From IMG/VR virus record IMGVR_UViG_3300045988_103312, positions 1 through 52,573 of that record: a stretch of 52,573 nucleotides of DNA; one strand, given 5' to 3'. Source of the stretch: a virus. Both the position numbers and the translations under genes were made by a program. This document shows positions 1 through 52,573 of the stretch, in pieces (within the stretch, counting starts at the first letter, position 1; the number at the start of each line of letters is the position of its first letter). The notes under the pieces are model-generated. The model saw only the letters and a program-made list of their open reading frames with translations, ran no database searches and was not told where the DNA came from.

Positions 1-55
1 ATCGTAGACAGGATATTTTGCTGAGCGTTGGATATGTTTTGGATGTCCAGCAGCA
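1..55. repeat. Terminal direct repeat (nt 1-55 = nt 52519-52573); contig closes into a 52,518-bp circle
   Basis: Identical 55-mer atcgtagacaggatattttgctgagcgttggatatgttttggatgtccagcagca read at both ends; a minus-strand ORF stays in frame across the junction. Confidence 0.95.
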
Positions 56-188
56 TCCGCGTCTGTTGGTGCTGCGCGTCCTCCAGCGCATTAAGGCGGC
101 GCTGGTAGCTCTTATGATCGGACTCGTTGCTGGCCTTCAGCGCCGCGAGTTCCTCTCCAATCGCATGCAGATGGTTTTCGTCGTTCAT
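1..188 (-). CDS. XhlA-like lysis-associated membrane protein, 5' part (ATG at 188; continues over the circular junction into 52518..52359; 115 aa total)
   Basis: GGAGG 8 nt upstream of ATG; N-terminal coiled coil (MNDENHLHAIGEELAALKASNES...) and C-terminal TM helix (KKLAFEIVKYVVLAAVGVAVGYIIKGV) as in XhlA-type proteins; lies between endolysin and holin. Confidence 0.6.
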   Translation of the reverse strand, partial: MNDENHLHAIGEELAALKASNESDHKSYQRRLNALEDAQHQQTRMLLDIQNISNAQQNILST

Positions 189-208
189 TGGCGTATCCTC
201 CGATCCTG

Positions 209-1201
209 TTATTTCAGCTTTCCGTATTTGCCGGACACCCAGGCGTTTTGATTTTCATATGCTACCAGCAGCCAGCCGTTGTCGGCCGTCTCGCCGCCGT
301 AGGGGAGCACGTCGCCCCGATGGGCAACGCCGAGGATTTTGCCGTCGGTGTTGGGCGCGGTGCGCACATAGCAATTGCCGCCCTCGATGGCCACATAGCG
401 ATGCTCCGCCTCCGGCTCGTCCGCTTCCAGCGCCTCCAGCATGGCCGCATGGCTCTTGGGGCCGTACTGGCCATCCATGCCAAGCTTGTGATCGCCCTGA
501 AACGCCCTCACCGCAAACTCCGTGGCGTCGCCGAACTCGCCGTCCGCGCCCCACTTGCCCAGATCGTAGCCCAGCTGGATGAGGTACTGCTGGAGCTGCT
601 TCACGTCCGCGCCCTCCGCGCCGTGCTTCAGCAGCCGCTCGCCCAGCGCGTACTCTCTGGCCTCGACAGTTCCCTCGTACTTCGCGCCGTCGTCCAGCAC
701 CACAACCGTGTGGCCGTGGGTCTTGGTCACGAGGATGTCGCCCTTGCCGAGGTACGCGCTCTGGTCGGTGTACTTCGCGCCCTTCAGCTCCACAAATGCG
801 CCGGTTTTCAGCAGATTCGCGGGCATGTTCCCCGTTCGGAAATCGCTGGGCAGGCCCTTGATGCCCGCGTAGGCGCAGCACACCCGCACCAGCGCCGAGC
901 AGTCCGTCTCGCAGTTGGTCTTGACCTTGGCGCAGTCAAAGCCCACCGCCTCGGCCACCTTGTACAGCGTGTTGCGCTGCCACTGGTCATAGCCGATGTG
1001 GCTGTTTTTGCACGCCGCCTCCATGTCCGCGGCGATCCTCAGCGCCGCCGTGCGATCCTTGGCGCGGAACACCCGCCAGCCCTTTTTGTGGACGTAAAAC
1101 TTCTGTTTGCTTACTTCTTTCCCGGTTTGATCCCCAGCTTTTCCGCCATAAGCCTTTCCTCTTTCATCAATTCGCGCGGAACCTACGTACACGTTAGACA
1201 T
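209..1201 (-). CDS. Endolysin: NlpC/P60-type peptidase + peptidoglycan-binding repeat + SH3-like C-terminus
   Basis: Cys/His pair in DCSALVRVCC ... THGHTVVVLDDG; PG_binding_1-like LQQYLIQLGYDLGKWGADGEFGDATEFAVRAFQ; SH3-like NGWLLVAYENQNAWVSGKYGKL; adjacent to holin genes. Confidence 0.9.
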   Translation of the reverse strand: MSNVYVGSARIDERGKAYGGKAGDQTGKEVSKQKFYVHKKGWRVFRAKDRTAALRIAADMEAACKNSHIGYDQWQRNTLYKVAEAVGFDCAKVKTNCETDCSALVRVCCAYAGIKGLPSDFRTGNMPANLLKTGAFVELKGAKYTDQSAYLGKGDILVTKTHGHTVVVLDDGAKYEGTVEAREYALGERLLKHGAEGADVKQLQQYLIQLGYDLGKWGADGEFGDATEFAVRAFQGDHKLGMDGQYGPKSHAAMLEALEADEPEAEHRYVAIEGGNCYVRTAPNTDGKILGVAHRGDVLPYGGETADNGWLLVAYENQNAWVSGKYGKLK

Positions 1202-1805
1202 GAATTACCACACTTCCTTTCGCTCTTTGCTCCCCTCTAATAATTCTTCCAACTTGGCTTTCGCCAATTTGAAACTCTTTTGCAATACTAGCATTCGACA
1301 TGCTGCTAGTTGCTTTCATCCACCTGATTTTCTCAACTTCTTCGTCAGAAAGTTTGTAATGATAGGCACTTTCACCATATCTTCTTTCTGTTCTTCTGTT
1401 GGTTCTCAATCCAGTCCTCAACGCATGGATATTGTTGTGAGATTGGGTACACCATTCGAGATTCTCAATATTGTTATTGAGTTTATTTCCGTCAATATGG
1501 TTTACAACATCATATCCATTTGGGTTATCAAGAAACGCCATCGCAACCAACCTATGTATCTTGATTTGCTTTGACTTGCCATCAACCATAAAATTGTATA
1601 CTCGATAACCTGTATTCCCGACTGCGCATTCAATAATTTTCTCTGGCACAAAACGGTTTCGCGAATTAATATAGCTATTTCGCCGTAGTCGCCCTGTGGA
1701 TGAAATTGAGTATGAAGCATGCACCCCTAAAACAGCGAGAGACTTCCACTCTTCGGCCTTGCCCCTCTCGTCGATTCTCGCCGATCCTACCCGTACCGTT
1801 GCCAT
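1194..1805 (-). CDS. HNH homing endonuclease (HNH_3/NUMOD-like), N-terminus duplicated from endolysin
   Basis: VNHIDGNKLNNNIENLEWCTQSHN motif; C-terminal HTH-like ASIAKEFQIGESQVGRII; visibly AT-rich; first 17 aa match endolysin N-terminus; stop overlaps lysin ATG (ATGTCTAA). Confidence 0.85.
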   Translation of the reverse strand: MATVRVGSARIDERGKAEEWKSLAVLGVHASYSISSTGRLRRNSYINSRNRFVPEKIIECAVGNTGYRVYNFMVDGKSKQIKIHRLVAMAFLDNPNGYDVVNHIDGNKLNNNIENLEWCTQSHNNIHALRTGLRTNRRTERRYGESAYHYKLSDEEVEKIRWMKATSSMSNASIAKEFQIGESQVGRIIRGEQRAKGSVVIHV

Positions 1806-1822
1806 GTTTCATCCATCCTTTC

Positions 1823-2134
1823 TCATTTCGGCGTTCCCGCCGCGATCCATGTCACAGCGGGCATGCGTCCCGATGAATCACCGTTAAAAATCCGCGCCGT
1901 GAAACCCGTGGTCGTGGGCAAACCGTTCACCGACACGCAGCATCGCCCAAATGTCCCCGCAGTGGACTCTGACTTGAAGCCCACCACCACTACAGGCACG
2001 CTCTGAAACGCCTTGGGGAACGTCACCGATACATCTGCATAGCTGCCGCTGGATACGTTCGTCGCAGCGATAAGTCCGCACTGCACGCCCACATCCGCCG
2101 GGAAATGGTTGTGCCCAGTGTTCCAGTTCGCCAT
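1823..2134 (-). CDS. Small H-type-lectin-like domain protein (tail-fibre accessory?)
   Basis: VSVTFPKAFQSVPVVVVGFKS...TTGFTARIFN...AVTWIAAGT matches the H-type lectin layout by eye; last gene of the fibre cluster. Confidence 0.5.
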   Translation of the reverse strand: MANWNTGHNHFPADVGVQCGLIAATNVSSGSYADVSVTFPKAFQSVPVVVVGFKSESTAGTFGRCCVSVNGLPTTTGFTARIFNGDSSGRMPAVTWIAAGTPK

Positions 2135-2290
2135 TTACGCCACCCCCAGAGCCGCGCGGATGGCCTCAAGGTCGTCCGTGGTCAGGGCGGGGTAGTCCGC
2201 TGCGATGTCCTCAAAGGATTCACCGTTCGCGATGCGGATGCGGAACGCCCGCACCATGATTCGCAGCTTCAGATTGTTCAAAGTCTTCAT
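2135..2290 (-). CDS. Hypothetical 51-aa protein (below ORF-track cutoff)
   Basis: MKTLNNLKLRIMVRAFRIRIANGESFEDIAADYPALTTDDLEAIRAALGVA; GGAGGAGG SD just upstream; fills the gap between 2134 and 2292 exactly. Confidence 0.45.
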   Translation of the reverse strand: MKTLNNLKLRIMVRAFRIRIANGESFEDIAADYPALTTDDLEAIRAALGVA

Positions 2291-2291
2291 G

Positions 2292-2597
2292 TCATTCACC
2301 TCCTCCAATCAGGTCTGCCATCATCAGGATTATATCGTCTGTCGTGCCCTCTAGCACGTCGAGGCGCTGTTCCGGCGTTGGAGACGGGGTAGGTACATTC
2401 GCCTGCATTGCCTCCATTTCGGCGATTTCCTCCGGTGTCATCTCCACGTTCTGTGCTTCCATTATGGGCACAGTCACGGTGTAGGTTTCATCGTAGGATT
2501 CCGAGATCAGCTCGCCCATCTCGCTGTATTGAGCGGGGATGGTGCGGATGCGAGTCTCCGTTCGTTCACCGGTTTTGACCAGTACGTTTTTCTTCAT
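2292..2597 (-). CDS. Hypothetical acidic 101-aa protein downstream of tail fibre
   Basis: ATGA overlap with stop of fibre gene (2594-2597); no motif recognised. Confidence 0.6.
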   Translation of the reverse strand: MKKNVLVKTGERTETRIRTIPAQYSEMGELISESYDETYTVTVPIMEAQNVEMTPEEIAEMEAMQANVPTPSPTPEQRLDVLEGTTDDIILMMADLIGGGE

Positions 2598-3967
2598 GCT
2601 CTCACCCCGTAGATTTTGAGATTTGTGCCCTTCGGGATCGGCCCGGAAATTTTTAGTGTGGTTATTCGCGAAGGTTTGGTTGTAGCGCTAAATATTGTCT
2701 TCATCGCGAGAAGATTGATGCCCATAAGCGAAGGCGTTGACGAAACGGATGTAGTACTATACTTGTAATAACCATTAGCGGTGCCATGTTCGACAACAAC
2801 TTCATACTGGGCTGCTATCTGAGCAAGACCCCAGTACGCCGAAAATGAATGACCGGAGTCGAAGCTCGTTTCCAGTGCACATGTACCCGTGTGACCGGAT
2901 TCGCCGATAATCATAAGGTACATTCTGGTTATATCCAGATTGCGCTCGACAAGTTTAACGTTATCCTCATCCACTGTAATCTCCTCGATCAGCTCATACG
3001 GCTTATCAATGCCCATCCTATCCCGTGCAGCCTTCTGTTCAGCGTCCGTCCACGCCGCGCCTTTGCCGTCGCACATGGCGGCTTTGACGGCGTAGTCCAT
3101 GTTCGCGCATACTATCGTTTTACGATTTCCAACTCTCCTAGATATTTCCTCATCGGTGGCATACGAAATCATCAAGCTGCCGTTATTGTTCCAGATGCCG
3201 CTATTTGTTGGAGTGAGTATACTTACTACGCCCGGCGTGGTCGCCTGTGCAATCGGCACATTCGCCACACCGCCATCCAGCACGCTGTTGCCAGCGACCT
3301 GCACATCCTTGACCGGCGCATACCCCAGCGCAGCTTCGATGTTCTCGGCGGTTACAGATGCGTCGCTGCCCGGATCGCCCTTTGGCCCCTGTCCGCCGGG
3401 ATCACCTGTGTCACCTTTGTCACCCTTAGCACCGGGTGCTCCGTCCTTACCGTCAGTACCGTCTCTGCCCGGCCTGCCCTCGGGGATGCCAAAGTGCATC
3501 GTTCCCGTCTTTCCGTCGTATTCCGCCGTGGCAGGCTCTCCGTAGGCCACGCTCTCGGCCTCGGCCTTCATGTTCTTGATGCTGCCGATGGCGGTGGTAA
3601 TCTTGTCCACCCAGTCCATGCCCGGCTCCGGTGCGTCCGTCTCCTGCCCGGTCAGACTTTTGTCCACCATAGTAGAGAGGATTTTGGATTTGGCCAGCAC
3701 ACCGTCCACCGTAACGCGCACCTCTGCCTCGCCGCTCCCAGCAATGGCCGTGTCCGCGCTGGTGGGCTGCCAGACGAGACATCCGTCCCGCAGCTCCGCC
3801 GCCACGGGATAGATGCCGCTCTCGCCATGCCGCCGGTGCAGCAGCGTCACCACCGCACCGGGGTACTCCACGAGGTATTCAGACACATCAATTTCTACCG
3901 TTCGCGCGAGATTCTCGCCGCACCTGCCGAGCAGTATGTATCCGCCCTTGGTCACATCATATTTCAC
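2594..3967 (-). CDS. Tail fibre / baseplate upper protein (BppU-like N-domain) with collagen-like triple-helix segment
   Basis: N-terminus MKYDVTKGGYILLGRCGENLARTVEIDVSEY... like BppU N-domain; 12 G-X-Y triplets GRPGRDGTDGKDGAPGAKGDKGDTGDPGGQGPKGDPG (nt 3368-3478); AT-richer C-terminal head domain. Confidence 0.8.
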   Translation of the reverse strand: MKYDVTKGGYILLGRCGENLARTVEIDVSEYLVEYPGAVVTLLHRRHGESGIYPVAAELRDGCLVWQPTSADTAIAGSGEAEVRVTVDGVLAKSKILSTMVDKSLTGQETDAPEPGMDWVDKITTAIGSIKNMKAEAESVAYGEPATAEYDGKTGTMHFGIPEGRPGRDGTDGKDGAPGAKGDKGDTGDPGGQGPKGDPGSDASVTAENIEAALGYAPVKDVQVAGNSVLDGGVANVPIAQATTPGVVSILTPTNSGIWNNNGSLMISYATDEEISRRVGNRKTIVCANMDYAVKAAMCDGKGAAWTDAEQKAARDRMGIDKPYELIEEITVDEDNVKLVERNLDITRMYLMIIGESGHTGTCALETSFDSGHSFSAYWGLAQIAAQYEVVVEHGTANGYYKYSTTSVSSTPSLMGINLLAMKTIFSATTKPSRITTLKISGPIPKGTNLKIYGVRA

Positions 3968-3981
3968 TGCTTATTGCCTCC

Positions 3982-6900
3982 TTACTTGCGATAGCTGATC
4001 TTCAGCACCGGCTCGCCCGATTCGCCCTTGCCCGCGAACCTTGAGTAGCTCGCCGTATAGCTCTTGCCGCCCACGGTCGTCGTGTCGGGATTGTAGAGCA
4101 TCAGGCCCGTGTATCCGTTGGTCTTCATGGCCTTCACCGCATTTGTCACATCGATGCTCACCGTCTGGTTTTCGTAGGCCGTCTTGCTGGCGTGGAGCGT
4201 GCCCGGCACATCGTAGCATCGCACATGCACGCTCACACCGCCGCCCTGACCCACGCCGCCGATGCGCTTGATCGTCAGTGTTGCCGAGTCGATCTTGTCC
4301 GCGCTCGTCAGATCGCTGGGCAGGCTAAACAGCATCACGCCCTTGCGCAGCGACTGAGAGCTGCTGTAGCGGCCCTGATAGAGCTTGCTGCCGTAGCCGC
4401 TGGTGGACGTGCTCGTAGGAGACAGGCTCGCCGTCACCGTCTGGGTCGTTGGGATGCTCGGGTCGGGCTTGGCCGCGAAGGTCGGGTCGTCCGTCGAGTT
4501 GTAGACCTCGCTGCCCGCTCCGAGAGAGAGCGTGCCGGTGGGCTTGCTTCCGCTCGCCCACAGCCGGGAGAAGCTGCTCAGCGCCGCCAGCGTCGTGCAG
4601 TCGCCTTCGCAGTCGCTCAGCCAAGCCTCGGACGGCCAGTTGGCTCCCAGTCTCAGACCCGTGCCCGCGTTCAGACTGCATTCCAACAGCATCACCGCGC
4701 CGTCGTCTACCGTGACCGCCACACCAGAGGTGGAAAACTCCATGCTTTCCACATACACGATGACGTTTCGCCCACAGCCCCGCACCGTCAGAGCGTTCAG
4801 CGCGCCGTTTCGCAGCGTCAGCTTTCCTGCCGCGCCGCAGAGGCCCTGCACCTCGAAGCTGCCGGACGAGACGTTGATGCAGTTCACGTCCACATCCCCC
4901 GTCAGGCACTTCCCGCTCAGGCCCTCCAGATACGCCGCCAGTTCGCCAGCATTCGCCGGAGTATAGCTCGCCGCGCCCTGAGTATGTACCACCGAGTCAG
5001 ACACGATCATGTCCGCCTCAACCACCTCGGCATGCACGCCGTCCGCGTCCACGCGCAGCACATCGTCTTCGCCATCGTCCGACGGAACGGCCACCTCCAT
5101 GCGCTTCGAGACAATCCTCACGCGCTCGGTGTTGATGTCCACCTTGCTGTAGTCGCTGTTCACGCTCAGACTGCCCGCCGGGTCTTCCGGTGCGGGCGAC
5201 CAGTCGGTAGACTTGTTGCCCTTTTCCAGCTTCAGGTTTTTGAAGATATGAACGGAGCCGACCGCCGTCGGCAGTCTCGTAATATAGATTTCGGTGGAGC
5301 CAAGCAAGAAATCCGGAATGTTTTCAACCGTTGTGAATGTACCCGAGACATGCGTCCATTCATTCGCCGGAATCTCTTTCCAGTAGCCACCGTCATTCGT
5401 TGCGGCGTTCGAGCCGTCGCCTCTTCGGATAGAAAACATAACTCCGTTTGCCGTCGCGACCGACGGCTTGTAATCGAAGCTCAGCGTGTACTCCGTGTTC
5501 GGCTCCAGCAGGGCGTATGCGTCTTCGCTGACCGAGTAGCTTATAATGCTCCAGCCTGTCTGTTCCACCGCATCTCTCGTCATCTTAACTGCCCGAACTC
5601 CGCCACCCAGATACTCTTCGATGGTTTTCCCGCCGGTCTGCATAGACCAGTCCCAGTTGGCCGTTCCCTGATTTGTACCCCGAAGCAGGTTCCTACCGCC
5701 CACAGCGATGCCGTCAACCTTCGTCTCCAGCACGCTCAGCGTAATGCTGTCGGCCTTCTGGTCGATCTTCGATTCCGCCGTAGTCATACGGGTCTTCAGT
5801 CCCGTGATATCAGTCGCGTTGTCGTCGGCCTTGCTGCTCAGCGTCTTATAGCTCGCCGAGCTGGTGACGGTGGATACAATCGCGTCCGGCTCGATCTTCA
5901 GCTCCGCCGCGCTCATTCGTTCCTCAATATCCTCCGGTGCGGGAGACCAGTCCGTGGCCTTGTTGCCTTTTTCGAGCTTCAGGTTTTTGAAGATGTGAAC
6001 GGAGTTGACGGCAGAGGAAAAACCCGTAAAGTATACAAGCTGATAATTGAAGGCAGGGAGTGCAGACTTCGTTTTAATTGGCACTGCGATATGCGTCCAT
6101 TCATCTGCCGGTATCGCCTGATCGTATGTCGCGGTCTGGATTGCATGATCCGTAGCCTCTCCGGTACAAATATTGACGCTGATACCATTAGGGGCCGCGA
6201 CTGTGGACTTGTAGTCCATGCTGACAATATACTCCGCGTCCGGTTCCAGCAGGACGTATGCGTCTTTACCAATTGCGTAGGATATAACGCTCCATCCCGC
6301 ATGAGGCGTAGCGTCCCTCGTCATCTTAACTGCCCGAACTCCGCCATCCAGATACTCTTCAATGGTTTTCCCACCAGTCTGCATAGACCAGTCCCAATTG
6401 GTCGTGCCCTGATTCGTGTTCCGCAACAGGTTTCGCCCACCGATACTGATGCCGTCAACCTTGTCCGTCACATACAGCTGCAAATACTTGTTTCCGCGAA
6501 TATCCATCGCGTTCAACGAATTTATAGTCGCTTCCCGAGCGAACAGCGTGTCCACGTCGATGTTGGCCGCGATGAGCTGCTTGATGGTCGCGTTGTTGGC
6601 AAAGATGTCGTTGGCATTGAGACATGCCGCCGTGACCGTGCCCTCGATGATCTTCTCCCCGGCATTGATGGATAGGTCTTTCACGTCGCTGTTCACGACC
6701 TGCTTTTTCTCGGTGACGATGTTCCCATCCGCGTCCACGGACACGGAGTAAAACGAGCCGTCCTGCCCCTTGACCAGCAGCTCGCCCACGCTCAGGCTGA
6801 CCATATTCGCCTCGGTGACGGCCAGCCGCGCGATATGCAGCTTGTCGCCCACGCCCGCGGTAAAGATGGCCGTGCCCGCCACCAAGTCCTTGATATGCGC

Positions 6901-8838
6901 CCAGTCGATGTCCGCCACGGCAATCTTCGCCGCCGCAATGCGCGCGACTTCCGCCTCCAGATCGGTGATCTGCGCCGACTTGATCTCCGCTTCGCCGATC
7001 TTGGCCGTCGCGATGTCCGCGATGGCCGCAGACAGGGACGTGATCTGCGCCCAGTTGATATTGGCCGCATTGATGTTCGCGGTGGTGATCTGCGCCTTGG
7101 AGATATTCGCGATCTGCGCCGTCAGCTCGGCGATCTGCGCCCAGTCAATGTTGGCCTCCTTGATGTTCGCCGTGGTGATCTGCGCCACGGCCAGTCTGGC
7201 GAGGTCGGCATACAGCTGATCCGTCGTCACGCTGCCCGCCACGATCTCATGGATGTCCGCCCGGATGGCCACAATGCTGTCCGCCGCCAGCTGCTCAATG
7301 GCCGCCTGAGCGATCTTGGCGTAGCCGATGGTGGCATTTCGCATGACGCTGTTGGCGTTGACGCTGCCCGGCAGGAGCTTCACGCCGGATACGCTGCCGT
7401 CGGCGATCTCGTAGCCATAGGTGGTCTGCTCAAGCTCCGAGATGTCGCCCACATACACGTCCTGATAGCGCTTCAGCAGGCAGTCGTAGACATAGCCGTT
7501 GACGCGGAGCTTGGCGTTGATGCCCACGTAGGAGGCTATGACGCGCACGCTGTCATACAAAAACACCGTAAGCAGCGGCGCGTAGTCCGCGTATTCCGCC
7601 GAGTTTTCCAGCGCCGCGAGCTGCACGTCGAGGCTCACCGCAGCCGCGTCCATGCCGTCCGCAAAATCCTGCTGGGCGAGGCGCTTCAGCTCGGCCCGGG
7701 CCGCCGCGTTATTCTTGAACTGCGCGTCCTTGGCCGTGGAGACGCTCACGTCGTATTCGATCTCCGCGTCCCGGCTGGTGGGGTAGAGGCCCTTGTTGGC
7801 GCTTTCCACCCATCCGTTATTCTCCGGGATGAGCAGACGGTTGCCGTCCTTGTCCTTGCCCACGGGCCGGATGCGCGTCACCACGCCGGACACATCCACC
7901 GTCAACACAGCGCCCAGAAGGTTTTTGCGATGCCGAATCTCCATGCCGCGATCCATGACCTCGTCCGGCAGGATATACACGTCGTAGTTGTCGCGGATGA
8001 TCCGCGCGCCGGTCTGGGGCACGATGCCAATGTCCGGGTCGAGCAGCGCCTTGACGATGGATGCGCCGGTGTAGTCGCCGGAAATCGCCTTAGTGACCTT
8101 GCAATGGAAGGTAAAGCCATGCTCGGCGCTGGCGCTGGCCAGAATGGTGCTCAGAACCGTGTCGGCGGCGACGTTTTCTGGCTGATAGTCTCTGGTACAG
8201 ATCACGCCGGACAGGTCGTAGAATATGTGGGAGGCCTTGACCTCCACCATGCCCGTCTCCGCGTCGCGCCCCACGGAATAGATGCGGAAGAGCTGATCCC
8301 GCGTCTGTTTGCTCTCGATGACGGTGCTGGGCTGGTCGCTGTCGCCCTTGACGGTCTCCGTCTCGTTGCGGTCGAATTTGAGATACTGGCTGTACATCCA
8401 GCCCGTCGCGCCGCCGCTCTTGATGACGACGCGCGACCAGTCGCCGGACTTGGAGAGCTGCACGACCTCCGTCCCGACCTTGTAGGCGCGGATGATCTTG
8501 GCCGAGGTGCTGGGCTTCGCCCGCAGTCTCAGGCGCGCGCCGGTGTTGGTTCGCACCTTGTAGATGGCGCGGGTGACGGTCTGCGTGGCTCCGCTGGGCA
8601 CGTTGTCGAGGATGCGCACAATGGGCGCTTCCCGCACGGCGCATGGGGCCTTGATGATGCATCCGTTTTGCAGGTACGTCCATTTCAGATCGTCGTCCAC
8701 GGGATGCTTCATCTCCAGCTCCATCAGGCCGCCGGCCTTTTCCTCCACGGTGCATTCCGTGGGCTGAAGCACGGCCAAACCGAGCGTGGAAAAGTCCTCG
8801 GCGTCTGCCGGGTAGATGTTGATCATAGATACCTCCAT
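3982..8838 (-). CDS. Tail-associated lysin-like / receptor-binding tail protein (Tal), 1618 aa
   Basis: Position after Dit; prophage-tail-like N-region with embedded SH3-like segment; A/I-rich repeats (ANIDWAQIAELTAQIANISKAQITTANINAANINWAQI); two tandem ~249-aa CBM-like modules; beta-rich C-terminus. Confidence 0.85.
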   Translation of the reverse strand: MEVSMINIYPADAEDFSTLGLAVLQPTECTVEEKAGGLMELEMKHPVDDDLKWTYLQNGCIIKAPCAVREAPIVRILDNVPSGATQTVTRAIYKVRTNTGARLRLRAKPSTSAKIIRAYKVGTEVVQLSKSGDWSRVVIKSGGATGWMYSQYLKFDRNETETVKGDSDQPSTVIESKQTRDQLFRIYSVGRDAETGMVEVKASHIFYDLSGVICTRDYQPENVAADTVLSTILASASAEHGFTFHCKVTKAISGDYTGASIVKALLDPDIGIVPQTGARIIRDNYDVYILPDEVMDRGMEIRHRKNLLGAVLTVDVSGVVTRIRPVGKDKDGNRLLIPENNGWVESANKGLYPTSRDAEIEYDVSVSTAKDAQFKNNAAARAELKRLAQQDFADGMDAAAVSLDVQLAALENSAEYADYAPLLTVFLYDSVRVIASYVGINAKLRVNGYVYDCLLKRYQDVYVGDISELEQTTYGYEIADGSVSGVKLLPGSVNANSVMRNATIGYAKIAQAAIEQLAADSIVAIRADIHEIVAGSVTTDQLYADLARLAVAQITTANIKEANIDWAQIAELTAQIANISKAQITTANINAANINWAQITSLSAAIADIATAKIGEAEIKSAQITDLEAEVARIAAAKIAVADIDWAHIKDLVAGTAIFTAGVGDKLHIARLAVTEANMVSLSVGELLVKGQDGSFYSVSVDADGNIVTEKKQVVNSDVKDLSINAGEKIIEGTVTAACLNANDIFANNATIKQLIAANIDVDTLFAREATINSLNAMDIRGNKYLQLYVTDKVDGISIGGRNLLRNTNQGTTNWDWSMQTGGKTIEEYLDGGVRAVKMTRDATPHAGWSVISYAIGKDAYVLLEPDAEYIVSMDYKSTVAAPNGISVNICTGEATDHAIQTATYDQAIPADEWTHIAVPIKTKSALPAFNYQLVYFTGFSSAVNSVHIFKNLKLEKGNKATDWSPAPEDIEERMSAAELKIEPDAIVSTVTSSASYKTLSSKADDNATDITGLKTRMTTAESKIDQKADSITLSVLETKVDGIAVGGRNLLRGTNQGTANWDWSMQTGGKTIEEYLGGGVRAVKMTRDAVEQTGWSIISYSVSEDAYALLEPNTEYTLSFDYKPSVATANGVMFSIRRGDGSNAATNDGGYWKEIPANEWTHVSGTFTTVENIPDFLLGSTEIYITRLPTAVGSVHIFKNLKLEKGNKSTDWSPAPEDPAGSLSVNSDYSKVDINTERVRIVSKRMEVAVPSDDGEDDVLRVDADGVHAEVVEADMIVSDSVVHTQGAASYTPANAGELAAYLEGLSGKCLTGDVDVNCINVSSGSFEVQGLCGAAGKLTLRNGALNALTVRGCGRNVIVYVESMEFSTSGVAVTVDDGAVMLLECSLNAGTGLRLGANWPSEAWLSDCEGDCTTLAALSSFSRLWASGSKPTGTLSLGAGSEVYNSTDDPTFAAKPDPSIPTTQTVTASLSPTSTSTSGYGSKLYQGRYSSSQSLRKGVMLFSLPSDLTSADKIDSATLTIKRIGGVGQGGGVSVHVRCYDVPGTLHASKTAYENQTVSIDVTNAVKAMKTNGYTGLMLYNPDTTTVGGKSYTASYSRFAGKGESGEPVLKISYRK

Positions 8839-9539
8839 CGCGGCGTGATCTCAACCTTGGTCACGCTGCCCGTCCACGTGATGATATTCGCCCCGGGCCG
8901 CAGCACCGGGAACTCGTCCATCACAAAGCTGCTGTTGAGCGACGCGGTCTTGGCCAGATTGAACGTCTCCATCAGCTCGCAGTCGATGACGGCCCCATCT
9001 GCCAGGCTCCGCGCCTCGACGGAATAGCCGTTGACCACCAGCGTGATGTCGCCGCTGCCCGTCAGCTTGATTTCCGGCTGAGAAAACACGGTGCCGGGAT
9101 TGGTGATCGTCCCGCCGGAGGTGGTGATCTCCTGCGCGGCGGGCGCGGGGTAGACATAGCGGAAGGGCTGTAAAGCAAACGTGACCGTAAACTCAATGAG
9201 CGGATCGGAATCCGCGGTGAGCTGTTTGAAATCCACCTGCTTGCTTACTCGTCCTATAAATTCAAAACCGGGAGCGGAAGAAAACCGCAGTTTTCCGCGC
9301 CCGGTCAGCCATCCGCCGATTTCGCTATGTTTGGACTTGTTCGCCCGGCATTGCAGCTTTATGGTGATGGTGTCGTAGCATCCCTCAGCCATCCACAGTT
9401 CGCCGTTCCGGCCCGGCGGCGTTTCAACTTTTCCTCGTGCCGCCGGGAGGGAAGGAATGTAGACGTTTATCAGTCGAACGCCGTGATCAGAAGAGGAAGA
9501 ATCGTTGAAATAAAAAACATTGTTATTGCTTCTGCTCAT
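8823..9539 (-). CDS. Distal tail protein (Dit)
   Basis: Start set at ATG 9539 (MSRSNNNVFYF..., SD GAGGTGAGAAA, 4 nt after TMP stop); 238 aa between TMP and Tal; the longer track ORF N-terminus overlaps TMP and looks like noise. Confidence 0.75.
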   Translation of the reverse strand: MSRSNNNVFYFNDSSSSDHGVRLINVYIPSLPAARGKVETPPGRNGELWMAEGCYDTITIKLQCRANKSKHSEIGGWLTGRGKLRFSSAPGFEFIGRVSKQVDFKQLTADSDPLIEFTVTFALQPFRYVYPAPAAQEITTSGGTITNPGTVFSQPEIKLTGSGDITLVVNGYSVEARSLADGAVIDCELMETFNLAKTASLNSSFVMDEFPVLRPGANIITWTGSVTKVEITPRWRYL

Positions 9540-9543
9540 TTTC

Positions 9544-12500
9544 TCACCTCGCTCCATAGCCCAGGGCGATTCCGCGATTGCGATTTGCTGCGGCCTCTGC
9601 CGTGTAGCGCGCTCTGACTTTGGCGGCAACCTTGCCATTCTCAACAAGCTCAATATGCTGATTCGACATGGCCTCCGCAAGGCGGTCATAGTCGATGACG
9701 ACCTCGCGTGCACTGCTGGTGGTTCTGCCGCTCGGCTCGCCCAGATCACGCGGCGGCTCGACGTAAACGGCTTCTGCAATAGCACGCTCGATGTCGGGCG
9801 ACAGGTTGCGGATGCCGCCCATAAATCCGAGGTCATAGTATTCGCCGATGGATTCCATGACGCGAGAGGGAGAGTGGATATCGAGTGCATTTCTCGCCGC
9901 CTGTGCTGCGGCACTCGCAACTTCAATCGCCGCTGAAATTACGCCGGATTTCCCATTTCGAATACCGGTCGCGAGTCCGGAGGAAAAATTGCGTCCCAGC
10001 GTTTTCGCAGTCGGGCCAGCCATCGCAGAGCTGAGGGCCGCATTTGCGGCGGCGGCGACAGTTTCAGCATCACCGGAAAAGTCGTATTCGCCCATTCCTG
10101 CGCCGATGCCGGCGGCTACGTCATTTCCGATGGGCTTTGTTCGCTCCGCGGGAGAATGGGACTGCTCCGCGGCGCGGACTGCTGCGTCGATGTCGGAAGC
10201 GACCGTTTCGGCGGTGCTTGCCCAGCCAAACCCTGTAAAGCCTTCTGCAAGGCCGCCGGCCAAGTCTACACCTACATCGCCCAATGCCCCGACGGCCTCC
10301 GTGGAACCGAGAATTGTCTGTACGTTCTCAATTACTGAGAGCAACTGCGCGGCTTCATCTTCGCTTAATTCGCCGTTTTTGAGTAACTGAAGACCGTTTG
10401 CGATATACTGAGCAATTTCTTCAAAGCCCGCTCCAGAATCAGCGGATAGTTCTGCTGCTGCGCGTTGCGCCAACAGCATCATAGAAACGCCTTCGTTTAC
10501 AGCACCGTCTTTGCCGAATTCTGAAACTGCATTTTGGTAGCTTTGTATGGCGCGAGAAAAAACTTCGAGCGTATTTGATGTACCCTCTGGGATCCCCATG
10601 AAGCCTGTTTTATTTAATTGCCCACTTGCCGCCGCAAAGTTCATCCCAGGATCTTTCGCATTCGAAAAATTCCCGCCCTCAAAGTTGACTTTGACAGTGG
10701 CATCAATGTCTGTATGTTCTCCTTTTGCCCATGCCGTATACGATTCCTCGAGGAAATCAGCATCCAAAGCCGCATAGACCTGTAATACCTCTTTGTCCAG
10801 CCCTTCGCCAAACATATCATTCATCGATTTAATGAGGTCTTCAGGCAATCCTTTTTGCAACGTTTCGTCGCTGAGTATCGTTTTCAGCGACGTAAGCGTG
10901 AAATATGCATCCTGCGCCTCAGAACTCAATGTCGTGCCACTTTTGTTTGCGGCATCCTGCATTGACTGCAACGCGGCGGTCATTTCTACGACCTGCGTTT
11001 CATCCAATTCAGAAAGGGCCGTCGCAAGTTCCGCCTGCTTAGTTTTATCGCCTGTTTTGGACACCTCGATCATAAGCTGACGGATGTGTTCGAGCTTATC
11101 TGCCGTATTGTCATAGGCGGTTCCTTCACCAAAAACATTGGTAGAATCCATTGCATAATTGAGCGCTTCTGCATATTTGTCCACGCCCTGCGTAGTAGCA
11201 TCATTCCACCACTGATTGAGGTCTTCAAGGGCCTGTTTGCGCTCTCCATCGTCCTCGATGAGCTGGATGAGGGCATACTGCCGATCATATTCCTGCTGGA
11301 TGGCCTCGTTATACTGAGCGAGGCCCTGCGTTGCCGCTGCATAAGCGTCCGCCCAAACGTCCGTGCCCTGCGCTCCTCTAGAGAGCGCAGCGTCTACGTT
11401 TGTCGTGATCTCTTCAAACGGGTTTCCGTTTTCGCTGTCTGGCTTGAGCTTATATTTGATCTCAATGGCCTCGCGCTCATCATAAAGCGCCTGAAGCGAC
11501 TGCGTATCCGCCTCAGACAGCAGGCCGTTTTGCTTCTTTTTCAGCAGCGCCTCAACGGCTGCGTCGATCTCATCGAGGCGCGCCGCATCCTCGTCGAGCC
11601 CCTGTAAAAATCCGTCGCTGACATAACCGCCGGAAGCGGCTGCGTCCTTGATCTCCGCAAGGCCGTCGCGAAGCTCGTCCGTTCCGCTGGTGAAGCCGCT
11701 GACCATCTCGGAGACGATGTCATCCGTCTCTTTTTTACCGTCCGACCACACGCGGGTCAGCTCTTCCATCCATCCGCGGGAACCTTTGATCATGCGCTGG
11801 AAATCGTCGCCGTCAAGACCAAAGGCGGACATGCCCTTCGATTTTTCATAGCTGGTCGTCACGTCGGTATCGGCCCATTCCTGCGCCGTTTTGTTGAGCT
11901 CTTCCTGCGCCTCACGGGCCGCCTTTGCGCCTGAGGCGTAATCATAGAGCTTATAGGCCGCGTAAACCGCGCCGGCGGCGAGCGCACCAAAGCCGAGCGC
12001 GGTGAGACTGAGCTTGCTTATAAGCGGCTGCATGGAGCGCTGGACAGATTGCAGGGCAAGACCTGCCAAACCGGATTTGCCCTGAAACAGATCGAGCTGC
12101 CCGACAGCGCTCTGAACCGCAGAAGCAAAACCTTGCTGGAGTGTATGACTGGCCGTATCAGTAATGTCGTTGAGGGCTTCTGTGGCTGCGCCGGCAGCAT
12201 CCATATCGCTGGCAGCTCCCTGCATCGTGCCGGAGGCAAGCTCTGAATTGAGGCTGGAAATCGTGTCGTTGAATCCGTCGATTTTGGCCTTGGTGTCACT
12301 GATGCGGTTTTCATAGGATTTTACGGCAAGCTCGGCGCGTTTGAGCGCATCTGCGCTTTTGCGCACAACAGTTTCCTGCTTTCCGACGGCGGCATTGAGC
12401 TTGTCAGCGTTCGCCGCCGCCTCTTCATAAGCGGGTTTTGCCTGCGCCGCCTGAATACTGCTTTCGCCGAATGCCTGGGCAGCATTAGTGTAGGCTGTCT

Positions 12501-12795
12501 CCATCTCAGCGGCTTTAATAGATGCGGCGTTTGCGGCCTCTTCAAGCTCGTTAAGTTTAGCACTGGCGGAGCCAAAACTAAACGCGGCAGTATCAACCCT
12601 GCTTTTCGCGGCGCTCAGATTTTGAGAGAGCAAATCCAATGCCCGCTGCGATTTCTCCAGCCCGGCACCCGCACGGTCGAGGGCAGTGACGATTTTACCG
12701 GCTTCGCCGCCCATCTGCGACGCGGCGGCCTTGAATTTATCGATATTGAGCGTCGCTTCCGCGTAGACAGAACCGGCGTTATAGCTTCCGGGCAT
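9544..12795 (-). CDS. Tape measure protein
   Basis: 1083 aa, Ala/Glu/Gln-rich helical, hydrophobic segment LTALGFGALAAGAVYAAYKLY, directly after chaperone G/GT genes. Confidence 0.9.
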   Translation of the reverse strand: MPGSYNAGSVYAEATLNIDKFKAAASQMGGEAGKIVTALDRAGAGLEKSQRALDLLSQNLSAAKSRVDTAAFSFGSASAKLNELEEAANAASIKAAEMETAYTNAAQAFGESSIQAAQAKPAYEEAAANADKLNAAVGKQETVVRKSADALKRAELAVKSYENRISDTKAKIDGFNDTISSLNSELASGTMQGAASDMDAAGAATEALNDITDTASHTLQQGFASAVQSAVGQLDLFQGKSGLAGLALQSVQRSMQPLISKLSLTALGFGALAAGAVYAAYKLYDYASGAKAAREAQEELNKTAQEWADTDVTTSYEKSKGMSAFGLDGDDFQRMIKGSRGWMEELTRVWSDGKKETDDIVSEMVSGFTSGTDELRDGLAEIKDAAASGGYVSDGFLQGLDEDAARLDEIDAAVEALLKKKQNGLLSEADTQSLQALYDEREAIEIKYKLKPDSENGNPFEEITTNVDAALSRGAQGTDVWADAYAAATQGLAQYNEAIQQEYDRQYALIQLIEDDGERKQALEDLNQWWNDATTQGVDKYAEALNYAMDSTNVFGEGTAYDNTADKLEHIRQLMIEVSKTGDKTKQAELATALSELDETQVVEMTAALQSMQDAANKSGTTLSSEAQDAYFTLTSLKTILSDETLQKGLPEDLIKSMNDMFGEGLDKEVLQVYAALDADFLEESYTAWAKGEHTDIDATVKVNFEGGNFSNAKDPGMNFAAASGQLNKTGFMGIPEGTSNTLEVFSRAIQSYQNAVSEFGKDGAVNEGVSMMLLAQRAAAELSADSGAGFEEIAQYIANGLQLLKNGELSEDEAAQLLSVIENVQTILGSTEAVGALGDVGVDLAGGLAEGFTGFGWASTAETVASDIDAAVRAAEQSHSPAERTKPIGNDVAAGIGAGMGEYDFSGDAETVAAAANAALSSAMAGPTAKTLGRNFSSGLATGIRNGKSGVISAAIEVASAAAQAARNALDIHSPSRVMESIGEYYDLGFMGGIRNLSPDIERAIAEAVYVEPPRDLGEPSGRTTSSAREVVIDYDRLAEAMSNQHIELVENGKVAAKVRARYTAEAAANRNRGIALGYGAR

Positions 12796-12801
12796 GCGTG
12801 T

Positions 12802-13053
12802 TTACCCCTTTCCGTCCGGCTTTGCAAGCCCTACGAGCTGGCTCCAGCCCGTAGAAGTCGCGCCGTTTTCTGTGACTTTTTTTGCGATGCGGTCGTAATT
12901 GGCGTATGTCCGGCTATGCCCGGACAGGCCGCCATACAGGACGCAGAATTTGCGCCATGATATTCTGGCCGCGACGAGATCAATTCCATATTCGCGCTGG
13001 AAGTCAGCCTCGATGTATTGCCATAGATCAATCGGGCTGACCGTTACTTTTTT
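12802..13053 (-). CDS. gpT-like extension of tail assembly chaperone, reached by -1 frameshift (G-T fusion)
   Basis: The -1 frame from the slippery site reads KKVTVSPIDLWQYIEADFQREYGIDLVAARISWRKFCVLYGGLSGHSRTYANYDRIAKKV...KPDGKG, stop 12802-12804; no own start/SD. Confidence 0.75.
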   Translation of the reverse strand, partial: KKVTVSPIDLWQYIEADFQREYGIDLVAARISWRKFCVLYGGLSGHSRTYANYDRIAKKVTENGATSTGWSQLVGLAKPDGKG

Positions 13054-13424
13054 GCGCTGCGCGCCTTCGTCTCTTCGATTTTCACTTCGTCCTCGGTCTT
13101 AAAAACCGGCTCCGAGGGCTTTTGCTCCTCTTTTTCCGCGCGGAGCCACGCAAAGGCGATCAGCTCCCAAACGTAGCTGGCGCGGAACTCCGGGTGATGC
13201 ACGATGTATTCAAAATCATCGCTGGAGAACATCTGCCGGAGCAGCATGAAATTCTCCTCACCGGTGATGGCGACCTTATCGCGCACCATGCGCTCGATCT
13301 TGAGCATATAATCAAAGGGCAGCTCCGCCGGGACGATGCAGTCGCGGCCAAATACCCGGATCGTCATCGTCGCGTTCTCACGCTCGGACAGGAAACGGTC
13401 AAAATCAAGGGTTTTACGGGCCAT
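13044..13424 (-). CDS. Tail assembly chaperone (gpG-like)
   Basis: 126 aa, acidic C-terminus, immediately upstream of frameshift site and TMP. Confidence 0.8.
   Translation of the reverse strand: MARKTLDFDRFLSERENATMTIRVFGRDCIVPAELPFDYMLKIERMVRDKVAITGEENFMLLRQMFSSDDFEYIVHHPEFRASYVWELIAFAWLRAEKEEQKPSEPVFKTEDEVKIEETKARSAKK
13047..13053 (-). promoter_or_regulatory. -1 programmed ribosomal frameshift heptamer A AAA AAG
   Basis: Last codons of chaperone G are GCA AAA AAG TAA; classic X XXY YYZ slippery site at the conserved G/GT position upstream of the TMP. Confidence 0.75.
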
Positions 13425-13454
13425 ATTTGTGATCTCCTCTCAAAATTTGGCATT

Positions 13455-13479
13455 AAAAAACCGCATCATCATGATGCGG
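13455..13479 (-). terminator. Intrinsic terminator of the secreted-protein moron
   Basis: Minus strand ccgcatcat g atgatgcgg followed by tttttt. Confidence 0.7.
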
Positions 13480-13501
13480 CTGGGCCTATTGTAAGTATGC
13501 T

Positions 13502-13918
13502 TTAGGAGAGTAATGAGGAAATGTTTCGCCCATTAACTTCCAAATATTCCAAAATGCCATCGTTGCTATAGAGTACAAAGTACATATCTACTCCAGAGAT
13601 CGAGTATTTCTGGAAATTTGCTTGCGCCACAAAGTAAACATTCAATCGCGCAAGCATATCATATAGCGGCTGGATGTCATTAGATGCACGCTTTTCCTCG
13701 TAAAAAGCATGATCCTGATCTTTCGCCGTAAGTTTCAGAAAAATCGAATCAAGCGTCGAATCGTAATAGGATTCAACGGCGAAAGAAGAGGATGAATCAA
13801 AACTTTCACCCATTTGTGTTGCAATCGCATCGCAAACGTCCTGTTTCGACGGGGCACCGTAAGCCGTTGTTACGAATAACAATGCAAACAGGCAAACCAA
13901 GCAAACGACTCTTTTCAT
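13502..13918 (-). CDS. Secreted small protein (moron), 138 aa with signal peptide
   Basis: MKRVVCLVCLFALLFVTTAYG/APS signal peptide; AAGGAG SD; AT-rich; own promoter and terminator; track ORF extension upstream is noise. Confidence 0.75.
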   Translation of the reverse strand: MKRVVCLVCLFALLFVTTAYGAPSKQDVCDAIATQMGESFDSSSSFAVESYYDSTLDSIFLKLTAKDQDHAFYEEKRASNDIQPLYDMLARLNVYFVAQANFQKYSISGVDMYFVLYSNDGILEYLEVNGRNISSLLS

Positions 13919-13949
13919 ATTTAACCGCTCCTTCCATTTATGTAAAGAA

Positions 13950-13978
13950 ATAGTAACATAGAAACGGCTGCTTGTCAA
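13950..13978 (-). promoter_or_regulatory. Moron promoter TTGACA-17-TACTAT
   Basis: Minus strand TTGACA (13978-13973), 17-nt spacer, TACTAT (13955-13950); -35 overlaps stop of upstream gene. Confidence 0.55.
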
Positions 13979-14370
13979 TACCCTCCGCAATAATAAATTC
14001 GGAAATTTGCGGCGTAGAACTGAGTGTTGTTCCCGGCCATGCCGGAGAACTGGAAGCCCTTTTCCGTCTCGATGCGGGAAATATATGCGCCATCGCGCAC
14101 GAAGATCAGGTCGCGCGCGTCGTCGAGAATGGACATGATGGACAGCGATTGCGCCAGCGCCCAGCCGCCGTCCATATCGCTGCGCACGACGATCTGCACG
14201 CGAGTTCCCTCGTCGTCGCCGGGAGCGCGCAGGTCGTTGGCGTACACGCAAATGGCCTTGGTGGGCTTTTCCGGCATATAGCCGTAGAACACAGCGCCGT
14301 CCGTGTCGCCCTCCAGCGGCAATTGCAGCTTTCCTGCAAGAAAACGCGCAAGCTGTTCAATGATGCTCAT
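13975..14370 (-). CDS. Hypothetical structural protein (possible tail terminator/completion protein)
   Basis: 131 aa next to the tail tube gene; DGAVFYGYMPEKPTKAICVYAN resembles DUF3168/minor-capsid-type joining proteins only loosely. Confidence 0.35.
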   Translation of the reverse strand: MSIIEQLARFLAGKLQLPLEGDTDGAVFYGYMPEKPTKAICVYANDLRAPGDDEGTRVQIVVRSDMDGGWALAQSLSIMSILDDARDLIFVRDGAYISRIETEKGFQFSGMAGNNTQFYAANFRIYYCGGY

Positions 14371-14429
14371 GCTGATTCTCCTGTTTCAAAAATCCGGGAC
14401 GGCTGTTTTGCCGCCCCGGGGTCGGTCGG

Positions 14430-15158
14430 TCAGGACGCGGCGCTGACGGTGATCGCAAGCGTCGCGGTCTTGTTGTTGTTCATCGACTTGATCGTGAGCG
14501 TGGCGGTACCCTCCGCAACGCCGCGGATCGCAATGTTCGTGCCATCCACCGTGACGGAGGCTTTGGATTCATCGTCAATAGAGTAGGCAAAGCGGGTGTT
14601 CGATGCCTTTTCAGGCGCAAATGCGACGGCCACGGTTTCCGTCTCTCCGACCTTTACGGTGGCGGTGGTGGCGGGAGATGCGCCCTTCTTGAACGATACG
14701 CCGGTAACCTGCACATATTCCATCTCCTCAGGCTGGCCGACGCCCTCCCAGTCCCAGGAGACGGATTCACCGTCCTCGTCCGCAGAAGTGGACTCCTTGG
14801 TGATCACGCAGTCGTACTTGACGGCCTTGCCGATTGCGTCCGCGATGATGAGCGTCTGGTCATTGTCACAGCCGCCGGCATTGGTGGCCGCCTTATGCAT
14901 GAGGCTCTGGCCCGGGTCGCGGGTGCCGGTGGTCTTGTCGCAGATGGGACGGCCCTCCAGAGAGCCGGAAACGCTGCGGCCCTTGATAAACATCTCGGCC
15001 CAGACGGCGTCACCGGTCTTGCCGTCGTCGGTGTCGGAATCAATGTCAACGCTCATCGAGGACAGGCCCTTGACGAGCACTTCCTCATCAGTGACCTTAT
15101 TTTCGATTTTGACGCTGTAATCACGGATGTTAAACGGGCATCCAGATTTTCTTGCCAT
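14430..15158 (-). CDS. Major tail (tube) protein with C-terminal Ig-like (Big_2) domain
   Basis: 242 aa; C-terminal VQVTGVSFKKG...VKVGETETVAVAFAPEKASNTRFAYSIDDESKASVTVDGTNIAIRGVAEGTATLTI is a Big_2 pattern; position upstream of chaperones. Confidence 0.8.
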   Translation of the reverse strand: MARKSGCPFNIRDYSVKIENKVTDEEVLVKGLSSMSVDIDSDTDDGKTGDAVWAEMFIKGRSVSGSLEGRPICDKTTGTRDPGQSLMHKAATNAGGCDNDQTLIIADAIGKAVKYDCVITKESTSADEDGESVSWDWEGVGQPEEMEYVQVTGVSFKKGASPATTATVKVGETETVAVAFAPEKASNTRFAYSIDDESKASVTVDGTNIAIRGVAEGTATLTIKSMNNNKTATLAITVSAAS

Positions 15159-15161
15159 AGG

Positions 15162-15344
15162 TTATTCATTCCCTTCTTCGCCCGCATCGGCGAGCAGTTT
15201 GTCGATATAGCCGTTCGCCTTTACGACTTGGACGCGCTGGGCGAAAACCTGCCGAAAAAAGCGGTCGGAGCAGTCGGAAAAGCGGTCGAGATCGCAGAGC
15301 ACCTTGAGCAGCTCCGCAAGCTCGATTTTCTCTTGATTGGTCAT
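15162..15344 (-). CDS. Hypothetical 60-aa protein
   Basis: Track ORF in operon register between connector and tube genes. Confidence 0.5.
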   Translation of the reverse strand: MTNQEKIELAELLKVLCDLDRFSDCSDRFFRQVFAQRVQVVKANGYIDKLLADAGEEGNE

Positions 15345-15349
15345 GGGGT

Positions 15350-15730
15350 TCAGCCTCCCATCCGCTCGCGCAGCTTCTGCGCGAGAATTTCGCGGGCCGC
15401 ATTTGCCGTCGCAGGGCTTTCCATCACCGATTCCAGGTATTTCGCCTGCCGTCCGTTGGGATGGTTGAGTTCAACGCCCTCATGCTGATAGTGGGCATAG
15501 ATCGTGTTGAAATAGCCGATGGTCGCCGTGTCGCCTTCGACCTCGACGCGCGAATTTTCGATCAGCGTGCCATCACGCAGTGGCGCGATGGCGTTGGACT
15601 CGGCCTTGATGTAATCGCCCAGCTCCGCGACCGCATCCCGCGCCGCCGCCTCGGCGAGGGCGACGGTCGCGGTTGCGTCAATGGATACATCGTAGGAAAA
15701 GCAGCCCATGTTTTTCGTATGCGCCGGCAT
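15350..15730 (-). CDS. Head-tail joining protein (HK97 gp10-like)
   Basis: Start set at ATG 15730 (MPAHTKN...), 1 nt after upstream stop; FNTIYAHYQHEGVELNH resembles gp10-family YA..vE.G motif. Confidence 0.55.
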   Translation of the reverse strand: MPAHTKNMGCFSYDVSIDATATVALAEAAARDAVAELGDYIKAESNAIAPLRDGTLIENSRVEVEGDTATIGYFNTIYAHYQHEGVELNHPNGRQAKYLESVMESPATANAAREILAQKLRERMGG

Positions 15731-15731
15731 G

Positions 15732-16052
15732 CTATCCGCCCTCTTTCTTCGCGAGAATTTCGAGGTGATGGATTTTGGCATAGCCGCGCATGGCCTGCAC
15801 CTCGGAGACGACGAAATGCTCCATACCGATCTCAAGCCGGTCGCCGGGTGAAATTCCGAGCGCGGCGGCGGAGCCGGGCGCAAATACAAGTGTATCTGCG
15901 CTCAGCATGACGCTTTTTCCATCGCTGAGGCTCCGACTGCGCGTCGGCTGTGTCCGACAGGCAAATTCGGCGGATTCCGCCGCGTATGCGGGTTTTCCGC
16001 CCTGCTGTCCAGTGCGCTTATAGTACTGCGCCCGCTCGTTGAGTCCAAACAT
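15732..16052 (-). CDS. Head closure / head-tail adaptor protein
   Basis: 106 aa, size and position after connector gene. Confidence 0.5.
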   Translation of the reverse strand: MFGLNERAQYYKRTGQQGGKPAYAAESAEFACRTQPTRSRSLSDGKSVMLSADTLVFAPGSAAALGISPGDRLEIGMEHFVVSEVQAMRGYAKIHHLEILAKKEGG

Positions 16053-16054
16053 GG

Positions 16055-16366
16055 CTACAGCCTCCTCGCAACGGGCAGCGTATGCCGGATAAGTCCTGCG
16101 TTAAAGAGATACGCATAGGCCGCAGGGCAGATCGTCTGCTGCGTGTAACCTGCGCTCTGGGCTGTCTCAGCGGTGACGGAATAATTGCCGATGGAAAAGC
16201 TCGATACGCCGGGCGGGAGCGCATCCTCGCCGTCGAATGCGCTCTCGTACTCCGCCTGCACCTGCACGGCCTTTAGAAATGCGGCCTCCTGCTCGTCCGT
16301 CGCCGGTCGTCTCGGGTAGATGTACGCGGTCAGGCGCTCGCGCACATGCTCCGCGTTGATCGCCAC
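16055..16366 (-). CDS. Head-tail connector (gp6-like)
   Basis: 103 aa immediately after the capsid gene. Confidence 0.5.
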   Translation of the reverse strand: MAINAEHVRERLTAYIYPRRPATDEQEAAFLKAVQVQAEYESAFDGEDALPPGVSSFSIGNYSVTAETAQSAGYTQQTICPAAYAYLFNAGLIRHTLPVARRL

Positions 16367-16370
16367 GGCC

Positions 16371-17489
16371 TTAGCCCATCACGCGGACGGCCAGCTCCGG
16401 GTAGATGGTCTTGTAGCCGTAAAGCACGTCCATCGAGTAGGTGGAGCGCTTGTACTTCTGGTCATAGCCCTTCGTAACGCGGAGGGAGATGCCGTTGTAG
16501 CTGGTGACGTAGCTCTGCACGCCCTGACCGTCGGGATCGATGAGCGGACGGGTGACGTAGGCAAAAGCCATCGGGCAGAACACGAGGTTGGCCGCATGGC
16601 TGGCGGCGATGGTGACGTTGGTGCTGGTGGTGCCGGACTTCTTCAGCGCCGGATAAATCTTGACGCCGGCGATGGCGTTGGAGGCTGCGGCGGCGGTGTC
16701 CTCAGTGACCACATAGGTGCCGCCGAGGATGGTCAGCACGTCGCCCTTGACAAGCTTGCCGGTCAGCGTGGTGCCGGTCAGGCCGATGGTGGTGGAGCCT
16801 GCGGCGGCGCTGGCAGACAGCTTTACGCCCTCCTGCGCGGTGATGCCGGAGGCGTGAGTCTGCACGCCCTGCGCCATGTAGTTGTCGATGCCGTACACGC
16901 GGCCGATGGAGCCTTCGCGCAGCGCCTGAGTCGTGCCGGACTTCTCCGCGTTGACGAGCGCGGGAATCTGGGTAAATTTCGCGTCGGCCTCGGGACTCCA
17001 CACGCCGACGCGGCCGCTGACAGGGGCCTTGTTGACGTTGAGCATCTTGCGGGCCTCGGCAAACGCCGCGAGGGAATCGGGCGTAGTGCCGGCAGTGCCG
17101 ACGGCGTAGGGCACGTCCTTGTAGAGGGCGAGGCCGTCGGCGTTGATCCTCTCGGCCAGCGCCACCGCCGCAGGCTCGATGAACACGCGATCGAGATCGG
17201 AGATGTTCACGGCGGTTTCGATGGCGGAGGCCTTCGCGTCCACGGTCGCCAGCTTGTCCAGCTTGACGAGGACGCTGGTCTCCTTCATGTCCTGATATTC
17301 CACGCCGGAGGCCTCGTTAAAATCCTTGGCTTCAAGGACGTTGGGTTTACGCACCTGGATCGTATCGCCGAGGTCGGAAAAGTCCCCGGAGAAGTCGCGA
17401 TAGCACAGATTCGGGAACACGAGGTTCTCGATCAGGCGGGGCAGGGCGCGTCTTGCGATGGTCTGGAGGGTAATAAATTCATTGGGCAT
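16371..17489 (-). CDS. Major capsid protein (P22-coat/gp5-like family by eye)
   Basis: 372 aa after the scaffold gene; N-terminus MPNEFITLQTIARRALPRLIENLVFPNLCYRDFSGDFSDLGDTIQVRKP typical of this coat family. Confidence 0.85.
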   Translation of the reverse strand: MPNEFITLQTIARRALPRLIENLVFPNLCYRDFSGDFSDLGDTIQVRKPNVLEAKDFNEASGVEYQDMKETSVLVKLDKLATVDAKASAIETAVNISDLDRVFIEPAAVALAERINADGLALYKDVPYAVGTAGTTPDSLAAFAEARKMLNVNKAPVSGRVGVWSPEADAKFTQIPALVNAEKSGTTQALREGSIGRVYGIDNYMAQGVQTHASGITAQEGVKLSASAAAGSTTIGLTGTTLTGKLVKGDVLTILGGTYVVTEDTAAAASNAIAGVKIYPALKKSGTTSTNVTIAASHAANLVFCPMAFAYVTRPLIDPDGQGVQSYVTSYNGISLRVTKGYDQKYKRSTYSMDVLYGYKTIYPELAVRVMG

Positions 17490-17521
17490 ATGGTTTCATT
17501 CCTTTCTTCTGGTTGCGGCGG

Positions 17522-18160
17522 TCACTTCTGGCCGCCGGTCTTGTAGGTGGCTGCGTAGTATTCCGCGTCGGACATCTTCGCGTAGTCCGGCGCATTGCCG
17601 GCGCGCACCGTCACGCCGCTCTGGCGCAGGCGCTCGTCCACGCCCTGCTGCACGGCCTCGCGAAACGCCTTTTCCACCGTGTCGATGGAGGTGTGGCACG
17701 CGTCCGCGTCCGTGTAGTTGAGCACGATTTCGAGGCTCGTGGGCAGGCCGCGCTTGCGGAGGTCTTCAATGGCCGTGGCACGCAGCTCGCGGCGGTTGAG
17801 TTCCGCTTCGCGCTGGGCGATAGCGGCCTCGCGATCCTTGGCTGCCTGTTCCACGCGCTGGCGCTCATGCTCGGCGCGCTGGGCCTCGTTCATCTGGGCC
17901 AGCTTCTCGGCCTCGCTGCGGGCCTCTTCCCGGGCCTGCTCGATGCGCTTCTCCGTGTCGCGCCTCTCGCGCGCCAGACGCTGTTTGACGGCGCTGTCGA
18001 TGGAGGCCTGCAATTCCTCCTCTGTGTAGGTGCGAGGCTGTTCTGAGGCCTCCTGCGCGCCCTGAGCGGCATTCTCGCCGCTCGCATTGGAATCAGCGCC
18101 GTTTTCCTCTCCAAAGAGCTGGAGATTGATAGGGTTAAAAAAGTCCTTCGCACTGTTCAT
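17522..18160 (-). CDS. Scaffolding protein
   Basis: Start set at ATG 18160 (GGAGAA SD); NLQLFGEE N-terminal motif, long charged coiled coil (REEARSEAEKLAQMNEAQRAEHERQRVEQAAKDREAAIAQREAEL). Confidence 0.75.
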   Translation of the reverse strand: MNSAKDFFNPINLQLFGEENGADSNASGENAAQGAQEASEQPRTYTEEELQASIDSAVKQRLARERRDTEKRIEQAREEARSEAEKLAQMNEAQRAEHERQRVEQAAKDREAAIAQREAELNRRELRATAIEDLRKRGLPTSLEIVLNYTDADACHTSIDTVEKAFREAVQQGVDERLRQSGVTVRAGNAPDYAKMSDAEYYAATYKTGGQK

Positions 18161-18332
18161 GGTTAGTTCTCCTTCCGTTTTACGCCCGTCGGCTATTCCG
18201 CAGATTGGCCGCTGCGTCCGGCTTGATTTTTGAGGTCTTTTCCGCTTGATCAGGGCGGAAAAGGGTATGCAAAAGCCGCCGGGAGAGTGATCGGCTCTCC
18301 TCGGCGGCTTAATGCCGTTGGGGTTTATTGAG

Positions 18333-18692
18333 TTAAAGCGCGTCCGCAGCCTCAAAGGCCGCATGCAGCTTGGGGGCCTGAAGGGCGATCCAGTCGATCA
18401 TTTCCTCATTTTCGGCCCAGCCCATGTTGGTGATCCGGCCGGAGCTGCTGTCGAGGCCGCTCTCAAACAGAAACGCGTGGACGATCTCATGGCGCAGCGT
18501 CGCCTTTTCGCACATCGCGTGGGCAAAATCATCATCGTCGGCAAACGCCGGATGCGTGTCCGCGGAGCAGATGACGAGCTGCTTGCCGAGCTTGTCGCAG
18601 TAGGCGTTGCATCCGTGGGCCTCGAAATACGGATCGTCCGTGTAATTCTTGCGGATGACATCGTATTCAGTGCCCAGAATGGACAATTTCAT
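18333..18692 (-). CDS. Small HExxH metallopeptidase-like protein
   Basis: ATLRHEIVHAFLFESG motif; 119 aa; GGAGG SD; lies between MuF and scaffold genes. Confidence 0.5.
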   Translation of the reverse strand: MKLSILGTEYDVIRKNYTDDPYFEAHGCNAYCDKLGKQLVICSADTHPAFADDDDFAHAMCEKATLRHEIVHAFLFESGLDSSSGRITNMGWAENEEMIDWIALQAPKLHAAFEAADAL

Positions 18693-18714
18693 GGTGCTTC
18701 CTCCTTTTCAGGGC

Positions 18715-18748
18715 ATAGAAAAACCGCCTCGCTTGCGCTGGGCGGTTT
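18715..18748 (-). terminator. Intrinsic-terminator-like hairpin inside the head operon
   Basis: Minus strand aaccgcc-12 nt loop-ggcggtt followed by tttttct, about 25 nt upstream of the ATG at 18692. Confidence 0.45.
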
Positions 18749-18911
18749 AGGTCGGTCGTATGAGCTTTGCGCACTTCGTGGATTCTTGGCAGGCGCGGCC
18801 TTCTCCTGCATCTCTCGAAGGCGCATGCATACGCCCCCTGTCAATACCATCGGCGTGTGGTCGCCGCGAAATTTACCACCTCAAGAATCCCTTTAGTGCA
18901 ATTAAATTATA

Positions 18912-20528
18912 TCAGATTTCGTCTCGCTTGTAAAGCACTTTTTTATTCCGGATGTTCTGCTCCCACTTTTTTCTGTTTGTTTCCATGAAAGTAAGAACGG
19001 AATTCTTATATTCCGGGTTATCCGTGGATGTGCTCAATCGCAATACAAGCCGAAACATTTTATCGTCCTCTTTGATCTCTTTTAAGATCAGGCCCGTATG
19101 AACCTTATCCTCAAGAATATAGTCTGGGCTGCGCAATATTTGAGCGATATAAGAGTAATACCGCTCGTAATCATTCGGGTGACGCTCTTTGATGTGCTGA
19201 ATCCGCTCTTCTGTAATCACGACCTCGTCCGTGGTAATATCCTTGGAGACGCAAGAATATATGCTCCGGTCGATTTTGCAGATGAAATTCACGCTGTTTT
19301 CGCTCGTTTTCGTGGACGCATTCGGCGCATCAGTCTTCGTTATCGCGGGATTAGTGGCGATGTTTTGAATTATACGCCCATTTTCGCCAACTGTAAAGGG
19401 CTTAAGCTTTTTTGCATCCGCGCTGAGGAGCACTCTGCCGCCCTCGCGGTCGTAGCGGCGGGGGAGCTTGGTCTCGCCGGTCAGCGTGCGGAGCTGGCGC
19501 TGCAGCTTATCAATGTGGGCCTTGCACATGCGCTCGTTTTCCGGCGTTGTGGACGCGGCCTGCATGCGCTTCCACTTGCGGATTTCCCGCTCCAATGTGC
19601 GCTGGTGCTGACTGGCCGTGTAGCGCGCCGCGCTCTCCTCCGGCGTGTATTCGCCCATGCCGGCGGTCAGATCGGACACGCCGGGAATGTATGGCTGGAG
19701 CACGTCTGCACAGTTGGGGTGAAACAGGCCCTGATCCATTGCGCCCTGCAATGATGGATGCGTCGGATCGTCGCCGGAAAGCGAAAGGATCACGCCATAC
19801 CATCTCGCGCACAGCGGGCATGCGCCCGGATGCCGGGTGACATAGGCGAGGTCTTGGCCCTTGGCCCGCATGGTGTCGATGGTGGCTTGCAGTCCGGCGC
19901 GGTGGATGGCCGTCCGCATGGCCATGTTGGCGTATTCATACAGGCCCCATTTTCTGCCGGCCTTGTCGGTAAAGCCGGTCACGCCGCTGGCCGCAAACTC
20001 TCTGATCGCCTCCTGCACTTCCGCGTTCAGTTTGGACGCGTTTCCGGGTTCCAGCCACGCGTCCCGCACCTTTTCCACGATCTGGCGGTAGATGTCGTCC
20101 GCGTCACGGCGCATGTGCTTCAGCTCGATTTGAGTGGACTCGTTGACAAGCCGCGTGAGCTCGTCGACGATTTTGATCATTTCCCGCTGCGCTCGCTCCG
20201 CTTCAACCTCCGTCTGCACGGCGAATGCCTCAATTTCATCGGCAATCGTCTCGGCGGTCGCCGCATAGGCCGTCAAAAGCGCCTGACGGGCCGCCTGAGC
20301 GGCTTCCTCTTCGAGCGCTGCGCAGATATTGTCCACGACGCGCGCAAGCTCACGCTGGATTCTGCGGCGCGTCAGTGCGCGATAGCGGCCGTGCTTGAGC
20401 GCCTTGCCGCCGAGCAGTGCGCCGAAGGCCCCGAACAGCTTGAGTTCCGCGTCTGAAAAAGAACTGGCGAACGCGTCCGCGGCCTCCAGAATGCGCCGAG
20501 GCAGGCTCTTACGCCCTCCGTTCGCCAT
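18912..20528 (-). CDS. MuF/SPP1 gp7-family head morphogenesis protein with extra C-terminal nuclease-toxin-like module
   Basis: MuF core (HPGACPLCARWYGVILS, LFHPNCADVLQPYI); last ~165 aa (18915-19409) AT-rich with ITEERIQHIKERHPNDYERYYSYIAQILRSPDYIL. Confidence 0.85.
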   Translation of the reverse strand: MANGGRKSLPRRILEAADAFASSFSDAELKLFGAFGALLGGKALKHGRYRALTRRRIQRELARVVDNICAALEEEAAQAARQALLTAYAATAETIADEIEAFAVQTEVEAERAQREMIKIVDELTRLVNESTQIELKHMRRDADDIYRQIVEKVRDAWLEPGNASKLNAEVQEAIREFAASGVTGFTDKAGRKWGLYEYANMAMRTAIHRAGLQATIDTMRAKGQDLAYVTRHPGACPLCARWYGVILSLSGDDPTHPSLQGAMDQGLFHPNCADVLQPYIPGVSDLTAGMGEYTPEESAARYTASQHQRTLEREIRKWKRMQAASTTPENERMCKAHIDKLQRQLRTLTGETKLPRRYDREGGRVLLSADAKKLKPFTVGENGRIIQNIATNPAITKTDAPNASTKTSENSVNFICKIDRSIYSCVSKDITTDEVVITEERIQHIKERHPNDYERYYSYIAQILRSPDYILEDKVHTGLILKEIKEDDKMFRLVLRLSTSTDNPEYKNSVLTFMETNRKKWEQNIRNKKVLYKRDEI

Positions 20529-20534
20529 TGCTCA

Positions 20535-21965
20535 TTACTCCTCCTCTTTTTTGTCCTGCGTTTTGAGCTGGTCAGAGGTATCGCCCATCAGCATGTTGCC
20601 GTACTGGGTGAGCGGATCGGCGGTGCTCTGGGATTCGCCCTCGATCTTGTTGACTTCCTCCTGCACCATCTCGTCCGTCCAGCCGTCCGCCGCATGGAGC
20701 ATGCGCACCTTGGTCTCGGTGCTGGCGGCTCCGGCGGCCTCGGCGTACTGGGCCATCTGGGCGTTTTCCACGAGGTTCGCGGGCATGGCGCGGGTCATGG
20801 TGATCTTCACGTCGTCCACGTTGAGCGCCGGATGCCCCTGCACCTTGCAAAAATTGGCGAAGAGCTTCAGGCGCGTCTTCAGGCCCTCTATAAACCACTG
20901 CTGCTTGACATTGGTCATCTGCTCAAGGCCCCAGAGCTTGTATTTCATGGCCACGCCGGAGGCGTTGGAGGCGAACTCCCGGTCGGACAAGTCAGGAATC
21001 ATGCTCATCTTGTGGATGTCCGCCACAAGCGCCGTCCGAAGCACCTCCACGTCGCTCTCGGTGAGCGCGCCCTGAAGATACTCGGCCTTGGCTTGCAGGT
21101 CGGGCAGGCAGAGTGCCTTGTCCTCCCGGAGCTGCTGCCACGGCGGGCGGCCCCGCTCGTCGTCCTCGAGGGTACAGCCGGTGAGCAGCAGCAGCTTGTC
21201 CACAAACTGTTCTTTGTCGTTGACGCGGTCGGACTGGAGCTTGTCGTATGCGTCGATGAGCGGCAGCACCCACTCGAAGTCGCCGCGCTCGTCCTCGTCG
21301 TTCCAGTACTCGATCATGGGCACGCCGCCGAAATAATGCTGGGTCTCGCCGACGACCGTGACCGCGCTGGCCGATAGATCGGTCATGTGGCACTCCCGGA
21401 CGCTCCGGTCGCCCATGAGATACACGCGCCAGCCGTCCTGATTGCCCTCTTCGGTGGTGTCCTTGGCATAGTACACGCCAAAGAGCGGCGTGTTGTGGTA
21501 ATCGTCGTCGTAGACGACAAAAGCCTGCTCCGGGGACAGCGCCGCCACGCAGGGAAGCACCTGTCCCTCGTCGTTTTCCGACACATGCACGTATTCCACG
21601 CCGCGTCCGTAGATGGAGGCGTGGCGGGCGTTCTCCGCGTCGATGGAGGAAATAGAGCACTTGCTATACGCGTCCGTGACGGGCTGCAGCGCGTCTTCGC
21701 CGCCGTCCACGGAGTAATTCACGGGCTGTCCGATGAGATAGCCCGTGGCCACGGAGACGATGTAGCGCGCGTAGGGATGGGCGATGCGGTTGTTGGGCAG
21801 GCCCTTCTGCCGGACGCGGCGGGTAATCTCGCTGTCGCCCCGGTAGTAGCCCGCCAGTCTGCCCAGCCGGGGAGCCTCGGCCAGATGCTCCGCCAGCACG
21901 CTGCGCAGCATGGCCGGAGAGGGCATGCCGGCCTCGTCCAGATAGCGCTTGGCGCGTGTAATCAT
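20535..21965 (-). CDS. Portal protein (SPP1 gp6-like)
   Basis: 476 aa between terminase and MuF; NNRIAHPYARYIVSVATGYLIGQPVNYS, acidic C-terminus. Confidence 0.9.
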   Translation of the reverse strand: MITRAKRYLDEAGMPSPAMLRSVLAEHLAEAPRLGRLAGYYRGDSEITRRVRQKGLPNNRIAHPYARYIVSVATGYLIGQPVNYSVDGGEDALQPVTDAYSKCSISSIDAENARHASIYGRGVEYVHVSENDEGQVLPCVAALSPEQAFVVYDDDYHNTPLFGVYYAKDTTEEGNQDGWRVYLMGDRSVRECHMTDLSASAVTVVGETQHYFGGVPMIEYWNDEDERGDFEWVLPLIDAYDKLQSDRVNDKEQFVDKLLLLTGCTLEDDERGRPPWQQLREDKALCLPDLQAKAEYLQGALTESDVEVLRTALVADIHKMSMIPDLSDREFASNASGVAMKYKLWGLEQMTNVKQQWFIEGLKTRLKLFANFCKVQGHPALNVDDVKITMTRAMPANLVENAQMAQYAEAAGAASTETKVRMLHAADGWTDEMVQEEVNKIEGESQSTADPLTQYGNMLMGDTSDQLKTQDKKEEE

Positions 21966-21980
21966 GTTGTCACCTCTTGC

Positions 21981-22184
21981 TTAGTAGATGTCCGAGCGCG
22001 TCGTTGCGACTCTGCGCCCGATTTCCGGCTCCAGCGCATAGCGTGAGGAGTCGATGCAGTTATGCACAATCAGCCCGCCGTTGACAGCGAAATTGTGGAA
22101 ACGCTCGACCTCCATGTTATACACGGGTTCAGCCGATCTGCGCTTCATGGCCTTCACGCGCACGTATTTTTCGTCTTCGCTCAT
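21981..22184 (-). CDS. terL: Terminase large subunit, C-terminal fragment: intein C-half (42 aa, 22059-22184) + 25-aa C-extein (21984-22058)
   Basis: MSEDEKYVRVKAMKRRSAEPVYNMEVERFHNFAVNGGLIVHN / CIDSSRYALEPEIGRRVATTRSDIY; intein blocks F/G ending HN then Cys+1; ATG overlaps methyltransferase stop (ATGA). An upstream TTG at 22247 is an alternative start. Confidence 0.8.
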   Translation of the reverse strand: MSEDEKYVRVKAMKRRSAEPVYNMEVERFHNFAVNGGLIVHNCIDSSRYALEPEIGRRVATTRSDIY

Positions 22185-23401
22185 ATCGCCATTTTCTCCT
22201 GAAGGGTCAGCCACGCCCGAATTTCGTCTGCCTGACGTTTTGGGCAATACAGGCGCTCCGTCACCTTTTTCTGATGTTTTGCTCCTTGCATTAATTGTCG
22301 CTTTTCAATTTCTGCTAGCATTGTAAAACGATCATCATCGATACAATACTCGGAAATGATGATTGGCGCGGTCTGTACATCCGCCCAGTCCAGAAATGCC
22401 GCTCGGTCAAACCGCACGCCGTAGTTGTCTGCGGTGCAGTTATATGGAATATCGCAGTACACCACTGCGTCTCCCGGGATCTTCACATCACGATAATCAA
22501 GTCCAGAAACTTGCAGCCCTTGCAGTCTTTGCAGTCTTTGCAGGCTTTGCAGGCTTTGCAGTCTTTGCAGTCTTTGCAGGCTTTGCAGGCTTTGCAGAAT
22601 CTCCAATGTGTTCAGTTTCTCATTCAACATCGCCCAGGGAATCGTCAGCCCCGGTATGATGGTTTTCATCTTCTCGTAGGCTTCTTCTGTCGGCAGCGCC
22701 CATTGGCTTTCGCCGAAATAATGCCCAGCCATACCGTTGGTTCCCAGCAATCTGTCCACGTCGCTGGCGCGCTTTTCGCTGTCCCGAAGAGCCGCGCGCA
22801 TATATTCGCGGATTTCTTTCGAATGTGCACGAAATACGCTCTTGCGGGTATTCTCTGCGTCAATACTTCCATCCGCGCGTTCAACTGAGGCCGCGCCGCA
22901 TTCTGCGCATAGCCGTCGTGCCTTTCCGCTCAGCACATCCACGTCCCGATTCAGACGATTGAATTCCGCCACAAAGGCCCGCCATGCACTCATGCGCTCG
23001 GCGACTGTGTCTGCGAAAACAAGCTCGTGCAGGCGCTTCTTGAACGGCTCGATTTCCTTCGCGTATAAATATGTATTACCATCGTTCCCGAACGACCAGC
23101 ACAGCCGCACATAAGCGTCCGTATCCTTCAGCCGGAAAAAGTCCTCTCTGGAAATCCAACGCTTTTCTGTTTCCGTCGTGTATTTCCCGGCAATTGCGTC
23201 CATAAATAGTTGCGGCGCGTCACCGTGAAGATCGTTGGCAATGATCCGCTCCCATTTCCCGGACAGCAGCGCCGCATGTGTCACCGCGCAGCCCCCGCAA
23301 AACAAATCGACCAGCGTTCCGCTCCCGGGCAGGTGCTCGATCACCCAGTCTGCAATCGCGTTTTTGCTCCCCTGGTATGGTAAGCCGTATTTCCGTGCCA
23401 T
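22181..23401 (-). CDS. DNA N6-adenine methyltransferase (D12/Dam class), located between the split-intein halves
   Basis: LPYQGSKN, motif I DLFCGGCAV, motif IV VVYCDIPY; own GGAGG SD 5 nt upstream of ATG 23401; contains (LQ[SRG])10 repeat. Confidence 0.85.
   Translation of the reverse strand: MARKYGLPYQGSKNAIADWVIEHLPGSGTLVDLFCGGCAVTHAALLSGKWERIIANDLHGDAPQLFMDAIAGKYTTETEKRWISREDFFRLKDTDAYVRLCWSFGNDGNTYLYAKEIEPFKKRLHELVFADTVAERMSAWRAFVAEFNRLNRDVDVLSGKARRLCAECGAASVERADGSIDAENTRKSVFRAHSKEIREYMRAALRDSEKRASDVDRLLGTNGMAGHYFGESQWALPTEEAYEKMKTIIPGLTIPWAMLNEKLNTLEILQSLQSLQRLQRLQSLQSLQRLQRLQGLQVSGLDYRDVKIPGDAVVYCDIPYNCTADNYGVRFDRAAFLDWADVQTAPIIISEYCIDDDRFTMLAEIEKRQLMQGAKHQKKVTERLYCPKRQADEIRAWLTLQEKMAI
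22510..22599. repeat. Ten tandem 9-bp repeats (cttgcagyc/tttgcagkc) inside the methyltransferase gene
   Basis: Read directly; higher-order 36-bp pattern (gtc,gtc,ggc,ggc) x2; encodes LQSLQSLQRLQRLQSLQSLQRLQRLQGLQ. Confidence 0.95.
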
Positions 23402-24876
23402 TTTACCTCCAAAATTTCATCGTCCTCCGCAATCTGACGCGCCGAAACCCATCCGCGCCGGGTCAGGATCGGGTGCTCGCCGCTCGCTCGGAGGATTCGA
23501 CCGTCCTCCAGCTCGATTTCGTATATTTCCTCCACGCCCGTCTGCCGGACGTCAAAAAAGCGAGCCGTCGCCGCTCGCCCGTTTTCCTCGTCGTAGCAGA
23601 TCACCGCGCCGGTCTGCCCGACCAGCTCGTCGATGCGCTTTTCGCCGTCCACGGTGCATACCAGCGTGTCTCCGGTCAGGCAGTGGTTGTCCTTGTCCGG
23701 ATACGCGGGCAGGAAATTCCCGTTCTTGTCCTGCAAATATTCGTATTTCTGGAATTCCCGGGCGATGTTGGGCGTTCGCCGCGGGTCGACTGCGATTGCG
23801 CCCAAGTCCTCCAGCCATCGCATGCCGTGCTCCACGCTGCCCGCGCCCTTGCGCACGCCAACGGCGGTCACGCCGCGCCGCTTCAGCTCGGATATCATCC
23901 GCGGATCGGCGCTGTCGCAGCGCACGATCTCCCGCCCTGCCAGCGCGGCGACCTTTTCTGCTAGCGTGTCGATGTTGGTGTGGGAGCCGTAGTACTCGGC
24001 GACGGCATACAGCCTGCGCGTCCTGCGGCTGTAGGCCCAGCGGGTGAACGCGTCCGGGTCGGTGGCAAAGCCGAAGTCGAGACCGTTGTAAAAGGTCTCA
24101 AGAGCGCCGATCTCTTCGTCGCCGATCTCCCGCAGCTCCAAGTTATCGAACACATTGCCGCCGGTGCCTGTGACCTCGCCCAGGTACTCGTTGCGGTAGG
24201 CGCGCTCGTTGGTGGCTCTGACGGCTTCAGCCTCGGCAATAAACGCGTCCGCCAGCCAACTGCGATGTTTTCGAACTACCTGCAGGTAATTGCTGTAATG
24301 CACTAGCCTGTCTTCGCGTGGCTTCAGTGCCTCGGCGTTCACCCAGCACTGCGCCGATTTCGGAGGGTTGTAGCTGTAAAATGTTACGGCTCTCTCCACG
24401 CCGCGAAACACGGATTGCTTGATGGTTCGCACGTCCTCCATACTGCGATATTCCGCCAGCTCTTCAAACCATAAATACTTGAAATAACCATGCGTCAGTT
24501 TGATAGACTTGGATTTCATTGGGTCGTCCGCACCGCGAAACAGCACGCGTTGAACAATCCCGTCCGGCCGCCGATATTCAATCTCCAGCGGCGAACGTCG
24601 GAATCTACAATATGGCGAAAGCCCAAGAACATCAAACGCCCAAATCATTTGAGAATACACGCTGTCCTTCAGCGTGTTCCCAACGCGTCTGTAAATAATA
24701 GCGTTCGCATACTCGTCATCCACAATGCCGATGGCGATCAGCAGCGAAATAAAGCTGGATTTTGTGGAGCCGCGCCCGCCTGCAAGCCAGTATTCCGCGT
24801 GTCCCTCGTCCAGAAAGTCATTCAGCACCGTCCCGAAAGCGTCATCGCAGAACAGCGCGTTGAAATCAACATTCAT
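23341..24876 (-). CDS. terL: Terminase large subunit, N-terminal fragment: N-extein (23683-24876) + intein N-half (23344-23682)
   Basis: PBSX/XtmB-like terminase (Walker A-like WLAGGRGSTKSS) to ...PAYPDKDNH, then CLTGDTLVCTVDGEKRIDELV (block A) and LRASGEHPILT (block B). Start set at ATG 24876 (MNVDFNALF, AGGTG SD), since the longer track ORF overlaps TerS. Confidence 0.85.
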   Translation of the reverse strand: MNVDFNALFCDDAFGTVLNDFLDEGHAEYWLAGGRGSTKSSFISLLIAIGIVDDEYANAIIYRRVGNTLKDSVYSQMIWAFDVLGLSPYCRFRRSPLEIEYRRPDGIVQRVLFRGADDPMKSKSIKLTHGYFKYLWFEELAEYRSMEDVRTIKQSVFRGVERAVTFYSYNPPKSAQCWVNAEALKPREDRLVHYSNYLQVVRKHRSWLADAFIAEAEAVRATNERAYRNEYLGEVTGTGGNVFDNLELREIGDEEIGALETFYNGLDFGFATDPDAFTRWAYSRRTRRLYAVAEYYGSHTNIDTLAEKVAALAGREIVRCDSADPRMISELKRRGVTAVGVRKGAGSVEHGMRWLEDLGAIAVDPRRTPNIAREFQKYEYLQDKNGNFLPAYPDKDNHCLTGDTLVCTVDGEKRIDELVGQTGAVICYDEENGRAATARFFDVRQTGVEEIYEIELEDGRILRASGEHPILTRRGWVSARQIAEDDEILEVKWHGNTAYHTRGAKTRLQTG

Positions 24877-25165
24877 CGCCGCACCTGCGCACAATGATAT
24901 TCGGCGCGCCGCCCTCCGGCGCAACCGTCTCGACTTCCTGCTTTGCCTTTCCAAAGGCTTTTTCAACGCAGAAAATCGCCACGCGCGCCTGTACCGCCGG
25001 GTCTGTCTCTTTTCCCATCATCAGCTCTTCCAGTTTGTCCAGTCCCTTTTTTCCAAGGTCGTTAATGCGCGTTCGGTCTTCATCGGACAGCCTTGGCCGT
25101 CCTGCGCCCTTTCCATGTATCTTGTTGCCTTTAACAAAACGTCCCCTTGCGTCGCGTTCGGCCAA
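24866..25165 (-). CDS. terS: Terminase small subunit (putative)
   Basis: 99 aa just upstream of and overlapping TerL; basic N-terminus RDARGRFVKGNKIHGKGAGRPRLSDEDR. Confidence 0.55.
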   Translation of the reverse strand: MAERDARGRFVKGNKIHGKGAGRPRLSDEDRTRINDLGKKGLDKLEELMMGKETDPAVQARVAIFCVEKAFGKAKQEVETVAPEGGAPNIIVRRCGDEC

Positions 25166-25459
25166 AGCCCGTCACCTCTTTTCACCGTATATTCGTCCGT
25201 AAAAGTCGGAGATACGGACGGATATAAAAAGGCATGGCTCCGCTATATGGCAATCCATGCGTCGTGTTTTTGCCTCCATACCCTCCCACCGAAACCGCGT
25301 CCTGCCCCCAGCCTGCAATAAAAACGGACGCTCCCGCAGCCGGAGAGGAGGAAAGACCCCGGCGCACGCCAAAATCGGCACAGAGAGAGGACAGGCCGCA
25401 ATCTCCGGCCTGTCCATGCTGAAAGTATACCGCAAAAGTACTGCACCGCACTGCCAACT

Positions 25460-25909
25460 TTACGCCGCGTCGCTGTTGCGCAGCTCCCGGAGCACATAGA
25501 AGAACCTCCGGCGCATGCGGTAGAACGAGCGCTCGCTGCATGGGCATCCGTCGGCGATGATGCGGGTCACGCCGTCCTTGCGGGTCACGGCCCGCAGCAG
25601 CCAGGGTGCCAGCTCGGCCCCGGCGAGCTTTGCCGCCCGGTCGATGAGCCGCACGTCCCGCAGCAGGCGCTCCCGCTTTTCGGCCATCTCGGCCACGGGA
25701 TCGGACACGCCTCCGCCGCCCCTGCCCGGGAAATCCGCGCTTCCATCGGCGGCGACGACCGGCTGCGGCGTGGAGACGCGCAGCGTCAGCAGGTTCTCCG
25801 CCTCCTGCTTTTTGCGATGGTACTGCCGGCAGAAGTAGTCAAGCTCCTTATACTCGTCCCAGGTCACGTCCCAGCCGTCCAGATTCACGCCGCGCTTGCT
25901 GGCCGCCAT
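25460..25909 (-). CDS. Putative late-gene transcriptional regulator (RinA/ArpU/sigma-like)
   Basis: Start ATG 25909 with GGAGGAGG SD; C-terminal SERSFYRMRRRFFYVLRELR typical of phage sigma-like activators located upstream of terminase genes. Confidence 0.4.
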   Translation of the reverse strand: MAASKRGVNLDGWDVTWDEYKELDYFCRQYHRKKQEAENLLTLRVSTPQPVVAADGSADFPGRGGGGVSDPVAEMAEKRERLLRDVRLIDRAAKLAGAELAPWLLRAVTRKDGVTRIIADGCPCSERSFYRMRRRFFYVLRELRNSDAA

Positions 25910-25910
25910 T

Positions 25911-26261
25911 TTATTCCTCCTCCCGATGCAGGGAATGCTCCGCATCGAACCTCTCCGGGTAGCGGTGCCGGAGCTTGCGGATGTTGAGAGCCGCCACCGT
26001 CTCGAGGCTCACTCCCAGCACGTCGGCCAGCTCCGCGGCAAACCAGAGCAGGTCGCCAAGCTCGTCCACGACCCTGTCCGCGTTCAGCGGATGCCCCTGA
26101 AAGACCTTCTGATACAGCGCGTGGATTTCGCCGACCTCGCTGGCGAGGCCGTGGAGCGCGTGCATCCGGCGCTCGCAGGGGTTCAGCCTGCCGTTCTGGG
26201 TGCCGCGCGCATCGCGCTGATAGCCGTTAAGGGTCATTTCCCGGGGTTCCATTGCGTGCAT
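25911..26261 (-). CDS. mazG: MazG-like nucleotide pyrophosphohydrolase
   Basis: LASEVGEIHALYQKVFQGHPLNADRVVDELGDLLWFAAELADVLGVSLETV; start ATG 26261 with AAAGGAGGA SD. Confidence 0.8.
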   Translation of the reverse strand: MHAMEPREMTLNGYQRDARGTQNGRLNPCERRMHALHGLASEVGEIHALYQKVFQGHPLNADRVVDELGDLLWFAAELADVLGVSLETVAALNIRKLRHRYPERFDAEHSLHREEE

Positions 26262-26284
26262 GTGGATTCCTCCTTTTTTTGTCG

Positions 26285-26803
26285 TCAGATGTACTGGCCG
26301 AGGTCGTTCCCGGCGGCCACGGCCTGATAGTTGCAGGAGCCGTCCTTGACCAGTTCCTCTGGCGGGCAGATGCTCATGAGTGCCCGGCGCAGCGGGCAGG
26401 AGCGGACTTCGCCGCCCCTGCGCATGCAGATGGCGCACTCGTGCTCGATGGATTTGTTGATGAGCAGCTTGAGGTCGTCGTTGTCCACGATCTGCATGTA
26501 CTGGCCCTTTCGCGACGCGGGCCTTGGTCGGACAATGACCTCGCCGATCTCGTTGAGGCGCTGGAACTTGAGCAGCGTCTTGGTGGGCATGGTCGCGTAG
26601 AGGCCGTCCAGCGCCTTTGCGATGAGATTCTGCGCCAGTCGGAAATCCCGCCAGCCGTTGGGCAGGCTTTTCAGCCTCGGCTTCAGCGCCTCCGCAAATT
26701 TCGCAATCTGCGCGTCCAGCCCGGCAATAAACTCAATGCCGTGGATTTCGAGGGCATTCAGCTCTGTCTGCGGCGGGGCCTCTTTTTTTGCAAACTCGCT
26801 CAT
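26285..26803 (-). CDS. Hypothetical protein with C-terminal Cys cluster
   Basis: Start ATG 26803 (MSEFAKK) overlapping upstream stop (ATGA); HECAICMRRGGEVRSCP...CPPEELVKDGSC. Confidence 0.6.
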   Translation of the reverse strand: MSEFAKKEAPPQTELNALEIHGIEFIAGLDAQIAKFAEALKPRLKSLPNGWRDFRLAQNLIAKALDGLYATMPTKTLLKFQRLNEIGEVIVRPRPASRKGQYMQIVDNDDLKLLINKSIEHECAICMRRGGEVRSCPLRRALMSICPPEELVKDGSCNYQAVAAGNDLGQYI

Positions 26804-27015
26804 CTGTAAATCCTCCCTGTTTCCCGGTCGCGCAGCTCGATTCGATTCAGAAGATCGTAGCCGCACAGATCAATGCATTTTTTGAGGGTGTGTATGACCT
26901 GCTGCGTCCGCAGATCGACTTCTTCCCGCGATTTTTGCACCGCTACAAGTGCATCTCGAGCCGTGAGATCGAGGCAGCCACTTGGGTTGCGGCTGGGAAT
27001 GCTGCTGTGGCTCAT
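26800..27015 (-). CDS. Hypothetical 71-aa protein
   Basis: Track ORF, overlapping-stop/start register with neighbours. Confidence 0.55.
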   Translation of the reverse strand: MSHSSIPSRNPSGCLDLTARDALVAVQKSREEVDLRTQQVIHTLKKCIDLCGYDLLNRIELRDRETGRIYR

Positions 27016-27662
27016 TCCTTCTGCGCCTCCATCGTAATCAGGTCGGAGTGGGGCAGCTTCTCCAGCATTTTGCAGTAGTCAAGCCATTCGTCCAGCTTGT
27101 GGTTTTTCCGGGCGTGGTACTGATTTCGCGCGACTGCGTAATTCAACGTCACCGTTGCCCGCAGATTATATCCGCTCGGCAGCAGCTCGATAATCGCGCG
27201 CCAATATTTACGCTCTTTGGTCTCGTTGAACAGGATACGCAGTGCCTCAAGCTCCACCAGTACGCGCAGAAACAGTTCCTTCGTCCCCCCTCCGACCTCA
27301 TCAATCCCCTCGTGGCTGAAATCGTCAGGCTCGAAGGACTTGATGTGGATGGTGTGCATCTTCGAGCACGAATTTCTGACAGTGCCGACCTTGTAGGTGT
27401 CAAACTCTGCCCACCACACCTGATGGCTGGTAATGTCCATGCCAATTCCGATCATGCGCATAAATTTGCTGTGGTCGGTTCCGGCCTTGACGAGAGACTT
27501 CATCAGCCTTTTGTCATCTGACCCGACCATGTAGCCGATTGAGTAACCCTCATAGTCCTTAAGGCTGCTGCTATCTGCCCTTTCCCAACTGTTCAACGGA
27601 TTTCTAAGGCCGCGGACGGCGGTCTCCCAGCCAAAGGTTTCGACGTGTTCGATTTTGATCAT
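27012..27662 (-). CDS. ThyX-like (flavin-dependent thymidylate synthase-like) protein, divergent
   Basis: GTDHSKFMRMIGIGMDITSHQVWWAEFDTYKVGTVRNSCSKMH parallels the ThyX HxS..E / RHR..S..SxRY layout only loosely. Confidence 0.4.
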   Translation of the reverse strand: MIKIEHVETFGWETAVRGLRNPLNSWERADSSSLKDYEGYSIGYMVGSDDKRLMKSLVKAGTDHSKFMRMIGIGMDITSHQVWWAEFDTYKVGTVRNSCSKMHTIHIKSFEPDDFSHEGIDEVGGGTKELFLRVLVELEALRILFNETKERKYWRAIIELLPSGYNLRATVTLNYAVARNQYHARKNHKLDEWLDYCKMLEKLPHSDLITMEAQKE

Positions 27663-27802
27663 TTTTCATCATCCTCCTTGCGTCTCGTCTCTTGCCACCG
27701 CTCATACTCGTCGTCCGCGTCGCTCCCTGCGACGATGCAGGCGTGCACCATTGCAAGTCCCAGCGCGGCGACGACACCGATTGCGATCCAGATGGCGATC
27801 AT
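27659..27802 (-). CDS. Small membrane protein, 47 aa
   Basis: MIAIWIAIGVVAALGLAMVHACIVAGSDADDEYERWQETRRKEDDEK; TAATG overlap with upstream small ORF; rest of the 151-aa track ORF looks like noise. Confidence 0.45.
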   Translation of the reverse strand: MIAIWIAIGVVAALGLAMVHACIVAGSDADDEYERWQETRRKEDDEK

Positions 27803-27945
27803 TACACGTCCCCCTTTCGCCCAGCCAAAGCACCGGCAACAACAATTGCCGCGGTCAAAGCCATCATATTGCATGAAAATTCTTCTCCCGCCATCAAAGC
27901 ATATAAGAGCGGCCAAACGAAATACAGAATTCCGGCAATCGCCAT
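27802..27945 (-). CDS. Small membrane protein, 47 aa (below track cutoff)
   Basis: MAIAGILYFVWPLLYALMAGEEFSCNMMALTAAIVVAGALAGRKGDV; GAGGAGGG SD upstream. Confidence 0.4.
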   Translation of the reverse strand: MAIAGILYFVWPLLYALMAGEEFSCNMMALTAAIVVAGALAGRKGDV

Positions 27946-27947
27946 TG

Positions 27948-28298
27948 TCAACCCTCCTCAAGCTGCTCCCTATAGATTTCCACCGCGCTCTTGGGCCATT
28001 TGGTATGCGCATCCCACTTCGGCGTTTCAGCCTCCATCTTATAGCATTCGACGATTTCCCCGTCCATGTCAAGCTCTGGTACGGCCCACGTGGACGCAAG
28101 ATAGGTGTACTCATTAGTGATCAACTTCCCGTTCTCGTAGATCACGCCGCCGGTAAATTCCCAGTCCCCGCGCAGCCCAGCCATCGCAATCCGAGGCTTC
28201 CTCTGCGCAATCAGCCGCGCGGCCTTGTCCCAGTCAAAGACCATCATCTCTTTGTCGCGGTTCGCCTCTCCCATCATAAATGCGATCAAAGTATTCAT
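27948..28298 (-). CDS. Hypothetical protein
   Basis: Start ATG 28298 (MNTLIAF) overlapping upstream stop (ATGA). Confidence 0.6.
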   Translation of the reverse strand: MNTLIAFMMGEANRDKEMMVFDWDKAARLIAQRKPRIAMAGLRGDWEFTGGVIYENGKLITNEYTYLASTWAVPELDMDGEIVECYKMEAETPKWDAHTKWPKSAVEIYREQLEEG

Positions 28299-28924
28299 TT
28301 TTCTTCGCCTCCGTCCATCATCGCGCCGCAGAACGGGCAGAACCAAGACAGTCGCTCCCGGCCGAAGCGGTCATGCAATGCAAATTCAGTGCACACAGAG
28401 CAGTATTTTTTGCCGTGGTATTCAGGCGGCAGCATCCCGTCCGCAGTCATCCACTTCCCGTGTCGCACCGGCTCCAACGCGCCGATTCGAGCGATTGCTT
28501 CCGCTGGCGTATGTCCGTCCCATTCCGGCGCACGGTCAAGTTCCCGGCAAGCGAACATCTCCCAATACGGATCAACGTCGTAATGATAAGTAGCCTGCCC
28601 CTGCGGCGTGTCGATTCCTACGATAAACATCCCGTCGTACATCGTACCGTCGTGGTGCTTTCTGGACTTCCATGCCCGCTCCGGGAACGCTTTTACAATC
28701 ACCGAGAACAACACAGCGCGATGGTGGTACAGCTCGTTGAAGGTGTGGTAGCCGTCGGAAGTGTCGCCGTCGATCTTCGCGTCCACGGCGGGAAGTTTCT
28801 CGAGCATGTTGGCGCAATGGTAGAAAAATGAGGCTGCGTCCTTGACCTCTCCAATCGCCATGTCTGCTTTTGCCTGCATGATCGCTACCGCCGTTTCACG
28901 GCTGATCAGATCACCCATACTCAT
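28295..28924 (-). CDS. Hypothetical protein (WDGH-type domain + C-terminal zinc ribbon)
   Basis: DGYHTFNELYHHRAVLF, PEWDGHTP, CSVC...CPFCG. Confidence 0.6.
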   Translation of the reverse strand: MSMGDLISRETAVAIMQAKADMAIGEVKDAASFFYHCANMLEKLPAVDAKIDGDTSDGYHTFNELYHHRAVLFSVIVKAFPERAWKSRKHHDGTMYDGMFIVGIDTPQGQATYHYDVDPYWEMFACRELDRAPEWDGHTPAEAIARIGALEPVRHGKWMTADGMLPPEYHGKKYCSVCTEFALHDRFGRERLSWFCPFCGAMMDGGEEK

Positions 28925-29331
28925 TCCTCCTCCGGCGACTGCGGCAGCGGCATCCAGTGGGTGATAACGTTAGAAATGTTGTTCAATTCAGGTTCTGGTG
29001 TGAGAAAATCTCCATCACCATAGTACATGCAGACAACATCCGGCGAGCCGTCATTACGGTTGCACAGGAAGTATCCATCGTCCTCCGGCAGCCGCTCCCC
29101 GACGCTGATCCAGCGCGGCTGCTGCGCTTCGAGCTGCTGGATGTAGGTAAGTGCTTCATCCGCGAACGCTTCCATGCGCGCTTCAAGCTGCTGGATGTAG
29201 GCGAGGGCATCTCTGTTGAGCGCATCCTCGCACCCATTAACATATTTGTCATATGGGCAATGTGGCTTATTTCCCGTGCACTTTCCTCTGCAAATTTCCA
29301 GCCCCTTCTTAATCTCTTCCGGCGTTCTCAT
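28921..29331 (-). CDS. DUF551-like protein
   Basis: WISVGERLPEDDGYFLC...VITHWMPLPQSP. Confidence 0.6.
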   Translation of the reverse strand: MRTPEEIKKGLEICRGKCTGNKPHCPYDKYVNGCEDALNRDALAYIQQLEARMEAFADEALTYIQQLEAQQPRWISVGERLPEDDGYFLCNRNDGSPDVVCMYYGDGDFLTPEPELNNISNVITHWMPLPQSPEEE

Positions 29332-29347
29332 TTATCTACTTCTCCTC

Positions 29348-29719
29348 TCAATTTCCCACCGTCAGGATGATGCACGGTTTCCAATAAGGCTTATATTCGG
29401 CAAATATCCGTTCCGTTTCCCGTTCCAGTTCCTCATCCGTGATCTCCTGTTCGAAAAATACATTTTCGGCGATTTCGTCGCGGAATTTTTCTCGGTCGGT
29501 AAAACAGTAGCAATCGTTGTATCCCTGCTGGCAATCCAGAAATTCGCCAACTTCTACAGAAATATCCGTACAGCTCATTGCGTAATAGTCGCCACTGTTT
29601 GCGCTATCCTTGGCAAATACGAGCAGCGGTAAATCGGGGTGTTCGATGAGCAGCTTGCGGAGCTGCTCCCCAGAGTGCATCAGCCCGGTCGGCTGTTTTT
29701 CGCGGTCAAGCATCGTCAT
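29348..29719 (-). CDS. Hypothetical protein
   Basis: Start ATG 29719 (MTMLDREK) with GAGAGAGGA SD; track N-terminal extension is Cys/Trp/Arg-rich noise. Confidence 0.55.
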   Translation of the reverse strand: MTMLDREKQPTGLMHSGEQLRKLLIEHPDLPLLVFAKDSANSGDYYAMSCTDISVEVGEFLDCQQGYNDCYCFTDREKFRDEIAENVFFEQEITDEELERETERIFAEYKPYWKPCIILTVGN

Positions 29720-30023
29720 CCATCCTCTCTCCATTGCTGCAAAAATCCTCCGGCAGTACCACGCGCCCATGCAGCATGCACCAGCCGCAATCCTCCCGGT
29801 AGCCTTCCGGCAGCGGAGGCCGCTTGCCCATGCACACGCAGTCCTTGCACCTGACCACCTCCACCACGTCGGCGGCAGGGGCCTCGTCGATGATGTCCAG
29901 CACATCATGAATCACTACATCCGGGATTAGACCCGCGACAGAAATCGTGGAGCACGGCTTTGTTTTGTCACAATACGCGCTTACAGCCGCTTTGAGCGCT
30001 TCAGCGTCAATGTACTTCGGCAT
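29706..30023 (-). CDS. Hypothetical Cys-rich protein
   Basis: VVRCKDCVCMGKRP...CGWCMLHG. Confidence 0.6.
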   Translation of the reverse strand: MPKYIDAEALKAAVSAYCDKTKPCSTISVAGLIPDVVIHDVLDIIDEAPAADVVEVVRCKDCVCMGKRPPLPEGYREDCGWCMLHGRVVLPEDFCSNGERMDDDA

Positions 30024-30026
30024 CGT

Positions 30027-30401
30027 TTATTCCTCCTTCGGTTTGATCCCCAGCTTTTCCGCGATCTCGGCGGGGATGGGCGACCTTTTGCATACGATAC
30101 AGCCTTCGCCACTCCCATCCGTACAATCTGCTCCGAAATAAAGCTCCGGGCAGGGCACGTTTTTCGCGCCCGGAAAAAGCTGCTGCCACGCGTCAAACCA
30201 GCTCGGGTACACCAGCTCGGGGTGATCTTCCGCCCATTTCAGCACGATGCGCTCCGTGGTATCGTCGTAAAGATACTCTTCGGTGAGATCAAACCGGCAG
30301 CCCGACCACTCATCATCATACAGCGGGCATTCATAACAATCGCCCGGATGTTCAAGACATATCCTCCGCGCCTGCCGCATGATCTCCACAAATTCAGCCA
30401 T
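30027..30401 (-). CDS. Hypothetical Cys-rich protein
   Basis: Start ATG 30401 (MAEFVEIM) with AGGAGGG SD. Confidence 0.55.
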   Translation of the reverse strand: MAEFVEIMRQARRICLEHPGDCYECPLYDDEWSGCRFDLTEEYLYDDTTERIVLKWAEDHPELVYPSWFDAWQQLFPGAKNVPCPELYFGADCTDGSGEGCIVCKRSPIPAEIAEKLGIKPKEE

Positions 30402-30603
30402 TTTCAGCCCTCCTGTTCCACAACTCAACGATCTCGCGCTTTGTAAGTCGATAGCGTTCATCTACCTTTCCGATGATACAGTCGGAATTCTGGCAAACCA
30501 CCTCGTATGCCCGCGTGCGCTCGCGTTCGGGCCACGGATAGCGAAAATCCTCTTGCACCTGCGGAAGCTGCCCGCAAAACGGGCAGGGTTTAAGCTCGAT
30601 CAT
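30394..30603 (-). CDS. Lar-family (restriction alleviation-like) zinc-ribbon protein
   Basis: MIELKPCPFCGQLPQV...CQNSDC...LWNRR; GGAGGAGGAGGAAGG SD before ATG 30603. Confidence 0.5.
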   Translation of the reverse strand: MIELKPCPFCGQLPQVQEDFRYPWPERERTRAYEVVCQNSDCIIGKVDERYRLTKREIVELWNRRAENG

Positions 30604-30715
30604 CCTTCCTCCTCCTCCCACAGCTCCCGATCTCCAGCCCCGCACTCGGCCTCCTCGTTGATCCGGCAGCATCCGCCGCCGAGGTCGTGTCTGCACCCTT
30701 CGCAGCTGTCGTGGA

Positions 30716-31423
30716 TCATACCTTTTCCCTCGCTTTCTCAAGCTCTCGAATCACCTCGCCGCCATAGGCGTTTCGTGTCAGGCGGATAAACTCGTCCACG
30801 GTCATTTCACTGTTTTCAATGTCGATTCCGTGATCTCGCGCAAAGGCTTTTCTACCCATCTCGCAGCTTCCCGTCAAACGATTGTGCCAGTCGAAAAACG
30901 CCTTTACTGGATACTTTCCATCGCCCGGAAACGCTTTAAGAAATGCTTTAATGCGCTCTTCCACTGGCATATCTTCAAACAGCTTTTCATTCAGCGCCCG
31001 CATTGCTTCTTGCAACGTTTCTCCGTGGGCAAACAGATCGCCGGACTTTACGACATAACACGGAATTAGCGTCAGATCGCTCAACAAAACGTGTCCTCTG
31101 GCGATATTGCCGTGCACATGATCGATCAGCGTTGGCACATCGTCGACTGGATATACGGTGTTTCCGTTGATCGATTTAATATAGGAGTTGTCACCGGAGC
31201 CGTCGCCGTCGCCGTTGCCGTATCCGGAGCCGCAGCCGTATCCGGAGCCGTCGCCGTCGCCGTCTCCAAATCCGGAGCCTGAGCCTGAGCCGCAGCCGTA
31301 GCCGTGGTTGTAGTTGTAGCCGTCGCCGTCGCCGTATCCGGAGCCGTCGTCGTAGCCGTATCCGGAGCCTGAGCCTGAGCCTGAGCCGTTACTGACACTC
31401 AAAAACTGCTTTATCGCTTCCAC
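30716..31423 (-). CDS. Protein with Gly/Ser/Asp/Tyr low-complexity N-region and globular C-domain
   Basis: GTG start 31423 (GGAGA SD); NGSGSGSGSGYGYDDGSGYGDGDGYNYNHGYGCGSGSGSGFGDGDGDGSGYGCGSGYGNGDGDGSGDN, then a conserved-looking domain. Confidence 0.55.
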   Translation of the reverse strand: MEAIKQFLSVSNGSGSGSGSGYGYDDGSGYGDGDGYNYNHGYGCGSGSGSGFGDGDGDGSGYGCGSGYGNGDGDGSGDNSYIKSINGNTVYPVDDVPTLIDHVHGNIARGHVLLSDLTLIPCYVVKSGDLFAHGETLQEAMRALNEKLFEDMPVEERIKAFLKAFPGDGKYPVKAFFDWHNRLTGSCEMGRKAFARDHGIDIENSEMTVDEFIRLTRNAYGGEVIRELEKAREKV

Positions 31424-31698
31424 GGCTTCACATCTCCAATGCTCTTTACAGCTACTTCGCTGGCTGGAATAATTTCGCTGACGCCGAGGATCGTTATTTC
31501 CGGCACAGCGATGGTAAACTTGCATTTGCCCGGGTTTTTTACGCCATCCACGGCCATCTGGGACAGGCTGCACGCGCCAGACCAGTACCACAGCTGGCGA
31601 ACGTCGGTCATGGTGACCTCGCTGCCGACGCGCTCTCTGATGTGTCCGAAGAAAACCCCTGCGCGCTCCGCGCGAACGATGTAAAACCGATTATCCAT
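31411..31698 (-). CDS. Hypothetical 95-aa protein
   Basis: Track ORF, good coding look (IVRAERAGVFFGHIRERVGSEVTMTDVRQLWYWSGA). Confidence 0.6.
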   Translation of the reverse strand: MDNRFYIVRAERAGVFFGHIRERVGSEVTMTDVRQLWYWSGACSLSQMAVDGVKNPGKCKFTIAVPEITILGVSEIIPASEVAVKSIGDVKPWKR

Positions 31699-31723
31699 GA
31701 TTGCTTCCTCCTCGAATTTTTGA

Positions 31724-32035
31724 TCATTCTTTCCAGTTCTTGATCAGCTTGGGATACGTCACGATGCACCCCATCACCCACGCCCAGCCATCCGCGATCC
31801 TGTCCCGCACGCGCTGACGCAGCGGGCGCTTCCGCACGGTTCGCCGCATCCGCAGGTCTTCGGCCAGCAGCCGGTTCCGCCGCGCTCTGGTCACGGCCAG
31901 CTCCGCCCGCAGAGCGGCTTCTTCCGCCTCCCGGATGGCGTTCTGACGGCGCAGCTCCTCGGAGACCACGCCGTTGACGTAGGCCTCCACGCCGCCGTTT
32001 CCCTTAATGATGCTGCACGTTGCGATTCTGTCCAT
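31724..32035 (-). CDS. Hypothetical 103-aa protein (Arg-rich helix + C-terminal hydrophobic segment)
   Basis: Track ORF. Confidence 0.5.
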   Translation of the reverse strand: MDRIATCSIIKGNGGVEAYVNGVVSEELRRQNAIREAEEAALRAELAVTRARRNRLLAEDLRMRRTVRKRPLRQRVRDRIADGWAWVMGCIVTYPKLIKNWKE

Positions 32036-32603
32036 TCTTCACATCCTCCTTTTCCATCATCGCCCGAATCGCCGGAACAATCACCTCGCGGCAGATTTCC
32101 GCGAAGCGCTTCTGCCAGGGCGTGTAATCCTCCGCCAGACAATTCCACCACTCATCCGGCAAATCAATCCAGCGATCATCAGCAGCCACGTTCAGCGCGA
32201 CCGCGAAAGACCTTCTGTCGTCGTACTCTTCGGCAATTCCCAGCACATCGTCAAATTCAGCCTGTTTGTCAACGTCTTCATTCGCCTGCTCGAAATACTC
32301 GCGCAGGTTGTTGACGCTTTCCGTGCGGTTAAAGTCCCTTTCCTCCTTCCTTTCGCCGCAGCACTTGCGAAGCACCCATTCGTCACAGGAAAGCCATTTG
32401 CACCAAAAAGGTGTCCAGTCAAAGTTGTTTTCAGGCCCCCAGTGATAGGCATAACTCCCAATATCGCTGTCGCAGGTCATCTGCCCGATCGCCTCGTCAA
32501 GGTACATGTTCAGCCACAGGCAGTCACCGCCGCCCGTCATGCGGATCACGATCACATCGCCGCAGCGCTGCGCCGTGGCCTTGCGCAGGGTTTTGTCAAT
32601 CAT
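32004..32603 (-). CDS. Hypothetical Trp/Cys/Asp-rich protein
   Basis: Start ATG 32603 (MIDKTLRK). Confidence 0.55.
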   Translation of the reverse strand: MIDKTLRKATAQRCGDVIVIRMTGGGDCLWLNMYLDEAIGQMTCDSDIGSYAYHWGPENNFDWTPFWCKWLSCDEWVLRKCCGERKEERDFNRTESVNNLREYFEQANEDVDKQAEFDDVLGIAEEYDDRRSFAVALNVAADDRWIDLPDEWWNCLAEDYTPWQKRFAEICREVIVPAIRAMMEKEDVKNGQNRNVQHH

Positions 32604-32736
32604 CGTCTGCCTCCTCCTCAAACTCCTCGTCGAAGCTCCGCAGGCCGAAGCCCAGCAGCGCAAGGTTGTAACCGGCGATTCCGCCGATCAGGAAAATGTA
32701 GGCGATGAGCACCGCCTTGATGATCTGGTTCAGCAT
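32596..32736 (-). CDS. Small membrane protein, 46 aa
   Basis: MLNQIIKAVLIAYIFLIGGIAGYNLALLGFGLRSFDEEFEEEADDD; GGGAGGAAG SD. Confidence 0.45.
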   Translation of the reverse strand: MLNQIIKAVLIAYIFLIGGIAGYNLALLGFGLRSFDEEFEEEADDD

Positions 32737-33323
32737 ACTTCCTCCCACGCGAAGCGGCCTTTGCCGGAATTGCGCCACTGGCCGAGGCCGCGCAGCGCGC
32801 CATAGTCCAGGCACTCTTTGACGGCCGCCTCCAGCTCGTCCGTCAGCATCACAATCGTCATCGTCATCGTGCTCCCCGCCGGAACGGTCTCGCTGCTGGC
32901 CAGCGCGGTGCGGCTGCCCGTTGGGCCGTCCGTTCGCAGCGAGCGCTGACAATTGCCCATCTCGCCGCACACCTCCACGGGGATTTTGCGCTCCCGGACA
33001 AAAATCAGACCGTCGACGAACTTTTTGTAGGCCTTGAGCTTGCTGCACGCCGTACCCGGCACGCGACGAAGCATGCCGATGGAATCCTTGAACATGCCCC
33101 GAATCTGGTAGTCCCAGAAGAACGGGCGGCCGTCCTCCAGCCTCGGGAAAACGGTGGTTCCGCTCTCCACCATCGCGTCCACGCCGTTTTCTTCGATCTC
33201 CTCCGCCAACTTCGCCGCGTCGGGCGCGTTGCTGGCGATGTAGTCGCGGTAGATTTCAGGGTTCGCGGGCATCATGCCCAGGGCTTCTTCCGTCAGAGTG
33301 ATCCTGATTCTCAGTTCCTTCAT
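32730..33323 (-). CDS. Conserved-looking hypothetical protein, 197 aa
   Basis: Start ATG 33323 (MKELRIRITLTEE) with GAGGAGGAAAAAAAC SD; C-terminal GLGQWRNSGKGRFAW. Confidence 0.6.
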   Translation of the reverse strand: MKELRIRITLTEEALGMMPANPEIYRDYIASNAPDAAKLAEEIEENGVDAMVESGTTVFPRLEDGRPFFWDYQIRGMFKDSIGMLRRVPGTACSKLKAYKKFVDGLIFVRERKIPVEVCGEMGNCQRSLRTDGPTGSRTALASSETVPAGSTMTMTIVMLTDELEAAVKECLDYGALRGLGQWRNSGKGRFAWEEVC

Positions 33324-33699
33324 GTTTTTTTCCTCCTCAATTGTTTGGCCCCGCGCCATTTCATATCGCAGCTATGCAGAGCTATTCCTTTCCATTGCAA
33401 TTCGTATCAGTGCAGTGCAAATCCCTCGCAAGTCTGATCTTTTCACCTCGGCTCTCAGCCACTCCCATCCCTTCCGTTGCAATTCATTGCTTCTCAGTAC
33501 ATCTCATATCCTTTTCCACGCGCGTCTTTTCTCCTCCGTTTCTTTTCGATTCATGTCGTATCCAATCTGATCCTTTTCTTCTCAAGTCTGCTCAGCTCAA
33601 TGCTCTTCCATGTCAATGCGGTTCATCGCAAGTCCAGTCGTATCTTCTCTTCTCCATTTCTTTTCAGCTCGCCTCGCCGCCGTTCTCATCCATTTCCTC

Positions 33700-34284
33700 T
33701 CATTTCCACACCCGGACGTATCCAGGCATGACCGTAAAATTGCTGAGCACCTCTTCCGGCATGGCGTATCGGTCGGGATCGTAGTCATGCCCGGGGCGGT
33801 AGTTTTTCGGCAGCATGCCCACGCACTGCTCCTCGGTCAGGCCGTAGGCCTTGGCGATGCGCTCGACGATCTTGGGATGGGTGACGGTCTTGTCATCCTG
33901 CTCCAGCCAGTCCAGCAGCAGCGGGGAGATTTCGAGCTTCCGCGCCATTTCCGCGACGGAGAGGCCATAGGCCTGCCGGCCTCGCATCAGGTAGTATCGC
34001 GGGCCAAGCGTTGGGACGTAGACCGCCGCCGGGGGGGCGTCGGAGACGCGCGTTTCACCTTTGAGCGCTTTTCTGCTTTGTTTCTTGGTTTGCTGCTCTT
34101 TGACTGCGCATCCGGCGCACATATGCGTATGCCCGTAACGGAGCGTTTCACCGTGGATTATTTTTTCAAATCCGCAGTCGCAGCGGCACATGTATCGAAT
34201 TCTTCCGCTCGGGCTGGGTTCCGCTTCGGCGATCACCGTCCAGTGGTTGTAGCGCTTGCCGACCATGTCAATCCTTGCGCCCAT
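33700..34284 (-). CDS. DNA-binding protein (N-terminal zinc ribbon + HTH)
   Basis: GKRYNHWTVIAEA...CRCDCG...CAGC; YGLSVAEMARKLEISPLLLDWLE HTH. Confidence 0.6.
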   Translation of the reverse strand: MGARIDMVGKRYNHWTVIAEAEPSPSGRIRYMCRCDCGFEKIIHGETLRYGHTHMCAGCAVKEQQTKKQSRKALKGETRVSDAPPAAVYVPTLGPRYYLMRGRQAYGLSVAEMARKLEISPLLLDWLEQDDKTVTHPKIVERIAKAYGLTEEQCVGMLPKNYRPGHDYDPDRYAMPEEVLSNFTVMPGYVRVWK

Positions 34285-34673
34285 TACATTCCCTCCATCA
34301 TCGAGACAATCTCGATCTCCACTCGCGGGTTTTCCCGGTCGAGGCGCACGCGGCTTCCGTCGTGGGCGGCGACGATCTGACTGTTGTCGTCCGCCAGCAC
34401 CCCCGCCCGGACGAGGAGATCGTCTGTGGCCTCCAGCAGGTTGGTCAGGTCGACCCTGCGCCGGGTGGGCATGTAGTACACGCAGCGCACGTTCACCGGT
34501 AGGTCGATTCGCTGGCGGGCCCTGCCGGGAATCTGGCTGAGGCAGTCCGCCTCGTAGACCTTGTAAGCCTCTGAGGGGCTGATAAAGCGTCTTCCCGTTC
34601 GAGGGTTACAGCGTATCGACTGGCTGTTCTTTTTCGTTCTGGGCGCGCCCCAGAGCGTCAGGGTGAGTTTCAT
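34284..34673 (-). CDS. rusA: RusA-family Holliday junction resolvase
   Basis: MKLTLTLWGAPRTKKNSQ...DLTNLLEATDDLLVRAGVLADDNSQIV; AAGGAGG SD. Confidence 0.85.
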   Translation of the reverse strand: MKLTLTLWGAPRTKKNSQSIRCNPRTGRRFISPSEAYKVYEADCLSQIPGRARQRIDLPVNVRCVYYMPTRRRVDLTNLLEATDDLLVRAGVLADDNSQIVAAHDGSRVRLDRENPRVEIEIVSMMEGM

Positions 34674-34839
34674 GCCGCTTCCTCCTTCGCATGATGGTGT
34701 TCAGGCCCTTCCACGCGGCCTCCGGGTCGCTGTGGGTCTGGCCGAGGAGCGTCCTGCGCTGCTGGGCGGTCAGCTCGCCGCGCAGGAGGGCGATGCTGTC
34801 GCGCACCTGGCGGCGCAGGATCATTTCCGCGCTGGTCAT
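34606..34839 (-). CDS. Hypothetical 77-aa protein
   Basis: ATGA overlap with DnaD-like stop; 3' end overlaps rusA by 68 nt. Confidence 0.4.
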   Translation of the reverse strand: MTSAEMILRRQVRDSIALLRGELTAQQRRTLLGQTHSDPEAAWKGLNTIMRRRKRHETHPDALGRAQNEKEQPVDTL

Positions 34840-35783
34840 TTGCCTTCGCCTCCTTCTCCGTAGAGCTTGTCCAGGTCGAGGTACAGGTCGCTGTAGTCGC
34901 TTTCGGCGTGCGGGCGCTGCTCGTATTGCAGGGCGGGATTGGGCTTTGCCGGATACGGGCTGCGAGAGGTCTGCGCCGGGCGCTCCTCATTCCGCGCGTC
35001 GCCGATGGAGCGGAAGCCCTTGGACTGCCAGCTGCGCAGTATGCCGCGCACGTAATTCCAGGTGGGCTTTCCCGCTCCGACGGCGAGGTCGACGGCGTAG
35101 CGGAGCATGTCCGCCGGAAAGTCCTCAGCAAAGGATGCAAGCTCCTCCATGTTGCCCGGAGACAGATAGCGGAGATTGCCAGAGGCGTAGGCCTCGACGG
35201 TGTTGAAATCCGGGCGCTGATCCGTCTCCACTGCCGCCGCCGCGAGGGGGCGCTCATGCAGCAGTACTTTACTTTCCTTTACTTTACTTTCCTTTACTTT
35301 ACTTTGTGTACTTCTGTATGCATTTTCCGGGGTTTCTGCCTGCATGGTGTTGACATTAACCGGGGTTTCTGCATACATGATGTTGACATTTACGGGGATG
35401 AGCTCGCGGGAAACCAGAAGGTAGCGCTGTTCGACCTCTACATTTCTTCGACGGGCGACAATCTCGAAGTAGCGTTTCTGGATGCCTCTGCTCGTCAAAA
35501 CGCCGTATTTTCTGTAGATTTCCTCGTCAAACAGCGACCTTCGGATCGCGGCGGACACTATTTCAGAAACGGCCTTGCCACCCGTCCCTAGACGCTTCCC
35601 GAACAGCAAGGCAACCTCGTCATTCCATTCACAATAATAACCAAGCTTGTAGATGCGTTGATAAAGCTTGACGATTACCGCAAACCCTGTCAGCCCAAAT
35701 TCCGCCTCGATTAGATCAAGCTTGTCGTCGTTTTCGACGTCAAGCGGAAAGTACTCTACCCCCGCCTTCTGGGGTCTCGGCAT
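34836..35783 (-). CDS. Replication initiator / replisome organiser (DUF4373-like N-domain + DnaD/DnaB_2 C-domain)
   Basis: VEYFPLDVENDDKLDLIEAEFGLTGFAVIVKLYQRIY; NYVRGILRSWQSKGFRSIGD; internal DNA repeats. Confidence 0.75.
   Translation of the reverse strand: MPRPQKAGVEYFPLDVENDDKLDLIEAEFGLTGFAVIVKLYQRIYKLGYYCEWNDEVALLFGKRLGTGGKAVSEIVSAAIRRSLFDEEIYRKYGVLTSRGIQKRYFEIVARRRNVEVEQRYLLVSRELIPVNVNIMYAETPVNVNTMQAETPENAYRSTQSKVKESKVKESKVLLHERPLAAAAVETDQRPDFNTVEAYASGNLRYLSPGNMEELASFAEDFPADMLRYAVDLAVGAGKPTWNYVRGILRSWQSKGFRSIGDARNEERPAQTSRSPYPAKPNPALQYEQRPHAESDYSDLYLDLDKLYGEGGEGK
35266..35397. repeat. Candidate origin iterons inside the initiator gene: 15-bp x2.7 (35266-35305) and 33-bp x2 (35327-35392)
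   Basis: actttactttccttt repeated; ccggggtttctgcctgcatggtgttgacattaa / ccggggtttctgcatacatgatgttgacattta in tandem, followed by cgggg. Confidence 0.55.
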
Positions 35784-35786
35784 GGA

Positions 35787-36008
35787 TCAGTCCGTTGGGG
35801 TGCGCATGTTCCATGCCTCACGCGCAAGCTCCTCGAAATCATTGTGATAATCCTTGTCGCTGAAAGTCGGCCCCTGTGCTCCGCAGAGGGCGCATTTCAC
35901 GCGGCATACGTGATCCGGGTTTTCCAGAGTGAAATCAGAAATGTCTGTTTCGAGACGCACAATCGGCGTTCTCGCTCCACAAAAGGGGCAGGGCATAAAA
36001 TACGGCAT
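35787..36008 (-). CDS. Lar-family-like zinc-ribbon protein (second copy)
   Basis: MPYFMPCPFCGARTPIV...CALCGAQGP...EAWNMR. Confidence 0.5.
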   Translation of the reverse strand: MPYFMPCPFCGARTPIVRLETDISDFTLENPDHVCRVKCALCGAQGPTFSDKDYHNDFEELAREAWNMRTPTD

Positions 36009-36337
36009 TACATAACCTCCTTTTCGATCTCCATCTCCATCTGCCCATTCGCCCGCTTGAGCGCCCGCCGCGCGCAGATCAGGAGCCTCGACAGGCTGCG
36101 GATTCTCGCGGTGGTGTCGCCGATAAAGGCGCGGATTTCCTCCGGGTCGCTGGTGCGGTAGTAGCCGCGCCCGCGGGAGGAGGAGACGACGATCATGCCG
36201 TCGCTGTCGTCCTCCCGGAAGCGGGCGATCTGCCTGCGCACATTGCGGTCGGGCATGTTCCAGCGCCTTGCCAGCGCCATGCGGGTGACGGCGTTATCCC
36301 GCCCCACGGGGATGTCCGATCTGCTCGGCACAGCCAT
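36008..36337 (-). CDS. Winged-helix DNA-binding protein
   Basis: AVTRMALARRWNMPDRNVRRQIARFRE. Confidence 0.5.
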   Translation of the reverse strand: MAVPSRSDIPVGRDNAVTRMALARRWNMPDRNVRRQIARFREDDSDGMIVVSSSRGRGYYRTSDPEEIRAFIGDTTARIRSLSRLLICARRALKRANGQMEMEIEKEVM

Positions 36338-36404
36338 GCTCGCACTCCTTTCTCACGCACGCGTCGCAGTCGCGGCAGCAGGTGCAGTCGTCACACGTCA
36401 GCAT
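36294..36404 (-). CDS. Possible Cys-rich micro-ORF, 36 aa
   Basis: MLTCDDCTCCRDCDACVRKECEHGCAEQIGHPRGAG with GAGGAGG SD 6 nt upstream; overlaps next gene by 44 nt. Confidence 0.3.
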   Translation of the reverse strand: MLTCDDCTCCRDCDACVRKECEHGCAEQIGHPRGAG

Positions 36405-36415
36405 GGTCGGCCTCC

Positions 36416-37015
36416 TCAAAAGGGCAGATCGTCGTCCACGACCTGCTGGAAGCCGTTTGCGTCCGGCTGCCCGACGGGCCGGGGCGCGCTGCCCGCGTCG
36501 GCCAGCAGCTTTTTCGCCGGAGGCGCGATTCCCTCGCGCACCTTTGCGACGCTCACCGCGTAGAAGGGCTTGACGGCGGTCTTGACGCTGCCGTCTTGCG
36601 CCCGGTAGTCCTCCTCGCCGAAGTTGAAGCCCACCAGCTTGCCGTTCAGCATCGCCTCGTTTCCGCCGCTCTGGCGGAAGCTGTAGCCCGCGTTGCTGGC
36701 CTCCACGGCCTCGATAAAGCCCTTGAAGTAGCCGTTGGTTCTGCCGTCCGCCGTGAGGATCGAGGCGCGGAACACGCCGGGCCAGTTGGCATAGGCGTTG
36801 TAGGACTTGGCGCGCTCGAAGCGCCGATGGTAGTAGCCGTTGAACTCGCCCTCCTCGACGATGTCGAAGGCCACCACCAGCATGTCGTTTCCGCTGCGGG
36901 ACTGCTCCACCCGCGCGCCGCGGATGCGGCAGATGTGGCCGCCGGGAGTGAGCAGGGGAGCGGCGCTGCCGTCATAGGCTCGGGCGCTGTCGTAGTCATT
37001 CGGAATCTGGATCAT
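36416..37015 (-). CDS. ssDNA-binding protein (DUF669-type) with SSB-like acidic tip
   Basis: 199 aa in recombination module; C-terminus QQVVDDDLPF mimics the SSB DDDIPF tail. Confidence 0.6.
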   Translation of the reverse strand: MIQIPNDYDSARAYDGSAAPLLTPGGHICRIRGARVEQSRSGNDMLVVAFDIVEEGEFNGYYHRRFERAKSYNAYANWPGVFRASILTADGRTNGYFKGFIEAVEASNAGYSFRQSGGNEAMLNGKLVGFNFGEEDYRAQDGSVKTAVKPFYAVSVAKVREGIAPPAKKLLADAGSAPRPVGQPDANGFQQVVDDDLPF

Positions 37016-37634
37016 TGCGTTTTCCTCCTAAGCTGTAAAATTCGCGGATCGCGTCGTCCACGATCAAGAGGTCGTTGTCGATTTCGTCGGCCTCGAACAT
37101 CCCCAGCGGGGTCTTGACCGTGTCGAAGCCGCTGTTGTGGGTGAGGAAGCCGTAGTGGCCGTCCTGCACGTGGGTCTTGAGCACGATGGTGAACATGCCC
37201 TCCAGCGTGATGTACTGGTCGATCATGCGTCCGACGGTCTTGGCCCTCTCGTTGCCCTGCTGGTCGCGGTCAATGTGGGACATGAAGTACACGATCATGT
37301 CCTCGGGCAGGTGATTGATGACGAAATCCACCAGACTCCAGTGGGCGTTGGCGATGTCCGTGTACTTGTCGTAGCCCTTTTCCTTCGAGCGTCGCATGAA
37401 CGCGTTGACCATGAGATACTGGCTGTCGTCGATTACCATCGACGGAGCCCTGGCCAGCTTCAGCGCGCCGGTGATCTTGCCGTAGTCGTCCGTGTTGTAG
37501 GTCTTGAAGCTGCTGCGGAAGGGCAGCGGCTTTTTGCTGACGTTGATGATGCCGAAGCGCTCCGGGGGGCAGTTCCGCAGACTCGTGGTCTTGCCGGTGC
37601 CGGATTCGCCAAGAATCAGAACCGGGATTGCCAT
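36996..37634 (-). CDS. Sak4-like RecA-fold ATPase (AAA_24)
   Basis: Walker A ILGESGTGKTT; Walker B-like MVIDDSQ; neighbour of SSB. Confidence 0.75.
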   Translation of the reverse strand: MAIPVLILGESGTGKTTSLRNCPPERFGIINVSKKPLPFRSSFKTYNTDDYGKITGALKLARAPSMVIDDSQYLMVNAFMRRSKEKGYDKYTDIANAHWSLVDFVINHLPEDMIVYFMSHIDRDQQGNERAKTVGRMIDQYITLEGMFTIVLKTHVQDGHYGFLTHNSGFDTVKTPLGMFEADEIDNDLLIVDDAIREFYSLGGKRNDPDSE

Positions 37635-37864
37635 TACGCTTCCTCCTCACCATGCTGGCCGCGCGCCGCGAGCAGCGTCTTCACCAGCGTCATGTCGATG
37701 TAGCTGTTCTTTTCCGCGAAGGCCGCGATCACGTCCAGCATCGCCGAATCCCGCGTCAGGCGGGAATACTCGTCGGCGGGCACCGGGATCAGCAGCCTTG
37801 CGCCGCTCTGTACTTCCGCGCCGCGGAAGCCGGCGATGCGGCGGGTGTTGTCTCTCTGGGACAT
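37634..37864 (-). CDS. Hypothetical 76-aa protein
   Basis: Start ATG 37864 (MSQRDNTRR), AAGGAGGAAATTGAG SD. Confidence 0.5.
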   Translation of the reverse strand: MSQRDNTRRIAGFRGAEVQSGARLLIPVPADEYSRLTRDSAMLDVIAAFAEKNSYIDMTLVKTLLAARGQHGEEEA

Positions 37865-37865
37865 C

Positions 37866-38456
37866 TCAATTTCCTCCTTTTTCGAGGGCCGCCGCCCGGC
37901 GGGCGAACTCGCGGCCCCAGTCCTCCTTGATACGCTCGATCTGTCTGAGGTCGTAGGCGATAGTAAGCTCCATCTGCTCGGCCTGATCCACCAGATAGTC
38001 GATGAGCGAGGCCATCGCCCGGCTGTCGTAGACGCTACTGCCCTTGTAGGCCAGCACCTCCACATAGCCGCGCAGCGGCGCGTCGCCGACCACCTCTGCA
38101 AACCAGCCCACGCCCAGCAGCTTCCGGGTTGCCAGAAACGCCTCCAGCGCCTCCTCGCGGATGTAATACTGGTCGTATTCGCCCACGGCGCGGATGGCGT
38201 CCCGGTAGACCTCCTCCTTGGGCAGCGGCGGCGACAGGCTCCTGCCGATCTGGGAGCACAGCTCCCAGCACAGGGCGTTCGCCCTGACGCTGCGCTGCTT
38301 CCGGTGGGGCTTCAGCTCCACGTCCAGCACGGTGTCCCGCAGGGCCTCCAGTGCCTCGGCGCGGTCGCCGAACACGTCCAGAATCATCGTGGTCTTTCCG
38401 GAGGCCCGCAGGGGCGCGGCGGCGATCTGAGCCGTGGCCTTTACCGCCGCCCTCAT
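37866..38456 (-). CDS. Hypothetical protein (possibly NinB-like recombination protein)
   Basis: Start ATG 38456 (ATGA overlap with upstream stop); KPHRKQRSVRANALCWELCSQIG loosely NinB-like. Confidence 0.35.
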   Translation of the reverse strand: MRAAVKATAQIAAAPLRASGKTTMILDVFGDRAEALEALRDTVLDVELKPHRKQRSVRANALCWELCSQIGRSLSPPLPKEEVYRDAIRAVGEYDQYYIREEALEAFLATRKLLGVGWFAEVVGDAPLRGYVEVLAYKGSSVYDSRAMASLIDYLVDQAEQMELTIAYDLRQIERIKEDWGREFARRAAALEKGGN

Positions 38457-38950
38457 CGGAATCTCAGCCCCGCGCTCTGGGTGATCTCCACGCCGGGCAG
38501 CAGCTCGCCGGTGTATTTCCAGTGCTTGAGGATCGCCGTCTTGTCGATCTTGTCGGGCTGTTTCACGTGAAATTCCTCGGGCACACGGGCTTCGTCCAGC
38601 ACCTGACAGCTCGCCGGATTCATCTGAATTCGCCACTTGCCGATGCTGGTCTGCACGTCCTTAAGGTTGAGGCGCTGCATGCAGTCCAGCAGGCGCGCCT
38701 TCAGGCGCTCGGCGGTGTTCTCCGCGGCCTTCTGGCGCTTGGCGAGGCGCTGGGCCTCGGCCTTGTAGCTCTCGGCCTCGGCCTGCTTGCTGCGGACGAT
38801 CCGGGCGTAGGCCTCGGCCCTGTCCTTCACGTCGTCCTCCATCGCGTCGAGCTGGCCCCAGAGGGCCTCGGCCTCATCCTCGGTCTCGGCGCAGTCCAGC
38901 GCCGCCAGCAGGTCGGCGTAGCGGGCTTCGATCTCATACAGCGCGGTCAT
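38453..38950 (-). CDS. Siphovirus Gp157-like protein
   Basis: MTALYEIEARYADLLAAL..., coiled coil, first large gene of recombination module. Confidence 0.5.
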   Translation of the reverse strand: MTALYEIEARYADLLAALDCAETEDEAEALWGQLDAMEDDVKDRAEAYARIVRSKQAEAESYKAEAQRLAKRQKAAENTAERLKARLLDCMQRLNLKDVQTSIGKWRIQMNPASCQVLDEARVPEEFHVKQPDKIDKTAILKHWKYTGELLPGVEITQSAGLRFR

Positions 38951-38966
38951 TTTATCGCTTCCTTTC

Positions 38967-39284
38967 TCAGTTCTGTTTGGCGTAGCGCCGCACCACGTCG
39001 GCCAGATCGTCCCACATGACGGCGGCGACGCGCTCTTCCTCGGGTTTCAGACGGTGAATCTGGTGAATCCGGTAATCCGAGCCGAACAGCGTTCGCCGGA
39101 TGATCTGGGAGAACGGGGTCTGCACGCCGTTGTAGATTCGCGGCCGCTCCCAGTTCAGTTCCTCTCCAAGCGCCTTCGCCTTTTCGTCCGTCCAGCGGCT
39201 GATCGGGTTGGCGCGGATGGCGGCGCATTCCTTCAGGGATGCAAGCTCCCTTTCCAGACTTGCAATGCGTTCTTCAGTGGTCAT
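38967..39284 (-). CDS. Hypothetical 105-aa protein (first gene of the replication/recombination operon)
   Basis: Start ATG 39284 (MTTEERIAS) with AAGGAGGG SD; the longer track ORF would cover operator palindromes. Confidence 0.55.
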   Translation of the reverse strand: MTTEERIASLERELASLKECAAIRANPISRWTDEKAKALGEELNWERPRIYNGVQTPFSQIIRRTLFGSDYRIHQIHRLKPEEERVAAVMWDDLADVVRRYAKQN

Positions 39285-39304
39285 TGGTTGTCCCTCCTTT
39301 GCAT

Positions 39305-39362
39305 AGTGCCATTTAATGGCACTTACTATAATCATTATAGTGCCTTATAATGGCATTGTCAA
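39305..39362 (-). promoter_or_regulatory. Consensus promoter of the replication operon with two palindromic operators
   Basis: Minus strand TTGACA (39362-39357)-17 nt-TATAAT (39339-39334); palindromes agtgccatttaatggcact (39305-39323, perfect) and agtgccttataatggcat (39339-39356, fills the spacer). Confidence 0.6.
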
Positions 39363-39406
39363 TAGCTGACAGTGAATTTTTATGACACTTTTTAGGAGGG
39401 ACTTCC

Positions 39407-39625
39407 ATGTTCTCAGATCGTCTGAATGATCTCCGCAAGCAGCGCGGCTTTACTGCGCAGCAGATGGCCGATCTGCTTCAAACCGGAATTCGAAACTATC
39501 GCAAGTACGAAAGCGGAGATGCAAAGCCTACGCTGGACGGCTTGGTTCAGATCGCAGATATTCTCGACGTTTCTACGGATTATCTGCTTTGCCGCGATGC
39601 ATTTCTCGCAAAACGCGCTGATTAA
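39407..39625 (+). CDS. XRE-family HTH regulator, divergent from the replication operon
   Basis: LRKQRGFTAQQMADLLQTGIRNYRKYESGDAKPTLDGLVQIADILDVSTDYLL; AGGAGGG SD. Confidence 0.8.
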   Translation: MFSDRLNDLRKQRGFTAQQMADLLQTGIRNYRKYESGDAKPTLDGLVQIADILDVSTDYLLCRDAFLAKRAD

Positions 39626-39785
39626 CATCGAGCAGGTCTTCCAGCGTATCCCAAATAGGGATGCTCCCGAGAGTTTCGCCGCTTTCGATTTTCTTGTAGT
39701 GGCGCAATCCCACTCCAAGAATCTTAGCGACTTGTTCCTGCGTCATTCCCTTGGCCTTCCTCGCGGCCTGTAGGTTGGTTCTCAT
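39573..39785 (-). CDS. XRE-family HTH regulator (early operon), 3' end overlaps the convergent XRE gene
   Basis: ARKAKGMTQEQVAKILGVGLRHYKKIESGE. Confidence 0.8.
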   Translation of the reverse strand: MRTNLQAARKAKGMTQEQVAKILGVGLRHYKKIESGETLGSIPIWDTLEDLLDVNQRVLREMHRGKADNP

Positions 39786-39988
39786 GGGGCGCTCAGCTCG
39801 TCGATTTCCTGATCGCAGCGCTCGGCAAATTCAAGCGCCAGCTGGGCTTTTTCCATCTGCCCATGCTGCTGTAACCAGCAGGACATTTGCAACAGATACT
39901 CTCTGCGCTCCATAGCGTGGTTGAGCTTGACGACGTTTTCCCGCACGCGCAGCAGAGGCTCGCCGCATCGCATCAGCTTTTTCGCCAT
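39782..39988 (-). CDS. Hypothetical 68-aa protein
   Basis: Track ORF; AAAAGGAGGAAAAAAGG SD. Confidence 0.55.
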   Translation of the reverse strand: MAKKLMRCGEPLLRVRENVVKLNHAMERREYLLQMSCWLQQHGQMEKAQLALEFAERCDQEIDELSAP

Positions 39989-40147
39989 CCTTTTTTCCTC
40001 CTTTTATGGGTCGTTTTGCCTGTCGGGCAAGTAAGTCGTGTAAGTCAGTCGGGTTCCACAGGGTTGCTGGTGGGAAATCCCGGAGCTGCACCGGGCGGAG
40101 CGGGAGGTGAAAACCGATCCTGCACTGGCTTTCCCATGTCCGGGCGC

Positions 40148-40267
40148 TCAGGCCCGGTCGAACCACGGATGGCGCTTGCGCCTGACCGGCGTGCCGGGGC
40201 GCGTCACCCAGACCAGGAACGCGGCCCCGAAGAGGATGCCCAGCCATTGGGCGACTTCAAACAGCAT
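40148..40267 (-). CDS. Possible small membrane protein, 39 aa
   Basis: MLFEVAQWLGILFGAAFLVWVTRPGTPVRRKRHPWFDRA; GGGAGAG SD. Confidence 0.35.
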   Translation of the reverse strand: MLFEVAQWLGILFGAAFLVWVTRPGTPVRRKRHPWFDRA

Positions 40268-40457
40268 GGTCGGTCTCTCCCTTCTTCTCGGCTTCCTTTC
40301 GCGCCTCGATGTTGATGGCGTTGCGGTAGGTCTGCGCCCACGCCGCCCGGCGACGCTCCTGCCGCTCCGCGTCGTTTTTCGGCAGGAAGTTTCCGGCGAC
40401 CAGCACCGTCGCCCCGTTGGGGCACTTTACCGTCTGGACAATCTGAGCAATTTCCAT
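40257..40457 (-). CDS. Hypothetical 66-aa protein
   Basis: Track ORF, SD-like GAGGAATG upstream. Confidence 0.5.
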   Translation of the reverse strand: MEIAQIVQTVKCPNGATVLVAGNFLPKNDAERQERRRAAWAQTYRNAINIEARKEAEKKGETDHAV

Positions 40458-40510
40458 TTTCGCATTCCTCCTGCGTCATCCTATGCGGCGGCGGCCTGTC
40501 CTCCGGGCGG

Positions 40511-41149
40511 TTACTGGTCTGCCTTTTCCCGTCGTGCGAATTCCTCGCACATGCCGCCTTCTCCGATGTAGATGCCCGCTTTCTTTTCGAGCCATCGTTT
40601 TTCGTTGAGGCACACCCCAGCGTGGTGGAAAGGCGATCGGTCGCGCTGCCAGTACTTGCAATCCTTGCACTGCCCCTCGGGCGGTTTCCATCTCCGCCGG
40701 AGCCTTCTCTCGATGCTCTCCAGACAGCGTTCCCGTTCCGATTCCATCAGTTTGTTCTGTTCACATGCGAGCCTGTACAGATACGCTTTACTGCGAAATT
40801 CCTCGTCGGCGATACTTTCCACAAACATTCCGGCAAACAGTTCGCCCTCGCGGCTATCCAGATATTCGTCCTTGACAAAGACGTATCCGTATCTGTTGCC
40901 CCCGTGATCGACCGCAAGGCCGTGCCCGCAATCTGCAAAATCTCTTACGACCAGCATTGCAAGTAACATCTGCTGCATCTCTTCGATTTTTCCATCGACC
41001 GGCATACAGCGGATCATTTCGGCCAGCAGCTTCCGCTGCGCCTCGCTGCCGTCAAAGTCCTCATGCACGTCCCGCGCACCGTCCTCCTCGCCGCTACTGA
41101 AGTCTATCTGCACATCCCGCACACCGTCCGCGTCGTAGGTGACCGTCAC
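40511..41149 (-). CDS. Hypothetical 212-aa protein with C-terminal Cys motifs
   Basis: Track ORF; CKDCKYW...HHAGVC...GGMCEEF. Confidence 0.6.
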   Translation of the reverse strand: MTVTYDADGVRDVQIDFSSGEEDGARDVHEDFDGSEAQRKLLAEMIRCMPVDGKIEEMQQMLLAMLVVRDFADCGHGLAVDHGGNRYGYVFVKDEYLDSREGELFAGMFVESIADEEFRSKAYLYRLACEQNKLMESERERCLESIERRLRRRWKPPEGQCKDCKYWQRDRSPFHHAGVCLNEKRWLEKKAGIYIGEGGMCEEFARREKADQ

Positions 41150-41194
41150 ATTCCGCGCCTTGGCGACGCGCCGGTCCTCCTGATCCTCGGATTT

Positions 41195-41335
41195 CTATGT
41201 CATCGCAACCGCCCGAGCAATGATCTCGTCGGTCATGCTGCGCGGCGCGGTAAAGCAGAAATCACGCGCCTTGCAATCCTTGCAGGCCCCGCCGCAGCTC
41301 TTCGCCAGTGCCATGTAAAACTGGTGGATTTCCAT
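41195..41335 (-). CDS. Possible small Cys-rich protein, 46 aa
   Basis: MEIHQFYMALAKSCGGACKDCKARDFCFTAPRSMTDEIIARAVAMT; upstream part of the 113-aa track ORF looks non-coding. Confidence 0.35.
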   Translation of the reverse strand: MEIHQFYMALAKSCGGACKDCKARDFCFTAPRSMTDEIIARAVAMT

Positions 41336-41361
41336 TGCACATTTTCCTTTCTTGTCGGGCT

Positions 41362-41526
41362 TTACGCGCTCTGGCTCTGCTTCGGCTGCCGGGTTCTCAG
41401 TGCCGCGGCGAAGCCCAGAGCCAGATACTGATCCTTTTCCGGCAGCTTGGCCAGATGCTCCAGTATGGCCTCGCTGGGGGTCAGCGGGCGCTCCTTGGGA
41501 GCGAGGGTCTGGGGCTTTCTCTTCAT
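41362..41526 (-). CDS. Possible small protein, 54 aa
   Basis: MKRKPQTLAPKERPLTPSEAILEHLAKLPEKDQYLALGFAAALRTRQPKQSQSA, frame differs from the track ORF. Confidence 0.35.
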   Translation of the reverse strand: MKRKPQTLAPKERPLTPSEAILEHLAKLPEKDQYLALGFAAALRTRQPKQSQSA

Positions 41527-41622
41527 TGAGTTTCACATCCTTTGTCTGTCATTGCTTGCCCTGCCATCGTCAGCGCCGGTTGGGCGGTTCCGGCGGACAC
41601 CCTCGCGGGTGTTTCGGCTTGG

Positions 41623-41796
41623 TCAGATGCGCTTGCCATCGCAGGTGTAGACGCCGCGCTGGAAGCAGTAGTCATCGGCTTCGCGGCGGGAGCGGAAGGA
41701 GCCGATCAGCTCGAACTGGCAGCCCGGCCACACGCTCTGGGTCTTTTCGTGCTCGGTGTAGATGATGTTGGAGTTGCTGATGTAGTAGTTACGCAT
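41623..41796 (-). CDS. Hypothetical 57-aa protein
   Basis: Start ATG 41796 (MRNYYISNSN) with AAAGGAGGAAAA SD. Confidence 0.45.
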   Translation of the reverse strand: MRNYYISNSNIIYTEHEKTQSVWPGCQFELIGSFRSRREADDYCFQRGVYTCDGKRI

Positions 41797-41836
41797 TGGG
41801 TTTTCCTCCTTTTTGTCAGATGCGCGGTCTTGACCA

Positions 41837-41865
41837 TTGTCATCGTTCTTTCCGTGTGTTATAAT
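41837..41865 (+). promoter_or_regulatory. Promoter of DUF4145 gene: TTGTCA-17-TATAAT (TG-extended)
   Basis: TTGTCA 41837-41842, 17-nt spacer ending tgt, TATAAT 41860-41865. Confidence 0.55.
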
Positions 41866-41900
41866 CGTTTTACTCAATTCTTCGATTGGAGGTTGTTCCT

Positions 41901-42566
41901 TTGACTTCTTTCCGCTGTCCTTTCTGCGGTACTGTAATTGGCAAGCTCCCTCCCACTTACACCAGCCTTTTCCTGCCGCATGAGAAAATTCGTCGAGATC
42001 CCATCGGCAACTGCATTCCTGCCGGCGACGTGATTCAGTTCGAATTTTTCTTCTGCTCCGTCTGCCATGAGATGTCAGTAACCGCTACCCGCCAATGGGG
42101 CGATCATCCGTTCATCGCCAACATCTATCCGCGCGCCGCGTATATGCACGTCCCGGATTATGTCCCCGCGGCCATTCGCACGGACTATCAGGAGGCCTGC
42201 ACTATCCTTCAGGACAGCCCGCGCGCGGCCGCTACTCTCTGCCGCCGTTGCCTTCAGGGGATGATTCGCGATGCCTGGGGGATTTCCGGCAGATCGCTCA
42301 ACGACGAGATCAATCAGCTGAAGCCCCTGATTCCGCCCCTGCAATGGTCTGTCCTGGATGCGCTGCGCAAACTCGGAAACATCGGCGCGCACATGGAGAA
42401 AGACGTCAACCTCATCATCGACATCGACCGCGACACCGCCGCGAAGCTCATTGCCGCCGTCGAGCGCCTCATCAAGGACTGGTACATAGATCGCCATGAA
42501 ACCGACGAGCTGTATAACAGTATCCTCTCAGCCAGCGCGGACGCTGAGGCGAAACGTCACCCCTGA
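41901..42566 (+). CDS. Zinc-ribbon + DUF4145-like domain protein (lysogen-expressed candidate defence/exclusion gene)
   Basis: TTG start 8 nt after GGAGG (41888-41892); CPFCG...CSVCH; C-terminal AAATLCRRCLQGMIRD...LRKLGNIGAHMEKD...AAKLIAAVERLI pattern of DUF4145. Confidence 0.55.
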   Translation: MTSFRCPFCGTVIGKLPPTYTSLFLPHEKIRRDPIGNCIPAGDVIQFEFFFCSVCHEMSVTATRQWGDHPFIANIYPRAAYMHVPDYVPAAIRTDYQEACTILQDSPRAAATLCRRCLQGMIRDAWGISGRSLNDEINQLKPLIPPLQWSVLDALRKLGNIGAHMEKDVNLIIDIDRDTAAKLIAAVERLIKDWYIDRHETDELYNSILSASADAEAKRHP

Positions 42567-42730
42567 TCGTTTTCCCGGAGTGGGTCGTTCCTCGCCAGTA
42601 GTTCTCCTTCCATCGACCAGTACTCCGTCACGATACGAGACGGGTCGGCTTCCGTCCCCTTCCCGTATGCGGACTGGACTTCGATCACCGTTCGGCTCTT
42701 CGCCGACCAGACTGCGGATTTTGCTTCCAT
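42557..42730 (-). CDS. Hypothetical 57-aa protein (second gene of the early operon)
   Basis: MEAKSAVWSAKSRTVIEVQSAYGKGTEADPSRIVTEYWSMEGELLARNDPLRENDQG; GAAAGGAGAAAA SD. Confidence 0.45.
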   Translation of the reverse strand: MEAKSAVWSAKSRTVIEVQSAYGKGTEADPSRIVTEYWSMEGELLARNDPLRENDQG

Positions 42731-42758
42731 TTGGGGTTTTCTCCTTTCGCGTCAGGGC

Positions 42759-42965
42759 TTACGCCGTCTGATCGTCGTCGGTGGCGAAGAGGTAGTCATA
42801 TGGCTTTTTGAAAAGCCGAATGTAAGCATTGATCTCTCGCACGGTGAATTTGCCGGTTGCCAACTTATTTTCGAACGTTGGGCGGCTTACACCGATCACC
42901 GCAGCCATATCATCGTTTGACATTTTGTGAAAGGCTTTTTGTCCAAGCAGATTAGGGAACATCAT
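42759..42965 (-). CDS. Cro-like HTH regulator
   Basis: MSNDDMAAVIGVSRPTFENKLATGKFT; divergent from the CI-like gene across an operator region. Confidence 0.7.
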   Translation of the reverse strand: MMFPNLLGQKAFHKMSNDDMAAVIGVSRPTFENKLATGKFTVREINAYIRLFKKPYDYLFATDDDQTA

Positions 42966-42991
42966 TTCACCTCCAGTCTTTTATTAAGAGG

Positions 42992-43117
42992 TCGCACATC
43001 GCGATCTTGTGATTATATTATAGTCGCGATTTGCGATATTGTCAAGGGGTTTTGCAAAAAAAAGTTCGCGAAATGCGATGTTTTTTTATTGACTTAAAAC
43101 AGAATATCGGTTATAAT
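42992..43117. promoter_or_regulatory. Genetic switch: back-to-back consensus promoters and three 14-bp operators
   Basis: Minus TTGACA (43045-43040)-17-TATAAT (43022-43017); plus TTGACT (43089-43094)-17-TATAAT (43112-43117); operators tcgcacatcgcgat (42992-43005), tcgcgatttgcgat (43024-43037), tcgcgaaatgcgat (43066-43079). Confidence 0.65.
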
Positions 43118-43135
43118 AGAATCGAGGTGAAAACA

Positions 43136-43606
43136 ATGACAGTTGGAGAGCGCATAAAAAAGGCGCGCTTAGAAAAAGGCTATACGCAACTGCAATTAGC
43201 GGAAATGATAGGGGTCGCCAAGAACACAATTACTGGGTACGAAACAGGTACGCGTGAGCCGGACTCAAGTCGAATCACAGCTATTGCGAATGCGTTGAAT
43301 GTATCAGGAGACTACATTATAGGTACTGAATACGACTGGCTTCCGTCATCAGCGGCGATGAAAATCGCCGCCAAATACGACAAGCTCGATCAGCATGGCA
43401 GGGAGCTGATTAATTGGGTAGTCGACCACGAAATTAGAAGAGTGCAGTCCGCGGTACCGGCAAAGCGCGACACGACCAAGGTCACGGTCGATCCCGACGA
43501 GGTCAGCGTGTTGGAGAAGGCCCAGCAGGGCGCAGCAAATGCCGCGCTAAGCGGATCAAATGCCGCGGAGGGCGAAACGGCTGCTCCAGACGAAAAGGCT
43601 CAGTAA
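43136..43606 (+). CDS. CI-like repressor (XRE HTH, no S24 peptidase domain seen)
   Basis: ATG 43136 after GAGGTG; ERIKKARLEKGYTQLQLAEMIGVAKNTITGYETGTREP. Confidence 0.75.
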   Translation: MTVGERIKKARLEKGYTQLQLAEMIGVAKNTITGYETGTREPDSSRITAIANALNVSGDYIIGTEYDWLPSSAAMKIAAKYDKLDQHGRELINWVVDHEIRRVQSAVPAKRDTTKVTVDPDEVSVLEKAQQGAANAALSGSNAAEGETAAPDEKAQ

Positions 43607-43613
43607 CGAGGCG

Positions 43614-43635
43614 CGCCCCGCCGAAAGGCGGGGCG
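43614..43635. terminator. GC hairpin between convergent genes (bidirectional terminator candidate)
   Basis: cgccccgcc gaaa ggcggggcg; weak U-tracts. Confidence 0.45.
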
Positions 43636-43641
43636 ATCAGA

Positions 43642-43854
43642 TCAAATTCGAATCAGGCGTGAGGTTTTCGCGCCGGGCCGCGCATCGAGGTTGATGTATC
43701 GGACGGGCTTGCCACCGCCGACCGGGGCCGAGACAAATTCGAAAATTTCCGGATCGTCCGGGTAGTGACCGAAGATCACCTGGAACCTCCCGTCGTGGGA
43801 GAGTTTGCGCGCAAGCTGGCCGCGGTAAACAGGATCATGCATGGCGTTTGTCAT
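43642..43854 (-). CDS. Hypothetical 70-aa protein
   Basis: GGAGG SD 9 nt upstream of ATG 43854; no motif. Confidence 0.6.
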   Translation of the reverse strand: MTNAMHDPVYRGQLARKLSHDGRFQVIFGHYPDDPEIFEFVSAPVGGGKPVRYINLDARPGAKTSRLIRI

Positions 43855-43959
43855 CGTGATTTTTCCTCCGTCCGTTGTAATAATCTGCTATATATATAGT
43901 CGCATGTCTGCCTGAGAAGAACAATAGCGCACAGGAAGAACCGGAGAAGAATTCACTTT

Positions 43960-44502
43960 TTGTATGGAAAACCATTCTTCTTACAAGAAGAATCGAATAA
44001 GAAGGTCGAAAAGAGGCGTACTGCATTGGAACAGAAGGTGACGGCGTACTTACGACAGCTGAAGGAAGCGAGGGGATACACCCAGCAGCAGATCGCGGAT
44101 GAATCGGGCGTGCCCATCGGAACCATCGGGAAATACTTTTCCGCGCTGGACGACGAGTCAGCGAGCTACGATATACTCCGCAGGCTGGTCGTCTGTCTGG
44201 GCGGCAGCCTGGACGAGATGGCCGGGATCAGGTCGGACGAGCACAAGGCCGACGGAGGCACGGATGAGGCGTACAGGGCCGTGATCGCCGGGCTGGAAGC
44301 ACGGCTGGACGAAAAGGACGAGCGAATTGAGCACAGGGGCAGGATCGCCTCGGAGGATCACCAGCGCGCCGAAGAGGCCATCGCCTACGAGCGCCGGCGC
44401 GCAAGGATAGCGATGACCGTTTCGTACATCGTGATGGGGCTGTTTGTGCTGATGTTTTTCATCGACTGGATGATCCCATCAGTTGGGTGGATAAGAAGAT
44501 GA
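43960..44502 (+). CDS. Membrane-anchored XRE-family HTH protein
   Basis: ARGYTQQQIADESGVPIGTIGKYFS HTH, coiled coil, C-terminal TM helix IAMTVSYIVMGLFVLMFFIDWMI; TTG start per track. Confidence 0.65.
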   Translation: MYGKPFFLQEESNKKVEKRRTALEQKVTAYLRQLKEARGYTQQQIADESGVPIGTIGKYFSALDDESASYDILRRLVVCLGGSLDEMAGIRSDEHKADGGTDEAYRAVIAGLEARLDEKDERIEHRGRIASEDHQRAEEAIAYERRRARIAMTVSYIVMGLFVLMFFIDWMIPSVGWIRR

Positions 44503-44507
44503 GATTC

Positions 44508-44537
44508 AAGCGGTGACGGATCGTCACCGCTTAATTT
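44508..44537 (+). terminator. Intrinsic terminator after the membrane XRE gene
   Basis: aagcggtgac ggatc gtcaccgctt followed by aattt. Confidence 0.55.
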
Positions 44538-44561
44538 GCAGAGATATAGGAGGACGAGAGC

Positions 44562-46001
44562 GTGGGAAAATGCGCGAGATGTGGAAGACACGGGCTGTTT
44601 GTCCGCGTCAGCAAGGAGAGCGGATTGTGCAAAGTCTGCGAATACACTGAGGCCGCGGATAAGGCCGAGGCGCGGGCGCGGCAGAGTGACGCGCTGCTGC
44701 AGGAGGCGATGCGTCAGGCCCAGACAGAGGCCTATCAGGCGCTGGAGCATCAGACCAAAGAGCTTGAGCGAAAGAGCGCAGATTGCCAGAATGAACTGCG
44801 TGATCTAACCGCACGGCGTGACGCGCTCGCAATGGAGAACGCCGCCGCGCAAAGCAAGCTCACCACGGCGATATCGCGGACGGAAAAGCTCAAATATCTG
44901 GCGCAGAGCATCAACGCCGCGCTGGAAGCGACGACTCGCGGAGAGAGCGTCCCGGAAATCAAGGACTTGGAGGAGCTTTTGCCCGAGAATGACTTGAACT
45001 GCCTGACGGTTAAGACGCTTGCCGCGAAGTATCGCGAGACGCGGAAGCAGATCATCGCCGTATGCAAGGCGTATGAATCCAATTACGAGACAAAGACAAT
45101 CCGCGCGCTGTATCGGCTGATGGTGCTTGGCCTTGAGGCGGAGCTGGAAAACGTGTTGTATACGCTGCGCTTCGGTACGCTGGACAAGGCGATTGCGGAT
45201 ATTCGCACGTTGACGAGCAAGTACTACACCATCGCGATAGACGGCAATCAGACGATTGCGCCCACGCTGAGGCGATTTATCGCCCAGATTGAAAGCCTGT
45301 ATCTCAAGACCGTAGACATTGAGTATGAATATTACGTCAAGCGCGAGCAGGCCAAGGAAGAGCAGCGCGCCATCAAAGAGCAGATGCGGCAGGAGGCCGA
45401 AGAGCGCAAGCAGCTCGAAGCCGAGAAAAAGCGCGTCGAGGCCGAGGAAAAGAAATATCAGCAGGAGATCGACCGAATCGTGGCCGAGATGAACAAGGCA
45501 CACGGCGAGGAACTGGCGGCACTGCAGCGTCGACTCGATGAGATGAACGGGCTGATGAGCAAGGTTGAAGAGAAGAAGGCCGAAATCGTCAATCTGCAAA
45601 ACGGCAAGGCCGGCACGGTGTATATCATCAGCAATATCGGCGCGTTTGGCGACAACGTATTTAAGATCGGCATGACGCGGCGCCTGGAGCCGCAGGAGCG
45701 CGTGGATGAACTCGGAAGCGCGTCGGTGCCGTTCCCGTTTGACGTTCACAGCTTTATCTTCAGCGACGATGCGGTCGAGCTGGAAAATGATCTGCACAAA
45801 GAGCTGGATTCCCGGCGCGTCAATAAAATCAATCGCCGGAAAGAGTTTTTCAACGTCGATGTGGGAGAGCTGCGGGAAATCGTGGAGCGAATCGACCCCA
45901 CCGCGTCCTTCCGCGAAACGGCGTTGGCGGAACAGTACAGACAGAGCGTATCTATGGCGAGAGAGCGTATGGACGATAAGTTTGAGGAGGAACAGGCATG
46001 A
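44562..46001 (+). CDS. Zinc-ribbon / DUF4041-like coiled coil / T5orf172 (GIY-YIG-superfamily) domain protein
   Basis: GTG start 8 nt after GGAGG; CARCG...CKVCE; C-terminal GTVYIISNIGAFGDNVFKIGMTRRLEPQERVDELGSASVPFPFDVH...LENDLHKELDSRRVN...EFF. Confidence 0.75.
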   Translation: MGKCARCGRHGLFVRVSKESGLCKVCEYTEAADKAEARARQSDALLQEAMRQAQTEAYQALEHQTKELERKSADCQNELRDLTARRDALAMENAAAQSKLTTAISRTEKLKYLAQSINAALEATTRGESVPEIKDLEELLPENDLNCLTVKTLAAKYRETRKQIIAVCKAYESNYETKTIRALYRLMVLGLEAELENVLYTLRFGTLDKAIADIRTLTSKYYTIAIDGNQTIAPTLRRFIAQIESLYLKTVDIEYEYYVKREQAKEEQRAIKEQMRQEAEERKQLEAEKKRVEAEEKKYQQEIDRIVAEMNKAHGEELAALQRRLDEMNGLMSKVEEKKAEIVNLQNGKAGTVYIISNIGAFGDNVFKIGMTRRLEPQERVDELGSASVPFPFDVHSFIFSDDAVELENDLHKELDSRRVNKINRRKEFFNVDVGELREIVERIDPTASFRETALAEQYRQSVSMARERMDDKFEEEQA

Positions 46002-46318
46002 AGATTTTGTATCGCGACCACCGAGGTGCTCTCGATGAAGCAATGAAGACCATGCGCGAATATCGTACCGTTGACGAGCTGAAGGACGGCCTTGCGGCGG
46101 CTTACAATAAGCTGCGCCACGATCTCGGTTATCGCGGCGACGCGTTTGCCGCGGAGGACGTCTCCATCAGCGACGACCTCGGCCCCGATGACCGCATCGG
46201 CTGGCCGAATACGCACTATGTCTGCATCCGCCGGATGGGCGACGACGACTTTGTGGCAAGGTTCGGATCGCCGCAGGCCATCGGTTTCTGCGTGTTTTTC
46301 GATGGAAAGGAGGAATAA
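45998..46318 (+). CDS. Hypothetical 106-aa protein, translationally coupled to the T5orf172 gene
   Basis: ATGA overlap at 45998-46001; no motif. Confidence 0.6.
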   Translation: MKILYRDHRGALDEAMKTMREYRTVDELKDGLAAAYNKLRHDLGYRGDAFAAEDVSISDDLGPDDRIGWPNTHYVCIRRMGDDDFVARFGSPQAIGFCVFFDGKEE

Positions 46319-46321
46319 CCC

Positions 46322-47860
46322 ATGATCTGCGCCATGTACCTGCGCAAGTCCCGCGCGGACTACGAGGCCGAAGCCCGCGGCGAGGGGGAGACGCTGGCCA
46401 AGCATCGCGAAACACTGCTGGCCGTCGCAAAGGCCCGCGATCTGACCGTCACCGACGTATTTTCCGAACTTGTATCCGGCGACACCATCGCCGAGCGCCC
46501 GGAGATGCAGCGGCTCATGCGTGCCGTGGAGCGCGGCGATTACGACGCGGTGCTCTGCATGGACATTGACCGCCTCGGGCGCGGCGACGGAGCCGACCAG
46601 TCCGCCATCCTCAAGACGCTCAAGTACTCGGACACCATCGTCATCACGCCTTACAAGGACTACAACACCCGCCGGGAGATGGACGAGGAATTTTTTGAGT
46701 ACTCCCAGTTTATCGCCAGGTCTGAATACAAGCGCATCAAGCGCCGCATGTGGGCAGGCCGCGTCGCCTCCGTCAAGGAGGGGAAGTGGATCAGCCCCAA
46801 GGCGCCGTTTGGCTATCGGCGCGTTCGCATTGAGCCTGGGCGCGGCTGGACGCTGACTCCAGAGCCCTCCGAAGCCGAAGCGGTGCGCAGCATGTTTGCC
46901 TGGTATGCCTCGGGCGAGTGCGGCAAAAATACCATTGCCCGGCGCATCAACGATATGGGCTTCCGGACTTATGGCGGGAAAAACTTTGATCCGTCGGAAA
47001 TTCGATCAATACTGACCAATCCCGTCTATATTGGCAAAATTCGCTGGAATTACCGCCATCAAAATATCGAAATGAAGGACGGCAAGGAGATCGTCACCCG
47101 CCCGCGGTCATCTGAGTGTCTTGTCTCTGACGGCCTGCATCCGGCCATTGTCGACAAGGATGTTTTTGACGCCGTTCAGCGGTGCTTTACTAGTCTCGGC
47201 GACCCATGCGTACCCTTTCGGCGCGAGATGGTCAACCCGCTCAGCGGTCTGATGCACTGCGCCGAATGCGGCCGGGCCATGCACATGGTCCCAGAATATA
47301 AGCGCTACGGAGTGGACGCTACCTATCGCTGCCGGAAAATAGGCGGCTGCGCCACCACAACCATTGAAGCGAAATACGTATATGACGCGCTGCTTTTCGC
47401 GTTGAGGCAATGGTCAACGTATGGCGATAGTGATGGTTATGCGCCGGATTGCGCTGCTCCTGTCAATGATACGCTGCCGCAAATTCGAGCGGTTTCCGCG
47501 CAGATCACCCAGCTGCGCAATCAATTATCCAAGCTCCAAGATTTGCTTGAAACTGGCGTATACAGCGCCGATACCTACGTCGAGCGCAGCAAGGTCATCA
47601 ATGACCGTATCGCCGCTGCGTCAGCCACACTGGCCGAACTTCGTCAGTCTCAGCCCGTCGACGAGCACGCCGCCATCATCCGGCTGAAGCCTAAGATCAG
47701 GCATTTGCTCGACACGTGGGATGATTCAACACCCGCCGAAAAAAACGCGCTGCTTCGGACAATTGTCCGGGAGATCAAGTACAAAAAAACGCGGCGGTGC
47801 TTCCGAAACGAAAACCCCGCCGAATATCTTACGTTGACTATCTATCCCATTGTGGATTAA
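46322..47860 (+). CDS. int: Large serine recombinase (integrase)
   Basis: Resolvase N-domain (YLRKSRAD...catalytic Ser, DIDRLGRG), recombinase domain, zinc ribbon CAECGRAMH...CRK, C-terminal coiled coil. Confidence 0.92.
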   Translation: MICAMYLRKSRADYEAEARGEGETLAKHRETLLAVAKARDLTVTDVFSELVSGDTIAERPEMQRLMRAVERGDYDAVLCMDIDRLGRGDGADQSAILKTLKYSDTIVITPYKDYNTRREMDEEFFEYSQFIARSEYKRIKRRMWAGRVASVKEGKWISPKAPFGYRRVRIEPGRGWTLTPEPSEAEAVRSMFAWYASGECGKNTIARRINDMGFRTYGGKNFDPSEIRSILTNPVYIGKIRWNYRHQNIEMKDGKEIVTRPRSSECLVSDGLHPAIVDKDVFDAVQRCFTSLGDPCVPFRREMVNPLSGLMHCAECGRAMHMVPEYKRYGVDATYRCRKIGGCATTTIEAKYVYDALLFALRQWSTYGDSDGYAPDCAAPVNDTLPQIRAVSAQITQLRNQLSKLQDLLETGVYSADTYVERSKVINDRIAAASATLAELRQSQPVDEHAAIIRLKPKIRHLLDTWDDSTPAEKNALLRTIVREIKYKKTRRCFRNENPAEYLTLTIYPIVD

Positions 47861-47883
47861 TTTTTTGCAGAGAATAGAGACAA

Positions 47884-47915
47884 CCTTGTGGTCGCGATTC
47901 ATCGCGACCACAAGG
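47884..47915. other. Candidate attP core: 15-bp perfect inverted repeats around a TC dinucleotide (also a possible bidirectional terminator)
   Basis: ccttgtggtcgcgat tc atcgcgaccacaagg, 24 nt after the integrase stop. Confidence 0.45.
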
Positions 47916-47932
47916 CTCCCACTATTATTTTG

Positions 47933-48253
47933 CTACTTCCAGCCATCGATCATCGCCTTAACCTCGGCGGTCTTGGCGATGAGGTCGTTGTGGATGGCTT
48001 CCCACGCGGCGATCATGCCGTCGGCGTAGGCGGGCTTTTGCTTGTACTCCTCGGAGGCCTTGTAGCCCTCGATCAGCTTCTTCACCACGGCGTGGCCGTT
48101 GGTGTTGAAATTGATGTGGGCCGCGGCCATCTCGCGATACCACGCGGCGGCCTCGGGATGCTCCGCCTTTAGGTCGTAGGCCGTGCGGATTTTGCCTCGG
48201 GCCTCCTCGATGTTTCCGGCGATGTCGTTGCTCAGGCGCTTGATGATCTTCAT
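47933..48253 (-). CDS. Hypothetical all-helical 106-aa protein (cargo operon gene 5)
   Basis: Track ORF; no motif. Confidence 0.6.
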   Translation of the reverse strand: MKIIKRLSNDIAGNIEEARGKIRTAYDLKAEHPEAAAWYREMAAAHINFNTNGHAVVKKLIEGYKASEEYKQKPAYADGMIAAWEAIHNDLIAKTAEVKAMIDGWK

Positions 48254-48265
48254 ATCTGCGCCTCC

Positions 48266-48700
48266 TTAGGCCAGCTTGACCGCGCTGGCGCATACGTGGC
48301 TGACCGTTCCGGCAGCGCCGCTCACGCGCGCGCTGATGACGGGCTGGATCGCGCAGCAGGTGGCCAGCCGCACCACCGTCTCCACGTGCTGGGTGATTTC
48401 GCCTCCTGCCGCCACGGTATCCGTGGTCATCGCGCAGGGCATGGGCGTGGAGCCGTTGTAGAGCTGGAGCACCTGAGCGCCCGCCGCGCCGGGGGTGCTG
48501 GTCACGTCAAAACTGACGCGGAACAGGCCGCCGGCGTTGATTCGGAATCCGCCGCTCTGGGTGGTGATGGAGCAGCCGGTGTCGGTGATCTGGGTGCCGA
48601 GCACGTTGATGGTCGTCCCCTCGGCGGTGTAGGTCTGCAAAGCGGCGTTGTACGCGGCCTGCGCAGACTTCTGGTGGATGTTTTTGCAATTACAGGACAT
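48266..48700 (-). CDS. C1q/TNF-like (BclA C-terminal-domain-like) protein (cargo gene 4)
   Basis: GGFRINAGGLFRVSFDVTSTPGAAGAQVLQLYNGSTPMP...VVRLA beta-sandwich pattern; GGAAGGAG SD. Confidence 0.5.
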   Translation of the reverse strand: MSCNCKNIHQKSAQAAYNAALQTYTAEGTTINVLGTQITDTGCSITTQSGGFRINAGGLFRVSFDVTSTPGAAGAQVLQLYNGSTPMPCAMTTDTVAAGGEITQHVETVVRLATCCAIQPVISARVSGAAGTVSHVCASAVKLA

Positions 48701-48783
48701 ATTATTCTCCTTCCATTTACAGCGCCCGCCCGGCGCATGGCTCGGACGGGCGCAGGCGCTGTTATAACGCGTATGTCAGTTGG

Positions 48784-49482
48784 TTACGCGACGTAACCGG
48801 CTCCGCAGCTTCCGCAGCCCTGCGCGGCGTAGGGGTTGTAGCCCGACTGATACGGGCTGCACGTCAGGTACGCCGGCACAGGGGTCTTGTTGATGGCCGA
48901 GAGCAGCGTGTTGGTCTGCGACAGCGTGCCGAGCTGGAGCTGGGCCGCCTGCAGGTTGTCGCGCAGCTCCTGCATGGTGTTGGCGTTGATGAGCGCGCGG
49001 GTGGCCTCGCCCTCCGCGTGGATCGCCGTCTTCACGTCGCAGCAGCACTGCGCCTGCTGGGCCTGCATGGCCTGAGCCTGCAGGGCCGCGTCGTAGCGGT
49101 TCTGCATGATTTCCTTCTGGGTGGTGCAGCAACACTGCTGGGCGGCGAAGCGATTCTCCATGATGGATTTGTCGATGCCGGCCATACCGAGCTGGGTGTT
49201 GTAGCGGTTCTCCAGCACGTCGCGCTGCACGCCGAACTGGTCGCGCATCAGGCCGTTCTGGTTGCGGAGGATTTCGGCGGTGTTAAAGCCGTCGGCCATC
49301 TCGCCGCGGGTGAGCGCGCCCTGAAGGCCGGCATTGCCGTTGCCCCACAGACCGCCGCCCATCATGCCGAATACGAGGAAGAGCACGACGATCCAGAAGA
49401 AACCGCCGTCGCCGAAGAAGCCGTCGCAGTTGCGATCCTTATTGGTCACGGCCGCGATGTCGGCAAGGGTCATATTGTCCAT
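48784..49482 (-). CDS. Cys-rich single-pass membrane protein with ENRY-type repeats (cargo gene 3)
   Basis: TM FFWIVVLFLVFGMMGGGLWG; LENRYNTQ / MENRFAAQ / MQNRYDAA; CCC x2; GCGSCGAGY tail; AAGGAG SD. Confidence 0.65.
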   Translation of the reverse strand: MDNMTLADIAAVTNKDRNCDGFFGDGGFFWIVVLFLVFGMMGGGLWGNGNAGLQGALTRGEMADGFNTAEILRNQNGLMRDQFGVQRDVLENRYNTQLGMAGIDKSIMENRFAAQQCCCTTQKEIMQNRYDAALQAQAMQAQQAQCCCDVKTAIHAEGEATRALINANTMQELRDNLQAAQLQLGTLSQTNTLLSAINKTPVPAYLTCSPYQSGYNPYAAQGCGSCGAGYVA

Positions 49483-49537
49483 TTAGGTCACTCCTTTTTG
49501 ATATTTATCCTCAGCCCGTAGCGCTCCGGGCAAAGAA

Positions 49538-49756
49538 TCATCCCTTGAAAAATCCCTGCATCTGCTCGGCGATCTGCTTCGCCTGCTCAAGCTGCTGGGC
49601 GTTGATCTGGCCGCTTTGCAGCATCTCGTTGATCTTCTGCTGGGCCGCCTGGGGCGACCACATCTGCCGAAATTGCCGGAACTGCTGAAGCATCTGCATC
49701 CCCGGCATCTGGGCGTTGGCCTGTTTGGCCATCATGCCGATGAGAGGGTTGCTCAC
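49538..49756 (-). CDS. Gln/Met-rich 72-aa protein (cargo gene 2)
   Basis: GMQMLQQFRQFRQMWSPQAAQQKINEMLQSGQINAQQLEQAKQIAEQMQGFF; ATGA-type overlap with gene 1. Confidence 0.6.
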   Translation of the reverse strand: MSNPLIGMMAKQANAQMPGMQMLQQFRQFRQMWSPQAAQQKINEMLQSGQINAQQLEQAKQIAEQMQGFFKG

Positions 49757-50181
49757 AGGTTGATCCCTCCCAGCGCGTTTTCAAGCTGCGACAACTTGTC
49801 CGACACAGCCTTGATCTCGTCCTTGGTGGCAAACTGCGATACGTCGATCTGGGGCGCGGGCGCAGCCTGCGTCTGGGCCTGCGGGTCGATTTCCAGCAGC
49901 CGGAACGACTTGAGCGTCGCCGTGCCCATGCTGTCCACGGCCTTGACGTGGATGACCGGGTCGTTGTTGTCCATCATCCACGCCGTCTGTCCGGGCTGGA
50001 CGATGTGGTCGCGCGCGCCCTGCACACCGTTGACGTAAATCCACGACACATTGCTCTGCGCGCCGCTGTTCTGCGGCGGCACCTGTTGCGTCATTTGCAT
50101 CATCTGCGGCTGAGGGGGCATGTAGTTGGCGTTGAAATATCCCGGCACAGCGGGCTGGGGAAATGGGTAGTTATAAGCCAT
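49753..50181 (-). CDS. P/Q/M-rich N-tail + small beta domain protein, weakly GerQ-like (cargo gene 1)
   Basis: ATG 50181 six nt after GAGGTG; MAYNYPFPQPAVPGYFNANYMPPQPQMMQMTQQ...; GARDHIVQPGQTAWMMD. Confidence 0.6.
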   Translation of the reverse strand: MAYNYPFPQPAVPGYFNANYMPPQPQMMQMTQQVPPQNSGAQSNVSWIYVNGVQGARDHIVQPGQTAWMMDNNDPVIHVKAVDSMGTATLKSFRLLEIDPQAQTQAAPAPQIDVSQFATKDEIKAVSDKLSQLENALGGINL

Positions 50182-50361
50182 GCGTTGCACCTCGCTTTCT
50201 GATGCTATTTTCGCATGAGTAGCAGATGGGCGCGGGAAGTTATGCGGGGTTTGTGTGAAAAATCAAAAAAAGTGAAGAGATTGAAGATACAACACAAGAA
50301 AAAACGCAAGAGCATCAAAAAAGAAGTGAATTTTGATGATACACTTGCAGAAATCCCGGCC

Positions 50362-50402
50362 AAAAATGAAAATACCGGCATCCCAATTACAGGAATGCCG
50401 GT
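50362..50402 (-). terminator. Intrinsic terminator of the three-gene moron
   Basis: Minus strand accggcat...atgccggt stem followed by attttcattttt. Confidence 0.65.
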
Positions 50403-50415
50403 GCTTGTTGATTAC

Positions 50416-50745
50416 TTAGCTTTTGAGGCTGTCCTCTATCGCTTTCTGCATCATTGCAATTGCAGTGTTCTTATATACGGGTTTCCAGCCCCAGTAGTCA
50501 TCTCCTTTGACCATTTCATATTTATTGTGTACCATATACCATCCGCCATCAAATTGATCTCGGTATTCGGCCTCCAGTTCTTCCGCCGATGCATCATTCC
50601 CCAAGTCTCTCCACGTAAAAGTTACCTTGTATTTGTTCCCTCTGCCGCTTGCCCACTCAAACGCTTTTTCTGCATTGTCAAATACACCACTGTCAAAACA
50701 CAATCCATCCCGGTTTATGAGGTCTACTCTAATTGCACCCTTCAT
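50416..50745 (-). CDS. Hypothetical 109-aa protein (moron gene 3)
   Basis: AAGGAGGAAAAG SD; AT-rich; no motif. Confidence 0.65.
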   Translation of the reverse strand: MKGAIRVDLINRDGLCFDSGVFDNAEKAFEWASGRGNKYKVTFTWRDLGNDASAEELEAEYRDQFDGGWYMVHNKYEMVKGDDYWGWKPVYKNTAIAMMQKAIEDSLKS

Positions 50746-50764
50746 TTTCTTTTCCTCCTTGCTC

Positions 50765-50974
50765 CTATTGCATCAATTCGTCCATTGTACAATGCAACGC
50801 ATCTGTAAGTTTCAGCAACGCTACCCCATTCGGCGTGTGTTTCCCAGTTTCCCAGCGGGCAATCATTGCTTGGGTAGTGCCGATCGCTTCTGCGAGCTGC
50901 TTTTGTGTCAGCCCCAGCGCGATACGACGCTGGGCAATCAGGCTGTTGTTGGTAACCCTTGGGTCAGTTCGCAT
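50765..50974 (-). CDS. XRE-family HTH regulator (moron gene 2, Aca-like)
   Basis: ATG 50974 nine nt after GGAGG; RRIALGLTQKQLAEAIGTTQAMIARWETGKHTP. Confidence 0.8.
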   Translation of the reverse strand: MRTDPRVTNNSLIAQRRIALGLTQKQLAEAIGTTQAMIARWETGKHTPNGVALLKLTDALHCTMDELMQ

Positions 50975-51533
50975 TGGCACCTTCCTCCTTTCTGCGACAA
51001 TCAGGTTTATTCAACGCAAATCTTGTCACGGTATAATAAGGCGCCCAGTTCCCGATTTCGTCAATCTTGGATTCATATTCACGCTTACATTCTAACGCTT
51101 TTTCTTTTTTGTCATACACTCCAACAATCGGGGCTTCATCATTGAGAGTGCCAGGATTGCCGTGGCGCATAACTACGTATACAGCAACTTCTTCATCAAT
51201 TCCATCGTTTTCGGCCGTCTCCGCCATGTCTTCGGTTGCTTCGGTTTCTTCGGGCACGAGGATACTAATGATTGTATCAAGCTGGGCAGCGCATTCTTCG
51301 CCGTGCCCCATGCTGCGAGTGGCAATTTCATCGTTCGCAAGGTCGATCCACATCTTGCCATTAAAGCGATCATAACGATTAACGGCGAATCTTCCCGGAA
51401 ATTCATCACAATTGGCAGTCCATGCATCCACAGCAGTGAGGTCAATATATAGTCTCTCTATTCCATTTTTCCTCCAAAGACGAGCCAGTTTATTTTCGAT
51501 CAGCGCCTCGATAACTTTTTTAGTGTACTTCAT
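50964..51533 (-). CDS. Hypothetical 189-aa protein (moron gene 1)
   Basis: GGAGGG SD; AT-rich; acidic central tract EETEATEDMAETAENDGIDEE. Confidence 0.65.
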   Translation of the reverse strand: MKYTKKVIEALIENKLARLWRKNGIERLYIDLTAVDAWTANCDEFPGRFAVNRYDRFNGKMWIDLANDEIATRSMGHGEECAAQLDTIISILVPEETEATEDMAETAENDGIDEEVAVYVVMRHGNPGTLNDEAPIVGVYDKKEKALECKREYESKIDEIGNWAPYYTVTRFALNKPDCRRKEEGANAN

Positions 51534-51598
51534 GATTTCCCTCCACTTTCTGCGGCTCTGCCGCCGGTCGCTCTTGCTTCCCTCAACCTTGTGACTAT

Positions 51599-51627
51599 AT
51601 TATATATCATTTTTGATATATTGTCAA
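51599..51627 (-). promoter_or_regulatory. Perfect consensus promoter TTGACA-17-TATAAT with embedded 8-4-8 palindrome
   Basis: Minus TTGACA 51627-51622, TATAAT 51604-51599; palindrome atatatca tttt tgatatat at 51602-51621. Confidence 0.65.
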
Positions 51628-51671
51628 GCCTTTTTACGGGGTTTTCCAAAACTTTTTTTGCAAAAAAAGCC

Positions 51672-51706
51672 AAAAGAAAAAAGGCCGGCGGATTGCTCCA
51701 CCGGCC
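51672..51706 (-). terminator. Intrinsic terminator ending the late/lysis operon
   Basis: Minus strand ggccggtgg agcaatc cgccggcc followed by ttttttctttt. Confidence 0.75.
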
Positions 51707-51713
51707 TGAAAGC

Positions 51714-51968
51714 CTACATACATTTATCTACCGCCTGCATCACCAGCTCGATGCGCGGGACGATCTGCCCGCGCAGGCGCTTGGAAACGGCGCTCCTGTC
51801 CATGCCCACCGCTGCGGCGATGTCCGCATAGTCCATGCCCCAGACGAGGCGAGAGGCGGCGATATGCACATCTGACGGCGCGAGCCGCGCCTCGATGATG
51901 AGGCGCGACATCACCGACGAGGTCACGCCGTCAAACTGCGGGTACTCGTCGTATTTCATCATATGCAC
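51714..51968 (-). CDS. Small sigma-70 region-4-like HTH protein
   Basis: WGMDYADIAAAVGMDRSAVSKRLRG; last gene before the late terminator. Confidence 0.5.
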   Translation of the reverse strand: MHMMKYDEYPQFDGVTSSVMSRLIIEARLAPSDVHIAASRLVWGMDYADIAAAVGMDRSAVSKRLRGQIVPRIELVMQAVDKCM

Positions 51969-51980
51969 GGCCTCCCGGGG

Positions 51981-52340
51981 TTATTCCTCGGGAGGTTTTT
52001 CGTCTTCGGCTTTGGTTTCCTCCTCCCGTGCTTTCGTTTCGCTGGGGGAGTAAGTGTGCAGGGCATCCATGTTTTCTTTAATAATTGCCTCGATTTCGCT
52101 GCGATCCACGCTGTAGCCGCGCTGACTGAGCTGGTAGATTACCCAGTCCAGTTTCTCAGAGCCGTTTTTGGCTCCGTAGAGCTGTTCGGCGGCAAAGACC
52201 ATCGTCTTGATGGTCGCCTTGAGCAGCGCCTGCTGCTCGTTGGTCGTCCGCGCCTTGATCCACGGGATCAGCTTGTAGGTAATCAGCACCGCCAGCAGCG
52301 CGATGATTGCCTGGATGATGGGGGTCAGATTGATGTTCAT
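51981..52340 (-). CDS. Holin (LL-H-like family)
   Basis: N-terminal TM MNINLTPIIQAIIALLAVLITYKLIPWI, then soluble charged domain, as in LL-H-type holins; lysis cassette position. Confidence 0.65.
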   Translation of the reverse strand: MNINLTPIIQAIIALLAVLITYKLIPWIKARTTNEQQALLKATIKTMVFAAEQLYGAKNGSEKLDWVIYQLSQRGYSVDRSEIEAIIKENMDALHTYSPSETKAREEETKAEDEKPPEE

Positions 52341-52358
52341 GGTTTTTCTCCTTTCTTG

Positions 52359-52573
52359 CTATACCCCTTTGATGATGTAGCCCACCGCCACGCCGACGGC
52401 GGCCAGCACGACGTATTTGACGATCTCAAAGGCCAGTTTCTTCCATTTGTCTCCCGGCTCCCGCTCGATCACGTCGATGCGCTTGCCCAGCTTGTCCACC
52501 TTGCCGTCGATGCTGTTAATCGTAGACAGGATATTTTGCTGAGCGTTGGATATGTTTTGGATGTCCAGCAGCA
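52359..52573 (-). CDS. XhlA-like protein, 3' part (continuation of the ORF starting at nt 188; last 55 nt duplicate nt 1-55)
   Basis: ...INSIDGKVDKLGKRIDVIEREPGDKWKKLAFEIVKYVVLAAVGVAVGYIIKGV, stop TAG 52359-52361. Confidence 0.6.
   Translation of the reverse strand, partial: LLDIQNISNAQQNILSTINSIDGKVDKLGKRIDVIEREPGDKWKKLAFEIVKYVVLAAVGVAVGYIIKGV
52519..52573. repeat. Terminal direct repeat, second copy (identical to nt 1-55)
   Basis: Read directly. Confidence 0.95.

What the first reader, a model, noticed from the sequence alone, without database searches (positions are those of the whole stretch)
1151..1805. HNH endonuclease gene lodged in the 5' end of the endolysin gene with a synonymously recoded duplication of the first lysin codons
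Seen: the HNH ORF (1805->1194) begins MATVRVGSARIDERGKA. The endolysin ORF, which starts 8 nt before the HNH stop (ATGTCTAA overlap), begins MSNVYVGSARIDERGKA. Residues 6-17 are identical, yet 9 of the 12 codons differ, and every difference is synonymous. Copy at 1790-1755: GTA GGA TCG GCG AGA ATC GAC GAG AGG GGC AAG GCC. Copy at 1186-1151: GTA GGT TCC GCG CGA ATT GAT GAA AGA GGA AAG GCT. The upstream copy uses the GC-rich codons of the backbone. The downstream copy, the HNH body and roughly the first 40 lysin codons (to about nt 1085) are visibly AT-richer. Inference: a mobile HNH cassette sits inside the lysin coding sequence after codon 17 and has captured the native lysin start/RBS for itself. 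It carries a replacement lysin 5' end from a different allele, so lysin is re-initiated by translational coupling. The silent recoding would also remove the endonuclease target from the resident copy (self-immunity). This is neither a typical intergenic free-standing HEG nor an obvious intron or intein.
Basis: partly seen in the sequence, partly recalled or inferred. Interest (0 to 1): 0.75.

Follow-up and report, generated by a model that had tools for sequence, protein, structure and literature searches.

The report
Homing nuclease lodged in lysin start
A selfish DNA-cutting-enzyme gene sits 17 codons inside a phage's cell-wall-lysis gene, borrows that gene's start signal, and carries a re-spelled spare copy of the gene's beginning so the lysis enzyme can still be made; this is a phage, front-end version of an arrangement documented in fungal mitochondria.

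Summary
ORF 1805->1194 (-) begins with the lysin's first 17 codons. The complete lysin ORF (1201->209) restarts 8 nt before the HNH stop. In codons 6-17, 9 of 12 codons differ and all differences are synonymous.

Five HNH-less relatives define the empty site. The insert is 664 bp (1091-1754): an I-HmuI-type NUMOD4/HNH body lacking its own start, an SD-like GAAAGGAAGTG, and imported lysin codons 1-37.
- The imported codons are 63-67% nt identical to resident alleles, against 90-95% for the rest of the gene (pS 0.99 vs 0.14).
- The leader matches the resident allele.

Evidence on function and spread:
- The HNH is under purifying selection (pN/pS 0.17).
- The same cassette and junction lie behind three different upstream genes.
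- It sits at the edge of a 2.66-kb near-identical block shared with another phage.
- Two more diverged lineages show the same architecture, one with a different junction.
- Free-standing relatives with their own ATG occupy the same niche.
- No intron or intein signature was found.

Best reading: a free-standing homing endonuclease fused into the lysin 5' end by one-sided illegitimate repair. Cleavage, self-immunity and translational coupling are inferred, not shown. The closest precedent is the fungal mitochondrial endonuclease "gene hybrid", which affects 3' ends. I rate it a new variant of a known kind.

The parts
1823..2134 (-). Upstream gene (103 aa, Gp53-like_C / H-type lectin, tail-fibre-like). 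It is hypervariable between relatives and forms the left boundary of the niche.
   Evidence: Pfam. Window = L002 100%, L001 ~ L004 90%, L080 ~ L005 78%.
1806..1843 (-). Resident lysin translation-initiation region (GAGAAAGGATGGATGAAAC before the ATG), now serving the HNH ORF. Position 1843 is the left edge of the block shared with L001.
   Evidence: Identical in HNH-less relatives directly before their lysin ATG. The last mismatch to L001 is at 1844.
1755..1805 (-). Leader: resident lysin codons 1-17 (MATVRVGSARIDERGKA), fused in frame to the HNH body. It is a relic of the original lysin 5' end.
   Evidence: One nucleotide different from the L002 lysin start. GC3 0.71.
1754..1755 (-). Left junction: GCC|GAA (lysin codon 17 | first HNH codon).
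   Evidence: Empty-site alignment. NUMOD4 starts at residue 18. I-HmuI residue 2 aligns with residue 19.
1091..1754 (-). Imported cassette (664 bp): HNH body, embedded SD, and lysin' codons 1-37.
   Evidence: Absent from L002-L006. Low GC. Travels as a unit in L080/L081.
1194..1805 (-). Chimeric HNH ORF (203 aa): leader, NUMOD4 (residues 18-71, nt 1593-1754), HNH_3 (residues 83-125, nt 1431-1559) and a C-terminal helix-turn-helix-like region.
   Evidence: Pfam. PDB 1U3E (I-HmuI) at E 5e-9. pN/pS 0.17 against L080. Catalytic-motif columns are invariant in the four fused members.
1211..1221 (-). SD-like GAAAGGAAGTG inside the last HNH codons (K-G-S), 11 nt before the lysin ATG.
   Evidence: Conserved at the nucleotide level in the window, L080, L083, L082 (GAAGGGAAGTG), L165 and L237, although the HNH proteins are only 37-47% identical. 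Function inferred.
1194..1201 (-). ATGTCTAA: the lysin start codon overlaps the HNH stop codon.
   Evidence: Start/stop overlaps of 8-23 nt are also present in L082, L083, L165 and L237.
1091..1201 (-). Imported lysin codons 1-37 (MSNVY...KQKFYV), the functional 5' end of the present lysin.
   Evidence: 63-67% nt identity to L002-L006 against 90-95% for codons 38-330. pS 0.99 against 0.14. 97.3% identity to L080.
209..1090 (-). Resident part of the lysin (codons 38-330): remainder of the ELLD domain, PG_binding_1 and SH3_3.
   Evidence: Pfam. 90-95% nt identity to HNH-less relatives.

Best explanation
This is a mobile homing-endonuclease cassette of the I-HmuI type (NUMOD4 + HNH + C-terminal DNA-binding region). 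Its lineage normally lives free-standing, immediately upstream of phage lysin genes.

Proposed origin (inferred). The nuclease cut an HNH-less ELLD-type lysin near its highly conserved 5' end. The break was repaired from an HNH-bearing donor. On the right side repair used homology, with the crossover after lysin codon 37. On the left side there was no homology, because the upstream tail-fibre-like gene is hypervariable, so the end was joined illegitimately after resident codon 17, directly onto the first codons of the HNH.

Result (shown). The resident RBS, ATG and 17 codons now initiate the HNH, which has no start of its own. The lysin is encoded complete by an imported 5' end (codons 1-37) spliced at the DNA level onto the resident body.

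Expression (inferred). The lysin is translated from an SD-like motif inside the last HNH codons, with an ATG that overlaps the HNH stop.

Mobility (inferred from distribution). Once formed, the cassette is flanked on both sides by conserved lysin sequence, the leader on the left and codons 38 onward on the right. It can therefore home or recombine into other phages even when their upstream genes differ.

Role of the repeat divergence (inferred). The strong synonymous divergence of the two copies comes from the donor allele. It should leave neither copy as an intact target, and it removes the homology that would otherwise delete the HNH.
For: - Empty site: L002-L006 are uninterrupted at codon 17.
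- Cassette limits: a sharp identity step after codon 37 (63-67% against 90-95%; pS 0.99 against 0.14) and matching GC3 in the HNH body (0.37) and the imported piece (0.43).
- The leader is the resident allele and tracks the local background. The window's leader is the L002/L006 type; L080's is the L003/L004 type.
- The HNH has no start of its own. NUMOD4 begins at residue 18, I-HmuI Met1 is replaced, relatives start 3-7 residues before the Trp, and no usable internal start exists.
- The gene is working: pN/pS 0.17 with an intact ORF at 87% nt identity, and the HNH motif columns are invariant.
- Mobility: the same junction follows three different upstream genes, each with an HNH-less nearest relative. 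A 2.66-kb block with 3 mismatches is shared with L001, and its left edge is 38 nt upstream of the leader ATG. HNH-plus and HNH-minus phages come from the same IMG/VR dataset.
- Ancestral state: free-standing relatives with their own ATG occupy the same niche. L166 precedes an ELLD lysin, L165 lies between a holin and a lysin, and L237 directly follows an H-lectin gene. L165 and L237 share the SD/overlap design; L166 uses a different RBS (GGAGGTG) and no start/stop overlap.
- Recurrence: L083 is fused at the equivalent codon. L082 is fused at codon 35 within a GAR-AAG-TGG microhomology, and its HNH is closest to the free-standing P0173.
- Intronless homing with co-conversion of flanks is an established pathway (PMC3984707).
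Against: - No nuclease activity, cleavage site, transcript or protein data exist.
- The donor genome was not found. The best natural match to the imported piece is 78% over 101 nt, so microhomology at the window's left junction cannot be examined.
- The shared 2.66-kb block and the three backgrounds could come from ordinary modular recombination of lysis and tail-fibre genes rather than from nuclease-driven homing.
- The window's NUMOD4 match is below Pfam's cut-off (17.2 against 23.4 bits).
- I-HmuI itself nicks both intron-plus and intron-minus DNA (my own knowledge of that enzyme), so self-immunity through target divergence is not guaranteed in this family.
- The architecture is rare: three lineages among thousands of HNH hits.
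- HNH synonymous divergence (0.38) exceeds that of the flanks (0.19), and this is unexplained.
Confidence: 0.7

Rival explanations
1. Frozen scar. A single illegitimate recombination placed an HNH gene in the lysin 5' end. The element no longer homes, and its present distribution reflects ordinary vertical descent plus modular recombination of neighbouring genes. The HNH may be inert or may have been recruited for some phage function.
For: The window and L080 share one junction, so one event can explain that lineage. Tail-fibre and lysis modules are commonly exchanged among phages (general knowledge). The architecture is rare. No activity data exist.
Against: pN/pS of 0.17 argues against an inert gene. 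The gene is absent from close relatives, so it is not essential. The left edge of the recently exchanged block abuts the cassette. The cassette's own lysin 5' piece stays linked to the HNH across backgrounds. Two further lineages have the same architecture.
Confidence: 0.2
2. Self-splicing intron (group I or II). Under this reading, 1151-1754 is removed from the RNA, the leader (exon 1) is joined to codon 18 of the downstream copy, and the HNH is an intron ORF fused to the upstream exon.
For: Joining GCC (1755) to TAT (1150) would be in frame and would give an intact lysin. From memory, not checked here, phage lysin genes with HNH-encoding group I introns are known in Streptococcus thermophilus phages and Staphylococcus phage K.
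Against: No Rfam family matches at E<=10 in 800-2200, or at E<=1 in four sister loci. The coding sequence fills the whole interval, leaving no room for a ribozyme core. The RNA fold z-score is -0.56. A complete lysin ORF with its own SD and ATG already exists, so splicing is unnecessary. In L082 the leader is 35 codons long, which would need a different 'exon' boundary.
Confidence: 0.03
3. In-place adaptive recoding. The downstream 17-37 codons began as an exact tandem duplicate of the resident lysin start. They were later driven apart at silent sites by selection for nuclease immunity or against repeat-mediated deletion.
For: The divergence is overwhelmingly synonymous within codons 6-17. The imported piece has the lowest GC3 of all ELLD 5' ends sampled. 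No donor allele was found. Divergent repeats would stabilise the element.
Against: The piece also differs at 8 of 37 amino acids from resident alleles (MSNVY against MATVR; K/R, V/L, K/T, F/W, V/L), as a foreign allele would. Its codon bias matches the HNH body, which points to shared residence in an AT-richer genome. The divergent tract runs to codon 37, well beyond the 17 duplicated codons. The closest natural allele, L216, shares long identical runs with it.
Confidence: 0.06
4. Assembly chimera or sequencing artefact that created a false duplication.
For: The sequence is metagenome-derived.
Against: The same junction is found in an independent IMG/VR contig (L001). It is also found in two Logan runs at 87% nt identity (L080, L081) and in a protein cluster of 30 member sequences on 3 contigs. 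Both ORFs are intact.
Confidence: 0.01

Closest known systems
I-HmuI / I-HmuII-type HNH homing endonucleases (NUMOD4 + HNH_3 + C-terminal DNA-binding domain; PDB 1U3E, Bacillus phage SPO1)
   Same: Sequence family and domain order. 1U3E is the only solved relative (E 5e-9). HNH_3 is above the Pfam cut-off. Thousands of phage homologues are annotated as HNH homing endonucleases.
   Different: I-HmuI is encoded inside a group I intron of a DNA polymerase gene and has its own Met. Here there is no intron, and Met1 is replaced by 17 lysin codons.
Free-standing homing endonucleases and intronless homing (T4 SegF/SegG type; reviewed in PMC3984707)
   Same: The nuclease gene lies next to a conserved target gene. 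It shows presence/absence polymorphism among close relatives. Flanking donor sequence moves with it (imported lysin codons 1-37 and a 2.66-kb shared block)..
   Different: Classical examples are intergenic and have their own translation signals. This one lies inside the coding sequence, uses the host gene's start, and leaves a partial duplication of the target gene.
Fungal mitochondrial mobile endonuclease ORF 'gene hybrids' (Allomyces macrogynus atp6; Glomus atp6, atp9, cox2, nad3; PMC3630166)
   Same: An endonuclease ORF is inserted in a host gene and brings a foreign copy of the gene's end that replaces the native one. The native end persists as a relic. The two copies are 64-81% identical in DNA but nearly identical in protein. 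The ORF is sometimes in phase with the host gene. This is the nearest match to the logic seen here.
   Different: Those cases affect the 3' end, use LAGLIDADG or GIY-YIG enzymes, and occur in organelle genomes. Here the 5' end is affected, the enzyme is an HNH in a phage, the relic is not silent but serves as the nuclease's start, and the host gene must be re-initiated from an SD carried by the element.
Genes-in-pieces: mobE inserted in nrdA of Aeromonas phage Aeh1 (Friedrich et al. 2007, cited in PMC8351571)
   Same: A free-standing HEG sits inside a phage coding sequence and the host function is retained without splicing.
   Different: There the host protein is split into two polypeptides that reassemble. 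Here the host protein is made whole, because the element supplies the missing end. The paper itself could not be read, so this comparison rests on the citing paper and my own knowledge.
Group I introns with HNH ORFs in phage lysin genes (S. thermophilus phages; lysK of Staphylococcus phage K)
   Same: An HNH homing endonuclease is associated with a lysin gene.
   Different: Those are ribozyme-containing introns that need splicing. No intron signature is present here.

Membership tests
I-HmuI-like HNH endonuclease (Pfam HNH_3 / NUMOD4) | HNH (beta-beta-alpha-metal) nuclease motif | tested here: met
   HNH_3 at 38.2 bits against a cut-off of 24.8, residues 83-125. Aligns to 1U3E. N102, H103, D105, N110, N111, N115, N124 and H127 are invariant in the four fused members.
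I-HmuI-like HNH endonuclease (Pfam HNH_3 / NUMOD4) | N-terminal NUMOD4 module | tested here: inconclusive
   17.2 bits, below the 23.4 cut-off, for the window protein. The precomputed Pfam list includes NUMOD4 for P0002, P0003 and P0011. I-HmuI residues 2 onward align from residue 19.
I-HmuI-like HNH endonuclease (Pfam HNH_3 / NUMOD4) | Site-specific DNA nicking or cleavage | not testable with these tools
   Needs purified protein and substrates.
Free-standing homing endonuclease gene (intronless homing) | Presence/absence polymorphism at one site among close relatives | tested here: met
   L002-L006 lack it. The window, L001, L080 and L081 have it at the identical junction.
Free-standing homing endonuclease gene (intronless homing) | Not embedded in an intron or intein | tested here: met
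   No Rfam hits. The ORF ends in a stop and the lysin is in another frame.
Free-standing homing endonuclease gene (intronless homing) | Independent gene with its own translation start, located between genes | tested here: not met
   It has no start of its own and is fused to lysin codons 1-17 inside the lysin coding sequence. Relatives L165, L166 and L237 do meet this feature.
Free-standing homing endonuclease gene (intronless homing) | Co-conversion of flanking donor markers | tested here: met
   Imported lysin codons 1-37 stay linked to the HNH. A 2.66-kb near-identical block is shared with L001. This fits co-conversion but does not prove it.
Free-standing homing endonuclease gene (intronless homing) | The nuclease cuts the HEG-less allele near the insertion site, and the resident allele is resistant | not testable with these tools
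   Only the sequence differences are shown: 38/111 nt in the imported copy, and the leader copy interrupted at codon 17.
Group I / group II intron | Ribozyme core and a need for splicing to restore the host ORF | tested here: not met
   Nothing relevant from Rfam 15 covariance models at E<=10 or, in sister loci, at E<=1. Fold z-score -0.56. The lysin ORF is complete without splicing.
Intein | In-frame insertion in the host protein with splice-junction residues and no stop | tested here: not met
   The HNH ORF terminates (TAA at 1196-1194) and the lysin restarts in a different frame.
Mitochondrial-type endonuclease 'gene hybrid' (mobile ORF carrying a replacement gene end) | The endonuclease ORF carries a foreign copy of the host gene's end, and the native end is retained as a diverged duplicate that matches close relatives | tested here: met
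   The leader is one nucleotide from L002. The imported copy is 63-67% identical to resident alleles and mostly synonymous within the duplicated part. The description of the family is taken from PMC3630166.
Mitochondrial-type endonuclease 'gene hybrid' (mobile ORF carrying a replacement gene end) | 3'-terminal location, LAGLIDADG or GIY-YIG enzyme, organelle genome | tested here: not met
   5' end, HNH enzyme, tailed-phage genome. The element works like that class but is not a member of it.

The most novel reading that the evidence does not exclude
The fused form is not an accident but an evolved, heritable way for a homing endonuclease to live inside a conserved protein-coding gene without any splicing. 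I call it 'bring your own exon'. Under this reading each part has a job:
- The relic leader provides the nuclease's start signals and late timing, and it is the only conserved left homology arm in front of a hypervariable upstream gene.
- The imported, silently diverged 5' end keeps the lysin whole, destroys the nuclease's target, and prevents repeat-mediated loss.
- An SD written into the nuclease's last codons re-initiates the lysin.

The design would have arisen at least twice (junctions at codon 16/17 and codon 35) from free-standing ancestors, and it would spread by homing among ELLD-lysin phages of gut and rumen Clostridia.
Probability: 0.35. Interest if true: 0.7.

Novelty: new variant of a known kind. 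Interest (0 to 1): 0.55.

Why it matters
Homing endonucleases are thought to reach conserved, essential sequences mainly by hiding in introns or inteins, or by staying between genes. This locus shows a third route in a phage. The element sits inside the coding sequence and offsets the damage by carrying a replacement gene end. Fused and free-standing forms of one nuclease clade are both available, so the steps between them can be reconstructed and tested.

It gives concrete, cheap experiments: cleavage of three defined substrates, mixed infections, and N-terminal proteomics. These would show how target divergence gives immunity and how short homology arms support homing.

It extends the mitochondrial 'gene hybrid' phenomenon to phages and to 5' ends.

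On the practical side, such loci mislead annotation in three ways: a chimeric HNH ORF with a lysin N-terminus, ambiguity about the lysin start, and a foreign 5' segment that can distort lysin phylogenies and recombination analyses. It also matters for anyone cloning ELLD-type endolysins as enzybiotics.

Tried and rejected
- Near-identity search of 1-3000 against 50,697 deposited phages: no match.
- Intron hypothesis: rejected.
- Search for the donor of the imported lysin 5' end: three approaches failed. Exact DNA pattern in IMG/VR found only the window's own lineage. A genome-collection scan with the 49-aa N-terminus gave 47 ordinary ELLD lysins at 78% aa identity or less, none with an HNH or a duplication. 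The 5.8-billion-protein search with the 42-aa N-terminus returned only short truncated or frameshifted ORFs, which I judge to be an artefact of the short query.
- Exhaustive profile search of 1.84 billion representatives: swamped by multi-repeat HNH proteins. It was useful only for the free-standing relatives P0173 and P0203.
- Genome-collection scan with the HNH alignment: 80 generic NUMOD4-HNH loci, none fused to a lysin start.
- Empty-site relatives for the independent L082 lineage: none closer than 40%.
- Prophage or host identification with the lysin body: 61% at best, so the host is placed only as Clostridia/Bacillota.
- Promoter and terminator scan: nothing above chance, and no terminator between the HNH and the lysin.
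- Search with P0003: no additional fused members. One more free-standing member, P0281, was found.
- Literature: no phage paper describing this architecture in the held open-access library. Friedrich et al. 2007 could not be opened.
- The metagenome-contig scan was not used, because its proteins are already covered by the protein searches.
Full report
**Observation.** On the minus strand, ORF 1805->1194 (203 aa) begins MATVRVGSARIDERGKA. ORF 1201->209 (330 aa) begins MSNVYVGSARIDERGKA. The second ATG lies 8 nt before the first ORF's stop, giving ATGTCTAA. Codons 6-17 encode identical residues, yet 9 of the 12 codons differ and all differences are synonymous. Over the 17 codons the copies share 34/51 nt, with no identical run longer than 5 nt. 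GC falls to 0.35-0.45 across ~1100-1750, against 0.6-0.7 outside. The finding is accurate as written.

**What the two proteins are.** The 330-aa protein is an endolysin: ELLD domain PF25309 (residues 6-174, beginning at profile position 1), PG_binding_1 and SH3_3. The 203-aa protein has HNH_3 (above the cut-off) and NUMOD4 (below the cut-off). NUMOD4 starts at residue 18, the first residue after the lysin-like stretch. The only solved relative is the homing endonuclease I-HmuI (1U3E, E 5e-9). I-HmuI residue 2 aligns with residue 19, so the 17 lysin residues stand where I-HmuI has its initiator Met. Phage homologues align from residue 17-18 onward. Ordinary relatives begin 3-7 residues before the NUMOD4 tryptophan. 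Before the NUMOD4 domain the only in-frame start is the leader ATG. The next candidate, GTG at codon 28, lies inside NUMOD4 and has no SD.

**Empty site and cassette limits.** IMG/VR holds one contig with the same insert (L001) and five close relatives without it (L002-L006, lysin 88-94% identical). In these relatives the lysin reads ATG GC. ACG GTA ... GGC AAG GCC|TAC GGC without interruption. The window's leader differs from L002 at one nucleotide.

| Comparison | Lysin codons 1-37 | Lysin codons 38-330 |
|---|---|---|
| Window vs HNH-less relatives, nt identity | 63-67% | 90-95% |
| Window vs L002, pS | 0.99 | 0.14 |
| Window vs L080 (HNH-bearing), nt identity | 97.3% | 93.1% |

GC3 is 0.37 in the HNH body, 0.43 in lysin codons 1-37, 0.86 in the rest of the lysin and 0.71 in the leader. 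The insert is therefore 1091-1754 (664 bp). It comprises an HNH body without a start codon, followed by a foreign lysin 5' end of 37 codons. That 5' piece travels with the HNH: in L080/L081, whose HNH is 88% identical in protein, it is 97.3% identical while the rest of the lysin is 93.1%. The imported piece also differs from resident alleles at 8 amino acids. It is thus a diverged allele, not an in-place respelling.

**Not an intron, intein or artefact.**
- A permissive Rfam scan of 800-2200 gives only three chance-level hits to unrelated eukaryotic RNAs. Four sister loci give none.
- The would-be intron RNA folds no better than shuffles, z = -0.56.
- Coding sequence fills the interval, and the lysin ORF is complete.
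- The HNH ORF ends in a stop, and the lysin is in another frame.
- The junction recurs in independent datasets.

**Is the HNH alive and moving?**
- Between the window and L080 the HNH body has pN 0.062 and pS 0.378, a ratio of 0.17, and both ORFs are intact.
- The gene upstream of the leader differs in each HNH-bearing genome. Each version has its nearest relative in an HNH-less phage: window = L002 (100%), L001 ~ L004/L006, L080 ~ L005. The leader polymorphisms follow the background.
- The window and L001 share a 2.66-kb block with three mismatches. It runs from position 1843 (38 nt upstream of the leader ATG) through the HNH, the lysin and the downstream genes to ~51701 across the circular junction. 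Sequence on either side is 64-85% and 27-81% identical.

This is what homing with co-conversion would leave. Ordinary modular recombination could also produce it.

**Recurrence and ancestry.** Among about 390 HNH relatives retrieved, four clusters carry a lysin-type leader.

| Cluster | Locus | HNH protein identity to window | Junction |
|---|---|---|---|
| P0001 | window family | 100% | GKA\|EEWK (after codon 17) |
| P0002 | L080/L081 | 88% | GKA\|EEWK (after codon 17) |
| P0003 | L083 | 46% | GRA\|DEEAWK (equivalent position) |
| P0011 | L082 | 42% | after codon 35, ...SMQ\|EKWADV |

The L082 junction lies within a GAR-AAG-TGG stretch shared by the lysin and the HNH. In every case a complete ELLD lysin with its own, differently spelled N-terminus follows and overlaps the HNH stop.

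Free-standing relatives with their own ATG occupy the same niche:
- L166 sits directly before an ELLD lysin.
- L165 sits between a holin and a lysin.
- L237 sits directly after an H-lectin gene, as in the window.

The last HNH codons (…R.KGS…) spell GAAAGGAAGTG about 10 nt before the downstream start. This is true in the window, L080, L083, L082 (one change), L165 and L237, although the proteins are only 37-47% identical. The spacing matches the resident lysin RBS (GAGAAAGGA-N10-ATG).

A rough distance tree, without support values, groups the three junction-16/17 fusions. It pairs the junction-35 fusion with the free-standing P0173 at 54% identity. That suggests at least two independent fusions.

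None of 47 ordinary ELLD-lysin loci in bacterial genomes has an HNH or a duplicated start. Across all 237 fetched loci, duplicated starts occur only next to this HNH.

**Mechanism.**
- Shown: the anatomy, the empty site, the origin of each segment, purifying selection, the distribution across backgrounds, and the existence of free-standing relatives.
- Inferred, origin: the nuclease cuts naive ELLD lysins in the very conserved 5' region (…GSARIDE.G.A.GG.AGDQTG…). Repair from a donor is homologous on the right, with the crossover after codon 37. It is illegitimate on the left, because the upstream gene offers no homology. Only in-frame joins that keep the nuclease expressed survive.
- Inferred, expression: the lysin is re-initiated from the embedded SD with a start/stop overlap. 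No terminator or above-chance promoter intervenes.
- Inferred, maintenance: the leader then serves as the left homology arm for further spread. The divergence between the two copies leaves no intact target and no recombination substrate for deleting the HNH.

**Comparison with what is known.** The enzyme family is I-HmuI-like. The mobility logic is intronless homing (PMC3984707). The closest architectural precedent is the fungal mitochondrial 'gene hybrid'. There, a mobile endonuclease ORF brings a foreign 3' gene end and leaves the native end as a duplicate that is 64-81% identical in DNA but nearly identical in protein (Allomyces atp6; Glomus atp6, atp9, cox2, nad3; PMC3630166). The window is the mirror image at a 5' end, in a phage, with an HNH enzyme. 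It has two added features: the relic supplies the nuclease's start, and the element carries an SD for the host gene. I found no phage paper describing this, but the searchable library is limited to open-access texts.

**Verdict.** The finding is real and was correctly interpreted. Its mechanism is well supported structurally but untested biochemically. I rate it a new variant of a known kind, of moderate interest (0.55).

Noticed in passing
window 1-55 and 52519-52573: An exact 55-nt terminal direct repeat. The window is a circularly closed assembly of a ~52.5-kb phage genome, and relatives align across the ends.
   Followed up: yes
window 1-1843 plus 51701-52518: A 2.66-kb block with only 3 mismatches to IMG/VR contig 3300045988_142603 (L001/L164), flanked by much more diverged sequence. 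The HNH cassette sits at its left edge.
   Followed up: yes
L003:3715-3985: The HNH-less relative L003 has a different AT-rich insert of about 270 nt (a hairpin followed by a T-run, and a 42-aa ORF) in the same gap between the H-lectin gene and the lysin. This junction is an insertion hot spot.
   Followed up: partly
L216:3220-3222: An ELLD lysin with an in-frame TAG exactly at the conserved Gln of GYDQW(Q)RNTLY, with the reading frame otherwise intact. It is either a nonsense mutation or amber-to-Gln recoding in that phage.
   Followed up: no
window 1194-1754 vs L080:4052-4612: Synonymous divergence of the HNH body (pS 0.38) is about twice that of the adjoining lysin (0.19) and three times that of the imported lysin codons 1-37 (0.12), although all share one junction. 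This is unexplained. Possible causes are amelioration, homogenisation of the lysin by recombination, or extra constraint on the imported piece.
   Followed up: partly
window 13351-14050, 18801-19300, 42801-43350, 50151-50800, 51351-51750: Other low-GC islands (0.38-0.41 against a genome mean of 0.576). No HNH motif or lysin-start motif was seen in their ORFs. Their functions were not examined.
   Followed up: no
L166:316-1425: The free-standing HNH upstream of an ELLD lysin lies directly after an IS605-family TnpB (OrfB_IS605 / Cas12f1-like) gene.
   Followed up: no
window 1764-1766 (leader codon 14): The representative of the 100%-identity protein cluster (P0001) has Met instead of Arg at leader residue 14. 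In the lysins sampled that position is Arg or Asn, rarely Ser. This hints that the leader is no longer under lysin-type constraint.
   Followed up: no
L002:4043-4069 (resident lysin codons 15-22): The naive allele carries a short direct repeat, GGCAAGGC (codons 15-17 and 20-22, G-K-A ... G-K-A). The window-lineage junction lies immediately after the first copy. Its relevance is unknown.
   Followed up: no

Follow-up and report, generated by a model that had tools for sequence, protein, structure and literature searches.

How a phage can make its large terminase subunit (TerL) from a gene that is broken in two by another gene is the question raised by the DNA-packaging locus of the contig analyzed here, a 52,573-nucleotide stretch of viral DNA referred to as the window. 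The original prediction was that the two TerL fragments carry the halves of a split intein, which join them by protein trans-splicing or hold them together, and that a DNA methyltransferase gene occupies the gap between the halves. The coordinates and sequences it gave are all present, base for base, and its interpretation is supported; we infer the trans-splicing of the TerL halves and the activity of the methyltransferase from conservation and from relatives of the phage. The locus is very probably a 'fractured' terL gene belonging to a temperate Clostridia phage of the human gut, with a split class-1 mini-intein in the nuclease active site and a methyltransferase as the gap gene. It comprises three minus-strand ORFs, each in a separate frame (Table 1).

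Table 1 Features of the split terL locus and its neighbors (positions in the window).
Feature	Positions	Strand	Basis or remark
TerL N-extein + IntN ORF	24876->23341	-	Cys1 at 23682
TerL N-extein, 398 aa, ends ...YPDKDNH	23683..24876	-	Pfam Terminase_3, Terminase_3C
IntN, 93 aa, ends ...EILEV	23404..23682	-	TIGR01445; Cys1 = TGC 23682-23680
20-codon out-of-frame IntN tail KWHGNTAYHTRGAKTRLQTG + stop (23343-23341)	23341..23403	-	Sequence
GGAGG Shine-Dalgarno for gap gene, 4 nt upstream of methyltransferase ATG	23406..23410	-	Sequence
Methyltransferase ORF (predicted), 406 aa, ATG 23401 to TGA 22183-22181	22181..23401	-	PF02086
9-bp in-frame tandem repeat, 9.7 copies, in methyltransferase gene	22511..22597	-	TRF score 132
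AGGAG Shine-Dalgarno for IntC ORF, 11 nt upstream of ATG 22184	22196..22200	-	Sequence
IntC + TerL C-extein ORF, 67 aa	22184->21981	-	ATG 22184-22182
IntC, 42 aa: MSEDEK-YVRVKAMKRRSAEPVYNMEVERFHNFAVNGGLIVHN, ends ...GLIVHN, blocks F + G	22059..22184	-	TIGR01443
TerL C-extein, 25 aa CIDSSRYALEPEIGRRVATTRSDIY + stop (21983-21981)	21981..22058	-	SPP1 alignment
Putative small terminase subunit, 99-aa ORF	24866..25165	-	Position and visible similarity to L088 ORF
Portal protein gene	20535..21965	-	phrog_64, 4.5e-110

The mechanical ORF of terL reaches back to TTG 24966. The start of the homologue in phage L088 (MNVNFDSLY) supports ATG 24876 (MNVDFNAL...), the start originally proposed. The N-extein spans the ATPase domain, whose Walker A motif is GGRGSTKS, together with the greater part of the RNase H-like nuclease domain; it matches the Pfam profiles Terminase_3 (PF04466, 2.5e-27, 96.2 bits) and Terminase_3C (PF17288, 5.7e-11, 43.5 bits) above their cut-offs. 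The TIGR01547 score of the N-fragment falls below the cut-off (84.4 versus 105) because the fragment is devoid of the C-terminus. The predicted spliced TerL aligns with the SPP1 G2P nuclease (PDB accession number 2WBN) with an E value of 1e-41, gap-free across the junction, and G2P residues D266, D321, H400 and D403 are all conserved, with residue numbers counted along the 2WBN alignment and residue roles taken from PMC2685612. The equivalents of D266, D321 and H400 reside on the N-fragment and that of D403 on the 25-residue C-extein. The terminal His of the N-extein corresponds to His400, and the intein separates this metal ligand from another, Asp403, being inserted two residues ahead of that catalytic Asp, in agreement with the predicted PBSX-type nuclease motif at the junction. 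The C-extein carries Cys+1, aligns with SPP1 TIDATRYAFERDM and is 100% identical across all close alleles. In G2P, nuclease activity is abolished by H400A and by D403N (PMC2685612). The insertion point and the predicted junction DKDNH-CIDSSRYAL are borne out by two close relatives that have no intein (L006 and L010), whose sequence is continuous across the site (YPDKDNHCIDSSRYALEPEIG) and reads YPDKDNH-CIDSSRYALEPEIG, identical to the ligation product expected from splicing. A second terminase gene, which the original prediction had considered as another route to viability, was not encountered: the terminase query pieces matched the window at no second place, and none of its other long ORFs matched a terminase family. 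Thus, the split terL appears to be the phage's only gene for a DNA-packaging enzyme. The packaging operon begins with a 99-residue ORF that shares 11 nt with the start of terL and visibly resembles a 100-residue ORF 5' of terL in L088; it matched no Pfam or PHROG family, and its assignment as small terminase subunit is putative. The portal gene lies directly downstream of the C-terminal terL fragment in the same operon, and SPP1_portal is found in related loci.

Both intein halves are recognized above curated profile thresholds, IntN by TIGR01445 intein_Nterm (35.9 bits, cut-off 24.5) and IntC by TIGR01443 intein_Cterm (25.8 bits, cut-off 15.6). IntN follows ...DKDNH as predicted, with block A CLTGDTLVC starting at Cys1 and block B LRASGEHPILT containing its His; IntC blocks F/G, VYNMEVERFHNFAVNGGLIVHN, end in the penultimate His and terminal Asn and are followed directly by Cys+1. 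The predicted complement of splicing residues (Cys1, block-B His, penultimate His, terminal Asn and Cys+1) is therefore complete, and it is invariant in 12 of 12 alleles, split and contiguous. Block B has Ser (SGEH) instead of the usual Thr, and block F has Asn (VYNMEVE) where many inteins have Asp; these are family traits, because the cis-splicing mini-intein alleles have both. The window IntN is 94-99% identical to the IntN of mini-intein alleles and of alleles whose gap holds an HNH gene. The break corresponds to a site 5 codons wide in the mini-intein of L005 (EILEV-SGHTL-RVRS), and the HNH gene of L003 is inserted at this very point. The element thus reads as a class-1 intein broken at the canonical endonuclease-insertion point, as originally proposed. 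The net charge is -11 for IntN and +1 for IntC (+3 for its core residues 7-42); the 20-residue IntN tail of the window allele, which overlaps the beginning of the methyltransferase gene, adds a charge of +4.

Two claims about the junctions needed amendment. The 20-codon drift of the IntN frame into the next gene is present in the window, but it is specific to the window, L109 and L110. L004 and L108 lack the tail, their TerL-N frame ending at a TGA that overlaps the methyltransferase ATG, so the tail is not conserved across the system. The GGAGG Shine-Dalgarno sequence of the methyltransferase gene is likewise present, but it is not the gene's own: it is formed by the intein codons Leu-Glu-Val, and the alignment shows the same bases in HNH alleles and in mini-intein alleles, in which there is no gap gene. 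The overlap of the IntC ATG with the methyltransferase TGA (ATGA) is seen in the sequence as described, and the AGGAG of the IntC ORF is formed within the methyltransferase codons Gln-Glu-Lys.

The gap between the intein halves holds exactly one ORF, predicted to encode a Dam-family N6-adenine DNA methyltransferase. Profile, motifs and predicted fold agree with this assignment, which is the D12/Dam class originally named. The protein matches PF02086 (D12 methyltransferase) with 54.1 bits (cut-off 22). Motif I (DLFCGG, residues 32-37) precedes motif IV (DIPY, residues 317-320) in the alpha-type order; DIPY is a variant of DPPY that is common across the family, the motif residues are invariant in an alignment of 69 methyltransferase sequences, and T4 Dam matches at both motifs. 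An AlphaFold2 model has a pLDDT of 79.6, with 31 at residues 280-292, and its top Foldseek matches are 4RTL (E. coli Dam), 1Q0S and 1YF3 (T4 Dam), with a probability of 1.0 and an E value of 2e-4. The TM-score on the target is only 0.45, owing to a large helical insert of ~150 residues between motifs I and IV. Like T4 and E. coli Dam, the protein has motif I, a recognition region and motif IV, and the Dam fold is its best structural match; it differs from them in the helical insert and in an (L-Q/E-x)n repeat of variable length that precedes motif IV. In the window this repeat encodes (L-Q-S/R/G)n, and its copy number differs between alleles. Those with a whole-sequence identity of 91-93% to the window protein have 5-14 units; the range is 5-24 units among the 38 tabulated full-length homologues and 0-7 units among shorter variants. 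Consistent with the proposed lack of an endonuclease domain in the gap, profile searches matched no nuclease family, and no similarity to the HNH proteins of sister alleles was detectable (E 0.19). The dN/dS values are 0.15-0.37 for the methyltransferase among gap alleles and 0.09-0.37 for the intein, including 0.18 between two methyltransferase alleles; both are under purifying selection.

The survey of related phages placed the window in an allelic series. The methyltransferase allele occurs in at least 9 distinct contigs from different samples (the window, which is the same contig as L081; L001/L002, L004, L103, L108, L109, L110 and L199/L200), several of which are ~50 kb long and come from a curated viral-contig collection. 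Their flanks are mosaic and diverged, both junctions are identical and all three ORFs are intact. The 67-residue IntC ORF cluster has 26 member sequences in 18 contigs. In four other lineages sampled the gap gene is an HNH gene, and one further lineage is split with no gap gene. L003 and L098 have a split intein with a 216-residue HNH_3 ORF in the gap, L193-L198 likewise carry an HNH_3 endonuclease there, and in L101, P0125 and P0140 the intein is split and the IntC ORF starts with an HNH N-terminal remnant. L005 encodes a contiguous mini-intein in a TerL of 548 residues, and L016 and L018 have a contiguous TerL intein at the same site with an HNH ORF nested in another reading frame. The backgrounds of L005, L003, L098, L101, P0125, P0140 and the methyltransferase alleles are nearly identical: in 100-nt blocks over the 3' half of terL and IntN, identity ranges from 84 to 100% and mostly exceeds 90%.

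The sibling phages L088 and L104, whose TerL is 76% identical and has a contiguous mini-intein, point to the source of the gap gene. Their methyltransferase (73% identical) lies directly 5' of terS and ends in ...ATGGCGATATAA; sibling phages carry it as an ordinary, separate gene, located either close to the terminase genes or beside SSB, and the window methyltransferase is orthologous to it end to end. The L088 gene has the AGGAG bases at its own 3' end as well. That gene ends in ...ATATAA and the gap alleles in ...ATATGA, hence the IntC ATG exists only in the gap alleles. These comparisons suggest that the usual occupant of the slot, a free-standing HNH homing endonuclease, was replaced in one lineage by the phage's own methyltransferase, with the new IntC start codon accompanied by the TAA-to-TGA difference at the methyltransferase stop. 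That HNH came first, rather than the reverse, is suggested by a few junction bases common to HNH and methyltransferase alleles and absent in the mini-intein allele, GGAGGTA-AA at the 5' junction and TACGTGCGCGTGAAGGCC at the 3' junction. Motif-pattern scans, the only search made for this purpose, found no methyltransferase elsewhere in the phages with HNH and mini-intein alleles.

The arrangement resembles the fractured genes of Dassa et al. 2009 (PMC2677866), who described 27 loci, one of them a terminase. In both cases the host gene is split into two co-oriented ORFs at one locus with a separately translated gap gene, the break is in the endonuclease-insertion region and the halves are of complementary charge. 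The gap genes in that study are homing endonucleases only, GIY-YIG or Vsr-like, whereas the gap gene here is a predicted DNA methyltransferase devoid of a nuclease domain; the terminase in that study is of the gp17/T4 type with an atypical break, whereas the present TerL is of the PBSX/SPP1 type with a canonical one. The sister alleles with HNH_3 endonucleases are textbook examples of the Dassa type. GOS-TerL and AceL-TerL are naturally split phage terminase inteins for which trans-splicing was shown experimentally (summarized in PMC11766414), but they are split atypically: their IntN has 25-37 and their IntC 104-115 residues, compared with 93 and 42 residues here. Gosselin, Arsenault and Gogarten (bioRxiv 10.1101/2025.01.02.630785) reported that terminase inteins of actinobacteriophages have been invaded by free-standing genes for endonucleases (HNH, LAGLIDADG, Vsr-like and EndoVII-like) that lie in a different frame or on the other strand, with no methyltransferase mentioned. 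The nested HNH ORFs of L016 and L018 resemble these inteins, and the window locus differs in that the nested genes there are all endonucleases. Lactobacillus phage CL2 (KR905067) and Brochothrix phage BL3 (HM144386) contain a split intein of the same family (31-42% identity) at the homologous TerL site, between His and Cys-x-Asp; the gap holds an HNH gene in CL2 and no gene in BL3, and neither has a methyltransferase. The GenBank records of CL2 and BL3 have no intein annotation, and the CL2 IntC/TerL-C ORF is unannotated. The present methyltransferase also differs from orphan phage Dam-like genes in being situated inside the intein of another gene. The original statement that a methyltransferase in such a gap is undescribed agrees with the literature searched, in which no description was found. 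Thus, the fractured-gene arrangement is known, and the presence of a methyltransferase instead of a homing endonuclease in the gap is supported as new.

The intein halves or the exteins might instead keep the TerL fragments together non-covalently, with no peptide bond formed and the intein acting only as a dimerization module. The complementary charges of IntN and IntC would favor tight association, and association and splicing are inseparable by sequence alone. However, if association sufficed, the residues required only for the chemistry would be free to drift, yet they are invariant across the 12 alleles despite a synonymous divergence greater than 1. An unspliced 135-residue intein between His400 and Asp403 would lie inside the metal site, and the natural split inteins GOS-TerL and AceL-TerL trans-splice in vitro (PMC11766414). 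Association as the sole role of the halves is accordingly improbable. Still less likely is that the methyltransferase insertion inactivated terL and that the locus belongs to a defective prophage or is a decaying pseudogene arrangement. The phage encodes a serine recombinase and could persist as a prophage in the absence of packaging, and the evidence comes mostly from metagenome contigs; nonetheless, identical junctions, intact ORFs and precise translational coupling recur in diverged surroundings, and dN/dS is well below 1 for intein and methyltransferase alike. A split TerL at the same site is functional in the cultured phages CL2 and BL3, which indicates that the design is viable, although, as most contigs are metagenomic, viability is argued from these relatives and not from this exact phage.

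It is hardly credible that the locus reflects an assembly chimera, sequencing frameshifts in a contiguous intein or an IntN-methyltransferase-IntC fusion produced by two -1 frameshifts. Each ORF is offset by -1 from the preceding one, such that two shifts could in principle fuse all three, but no canonical slippery heptamer was seen at either junction and the TGA at the junction in L004 and L108 rules out conserved read-through. Moreover, the junctions are identical across independent assemblies (ENA, Logan and JGI/IMG), and the methyltransferase is a complete gene in its own right, free-standing in sibling phages.

In the preferred reading, that of a fractured terL rejoined by its intein, terS, terL-N/IntN, the methyltransferase, IntC/terL-C and portal would be transcribed as one late operon, a view suggested by the gap, which contains neither a promoter-like nor a convincing terminator-like site. 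The methyltransferase would be translated from the GGAGG in the last intein codons, and the IntC ORF would be translationally coupled to it through the ATGA overlap and the internal AGGAG, as read directly from the sequence. The acidic IntN and basic IntC would then associate and trans-splice to yield a TerL of 423 residues, joined at ...DKDNH-CIDSSRYAL..., with a complete His/Asp metal site. The methyltransferase produced from the same transcript may methylate the replicated phage DNA before it is packaged, most plausibly to escape host restriction.

Reading of the minus strand, together with curated profile searches, fully bears out the original prediction of a large terminase (TerL) divided by a split intein. 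One ORF encodes the TerL N-extein and the N-terminal intein half (IntN), a second encodes a methyltransferase, and a third encodes the C-terminal intein half (IntC) and the TerL C-extein. The three ORFs occupy three different frames, the methyltransferase ORF is the only content of the gap, and its TGA overlaps the IntC start codon (ATGA). The anticipated domains were all recovered: Terminase_3 (2.5e-27) and Terminase_3C (5.7e-11) on TerL, and, above their cut-offs, intein_Nterm (TIGR01445, 35.9 bits, cut-off 24.5), intein_Cterm (TIGR01443, 25.8 bits, cut-off 15.6) and MethyltransfD12 (PF02086, 54.1 bits, cut-off 22). A scan of window positions 21500-26000 gave no promoter-like site, and terminator-like sites in the gap region were at no more than background level.

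Features of the split TerL locus in the window.
Feature	Position	Strand	Description
TerL N-extein	from ATG 24876	minus	398 codons, ending ...YPDKDNH
IntN	TGC 23682-23680 to 23404	minus	93 residues: CLTGDTLVCTVDGEKRIDELV..., ...LRASGEHPILT...EILEV
GGAGG	23410-23406	minus	four bases before methyltransferase ATG 23401
Tail on IntN ORF	stop 23343-23341	minus	20 further codons, reaching into the next gene
Methyltransferase ORF	ATG 23401 to TGA 22183-22181	minus	406 codons
IntC/TerL-C ORF	ATG 22184-22182	minus	67 codons: MSEDEKYVRVKAMKRRSAEPVYNMEVERFHNFAVNGGLIVHN then CIDSSRYALEPEIGRRVATTRSDIY

The exteins were joined in silico and the 423-aa product was searched against PDB sequences. The nuclease domain of the SPP1 large terminase G2P (2WBN) matches the joined TerL with E 1e-41, and the alignment is unbroken across the junction (...aypdkdnh/cidssryalepei versus ...ledkdnhtidatryaferdm). 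Residue counting along this alignment places the equivalents of G2P Asp266, Asp321 and His400 on the N-fragment (in GLDFG, RCDSADP and DKDNH) and that of Asp403 on the 25-residue C-extein. In G2P an Mn2+ ion is held by His400 and Asp403, and the mutants D266N, D321N, H400A and D403N lose nuclease activity (PMC2685612). Thus, the N-fragment alone is without one catalytic residue. The insertion point agrees with intein-less TerL proteins: the close relatives L006 and L010 (L-numbers denote related loci on other contigs), whose TerL is 76-77% identical, read YPDKDNHCIDSSRYALEPEIG, which equals the predicted ligated junction. No other terminase gene that could act as a back-up was found in the window, where the terminase query pieces have no second match and the other long ORFs include no terminase family. 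The matched ORFs among these include an endolysin, tail proteins, a P22-type coat protein and a large serine recombinase, and thus indicate a temperate tailed phage. The recombinase is likely the integrase; a 479-aa protein with a C-terminal T5orf172/MUG113 domain adjoins it (window 44562-46001 and 46322-47860, both plus strand). The minor head protein (phrog_581; window 18912-20528, minus strand) extends at its C-terminus into an additional domain (phrog_29609, residues 407-535), and the corresponding genes of related loci match the toxin-like domains PBECR2 or Ntox50.

The methyltransferase has more than 6,400 homologues, named 'DNA adenine methylase' where the source gives a name. Motif I (D32, F34, G36, G37) and motif IV (D317, P319, Y320) are invariant in a 69-sequence alignment, and T4 Dam matches in sequence at both motif regions. 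The best PDB matches of the AlphaFold2 model (pLDDT 79.6) are E. coli Dam and T4 Dam, with probability 1.0 and with TM-scores that are modest because of a long helical insert. The idea that the protein conceals an HNH remnant or a nuclease domain was considered and rejected: BLASTP against the HNH protein of L003, an allele with an HNH gene in the gap, gave E 0.19, and Pfam, NCBIfam and PHROG returned methyltransferase families only.

The methyltransferase gene varies in several respects. A 9-bp in-frame tandem repeat (window 22511-22597, minus strand) encodes (Leu-Gln-Ser/Arg/Gly)n just ahead of catalytic motif IV, and numbers 5, 8, 8, 11, 12 and 14 units in alleles 91-93% identical to the whole window protein. 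The 38 full-length homologues tabulated have 5-24 units, invariably [L/I][Q/E]x triplets, and shorter variants have 0-7. The repeat, of which one loosely worded literature search found no account, may act as a spacer of variable length that separates the recognition module from the catalytic half; pLDDT is 31 at residues 280-292. Short forms of 264-301 aa occur within the intein gap of L110 (3001-3906) and among the related protein entries P0016, P0019, P0020, P0036, P0040 and P0042. The two that were aligned, P0016 and P0019, lack a central helical module of ~105 aa that spans window residues ~156-258 and contains the LCAECG element; they retain the two catalytic halves as well as the repeat region, which is degenerate in P0019. 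The window and L001 differ at one base over 1.5 kb of terL and at none from 22700 to 21100, with 41 base differences between window 22700-23399 and L001 7476-8180, in the 5' two-thirds of the methyltransferase gene. This tract looks like the product of recombination in which alleles exchanged the part of the gene with motif I and the helical insert.

A TerL-N ORF scan of viral contigs yielded 80 loci, to which pattern scans and exact-protein look-ups added others, and allele states were read by mapping five query pieces onto the loci and then reading ORFs. The majority lack the intein. A contiguous mini-intein is present in L005/L097, L102, L088, L104, L105 and L107; the 548-aa TerL of L005 reads EILEV-SGHTL-RVRSVKRR. 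In L016 and L018 a contiguous intein encloses an HNH ORF that uses a different frame. Among the split alleles, some carry an HNH gap ORF (for example L003; PF13392, 1.6e-15), and in L101, P0125 and P0140 the IntC ORF is headed by a remnant of the HNH N-terminus. The cultured phage BL3 has no gap gene, and the methyltransferase occupies the gap in the window (the L081 contig), L001/L002, L004, L103, L108, L109, L110 and L199/L200. When the window, L004, L003 and L005 are compared, identity over the initial ~700 nt of terL is just 47-76%; over the final ~700 nt, in which IntN is included, it reaches 84-100% per 100-nt block and mostly exceeds 90%, and IntC, C-extein and portal gene share 96% nucleotide identity between alleles. 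The differing gap contents therefore sit in a recently shared module.

Several of these loci show further peculiarities. L016 (5932-8163, nested ORF 7380-8003) and L018 (247-2532, nested ORF 1704-2378) encode TerL proteins of ~40% identity with the intein at the same DKDNH/C site, and their nested ORFs match the 'out-of-frame HEN' architecture of a 2025 actinobacteriophage intein survey (Gosselin, Arsenault & Gogarten, bioRxiv 10.1101/2025.01.02.630785). L101 (6258-6503, minus strand), P0125 and P0140 have no gap gene and fuse the first 10-25 HNH residues (MIEYIDDGKRALFNGLVF... or MVVRYIDNGKRE...) to IntC; these fusions look like footprints of endonuclease-gene deletion. L106 (4712-6290, MAG contig CAKUKM010000009) has a 476-aa ORF in which an unrelated N-terminal part, beginning MTTKMKDAKNAF..., precedes the HNH protein's C-terminal two-thirds. 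IntC/TerL-C follows and TerL-N is missing upstream, and L107, another contig of this MAG, encodes a TerL with a normal mini-intein. The fusion represents either a remnant left by rearrangement or an assembly error. In the low-coverage contig L100 (2890-2973) IntC is cut off at residue 20 and preceded by unrelated AT-rich sequence up to the contig end; a different type of insertion, or a chimera, could account for this.

At the 5' junction every allele is identical as far as ...GAAATTTTGGAGGTA, and the GGAGG of the gap gene is thus built from Leu-Glu-Val codons of the intein itself and is older than any gap gene. The methyltransferase does have the predicted GGAGG, which is a borrowed part of the intein and not the gene's own. 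Beyond this point the HNH allele reads AAGACGGAATG, the methyltransferase allele AAATG and the mini allele TCAGG. On the 3' side, TACGTGCGCGTGAAGGCC (YVRVKA) is common to the HNH and methyltransferase alleles and absent from the mini alleles, which have TLRVRS. These few bases speak more for one gap gene having replaced the other than for a mini-intein having been invaded twice independently; a direction for the exchange is weakly indicated. L004 and L108 have an ATGA overlap at both junctions, and a change from TGA to TGG in the window accounts for the 20-residue tail on IntN. At the 3' junction, the 14 bases GCGAAGACGAAAAA after the IntC ATG (window 22185-22171) encode SEDEK, so that IntC begins MSEDEK in the window and MSEGEK, MSKQKE or MSEQKK in other alleles. 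They showed no likeness to the HNH allele, the mini-intein linker or the L088 sequence 3' of the methyltransferase.

L088, a sibling phage, and L104 have a TerL extein ~76-77% identical to that of the window, a contiguous mini-intein, and a 73%-identical methyltransferase as a normal gene directly upstream of the putative small terminase gene, terS. Divergence between the window and L088 is about equal for TerL (77%) and methyltransferase (73%), which fits a move of the phage's own methyltransferase into the intein, over ~1.7 kb, better than an import from afar. The gene ends ...CAGGAGAAAATGGCGATATAA in L088 and ...ATATGA in every gap allele, and this one-base difference at the stop creates the IntC start codon; AGGAG in the methyltransferase codons Gln-Glu-Lys then acts as its ribosome-binding site. 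In two motif-pattern scans for a methyltransferase elsewhere in the phages with the HNH allele (IMGVR_UViG_3300045988_133551) and the mini allele (IMGVR_UViG_3300045988_119543), their contigs were not among the matches listed, which is suggestive only. Intein flanks around family members were sought by tblastn and a block F/G regular expression. Among 80 viral loci with family members and six others they occur in this lineage only, and residence in an intein was rejected as a general habit of the family. At the remaining loci with a neighbourhood read, the gene adjoins SSB (as in L089 and L090) or sits upstream of terminase or packaging genes (as in L091).

The terminase, methyltransferase and IntC/TerL-C genes would form one late operon, translated as a coupled chain. 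IntN and IntC would then come together and trans-splice, so that the nuclease regains its His-x-x-Asp metal site, and the methyltransferase would modify phage DNA ahead of packaging. Architecture, coupling signals, insertion point, conservation and the gene's origin can be read from the sequence; splicing, methylation and any benefit to the phage are inferred. Association of the TerL fragments without splicing fits poorly, as residues needed solely for the chemistry are strictly conserved (all splicing residues are invariant across 12 alleles) and the intein would stay lodged within the active site. The halves carry net charges of -11 (IntN) and +1 (IntC; +3 for its core), and opposite charges have been reported for natural split inteins (Dassa et al. 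2009, PMC2677866). In vitro trans-splicing is known for other natural split TerL inteins (PMC11766414). Recoding through two -1 frameshifts conflicts with the junction TGA of L004 and L108, and an assembly artefact with junctions that are identical across independent assemblies.

A dead terL in a defective prophage is contradicted by the spread of the arrangement, by selection and by the intact coupling. The 67-aa IntC ORF cluster (MSEGEK...) has 26 member sequences from 18 contigs. Methyltransferase alleles vary in terS, the terL 5' half, repeat number, a ~105-aa internal methyltransferase deletion (L110) and a TerL C-terminal tail (L199), yet both junctions are kept throughout. For the intein, dN/dS lies at 0.09-0.37 (0.18 for one pair of methyltransferase alleles, with 10.5 synonymous and 6.5 non-synonymous changes); for the methyltransferase, compared among gap alleles, it lies at 0.15-0.37. 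A split-intein TerL at this site also occurs in two cultured phages, without intein annotation in either GenBank record. In Lactobacillus phage CL2 (L191, KR905067), TerL and HNH are followed by an unannotated IntC/TerL-C ORF at about 2590-2733 (...VYNMEVESHHNFAVDGGFIVHN/CMDATRY...), and in Brochothrix phage BL3 (L192, HM144386; 727-2607) the halves are gp2 and the 98-aa gp3 with nothing between. A term search listed no paper on CL2, and the literature searched gave no account of an intein in BL3. Stand-alone IntC and TerL-C mini-ORFs form 144 protein clusters at E <= 1e-6 (42-117 aa in the best 120 of 144), and thus split TerL at this site is common in metagenomes. Such ORFs are so tiny that annotation easily misses them. 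In a small sample of three lineages from these clusters, all three had HNH_3 and none a non-endonuclease cargo.

The locus shares its design with the 'fractured gene' of Dassa et al. 2009, who already included a terminase example; the defining third element there is a free-standing homing endonuclease, and here a methyltransferase takes its place. Both that study and the 2025 survey report nucleases only, in or between intein halves, and full-text literature searches found no description of a methyltransferase in this position, in keeping with the expectation that such an occupant was undescribed. The locus is therefore a fractured-gene design with a new occupant, not a new category. Among deposited phage genomes, blastn gave only a 151-bp match, and protein-level relatives of the intein and of the methyltransferase were distant.

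The alleles form a compact natural series in almost identical backgrounds: no intein, cis mini-intein, nested out-of-frame HNH, and split forms with HNH, with an HNH remnant, without a gap gene and with the methyltransferase. Dassa's gene-breaking model and the cis-to-trans transition of inteins thus become directly testable. The canonical 93 + 42 aa split pair, with cis-splicing relatives only a few residues away, may also serve protein engineering. It is improbable, at the present reading, that the split intein is a landing pad for phage-benefiting cargo and not a chance host, with the methyltransferase blocking HNH homing or locking the intein in. In an 'anti-homing' version the terL allele would be immune to the slot's usual HNH homing endonuclease, for example through a methylated target; in a locking version, precise intein loss would also remove an anti-restriction gene. 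If either were true, a selfish element would have turned into the carrier of an adaptive gene, with its translation tied to terminase production. Split inteins with a gap gene have hitherto been explained wholly by homing-endonuclease invasion; the same slot is open to an ordinary, apparently useful gene, with the essential host gene still presumably rescued through trans-splicing.

Follow-up and report, generated by a model that had tools for sequence, protein, structure and literature searches.

The five genes at positions 50181 to 47933 on the minus strand of the window (the whole stretch of viral DNA that was analysed, 52,573 nucleotides) are almost certainly one copy of a conserved phage cassette, whose gene order is z-a-(b)-c-(d or d2)-(e, f or g), where d2 is an alternative Cys-rich beta protein in the slot of d, and the slot of e is taken by f (DUF7841) or g in other phages. 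Sequence comparisons identify this cassette as a widespread modular accessory of animal-gut phages, carried by thousands of them. For the family as a whole, the cassette likely acts in the phage lytic cycle and not on spores; the more specific reading, as a membrane complex linked to lysis and egress, is tentative, and we hold it with somewhat less than even confidence.

A sequence-only reading of the window had described a tight minus-strand operon of five open reading frames, and an ORF check returned all five at the coordinates it gave: a (49753-50181, 142 aa, with ATG at 50181 and AGGTG six bases upstream), b (49538-49756, 72 aa, with a GTG start and a 4-nt overlap with the stop of a), the cassette core protein c (48784-49482, 232 aa), the C1q/TNF-type jelly-roll protein d (48266-48700, 144 aa), and the final cassette gene e, which encodes a helical protein of 106 aa (47933-48253). 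Every motif quoted for a, c and d was recovered in the translations, namely the P/Q/M-rich head and GARDHIVQPGQTAWMMD in a, ENRY/ENRF/QNRY, QQCCCTTQ, QAQCCCDVK and GCGSCGAGYVA in c, and MSCNCKN in d. Because a, b and c match PHROGs and a, c and d have homologous clusters, these ORFs are real genes and not chance. The PHROGs concerned (21718, 22984 and 16490) and Pfam DUF7841 (PF25223) are all annotated 'unknown function', their linkage into one cassette is absent from both libraries, and we found no paper on any of them or on the cassette. The statement that the five-gene set fits no described system holds.

The contig is circular, and across its junction the endolysin and holin genes make up a lysis cassette that immediately precedes z. 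Read along the minus strand, the order is endolysin (1201-209; Pfam ELLD, PG_binding_1 and SH3_3), holin (52340-51981; Pfam Phage_holin_6_1), z (51968-51714; an 84-aa small regulator of the sigma-70 region-4/HTH type, and the customary first gene of the cassette), a variable insert of about 1.2 kb, and a to e. The minus-strand hairpin that follows z (51682-51707) is terminator-like, with an 11-bp stem and a T run. The insert (50416-51533, minus strand) is outside the conserved cassette; preceded by a perfect sigma-70 promoter (51627-51599), it contains a 189-aa ORF, a 71-aa XRE HTH gene (Pfam HTH_3) and a 109-aa ORF, its GC content is 48-50% vs. about 60% elsewhere, and its content varies among close relatives, with nucleotide homology blocks breaking at 51537 and 50377. 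Next on the minus strand come another terminator-like hairpin (50402-50374) and a weak promoter-like site (50363-50336), and on the evidence of sequence comparison this region (50336-50402) is the start of the conserved cassette block. The homology block shared with relatives runs from 50377 to 47937, starting at 50377 or 50279 in L058-L062, and homology with most relatives stops at 47937. Inspection of the region upstream of a, which had been proposed as a place to look for sigmaE/sigmaK-type promoters, found neither consensus.

On the other side of the operon, a perfect palindrome with 16-bp arms (47882-47917), which is either a bidirectional terminator or a candidate attP core, separates e from the gene of a large serine recombinase (46322-47860, plus strand; Pfam Resolvase, Recombinase and Zn_ribbon_recom) that is convergent with the cassette. 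The operon had been placed next to attP; the recombinase gene is indeed adjacent, whereas this palindrome is the only attP candidate. The operon's claimed separation from the lysis module is true only of the window's lineage; z directly adjoins a in relatives (L005, L065, L066 and L075). Genes a to e do form a discrete transcription-unit-like block beside the integrase; terminator-like hairpins flank it, and a promoter-like site precedes it.

The sequence-only reading had allowed for the set never co-occurring elsewhere, and the opposite was found, with co-occurrence in more than 130 loci. In a survey of 56 genome or phage loci with iterated HMMs, c was accompanied by a in 47/56 loci, by d in 30/56, by b in 12/56 and by e in 10/56, and the order was always a-(b)-c-d-(e) on one strand: a lay immediately upstream of c in 47/56 loci and d immediately after c in 30/56, with b between a and c in a subset. 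In a larger survey of 137 loci, the commonest orders were z-a-c-d2-f (21 loci), z-a-c-d (13), z-a-b-c-d-e (9), z-a-c-d-f (9) and z-a-c-d-g (9). The window has all the features of this family, since its c carries the TM segment, the CCC...C helical domain, the PxPAYxTCSPY motif and the CGC tail, a lies upstream and a jelly-roll protein downstream of c on the same strand, and z is present, parted from a by the lineage-specific insert.

Close relatives of the window retain the endolysin, the holin, z and a to e at 88-100% identity while the integrase is swapped, and a to e are 94-100% identical in relatives whose serine recombinase is replaced by other integrases. These sequence comparisons show a cassette inherited as a single block together with the lysis genes. 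Single genes are also exchanged within the block: d is only 58-60% identical in L058/L059, where a and c are 99% identical, and a is 41-50% identical in L064. Across seven close relatives, the alleles of d do not track those of the tail fibre. The cassette behaves as an indel between phages that are 94-98% identical, being present in 17DYC and absent from phiCP13O, so that it is not required for lysis as such and is dispensable for plaque formation.

Protein z matches the HMM of the conserved upstream-neighbour family (E = 5.5e-6) and is 99-100% identical in close relatives; its Pfam matches (HTH_31/HTH_3) are weak, and members of its family match Sigma70_r4 and GerE-type HTH domains. Protein a matches phrog_21718 (E = 4e-13) and has 206 homologous clusters. 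In an AF2 model it consists of a disordered N/Q/P/Y/M-rich head (residues 1-42), a beta domain of about 50 aa and a C-terminal coiled-coil helix (residues 120-137). A search of the PDB returned no significant fold match for a; all of its BFVD matches are to phage proteins that lack characterisation, and almost every one of these comes from an uncultured-virome assembly. The suspected likeness of a to GerQ was not borne out: a had no match to Pfam Spore_GerQ at E up to 1, nor did 51 diverse members of its family at E up to 0.1, and the GARDHIV motif is limited to the window's subfamily. Protein b, which matches phrog_22984 (E = 4e-10) and is helical, is Gln/Met-rich at 72 aa as described, with 25% Gln.

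Protein c matches phrog_16490 (E = 4e-17), and its family comprises 4304 clusters at 90% identity, or 904 at 50% identity. An acidic N-terminal tail precedes a single Gly-flanked TM segment (residues 27-45, mean KD 2.1), which is the only hydrophobic segment among a to e and whose flanks give a weak positive-inside signal. There follow a Q-rich helical domain, in which conservation analysis singles out CCC (117-119) and C148, the motif PxPAYxTCSPY and a G/Y/N-rich tail with CxxC and CGC. Composition thus agrees with the description of c as Cys-rich with one TM segment and of a and b as Gln-rich; c contains 10 Cys and d contains 7, and Cys-rich ends recur, as a CGCGC tail in c and as MSCxC at the N terminus of d and of d2. 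No match to c was found in Pfam, NCBIfam or PDB sequences, none of the Pfam Cys-rich spore-surface families matched c or d2, and no cassette protein has a signal peptide.

The C1q/TNF-type fold like that of the BclA C-terminal domain (BclA-CTD), which had been proposed for d from its sequence, was recovered in an all-beta AF2 model (pLDDT 91.9, pTM 0.84) and by a Foldseek check, in which the top matches were ExsF, BxpB, ExsFA and BclA-CTD (E = 9e-8 to 1e-6, TM 0.65-0.72). However, d had 187 PDB matches at E <= 1e-3, including C1QL, EDA-A1, TNF and phage fibre knobs, and the ExsF/BclA scores barely exceed those of C1q, TNF and phage knobs. Against Pfam BclA_C (PF18573), d scored 19.8 bits (E = 7e-4), which misses the curated cut-off of 38, and ten more distant d homologues have a precomputed match to that family. 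Protein d has 104 homologous clusters and a weak match to the tail-fibre phrog_16053. Protein e has only weak ferritin/rubrerythrin-like matches (E at or above 0.01). None of the PADLOC profiles matched a to d, and e scored 14.4 bits to the candidate PDC-S67.

The cassette is carried by temperate Firmicutes phages, by C. perfringens phages that lack an integrase and come from screens for virulent phages, by Negativicutes prophages (including copies on contigs of Phascolarctobacterium, 545 kb long, and of Megasphaera, 205 kb long), by three families of crAss-like phages, by cultured Bacteroides phages that were obtained from plaques, and by viruses assigned to Methanomassiliicoccales. Firmicutes that sporulate and Firmicutes that do not are both among the hosts. 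The contigs concerned are labelled sipho-, podo- and myovirus, and the carriers are restricted to gut samples.

The cassette usually lies immediately after holin/endolysin genes or inside the lysis cassette. Among the up to four genes upstream of it in 61 dereplicated loci, endolysin/holin domains are the commonest Pfam matches (PG_binding_1 in 5 cases, Amidase_2 in 4, ELLD, Peptidase_M15_3 and Holin_LLH in 3 each, and Peptidase_M15_2 in 2), while integrases, repressors, replication genes or host genes lie downstream. In temperate phages, this junction between lysis genes and attP puts the cassette at the prophage edge. The position after the lysis genes in temperate phages is also a generic moron slot, which speaks against a lysis reading. 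In crAss-like phages there is no prophage-edge slot, so their lysis-side position is not explained by it: the order is holin - LysB/FtsL-like - f - c - d2-like in cr109_1 and holin - endolysin - HTH - x - c in cr116_1, and in cr1_1 the cassette lies between the holin and an L,D-transpeptidase endolysin. Other arrangements occur, with about 3.5 kb of small genes between the lysis genes and the cassette in C. perfringens phages, and with the cassette after recombination, dUTPase or antirepressor genes in Bacteroides phage C3_41T2LP, cr124_1 and csAssE-Sib; tail-fibre or RBP genes often precede it, and in several phages it is outside the structural operon. In cr109_1, in-frame TAG codons are found in 24/31 genes after tRNA-Gln (the structural and lysis block) vs. 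4/25 upstream, with 2 in c and 9 in a provisional a-like gene. By a published generalisation, recoded (TAG) genes are late genes, and from this rule and this one crAss-like genome we infer that the cassette is expressed late.

With carriers that include phages of non-sporulating bacteria and of archaea, a late role in infection beside the lysis genes becomes the most likely one. In the mechanism that we propose, the infected cell would produce the cassette proteins at a late stage of the lytic cycle, with z probably in control. Protein c would serve as a single-pass membrane anchor, its long Cys-bearing helical domain and CGC tail probably facing the cytoplasm, on which the soluble partners would dock: a (through its coiled coil, probably as a trimer), b, a trimer of d, and e. 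The Cys-rich termini would join the partners via metal or disulphide bridges, and the membrane-bound assembly would work at egress, for example in the timing or control of lysis or in particle release, with spore remodelling no part of its role. Profile searches found no homology of cassette proteins to any lysis protein, and we know of no lysis precedent for the C1q/TNF jelly roll. A bolder version, which we regard as quite unlikely, is that phages of gut anaerobes across domains share a self-regulated cassette that builds, late in infection, an exosporium-like and cross-linkable Cys/Gln/Tyr-rich assembly. It would combine c as the membrane anchor with a jelly-roll knob, of the C1q/TNF or another type, and an adaptor with a coiled coil. 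Through its Cys clusters the assembly could respond to redox, setting or cross-linking once the cell contents meet the lumen, and it might tether, coat or clump progeny particles or time lysis. If true, phage egress or persistence would include a step, peculiar to anoxic gut ecosystems, that has so far gone unrecognised.

It is rather unlikely that the cassette instead encodes an accessory virion structure, in which a and d or d2 form an optional fibre or decoration that b, c and e assemble or anchor, tuning adhesion, host range or stability in the gut. The C1q/TNF jelly roll is typical of virion fibre tips, and d matches the knobs of cyanophage A4, the CBD of the A-1(L) short tail fibre and PRD1 P5 (E = 5e-6 to 2e-5) as well as, weakly, the tail-fibre PHROG; a ends in a helix that is similar to trimeric coiled coils (that of YadA, for example), the single-gene swaps of d and a follow the pattern of receptor-binding proteins, tail-fibre or RBP genes are frequent upstream neighbours, the cr109_1 cassette lies within the recoded structural/lysis block, and the distribution tracks gut habitat and not host phylogeny, extending to viruses assigned to archaea. 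However, c has a TM segment and the set its own regulator, no common attachment site is obvious for carriers with three morphotype labels, the cassette can lie outside the structural operon, the alleles of d vary independently of those of the tail fibre, and the structurally solved crAss001 is not among the 44 hit records of a tblastn search with the cr109_1 c protein. Also unlikely is a moron-type cassette, expressed from the prophage or early, that acts at the host membrane from inside in superinfection exclusion, defence or another form of takeover, with c as anchor and d or a providing specificity. The terminator-like hairpins and the promoter-like site inside the conserved block part the cassette from the holin transcript, as expected for a prophage-expressed set, and the classic lysis-int junction at a prophage edge abutting host genes, the dedicated regulator z, allele swapping consistent with an arms race and the accessory indel all fit as well. 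Co-inheritance with the lysis genes and not with the lysogeny module points the other way, as do the carriers without an integrase, the placement among late recoded genes in a crAss-like phage, the PADLOC search that was empty but for e at about 14 bits, and the low-complexity Q-rich/Cys-rich structural-type proteins, which are unusual for exclusion systems.

That signal-less cassette proteins leave the cell through the holin or at lysis and act outside, for example by hiding receptors on debris, making particles or cells adhere to one another or attaching to host mucosa, is very doubtful. Such holin-dependent release is known for PblA/PblB of Streptococcus mitis phage SM1 and for clostridial toxins, and the lack of signal peptides, the adjoining holin and endolysin genes, the C1q/TNF fold as a common binding module and the confinement to gut samples would agree with it; however, the reading is purely inferential, c is membrane-anchored, and high Cys content is unusual in exported Firmicutes proteins. 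The role originally suggested for the operon, in which the spore or envelope of the host gains coat- or exosporium-like proteins by lysogenic conversion, is highly improbable and is contradicted for the family by carriers among integrase-less phages, phages of non-sporulating Negativicutes and Bacteroidota, and archaea-assigned viruses. In its favour, structure searches rank exosporium proteins first for d; the Cys richness of c and d2 and the Q/Y richness of a and b recall cross-linked coat proteins, and the lack of signal peptides recalls coat proteins made in the mother cell; z and GerE fall into one broad HTH class; and several of the hosts (C. perfringens, Oscillospiraceae) are known or potential spore formers. 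Against this, a is not homologous to GerQ, and C1q, TNF and phage knobs match d almost equally well. Assignment to an exosporium functional class was rejected, with carriers in Phascolarctobacterium, Megasphaera, Bacteroides, crAss-like phages and Methanomassiliicoccales and with no sigmaK/sigmaE consensus upstream of a.

A cassette of four to six genes with its own regulator, common to phages across bacterial phyla, crAss-like phages and archaea-assigned viruses, indicates by its breadth that current models of gut phages lack a step, be it in egress, particle persistence or host manipulation. Direct tests are feasible in cultured carriers, namely vB_CpeS-17DYC and PMQ04, which infect C. perfringens, and Bacteroides phage C3_41T2LP, and phiCP13O provides a natural cassette-less relative for comparison. 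A function would name PHROGs 16490, 21718 and 22984 and Pfam DUF7841, and would correct the labels 'spike protein/viral fiber' and 'sigma factor/ubiquitin-like' in crAss-like genomes.

Compared with known systems, d has the same fold as ExsFA/BxpB (ExsF) and BclA-CTD of the Bacillus cereus-group exosporium and about the size of stand-alone ExsF/BxpB, but its identity to them is 14-17%, it lacks a collagen-like region, it is matched almost as well by human C1q-like proteins, EDA/APRIL and phage fibre knobs, and it is encoded by phages, including those of non-sporulating hosts. What the window's a has in common with GerQ of Bacillus subtilis is Q richness in the N-terminal part and the short motif G-(A)-R-D-H-I. 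Protein c resembles the i-spanins Rz/LysB and the T4 holin T in its N-proximal TM segment, helical domain of about 180 aa and conserved Cys, and in adjoining holin and endolysin genes, following a LysB/FtsL-like gene in cr109_1. Spanins have no role in monoderm hosts; c was rejected as a spanin or class III holin, given no profile similarity, no o-spanin partner or lipoprotein gene, monoderm hosts and dispensability. Cys-rich self-assembling spore-surface proteins include ExsY/CotY, CdeC/CdeM and the Ena appendage subunits with their N-terminal Cys connectors, and the small signal-less cassette proteins are like them in their Cys-rich termini, which in c, d and d2 suggest covalent or metal-bridged assembly, whereas the hosts of the cassette are not confined to spore formers. 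By family membership, a, b and c belong to PHROGs 21718, 22984 and 16490, and DUF7841 replaces e in many cassettes. Moron cassettes at the lysis-attP junction of temperate Firmicutes phages include staphylococcal sak/scn/chp and PVL and the toxins of streptococcal prophages. The cassette shares with these the slot, its own promoter- and terminator-like signals, the prophage edge and the accessory indel; unlike them, it is a conserved multi-gene set in thousands of phages across phyla, non-temperate phages carry it too, and crAss-like phages have it inside the late block of structural and lysis genes.

All five minus-strand open reading frames that the sequence-only reading had described were found in the window, namely a (49753-50181, 142 aa), b (49538-49756, 72 aa, whose GTG start codon overlaps the end of the a gene), c (48784-49482, 232 aa), d (48266-48700, 144 aa) and e (47933-48253, 106 aa), and their translations contain all the motifs quoted for them. 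AGGTG precedes the ATG of a at 50181. A hydrophobic stretch is present in c alone of the five proteins (residues 27-45), and none has a signal-peptide-like N terminus; Gln accounts for 25% of b, and Cys for 4-5% of c and d. PHROG matches were obtained for a (21718), b (22984) and c (16490), all labelled 'unknown function', and homologous clusters at 90% identity number 206 for a, 4304 for c and 104 for d. Given these matches and clusters, a-e are genuine genes. An exhaustive phmmer scan gave 904 clusters at 50% identity for the c family. The nearest genome matches of the window are MAGs labelled uncultured Oscillospiraceae bacterium and Candidatus Faecivicinus.

It is firmly established that this set belongs to an accessory cassette that is widespread among gut phages, modular and self-contained; because of this breadth, it is of greater interest than an isolated cargo operon would be. 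With tblastn, homologues of c were identified in C. perfringens phages, in gut viruses of lemurs and rodents and in 'Bacteriophage sp.' contigs from the human gut, each with a phrog_21718 gene and a small ORF ahead of c. The locus survey yielded 53 loci from 185,579 species genomes and 80 more from IMG/VR. Gene order and strand were invariant among the first 56 loci, analysed with iterated HMMs, with a directly upstream of c in 47, d directly downstream in 30, b present in 12 and e in 10. Clustering of the neighbours added four families: z, a sigma-70 region-4/GerE-type HTH protein (67-116 aa) directly upstream of a; d2, a Cys-rich beta protein (111-154 aa) that starts with MxCxxC and occupies the d position; f, which is Pfam DUF7841; and g, a small protein with a TM segment and a coiled coil. 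The dominant arrangements in 137 loci were z-a-c-d2-f, z-a-c-d, z-a-b-c-d-e, z-a-c-d-f and z-a-c-d-g. The z gene adjoins a in L005, L065, L066 and L075; in the closest relatives of the window, a variable insert of ~2-3 kb separates the two. Neither d and d2 nor e and f could be joined as divergent homologues (hhalign probabilities of 0.4% and 3%, respectively), and d2 had no Pfam match that would place it in Ena/DUF3992, a CotY-type family or any other. In several loci (L075 10001-11946 and L041 4483-6303, also L026, L027 and L038), c is present as two HMM-matching pieces ~1.1-1.2 kb apart, as if the core gene of the cassette had been interrupted by an intron, by an element of the homing-endonuclease type or by a frameshift.

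The anatomy of c was derived from 54 dereplicated family members. The N tail is acidic, with a net charge of -2.2 on average, and is followed by a single, Gly-flanked TM segment from about residue 27, a Q-rich helical region with conserved CCC (81-91%) and C148 (91%), a PxPAYxTCSPY motif, and a G/Y/N-rich tail with a conserved CxxC/CGCGC end (85-87%); the median number of Cys per protein is 9. The model of d is a confident jelly roll (pLDDT 91.9) whose best PDB fold matches are ExsF, BxpB, ExsFA and BclA-CTD (E 9e-8 to 1e-6, TM 0.65-0.72), which confirms the structural resemblance to BclA noticed earlier; close behind follow C1q-like proteins, EDA/APRIL, cyanophage tail-fibre domains and PRD1 P5, and the score of d against Pfam BclA_C (19.8 bits) lies below the 38-bit threshold. 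The proposed likeness of a to the coat protein GerQ found no support: neither a nor 51 relatives matched Pfam Spore_GerQ, and the motif is not conserved. The model of a comprises a 42-residue disordered head, a beta domain of ~50 residues (pLDDT about 90) and a C-terminal helix that resembles trimeric coiled coils; Foldseek found no PDB match at E 1e-3 or better, and the BFVD matches are all uncharacterised phage proteins; they carry sipho-, podo- or myovirus labels, and almost every one comes from an assembly of an uncultured virome. PDB sequence-profile searches with a, c, d, d2, e and f returned nothing significant, the best matches being C1q-like 3 for d (E 0.98), FimA-like for d2 (E 0.002) and ferritin or designed helical proteins for e (E about 0.01). 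No catalytic domain was found in any cassette member, and NCBIfam and PADLOC searches of the cassette proteins gave no matches.

Among the carriers are temperate phages whose integrases are of the tyrosine or serine type, and the cassette also lies at prophage edges adjoining host genes on long bacterial contigs; prophage carriers were found in Phascolarctobacterium (545-kb contig) and Megasphaera (205-kb contig). The phiCP39-O group of C. perfringens phages, which came from screens for virulent phages and have no annotated integrase, carry it as well, as do crAss-like phages of the Suoliviridae, Steigviridae and Intestiviridae. Both c and f were matched in the crAss-like phage cr109_1 (E 2e-26 and 1e-36) and in the cultured Bacteroides phage C3_41T2LP (E 9e-28 and 5e-7); in the cultured Bacteroides phage BF503P4, f was clear (E 4-7e-16) and c weak (E about 3-5e-5). 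In an hhalign comparison, the crAss-type protein encoded after c could be aligned to the d2 family (probability 69%, E 4e-5), and between the a-like gene of the crAss and Bacteroides phages and a the coiled coil alone aligns (E 0.005), which does not demonstrate homology. Two further carriers, Caudoviricetes vir335 and vir215, have Methanomassiliicoccales named as host in their records, and the c-family gene of vir335 had already been annotated as phrog_16490 by its depositors. The recorded source of carriers is faeces, gut, rumen/caecum or sewage in every case. MAG bin labels on contigs of 35-47 kb are unreliable evidence of host, a problem that does not touch the long contigs, the cultured phages or the crAss lineage. 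Some crAss-like genomes label the c homologue 'spike protein/glycoprotein' or 'outer capsid protein/viral fiber' and the DUF7841 protein f 'RNA polymerase sigma factor/ubiquitin-like' (L143 4980-6601 and other records); PDB profile searches gave these labels no support, and they appear to be weak remote-homology transfers.

The sequence-only reading had suggested that a-e may be a lysogenic-conversion module acting on the surface of the host spore or envelope. For the family this idea fails, because the hosts include non-sporulating and Gram-negative lineages and, as assigned, archaea, and because some carriers are not temperate. In this phage, moreover, no sigmaK, sigmaE or sigmaF/G consensus was found upstream of a, a weak test since the consensus sequences are those of Bacillus. 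We regard spore conversion as a very improbable explanation.

At least the first 50 bases of the window (1-55) recur at its end (52519-52573), so that it represents a circularly closed assembly in which endolysin and holin are neighbours across the junction. The minus-strand order is thus tail genes, the endolysin (1201-209; ELLD, PG_binding_1 and SH3_3), a 46-aa ORF, the holin (52340-51981), z (51968-51714, an 84-aa HTH protein, E 5.5e-6 to the z family), a low-GC insert (50416-51627, GC 48-50%) and a-e. The three insert ORFs encode 189 aa (with a weak DUF7336 match), a 71-aa XRE HTH protein and 109 aa, behind a perfect sigma-70 promoter (TTGACA-17-TATAAT, 51627-51599); terminator-like hairpins lie 3' of z, of the insert and of e, and the insert is thus bracketed. 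A weak promoter-like site is located at 50363-50336. Because the content of the insert differs in every close relative, the site between z and a seems to be a place where small morons are readily exchanged, a hot spot. Beyond e lies a large serine recombinase (46322-47860, plus strand), convergent with the cassette. Between the stops of e and the recombinase is a perfect palindrome (47882-47917; 16-bp arms, 4-nt loop, no T run), which may serve as a terminator in both directions or as the core of attP for the serine integrase; homology with most relatives stops at 47937, just short of it. Also on the plus strand, 44562-46318 encodes a 479-aa protein with a long coiled coil and, at its C terminus, a T5orf172/MUG113 (GIY-YIG-like) domain; a 106-aa ORF separates it from the recombinase. 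The 479-aa protein occurs in some relatives only (94% identical in L064), and its gene may have an accessory or defence role of the nuclease type.

In 61 dereplicated loci, the four genes preceding the cassette were inspected: endolysins and holins were the commonest identifiable genes, followed by tail-fibre genes. On the downstream side lie integrases, repressors of the CI type, replication genes or genes of the host. In temperate phages, the position after the lysis genes is also the moron slot. The crAss-like phages have no such slot, yet they keep the linkage to lysis genes: the order is holin, LysB/FtsL-like protein, f, c in cr109_1 and holin, endolysin, HTH, x, c in cr116_1, and in cr1_1 the cassette sits between holin and endolysin. 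Published work links recoding with late genes. In cr109_1 (L152 11608-49003), TAG-to-Gln recoding is almost wholly confined to the structural/lysis block downstream of the phage tRNA-Gln, where 24 of 31 genes contain in-frame TAG (121 per 12,185 codons), compared with 4 of 25 genes upstream of the tRNA-Gln and outside the block. The c gene has 2 such codons and the next gene, Q-rich and provisionally called a-like, has 9, which places the cassette among the suppressor-dependent genes; we infer that these genes, cassette included, are late. In relatives of the window, endolysin, holin, z and a-e are 88-100% identical while the integrase has been exchanged, and the block of nucleotide homology spans 50377 to 47937, beginning in the promoter region and ending at the e stop codon. 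Single genes within the cassette are also exchanged: in L058/L059, d is 58-60% identical although a and c are at 99%, and a is 41-50% identical in L064 beside d at 98%. The allele of d showed no pattern with the tail-fibre allele in seven close relatives, although such tracking would be expected of a host-range determinant tied to the RBP. A 2.9-kb segment of vB_CpeS-17DYC (31193-34096) with a, b', c, d2 and g is replaced in phiCP13O by 1.4 kb of unrelated DNA (29147-30517) containing none of a, c, d2 and g, between flanks that are 97-98% identical. The cassette is therefore dispensable, and the two phages form a natural pair with and without it that is useful experimentally.

We tentatively favour the reading that the cassette encodes a late assembly linked to lysis or egress, because linkage to lysis genes is the sole context that survives across phyla, because the cassette is co-inherited with lysis genes, because all products are without export signals, and because c shares its gross architecture with bitopic lysis proteins. 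In such an assembly, c would be the membrane anchor, which a, b, a d trimer and e would join, possibly via their Cys-rich termini; z would control the assembly, which would act late, at lysis or egress. Against this reading stand the dispensability of the cassette, its position away from lysis genes in some phages, the terminators that isolate the operon of the window, and two features of d, its resemblance in fold to fibre knobs and the swapping of its alleles. These same observations favour either an optional virion structure or a membrane function expressed from the prophage, such as exclusion, both of which we consider rather unlikely, and to a similar degree. Lysis-dependent release of binding proteins seems more doubtful still. 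The lysis- or egress-linked mechanism, which we infer, is directly testable with the cultured carrier phages.

The gene set, which the sequence-only reading could not place, lies outside every described system. Literature searches (DUF7841, PHROG ids, phage exosporium proteins, C. perfringens/Bacteroides carrier phages and conserved lysis-linked cassettes) found no work on it, and its families are already catalogued, as three PHROGs and DUF7841, and unannotated. The Cys-rich termini of the cassette proteins recall the ExsY/CotY and Ena connectors, with no detectable homology, and the likeness of c to i-spanins and holin T is confined to architecture. By its fold, d is a member of the C1q/TNF superfamily with ExsF, BxpB and BclA-CTD as its closest relations; the functional class of exosporium proteins does not include it. 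With morons, the cassette shares its genomic slot.

Follow-up and report, generated by a model that had tools for sequence, protein, structure and literature searches.

A mobile phage cassette with a predicted autorepressor and the probable organization of an anti-defence locus

The DNA analysed here, a 52,573-nucleotide viral sequence (the window), carries a mobile, self-contained accessory operon, or moron, that was acquired horizontally. It encodes a 189-aa protein, a 69-aa XRE-type helix-turn-helix (HTH) protein and a 109-aa protein. The best reading of this cassette, which we hold to be moderately probable, is that it is an acr/aca-like, autorepressed anti-defence locus. The phage is a temperate siphovirus of gut Clostridia-like bacteria. 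Its portal protein is at most 40% identical to those of cultured phages, and metagenome-assembled genomes of Clostridiales, Lachnospiraceae and Acetatifactor contain distant homologues of a gene flanking the cassette. Gut Clostridia are abundant and poorly cultured; their phages have, to our knowledge, yielded few anti-defence loci, and almost no Aca-type regulators have been described from them.

An earlier note on this DNA had described a consensus promoter occupied by a palindrome, three genes, two terminators and a low GC content, and all of these are present on the minus strand at the positions given in Table 1. The upstream boundary of the cassette is the terminator of the lysis/late operon, which lies 3′ of an 82–84-aa gene (51714–51968) and is kept at every locus on the phage backbone of the window. 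A single promoter and a single terminator serve the three genes, which follow in the order 189 aa, HTH and 109 aa, each with a GGAGG-type ribosome-binding site. The HTH gene begins inside the 3′ end of the 189-aa gene, with an 11-nt overlap, and the two genes are translationally coupled; an alternative GTG start at 50980 would give an HTH protein of 71 aa. The GC content is 0.41–0.51 over the cassette versus 0.57–0.68 in its flanks.

Table 1 Features of the cassette and its upstream boundary (positions in the window)
Feature	Position	Strand	Details
Upstream intrinsic terminator	51682..51707	-	11-bp stem, 8 GC pairs, then TTTTTTCTTTT
A/T-tract palindrome CTTTTTTTGCAAAAAAAG	51652..51669	-	Inverted repeat I7, immediately 5′ of the −35 element
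Sigma-70-type promoter TTGACA-17-TATAAT	51599..51627	-	12/12 consensus matches; −35 TTGACA 51627-51622, spacer 17 bp, −10 TATAAT 51604-51599
Operator, perfect 8-4-8 palindrome ATATATCA-aaaa-TGATATAT	51602..51621	.	Fills promoter spacer; predicted HTH-dimer site
5′ untranslated leader with ribosome-binding site	51534..51598	-	Conserved block AAGGTTGAG...GACCGGCGGCA..CCGC.CAGAAAG.GGAGG
Gene 1, 189 aa	50964..51533	-	ORF; pI 4.75; candidate effector
Gene 2, XRE/Cro-C1-type HTH	50765..50974	-	69 aa from ATG 50974; HTH_3 E = 6e-16
Gene 3, 109 aa	50416..50745	-	ORF; pI 4.97; 5 Trp; orphan alpha/beta protein, candidate effector
Cassette-ending intrinsic terminator	50362..50402	-	11-bp stem 50402-50374, 7 GC pairs, then ATTTTCATTT

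The designation of the region as a moron is borne out by comparison with related phages, from which the cassette is missing at the same junction: between the same flanking genes, L019, L024, L025, L027 and L042 hold only 180–430 bp. It is this absence from more distant phages that share the flanking genes that identifies a true moron, and the cassette combines it with its own promoter and terminator and with a deviant composition, the window alleles having a GC content of 0.45–0.46 versus 0.55–0.62 for homologous alleles elsewhere. The cassette family is small and sits on two phage backbones, with the promoter, the 5′ untranslated region and the HTH gene kept and the cargo exchanged. Between the same two flanking genes, the slot contents include 173-186-94-HTH, 173-HTH-LPD15-109, 173-171-HTH, 173-71-HTH::109, 173-141-186-AcrIC5like-HTH, 173-159-342-HTH and 187-AcrIC5like-HTH. 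On the second, unrelated backbone, the cassette lies between the terminase side and a cI-like repressor or integrase. The HTH gene occurs without the 109-aa protein in L001, L020 and L054, the first two of which bear the scar of an in-frame deletion; L015–L018, L020 and L054 have the HTH gene but no member of the 189-aa family. The cargo of the sister cassettes was found neither beside 74 generic XRE loci nor elsewhere in the window, barring a weak 173-aa match in L144.

The cassette promoter is one of three exact consensus promoters in the whole 52.6-kb window, in which seven sites have at most one mismatch to the consensus (0.03 expected). Its −35 and −10 elements are invariant or nearly so in 13 aligned cassettes. 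The A-tract upstream of the −35 element is retained in promoter alignments from both backbones, and the A/T-tract palindrome at this place looks like an UP element. The leader hardly varies, even between cassettes with different operators, HTH classes and first genes. Two short hairpins are predicted within it; they were considered as a possible Aca-binding RNA motif, but their pairs are invariant and without covariation, and they bear no resemblance to the operator.

The operator palindrome extends from the final base of the −35 element to the initial bases of the −10 element. It is unique in the window even at three mismatches (0.05 expected), and an 8-bp arm is reached by just 0.46% of shuffled spacers (p = 0.0046). 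An inverted repeat within the core promoter is a feature common to all tested Aca families (PMC9410906), and the window's 8-4-8 palindrome is placed in this way. Across the cassettes, four palindrome classes (A–D) occupy the same promoter position, each kept symmetric through compensatory changes (shuffle p = 0.0001–0.03) and each paired with its own helix-3 sequence of the HTH, a co-variation that, because the classes number only four, is confounded by common descent. The classes are represented by the window and L054, by L018 and L009, by L001, and by L015 and L020; the cargo of the window and that of L054 are wholly different, yet the two have the same operator and the same recognition helix. 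Because the palindrome changes yet stays symmetric and co-varies with helix 3, there is strong indirect evidence for binding and autorepression by the HTH. The proposal that the HTH is the autoregulator thus gains from dyad symmetry that tracks the recognition helix and from an operator found once in the phage, and the prediction that the 69-aa protein binds the palindrome and represses its own synthesis is well supported.

The HTH protein belongs to a distinct XRE lineage with a characteristic MRTDPR N terminus. A PDB sequence search (E ≤ 0.01), which covers solved structures only, gave P22 C2, HigA and the 434 repressor as its nearest relatives and returned no Aca or AcrIIA1 chains. The protein is a bare 69-aa DNA-binding domain without a toxin-neutralising extension. 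Its variable residues are concentrated in helix 3, and its dN/dS is 0.10–0.14. We predict it to be an Aca-like autorepressor.

The guilt-by-association check suggested by the earlier note gave a positive result: in L001 and L020, the HTH family lies directly downstream of an AcrIC5-family gene, in cassettes that share promoter, leader and HTH family with that of the window. The 71-aa gene in question scores 40.4 and 38.7 bits against the AcrIC5 model (PF22147; gathering score 27), with a match that spans only 34 residues and is weak against solved AcrIC5 itself (E = 0.72). Firmicutes are reported to have AcrIC5 orthologues, which are active against two type I-C systems (PMC7913775). The L016 operon holds a gene with an LPD15 polyvalent-protein domain (E = 1.1e-14); LPD domains have been seen in operons under Aca control, and an anti-defence role is predicted for them (PMC13551039). 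The AcrIC5-family gene in the sister cassettes therefore makes the two orphan proteins of the window credible candidate inhibitors of immunity. The regulatory half and the moron status of the locus as first interpreted are supported, and we infer the anti-defence role of the 189-aa and 109-aa proteins by association only.

Both cargo proteins are orphans. Neither gave a match above threshold in Pfam, PHROGs, PADLOC or NCBIfam, and these searches returned no toxin, enzyme or defence-system match for either protein and no known Acr in the window cassette. PADLOC yielded zero families for both even at E ≤ 1, and the AcrIC5 model matched neither (for the 109-aa protein, tried to E ≤ 10). The searches gave no homologue of demonstrated function and no informative sequence or fold relative for either protein, and the whole cassette DNA had no match among 50,697 phage records.

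The 189-aa protein consists of a conserved N-domain (residues 1–95), an acidic linker (94–115, with 11 D/E among 22 residues) and a C-domain (about 113–189), which in relatives is swapped for an unrelated acidic domain (alignment A1). The N-domain is under purifying selection (dN/dS about 0.10) and its pattern has no relative in IMG/VR or GTDB genomes; a homologue search with the C-domain likewise found none. Two sub-threshold matches, of residues 117–160 to DUF7336 (PF24024; 18.7–20.7 bits, below the cut-off of 25) and of the C-domain to phrog_3002 (E = 0.019), are leads only. The AF2 model has low confidence overall (pLDDT 59.5), with values of 74–84 over residues 1–40, a patchy profile over the N-domain as a whole and low values for the C-domain; Foldseek against the PDB found nothing at E ≤ 1e-3, and every TM-score was below 0.45. 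A weak Foldseek match to WRINKLED1 and the presence of AP2 genes in acr loci had suggested an AP2-like DNA-binding domain in the N-domain, a candidate that was rejected (hhalign probability 0.09%). The motif GV[YF]DxxEKA[LF]E is common to the C-domain and the N-terminal half of the 109-aa protein; homology between these two regions is not supported (hhalign probability 3.7% over 15 columns).

If the cassette is an anti-defence locus, host RNA polymerase would start at the consensus promoter once the phage DNA is available and would produce one tricistronic mRNA of about 1.2 kb, ending at the cassette's own terminator. An HTH dimer on the 20-bp palindrome, between and over the −35 and −10 elements, would then switch the promoter off by Aca-type negative autoregulation. 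The 189-aa and 109-aa proteins would be the payload: small, acidic and free of enzyme motifs, they would most likely bind and block host immune proteins.

The strongest alternative, which we consider unlikely, is that the cassette encodes prophage defence or superinfection exclusion. It would then be expressed in the lysogen, where the HTH would keep expression low and steady, and competing phages would be excluded by the 189-aa protein, the 109-aa protein or both. Its own promoter and terminator, its low GC content and its position between lysis genes and attachment-side genes, the classical place of lysogenic-conversion morons, all accord with such a role, and the HTH has weak PADLOC matches to the defence-system regulators RmrA and capH and to controller proteins. 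Variable cargo at a fixed prophage slot, as seen here, is also characteristic of prophage defence hotspots. However, the absence of PADLOC, Pfam and NCBIfam matches and of enzyme motifs in these small, acidic proteins argues against it. The ORFs also show none of the membrane-spanning segments typical of exclusion proteins, and the sole identifiable cargo of the sister cassettes belongs to the counter-defence families AcrIC5 and LPD15.

A phage-internal regulatory module, such as an anti-repressor or a modulator of lysis and lysogeny whose cargo targets phage regulators and not host immunity, is very improbable. The cassette does adjoin the cI-like repressor or integrase region on the second backbone, and the phage has several other HTH regulators and operator-bearing consensus promoters. 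However, the cassette is dispensable, being missing from related phages, and moves between unrelated backbones with different immunity regions; no further copy of its operator is present in the genome, and its cargo is freely swapped, including for an AcrIC5-family gene.

The 109-aa protein, which is likewise under purifying selection (dN/dS 0.08–0.10; comparisons use alignments A2 and A3), gives an AF2 model with pLDDT 76 and pTM 0.70, for which Foldseek against the PDB and BFVD found nothing at E ≤ 1e-3 and only TM-scores below 0.45. An exhaustive profile search of 1.84 billion representatives gave just seven matches to the family, one of which, P0027, is a spurious LDL-repeat protein. A 'lipocalin-like' PDB match (2mw1, E = 2.6e-11, profile A2) was rejected as an artefact of P0024, the product of a chimeric 500-bp contig, and disappeared when P0024 was removed from the profile. 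In five protein clusters (P0014, P0017, P0018, P0021 and P0022) the 109-aa protein is fused to the HTH; the fusion, visible in the DNA of L002, L009, L018 and L068–L071, is a single 188-aa polypeptide with the HTH at the N terminus.

Such close linkage of HTH and 109-aa protein, fusions included, indicates functional coupling, and together with the small XRE HTH, whose promoter contains a palindromic operator as is standard for type II antitoxins, and sub-threshold HTH matches to MqsA, HipB, HigA and Xre-like antitoxin models it recalls a toxin–antitoxin or addiction module, with the HTH as autoregulating antitoxin and the 109-aa (or 189-aa) protein as toxin, but this alternative is weakened and is the least probable of those considered: neither cargo protein matches a toxin family in Pfam, NCBIfam or PADLOC; both are acidic, whereas most toxins are basic; the HTH has no extension that could neutralise a toxin and persists in cassettes from which either partner family is missing; and HTH and 109-aa protein are not an obligate pair, because a 109-like gene can be upstream of the HTH (L015).

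Returning to the anti-defence reading, we put forward one extended version of it as a tentative proposal, possible rather than probable as a whole. The XRE protein with the MRTDPR N terminus would represent a new family of Aca type, with at least four natural operator specificities set in helix 3. Gut Clostridia phages would have two new anti-defence families, the 109-aa protein and the modular 189-aa protein with its constant N-domain and exchangeable acidic C-domains, and the HTH::109 fusions would be bifunctional inhibitor–repressors like AcrIIA1. The 109-aa domain and AcrIC5 would also be able to replace each other in function, because the cassettes that carry AcrIC5 are exactly those in which the 109-aa domain has been lost by in-frame deletion.

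The compact regulator offers a clear code of operator and recognition helix, whose four matched pairs could serve as orthogonal repressor–operator parts, and the combination of promoter, leader and HTH is a bait for finding more cargo. Some ten small orphan proteins, including the two of the window, become prioritised candidates for new inhibitors of type I-C or other defences. If the cargo proves to be inert or to consist of exclusion factors, the locus will still serve as a clean example of a moron that shuffles its cargo and is self-repressed.

Among known systems, the cassette resembles acr–aca operons, with their Aca1–Aca14 autorepressors, in its strong consensus promoter, the core of which contains an inverted repeat, in the co-transcription of a small HTH gene with small, fast-turnover genes without assigned function and, in sister cassettes, in the AcrIC5-family gene immediately upstream of the HTH. 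Its conserved leader RNA recalls the leader conservation recently described for several Aca families (PMC13551039). It differs from acr–aca operons in that the MRTDPR XRE lineage has no detectable similarity to solved Aca proteins (E ≤ 0.01). In addition, the window cassette contains no recognised Acr, and one of its cargo genes lies downstream of the HTH, an arrangement less usual for acr–aca operons.

The HTH::109 fusions, with the HTH at the N terminus, are reminiscent of the bifunctional Acr–Aca protein AcrIIA1 (PMC9410906). They do not resemble AcrIIA1 in sequence or fold; in the window, moreover, separate genes encode the HTH and the 109-aa protein, and inhibition by the 109-aa domain is hypothetical. 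AcrIC5, a small acidic inhibitor, prevents the type I-C CRISPR complex from binding target DNA. In L001 and L020 a member of its family fills the same operon slot. Like the cargo proteins of the window it is small and very acidic, but the family is absent from the window.

With type II toxin–antitoxin systems (HigA, MqsA and HipB) the cassette shares a short XRE HTH, a promoter palindrome and compact, overlapping genes, but it has no toxin family, obligate partner or neutralising extension, and the partners of its HTH are acidic. It agrees with phage morons, in the lambdoid/HK97 definition, in its independent promoter and terminator, its foreign composition, its insertion between genes that are adjacent in relatives and its transcription in the direction of its neighbours. 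Unlike typical phage morons, it has its own dedicated repressor and is a member of a shuffling cassette family.

The cassette on the minus strand contains every element that the earlier note had listed, as read by ORF and consensus scans, and at a GC content of 0.41–0.51 against 0.57–0.68 in its flanks it is indeed AT-richer than its surroundings. Exact consensus promoters occur only three times in the window, and sites with at most one mismatch seven times against 0.03 expected. The palindrome has no second copy in the window, even at three mismatches (expected 0.05), and only 0.46% of shuffled spacers reach its 8-bp arm, so that both features exceed chance.

Coordinates of the cassette and of other features of the window
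Feature	Position	Strand	Detail
Late-operon terminator	51707-51682	-	consensus scan
Cassette promoter	TTGACA 51627-51622; TATAAT 51604-51599	-	17-bp spacer; 12/12 consensus match
Palindrome ATATATCA-aaaa-TGATATAT	51621-51602		perfect; starts at last -35 base, stops within -10
Leader	51534-51598	-	~60 nt
Gene 1, 189 aa	51533-50964	-	GGAGG-type ribosome-binding site
Gene 2, 69-aa HTH	ATG 50974 to 50765	-	11-nt overlap with gene 1; GGAGG-type ribosome-binding site
Gene 3, 109 aa	50745-50416	-	GGAGG-type ribosome-binding site
Closing terminator	50402-50374	-	
Last lysis-operon gene, 82-84 aa	51714-51968	-	cassette neighbour
142-aa gene	50181-49753		conserved cassette neighbour
Post-lysis module	47958-50181	-	142, 72, 232, 144, 111 aa
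Perfect promoter TTGACA-17-TATAAT	39334-39362	-	palindrome in spacer
Perfect promoter TTGACA-17-TATAAT	43017-43045	-	palindrome in spacer
One-mismatch promoter	43089-43117	+	diverges from preceding promoter
HTH gene	43031-43606	+	adjoins one-mismatch promoter
D12-class methyltransferase	22181-23401	-	
115-aa gene	1-208; 52341-52573		split over window ends

The genome in the window is that of a temperate siphovirus, with modules that include a tail protein, endolysin, holin, serine recombinase and HTH switch region. Because the 115-aa gene, which lies in the endolysin–holin interval of relatives, is split across both ends, the genome appears circularly permuted and is probably complete. No cultured phage has a portal more than 40% identical to its own, and distant homologues of one flanking gene are present in metagenome-assembled genomes of Clostridiales and Lachnospiraceae. 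Using the 142-aa flanking gene as anchor, we recovered 40 IMG/VR loci (L numbers). The flanking genes of five more distant relatives (L019, L024, L025, L027 and L042) are adjacent, just 180–430 bp apart, which identifies the cassette as an insertion and bears out its description as a moron. The GC content of the window's cassette alleles (0.45–0.46, versus 0.55–0.62 for homologous alleles in other phages) points to recent import. A second, unrelated backbone carries the trio between the terminase side and the cI-like repressor or integrase, and the trio is also found in pig-gut samples. Directly downstream of the 109-aa gene, an IS element (Transposase_mut/MULE, 410 aa) is inserted in both L004 (8434-9666) and L007 (6135-7367), two phages that come from different samples and are otherwise near-identical.

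The last lysis-operon gene is 99–100% identical in all close relatives (L001–L007, L015–L018, L020 and L054). Its only matches, HTH or sigma-70 region-4-like, are below threshold; behind the holin, a DNA-binding protein would be oddly placed. A conserved post-lysis module of Gln/Cys-rich proteins, one with a weak BclA_C-like match and the others matching only PHROGs of unknown function, separates the cassette from the serine recombinase. Amid the packaging and morphogenesis genes lies an orphan D12-class N6-adenine DNA methyltransferase, a gene that might give the phage a second means of counter-defence, against restriction.

Across the near-identical backbones L015–L018, L020, L054 and L001 the promoter, the leader and the HTH family are constant and the remaining genes of the slot vary.

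Gene content of the cassette slot (numbers, protein length in aa)
Locus	Slot
Window	189 - HTH - 109
L001	187 - AcrIC5-like - HTH
L015	173 (zinc ribbon) - 186 - 94 - HTH
L016	173 - HTH - LPD15 gene - 109
L017	173 - 171 - HTH
L018	173 - 71 - HTH::109 fusion
L020	173 - 141 - 186 - AcrIC5-like - HTH
L054	173 - 159 - 342 - HTH

A guilt-by-association check on the HTH proved positive: an AcrIC5-family gene (L001, L020) and an LPD15 gene (L016) share its operon. The 71-aa AcrIC5-like gene passes the curated Pfam threshold of 27 bits (40.4 bits in L001, 38.7 in L020), with a match that spans 34 residues and is weak against solved AcrIC5 itself; the 138-aa gene of L016 matches the polyvalent-protein domain LPD15 (E = 1.1e-14). 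Firmicutes harbour AcrIC5 orthologues, and two type I-C systems are inhibited by AcrIC5 (PMC7913775); the protein is acidic and predicted to occlude the Cas8c PAM site (bioRxiv 10.1101/2025.06.06.658234). LPD domains are known from Aca-regulated operons and predicted to be anti-defence (PMC13551039). These published data agree with a cassette of swapped cargo.

The HTH of L001 and L020 ends in ...DDSLKG or ...YDSPKG, the tail of the 109-aa domain, implying that this domain was deleted in frame from a fusion, and the deletion falls in exactly the AcrIC5-carrying cassettes. Its scar (L001 8980-9219, L020 4316-4555) leaves the HTH only the last six or so residues of the domain; in L016 (3518-4595) the LPD15 gene interrupts the linker of HTH::109, and duplicated linker codons stand on either side of it. 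We read these scars as traces of cargo exchange.

The leader is almost invariant in the window, L001, L009–L018, L020, L054 and L064–L067, even though the first gene, the operator class and the class of the HTH differ. Its sequence predicts two short GC hairpins, which show no covariation. The leader might serve as a joint at which cargo recombines, or it might exert control at the RNA level, as has lately been reported for the leaders of Aca1, Aca2, Aca10 and Aca12.

In an alignment of 13 promoters the -10 element never varies and the -35 element hardly does, and the spacers fall into four classes, each itself palindromic at an unchanged position. Every operator class has its own recognition-helix (helix 3) sequence and helix 2 is invariant; the window and L054 have operator and helix in common despite completely different cargo.

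Operator classes and HTH recognition helices
Class	Loci	Operator	Helix 3	Shuffle p
A	window, L054	ATATATCA-4-TGATATAT	TTQAMIARWE	0.0046
B	L018, L009-L014	ATACATC(C)(A)-n-(T)(G)GATGTAT	STQQMIAKWE	0.0001-0.0016
C	L001	TATACAC-8-GTGTATA	TTQQTIAQWE	0.0067
D	L015-L017, L020	TACCA(AA)-n-(TT)TGGTA	C(Y/S/N)PKD(I/V)(C/S)RWE	0.03; one variant with 5-bp arms not significant alone

The binding site of a dimeric repressor would be expected to show symmetric double changes in its half-sites, in step with the recognition helix, as these operators do, and an inverted repeat within the core promoter is common to all tested Aca families (PMC9410906). Since it takes up the whole spacer and reaches into both hexamers, occupancy of the site should exclude RNA polymerase. 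Autoregulation of the cassette, taken alone, is highly probable. The divergent promoter region at 43 kb shares this operator-in-spacer design and probably forms the lysogeny switch.

The middle gene encodes an XRE/Cro-C1 HTH and nothing more (HTH_3, E = 6e-16). Its nearest solved relatives are P22 C2, HigA and the 434 repressor, and at E <= 0.01 neither an Aca nor an AcrIIA1 chain comes up. All three cassette genes are under purifying selection (dN/dS 0.08–0.14).

Both partner proteins are acidic (pI 4.75 for the 189-aa and 4.97 for the 109-aa protein) and extremely rare, with 11 and 13 clusters, respectively, among 5.8 billion proteins; when 1.84 billion representatives were searched exhaustively by profile, the 109-aa family had no more than 7 matches. 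The AcrIC5 model matches none of the window genes. The 189-aa protein has no at-threshold match in profile databases, with a sub-threshold DUF7336/phrog_3002 signal at residues 117–160. Its alignment shows a modular protein, in which a highly conserved N-domain (1–95) and an acidic linker precede a C-domain in whose place most relatives have an unrelated, very acidic one. An AP2 assignment of the N-domain was rejected, and likeness of the C-domain to the 109-aa protein is unsupported.

The 109-aa protein has no match in Pfam, PHROGs, PADLOC or NCBIfam. In five clusters it is joined to the HTH as the C-terminal half of one 188-aa protein, and this fusion can be read directly in the DNA of several samples. 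Its AF2 model is moderately confident (pLDDT 76, pTM 0.70) and that of the 189-aa protein poor (59.5); neither has a fold relative in the PDB, nor does the 109-aa model in BFVD. The N-terminal half, beta-beta-alpha-beta with the motif G.xFD..xF....EA.EWA.GRG..Y.V, recurs alone or in tandem in a few tiny proteins (P0026, 122 aa; P0028, 67 aa; L015 4135-4419), which suggests a module of ~50 residues. A lipocalin-like identity of this family was discarded: P0024 (127 aa, from a 500-bp contig) is a chimera of a Bacteroides-like lipoprotein N-terminus and the C-half of the 109-aa protein, and its inclusion in the profile produced a false, highly significant PDB match to a lipocalin-like protein.

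The cassette is best read, with somewhat better than even confidence, as an acr/aca-like anti-defence operon. The consensus promoter would give a burst of expression, the HTH would then close that promoter, and the two acidic orphan proteins may bind and inhibit host immunity. That either of them acts specifically against CRISPR is a tentative proposal, and on balance doubtful. Prophage-encoded defence or exclusion would fit the position of the cassette and the turnover of its cargo, but is fairly improbable given small, acidic cargo proteins without any defence-model match and the AcrIC5 and LPD15 neighbours. A phage-internal regulatory module is very unlikely, since the phage can dispense with the cassette, which travels from one backbone to another and has just one operator. 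A toxin–antitoxin pair would be in keeping with the layout of HTH and operator, but is highly improbable when the HTH partner is not constant, no toxin is recognized and the charge of the partner proteins is unsuited.

To a specialist the design of the cassette is itself unsurprising; the locus is of value for its clean four-way code of operator and helix, for the HTH–cargo fusions and for ~10 prioritized candidate inhibitors from an under-explored host group. We class the window HTH as a new XRE lineage of Aca-like type, accompanied by orphan cargo, from gut Clostridia phages. The window genes are placed in no named Aca family and in no Acr family; in architecture and, as proposed, in function the cassette is like acr–aca operons, and its fused HTH::109 variants resemble AcrIIA1.
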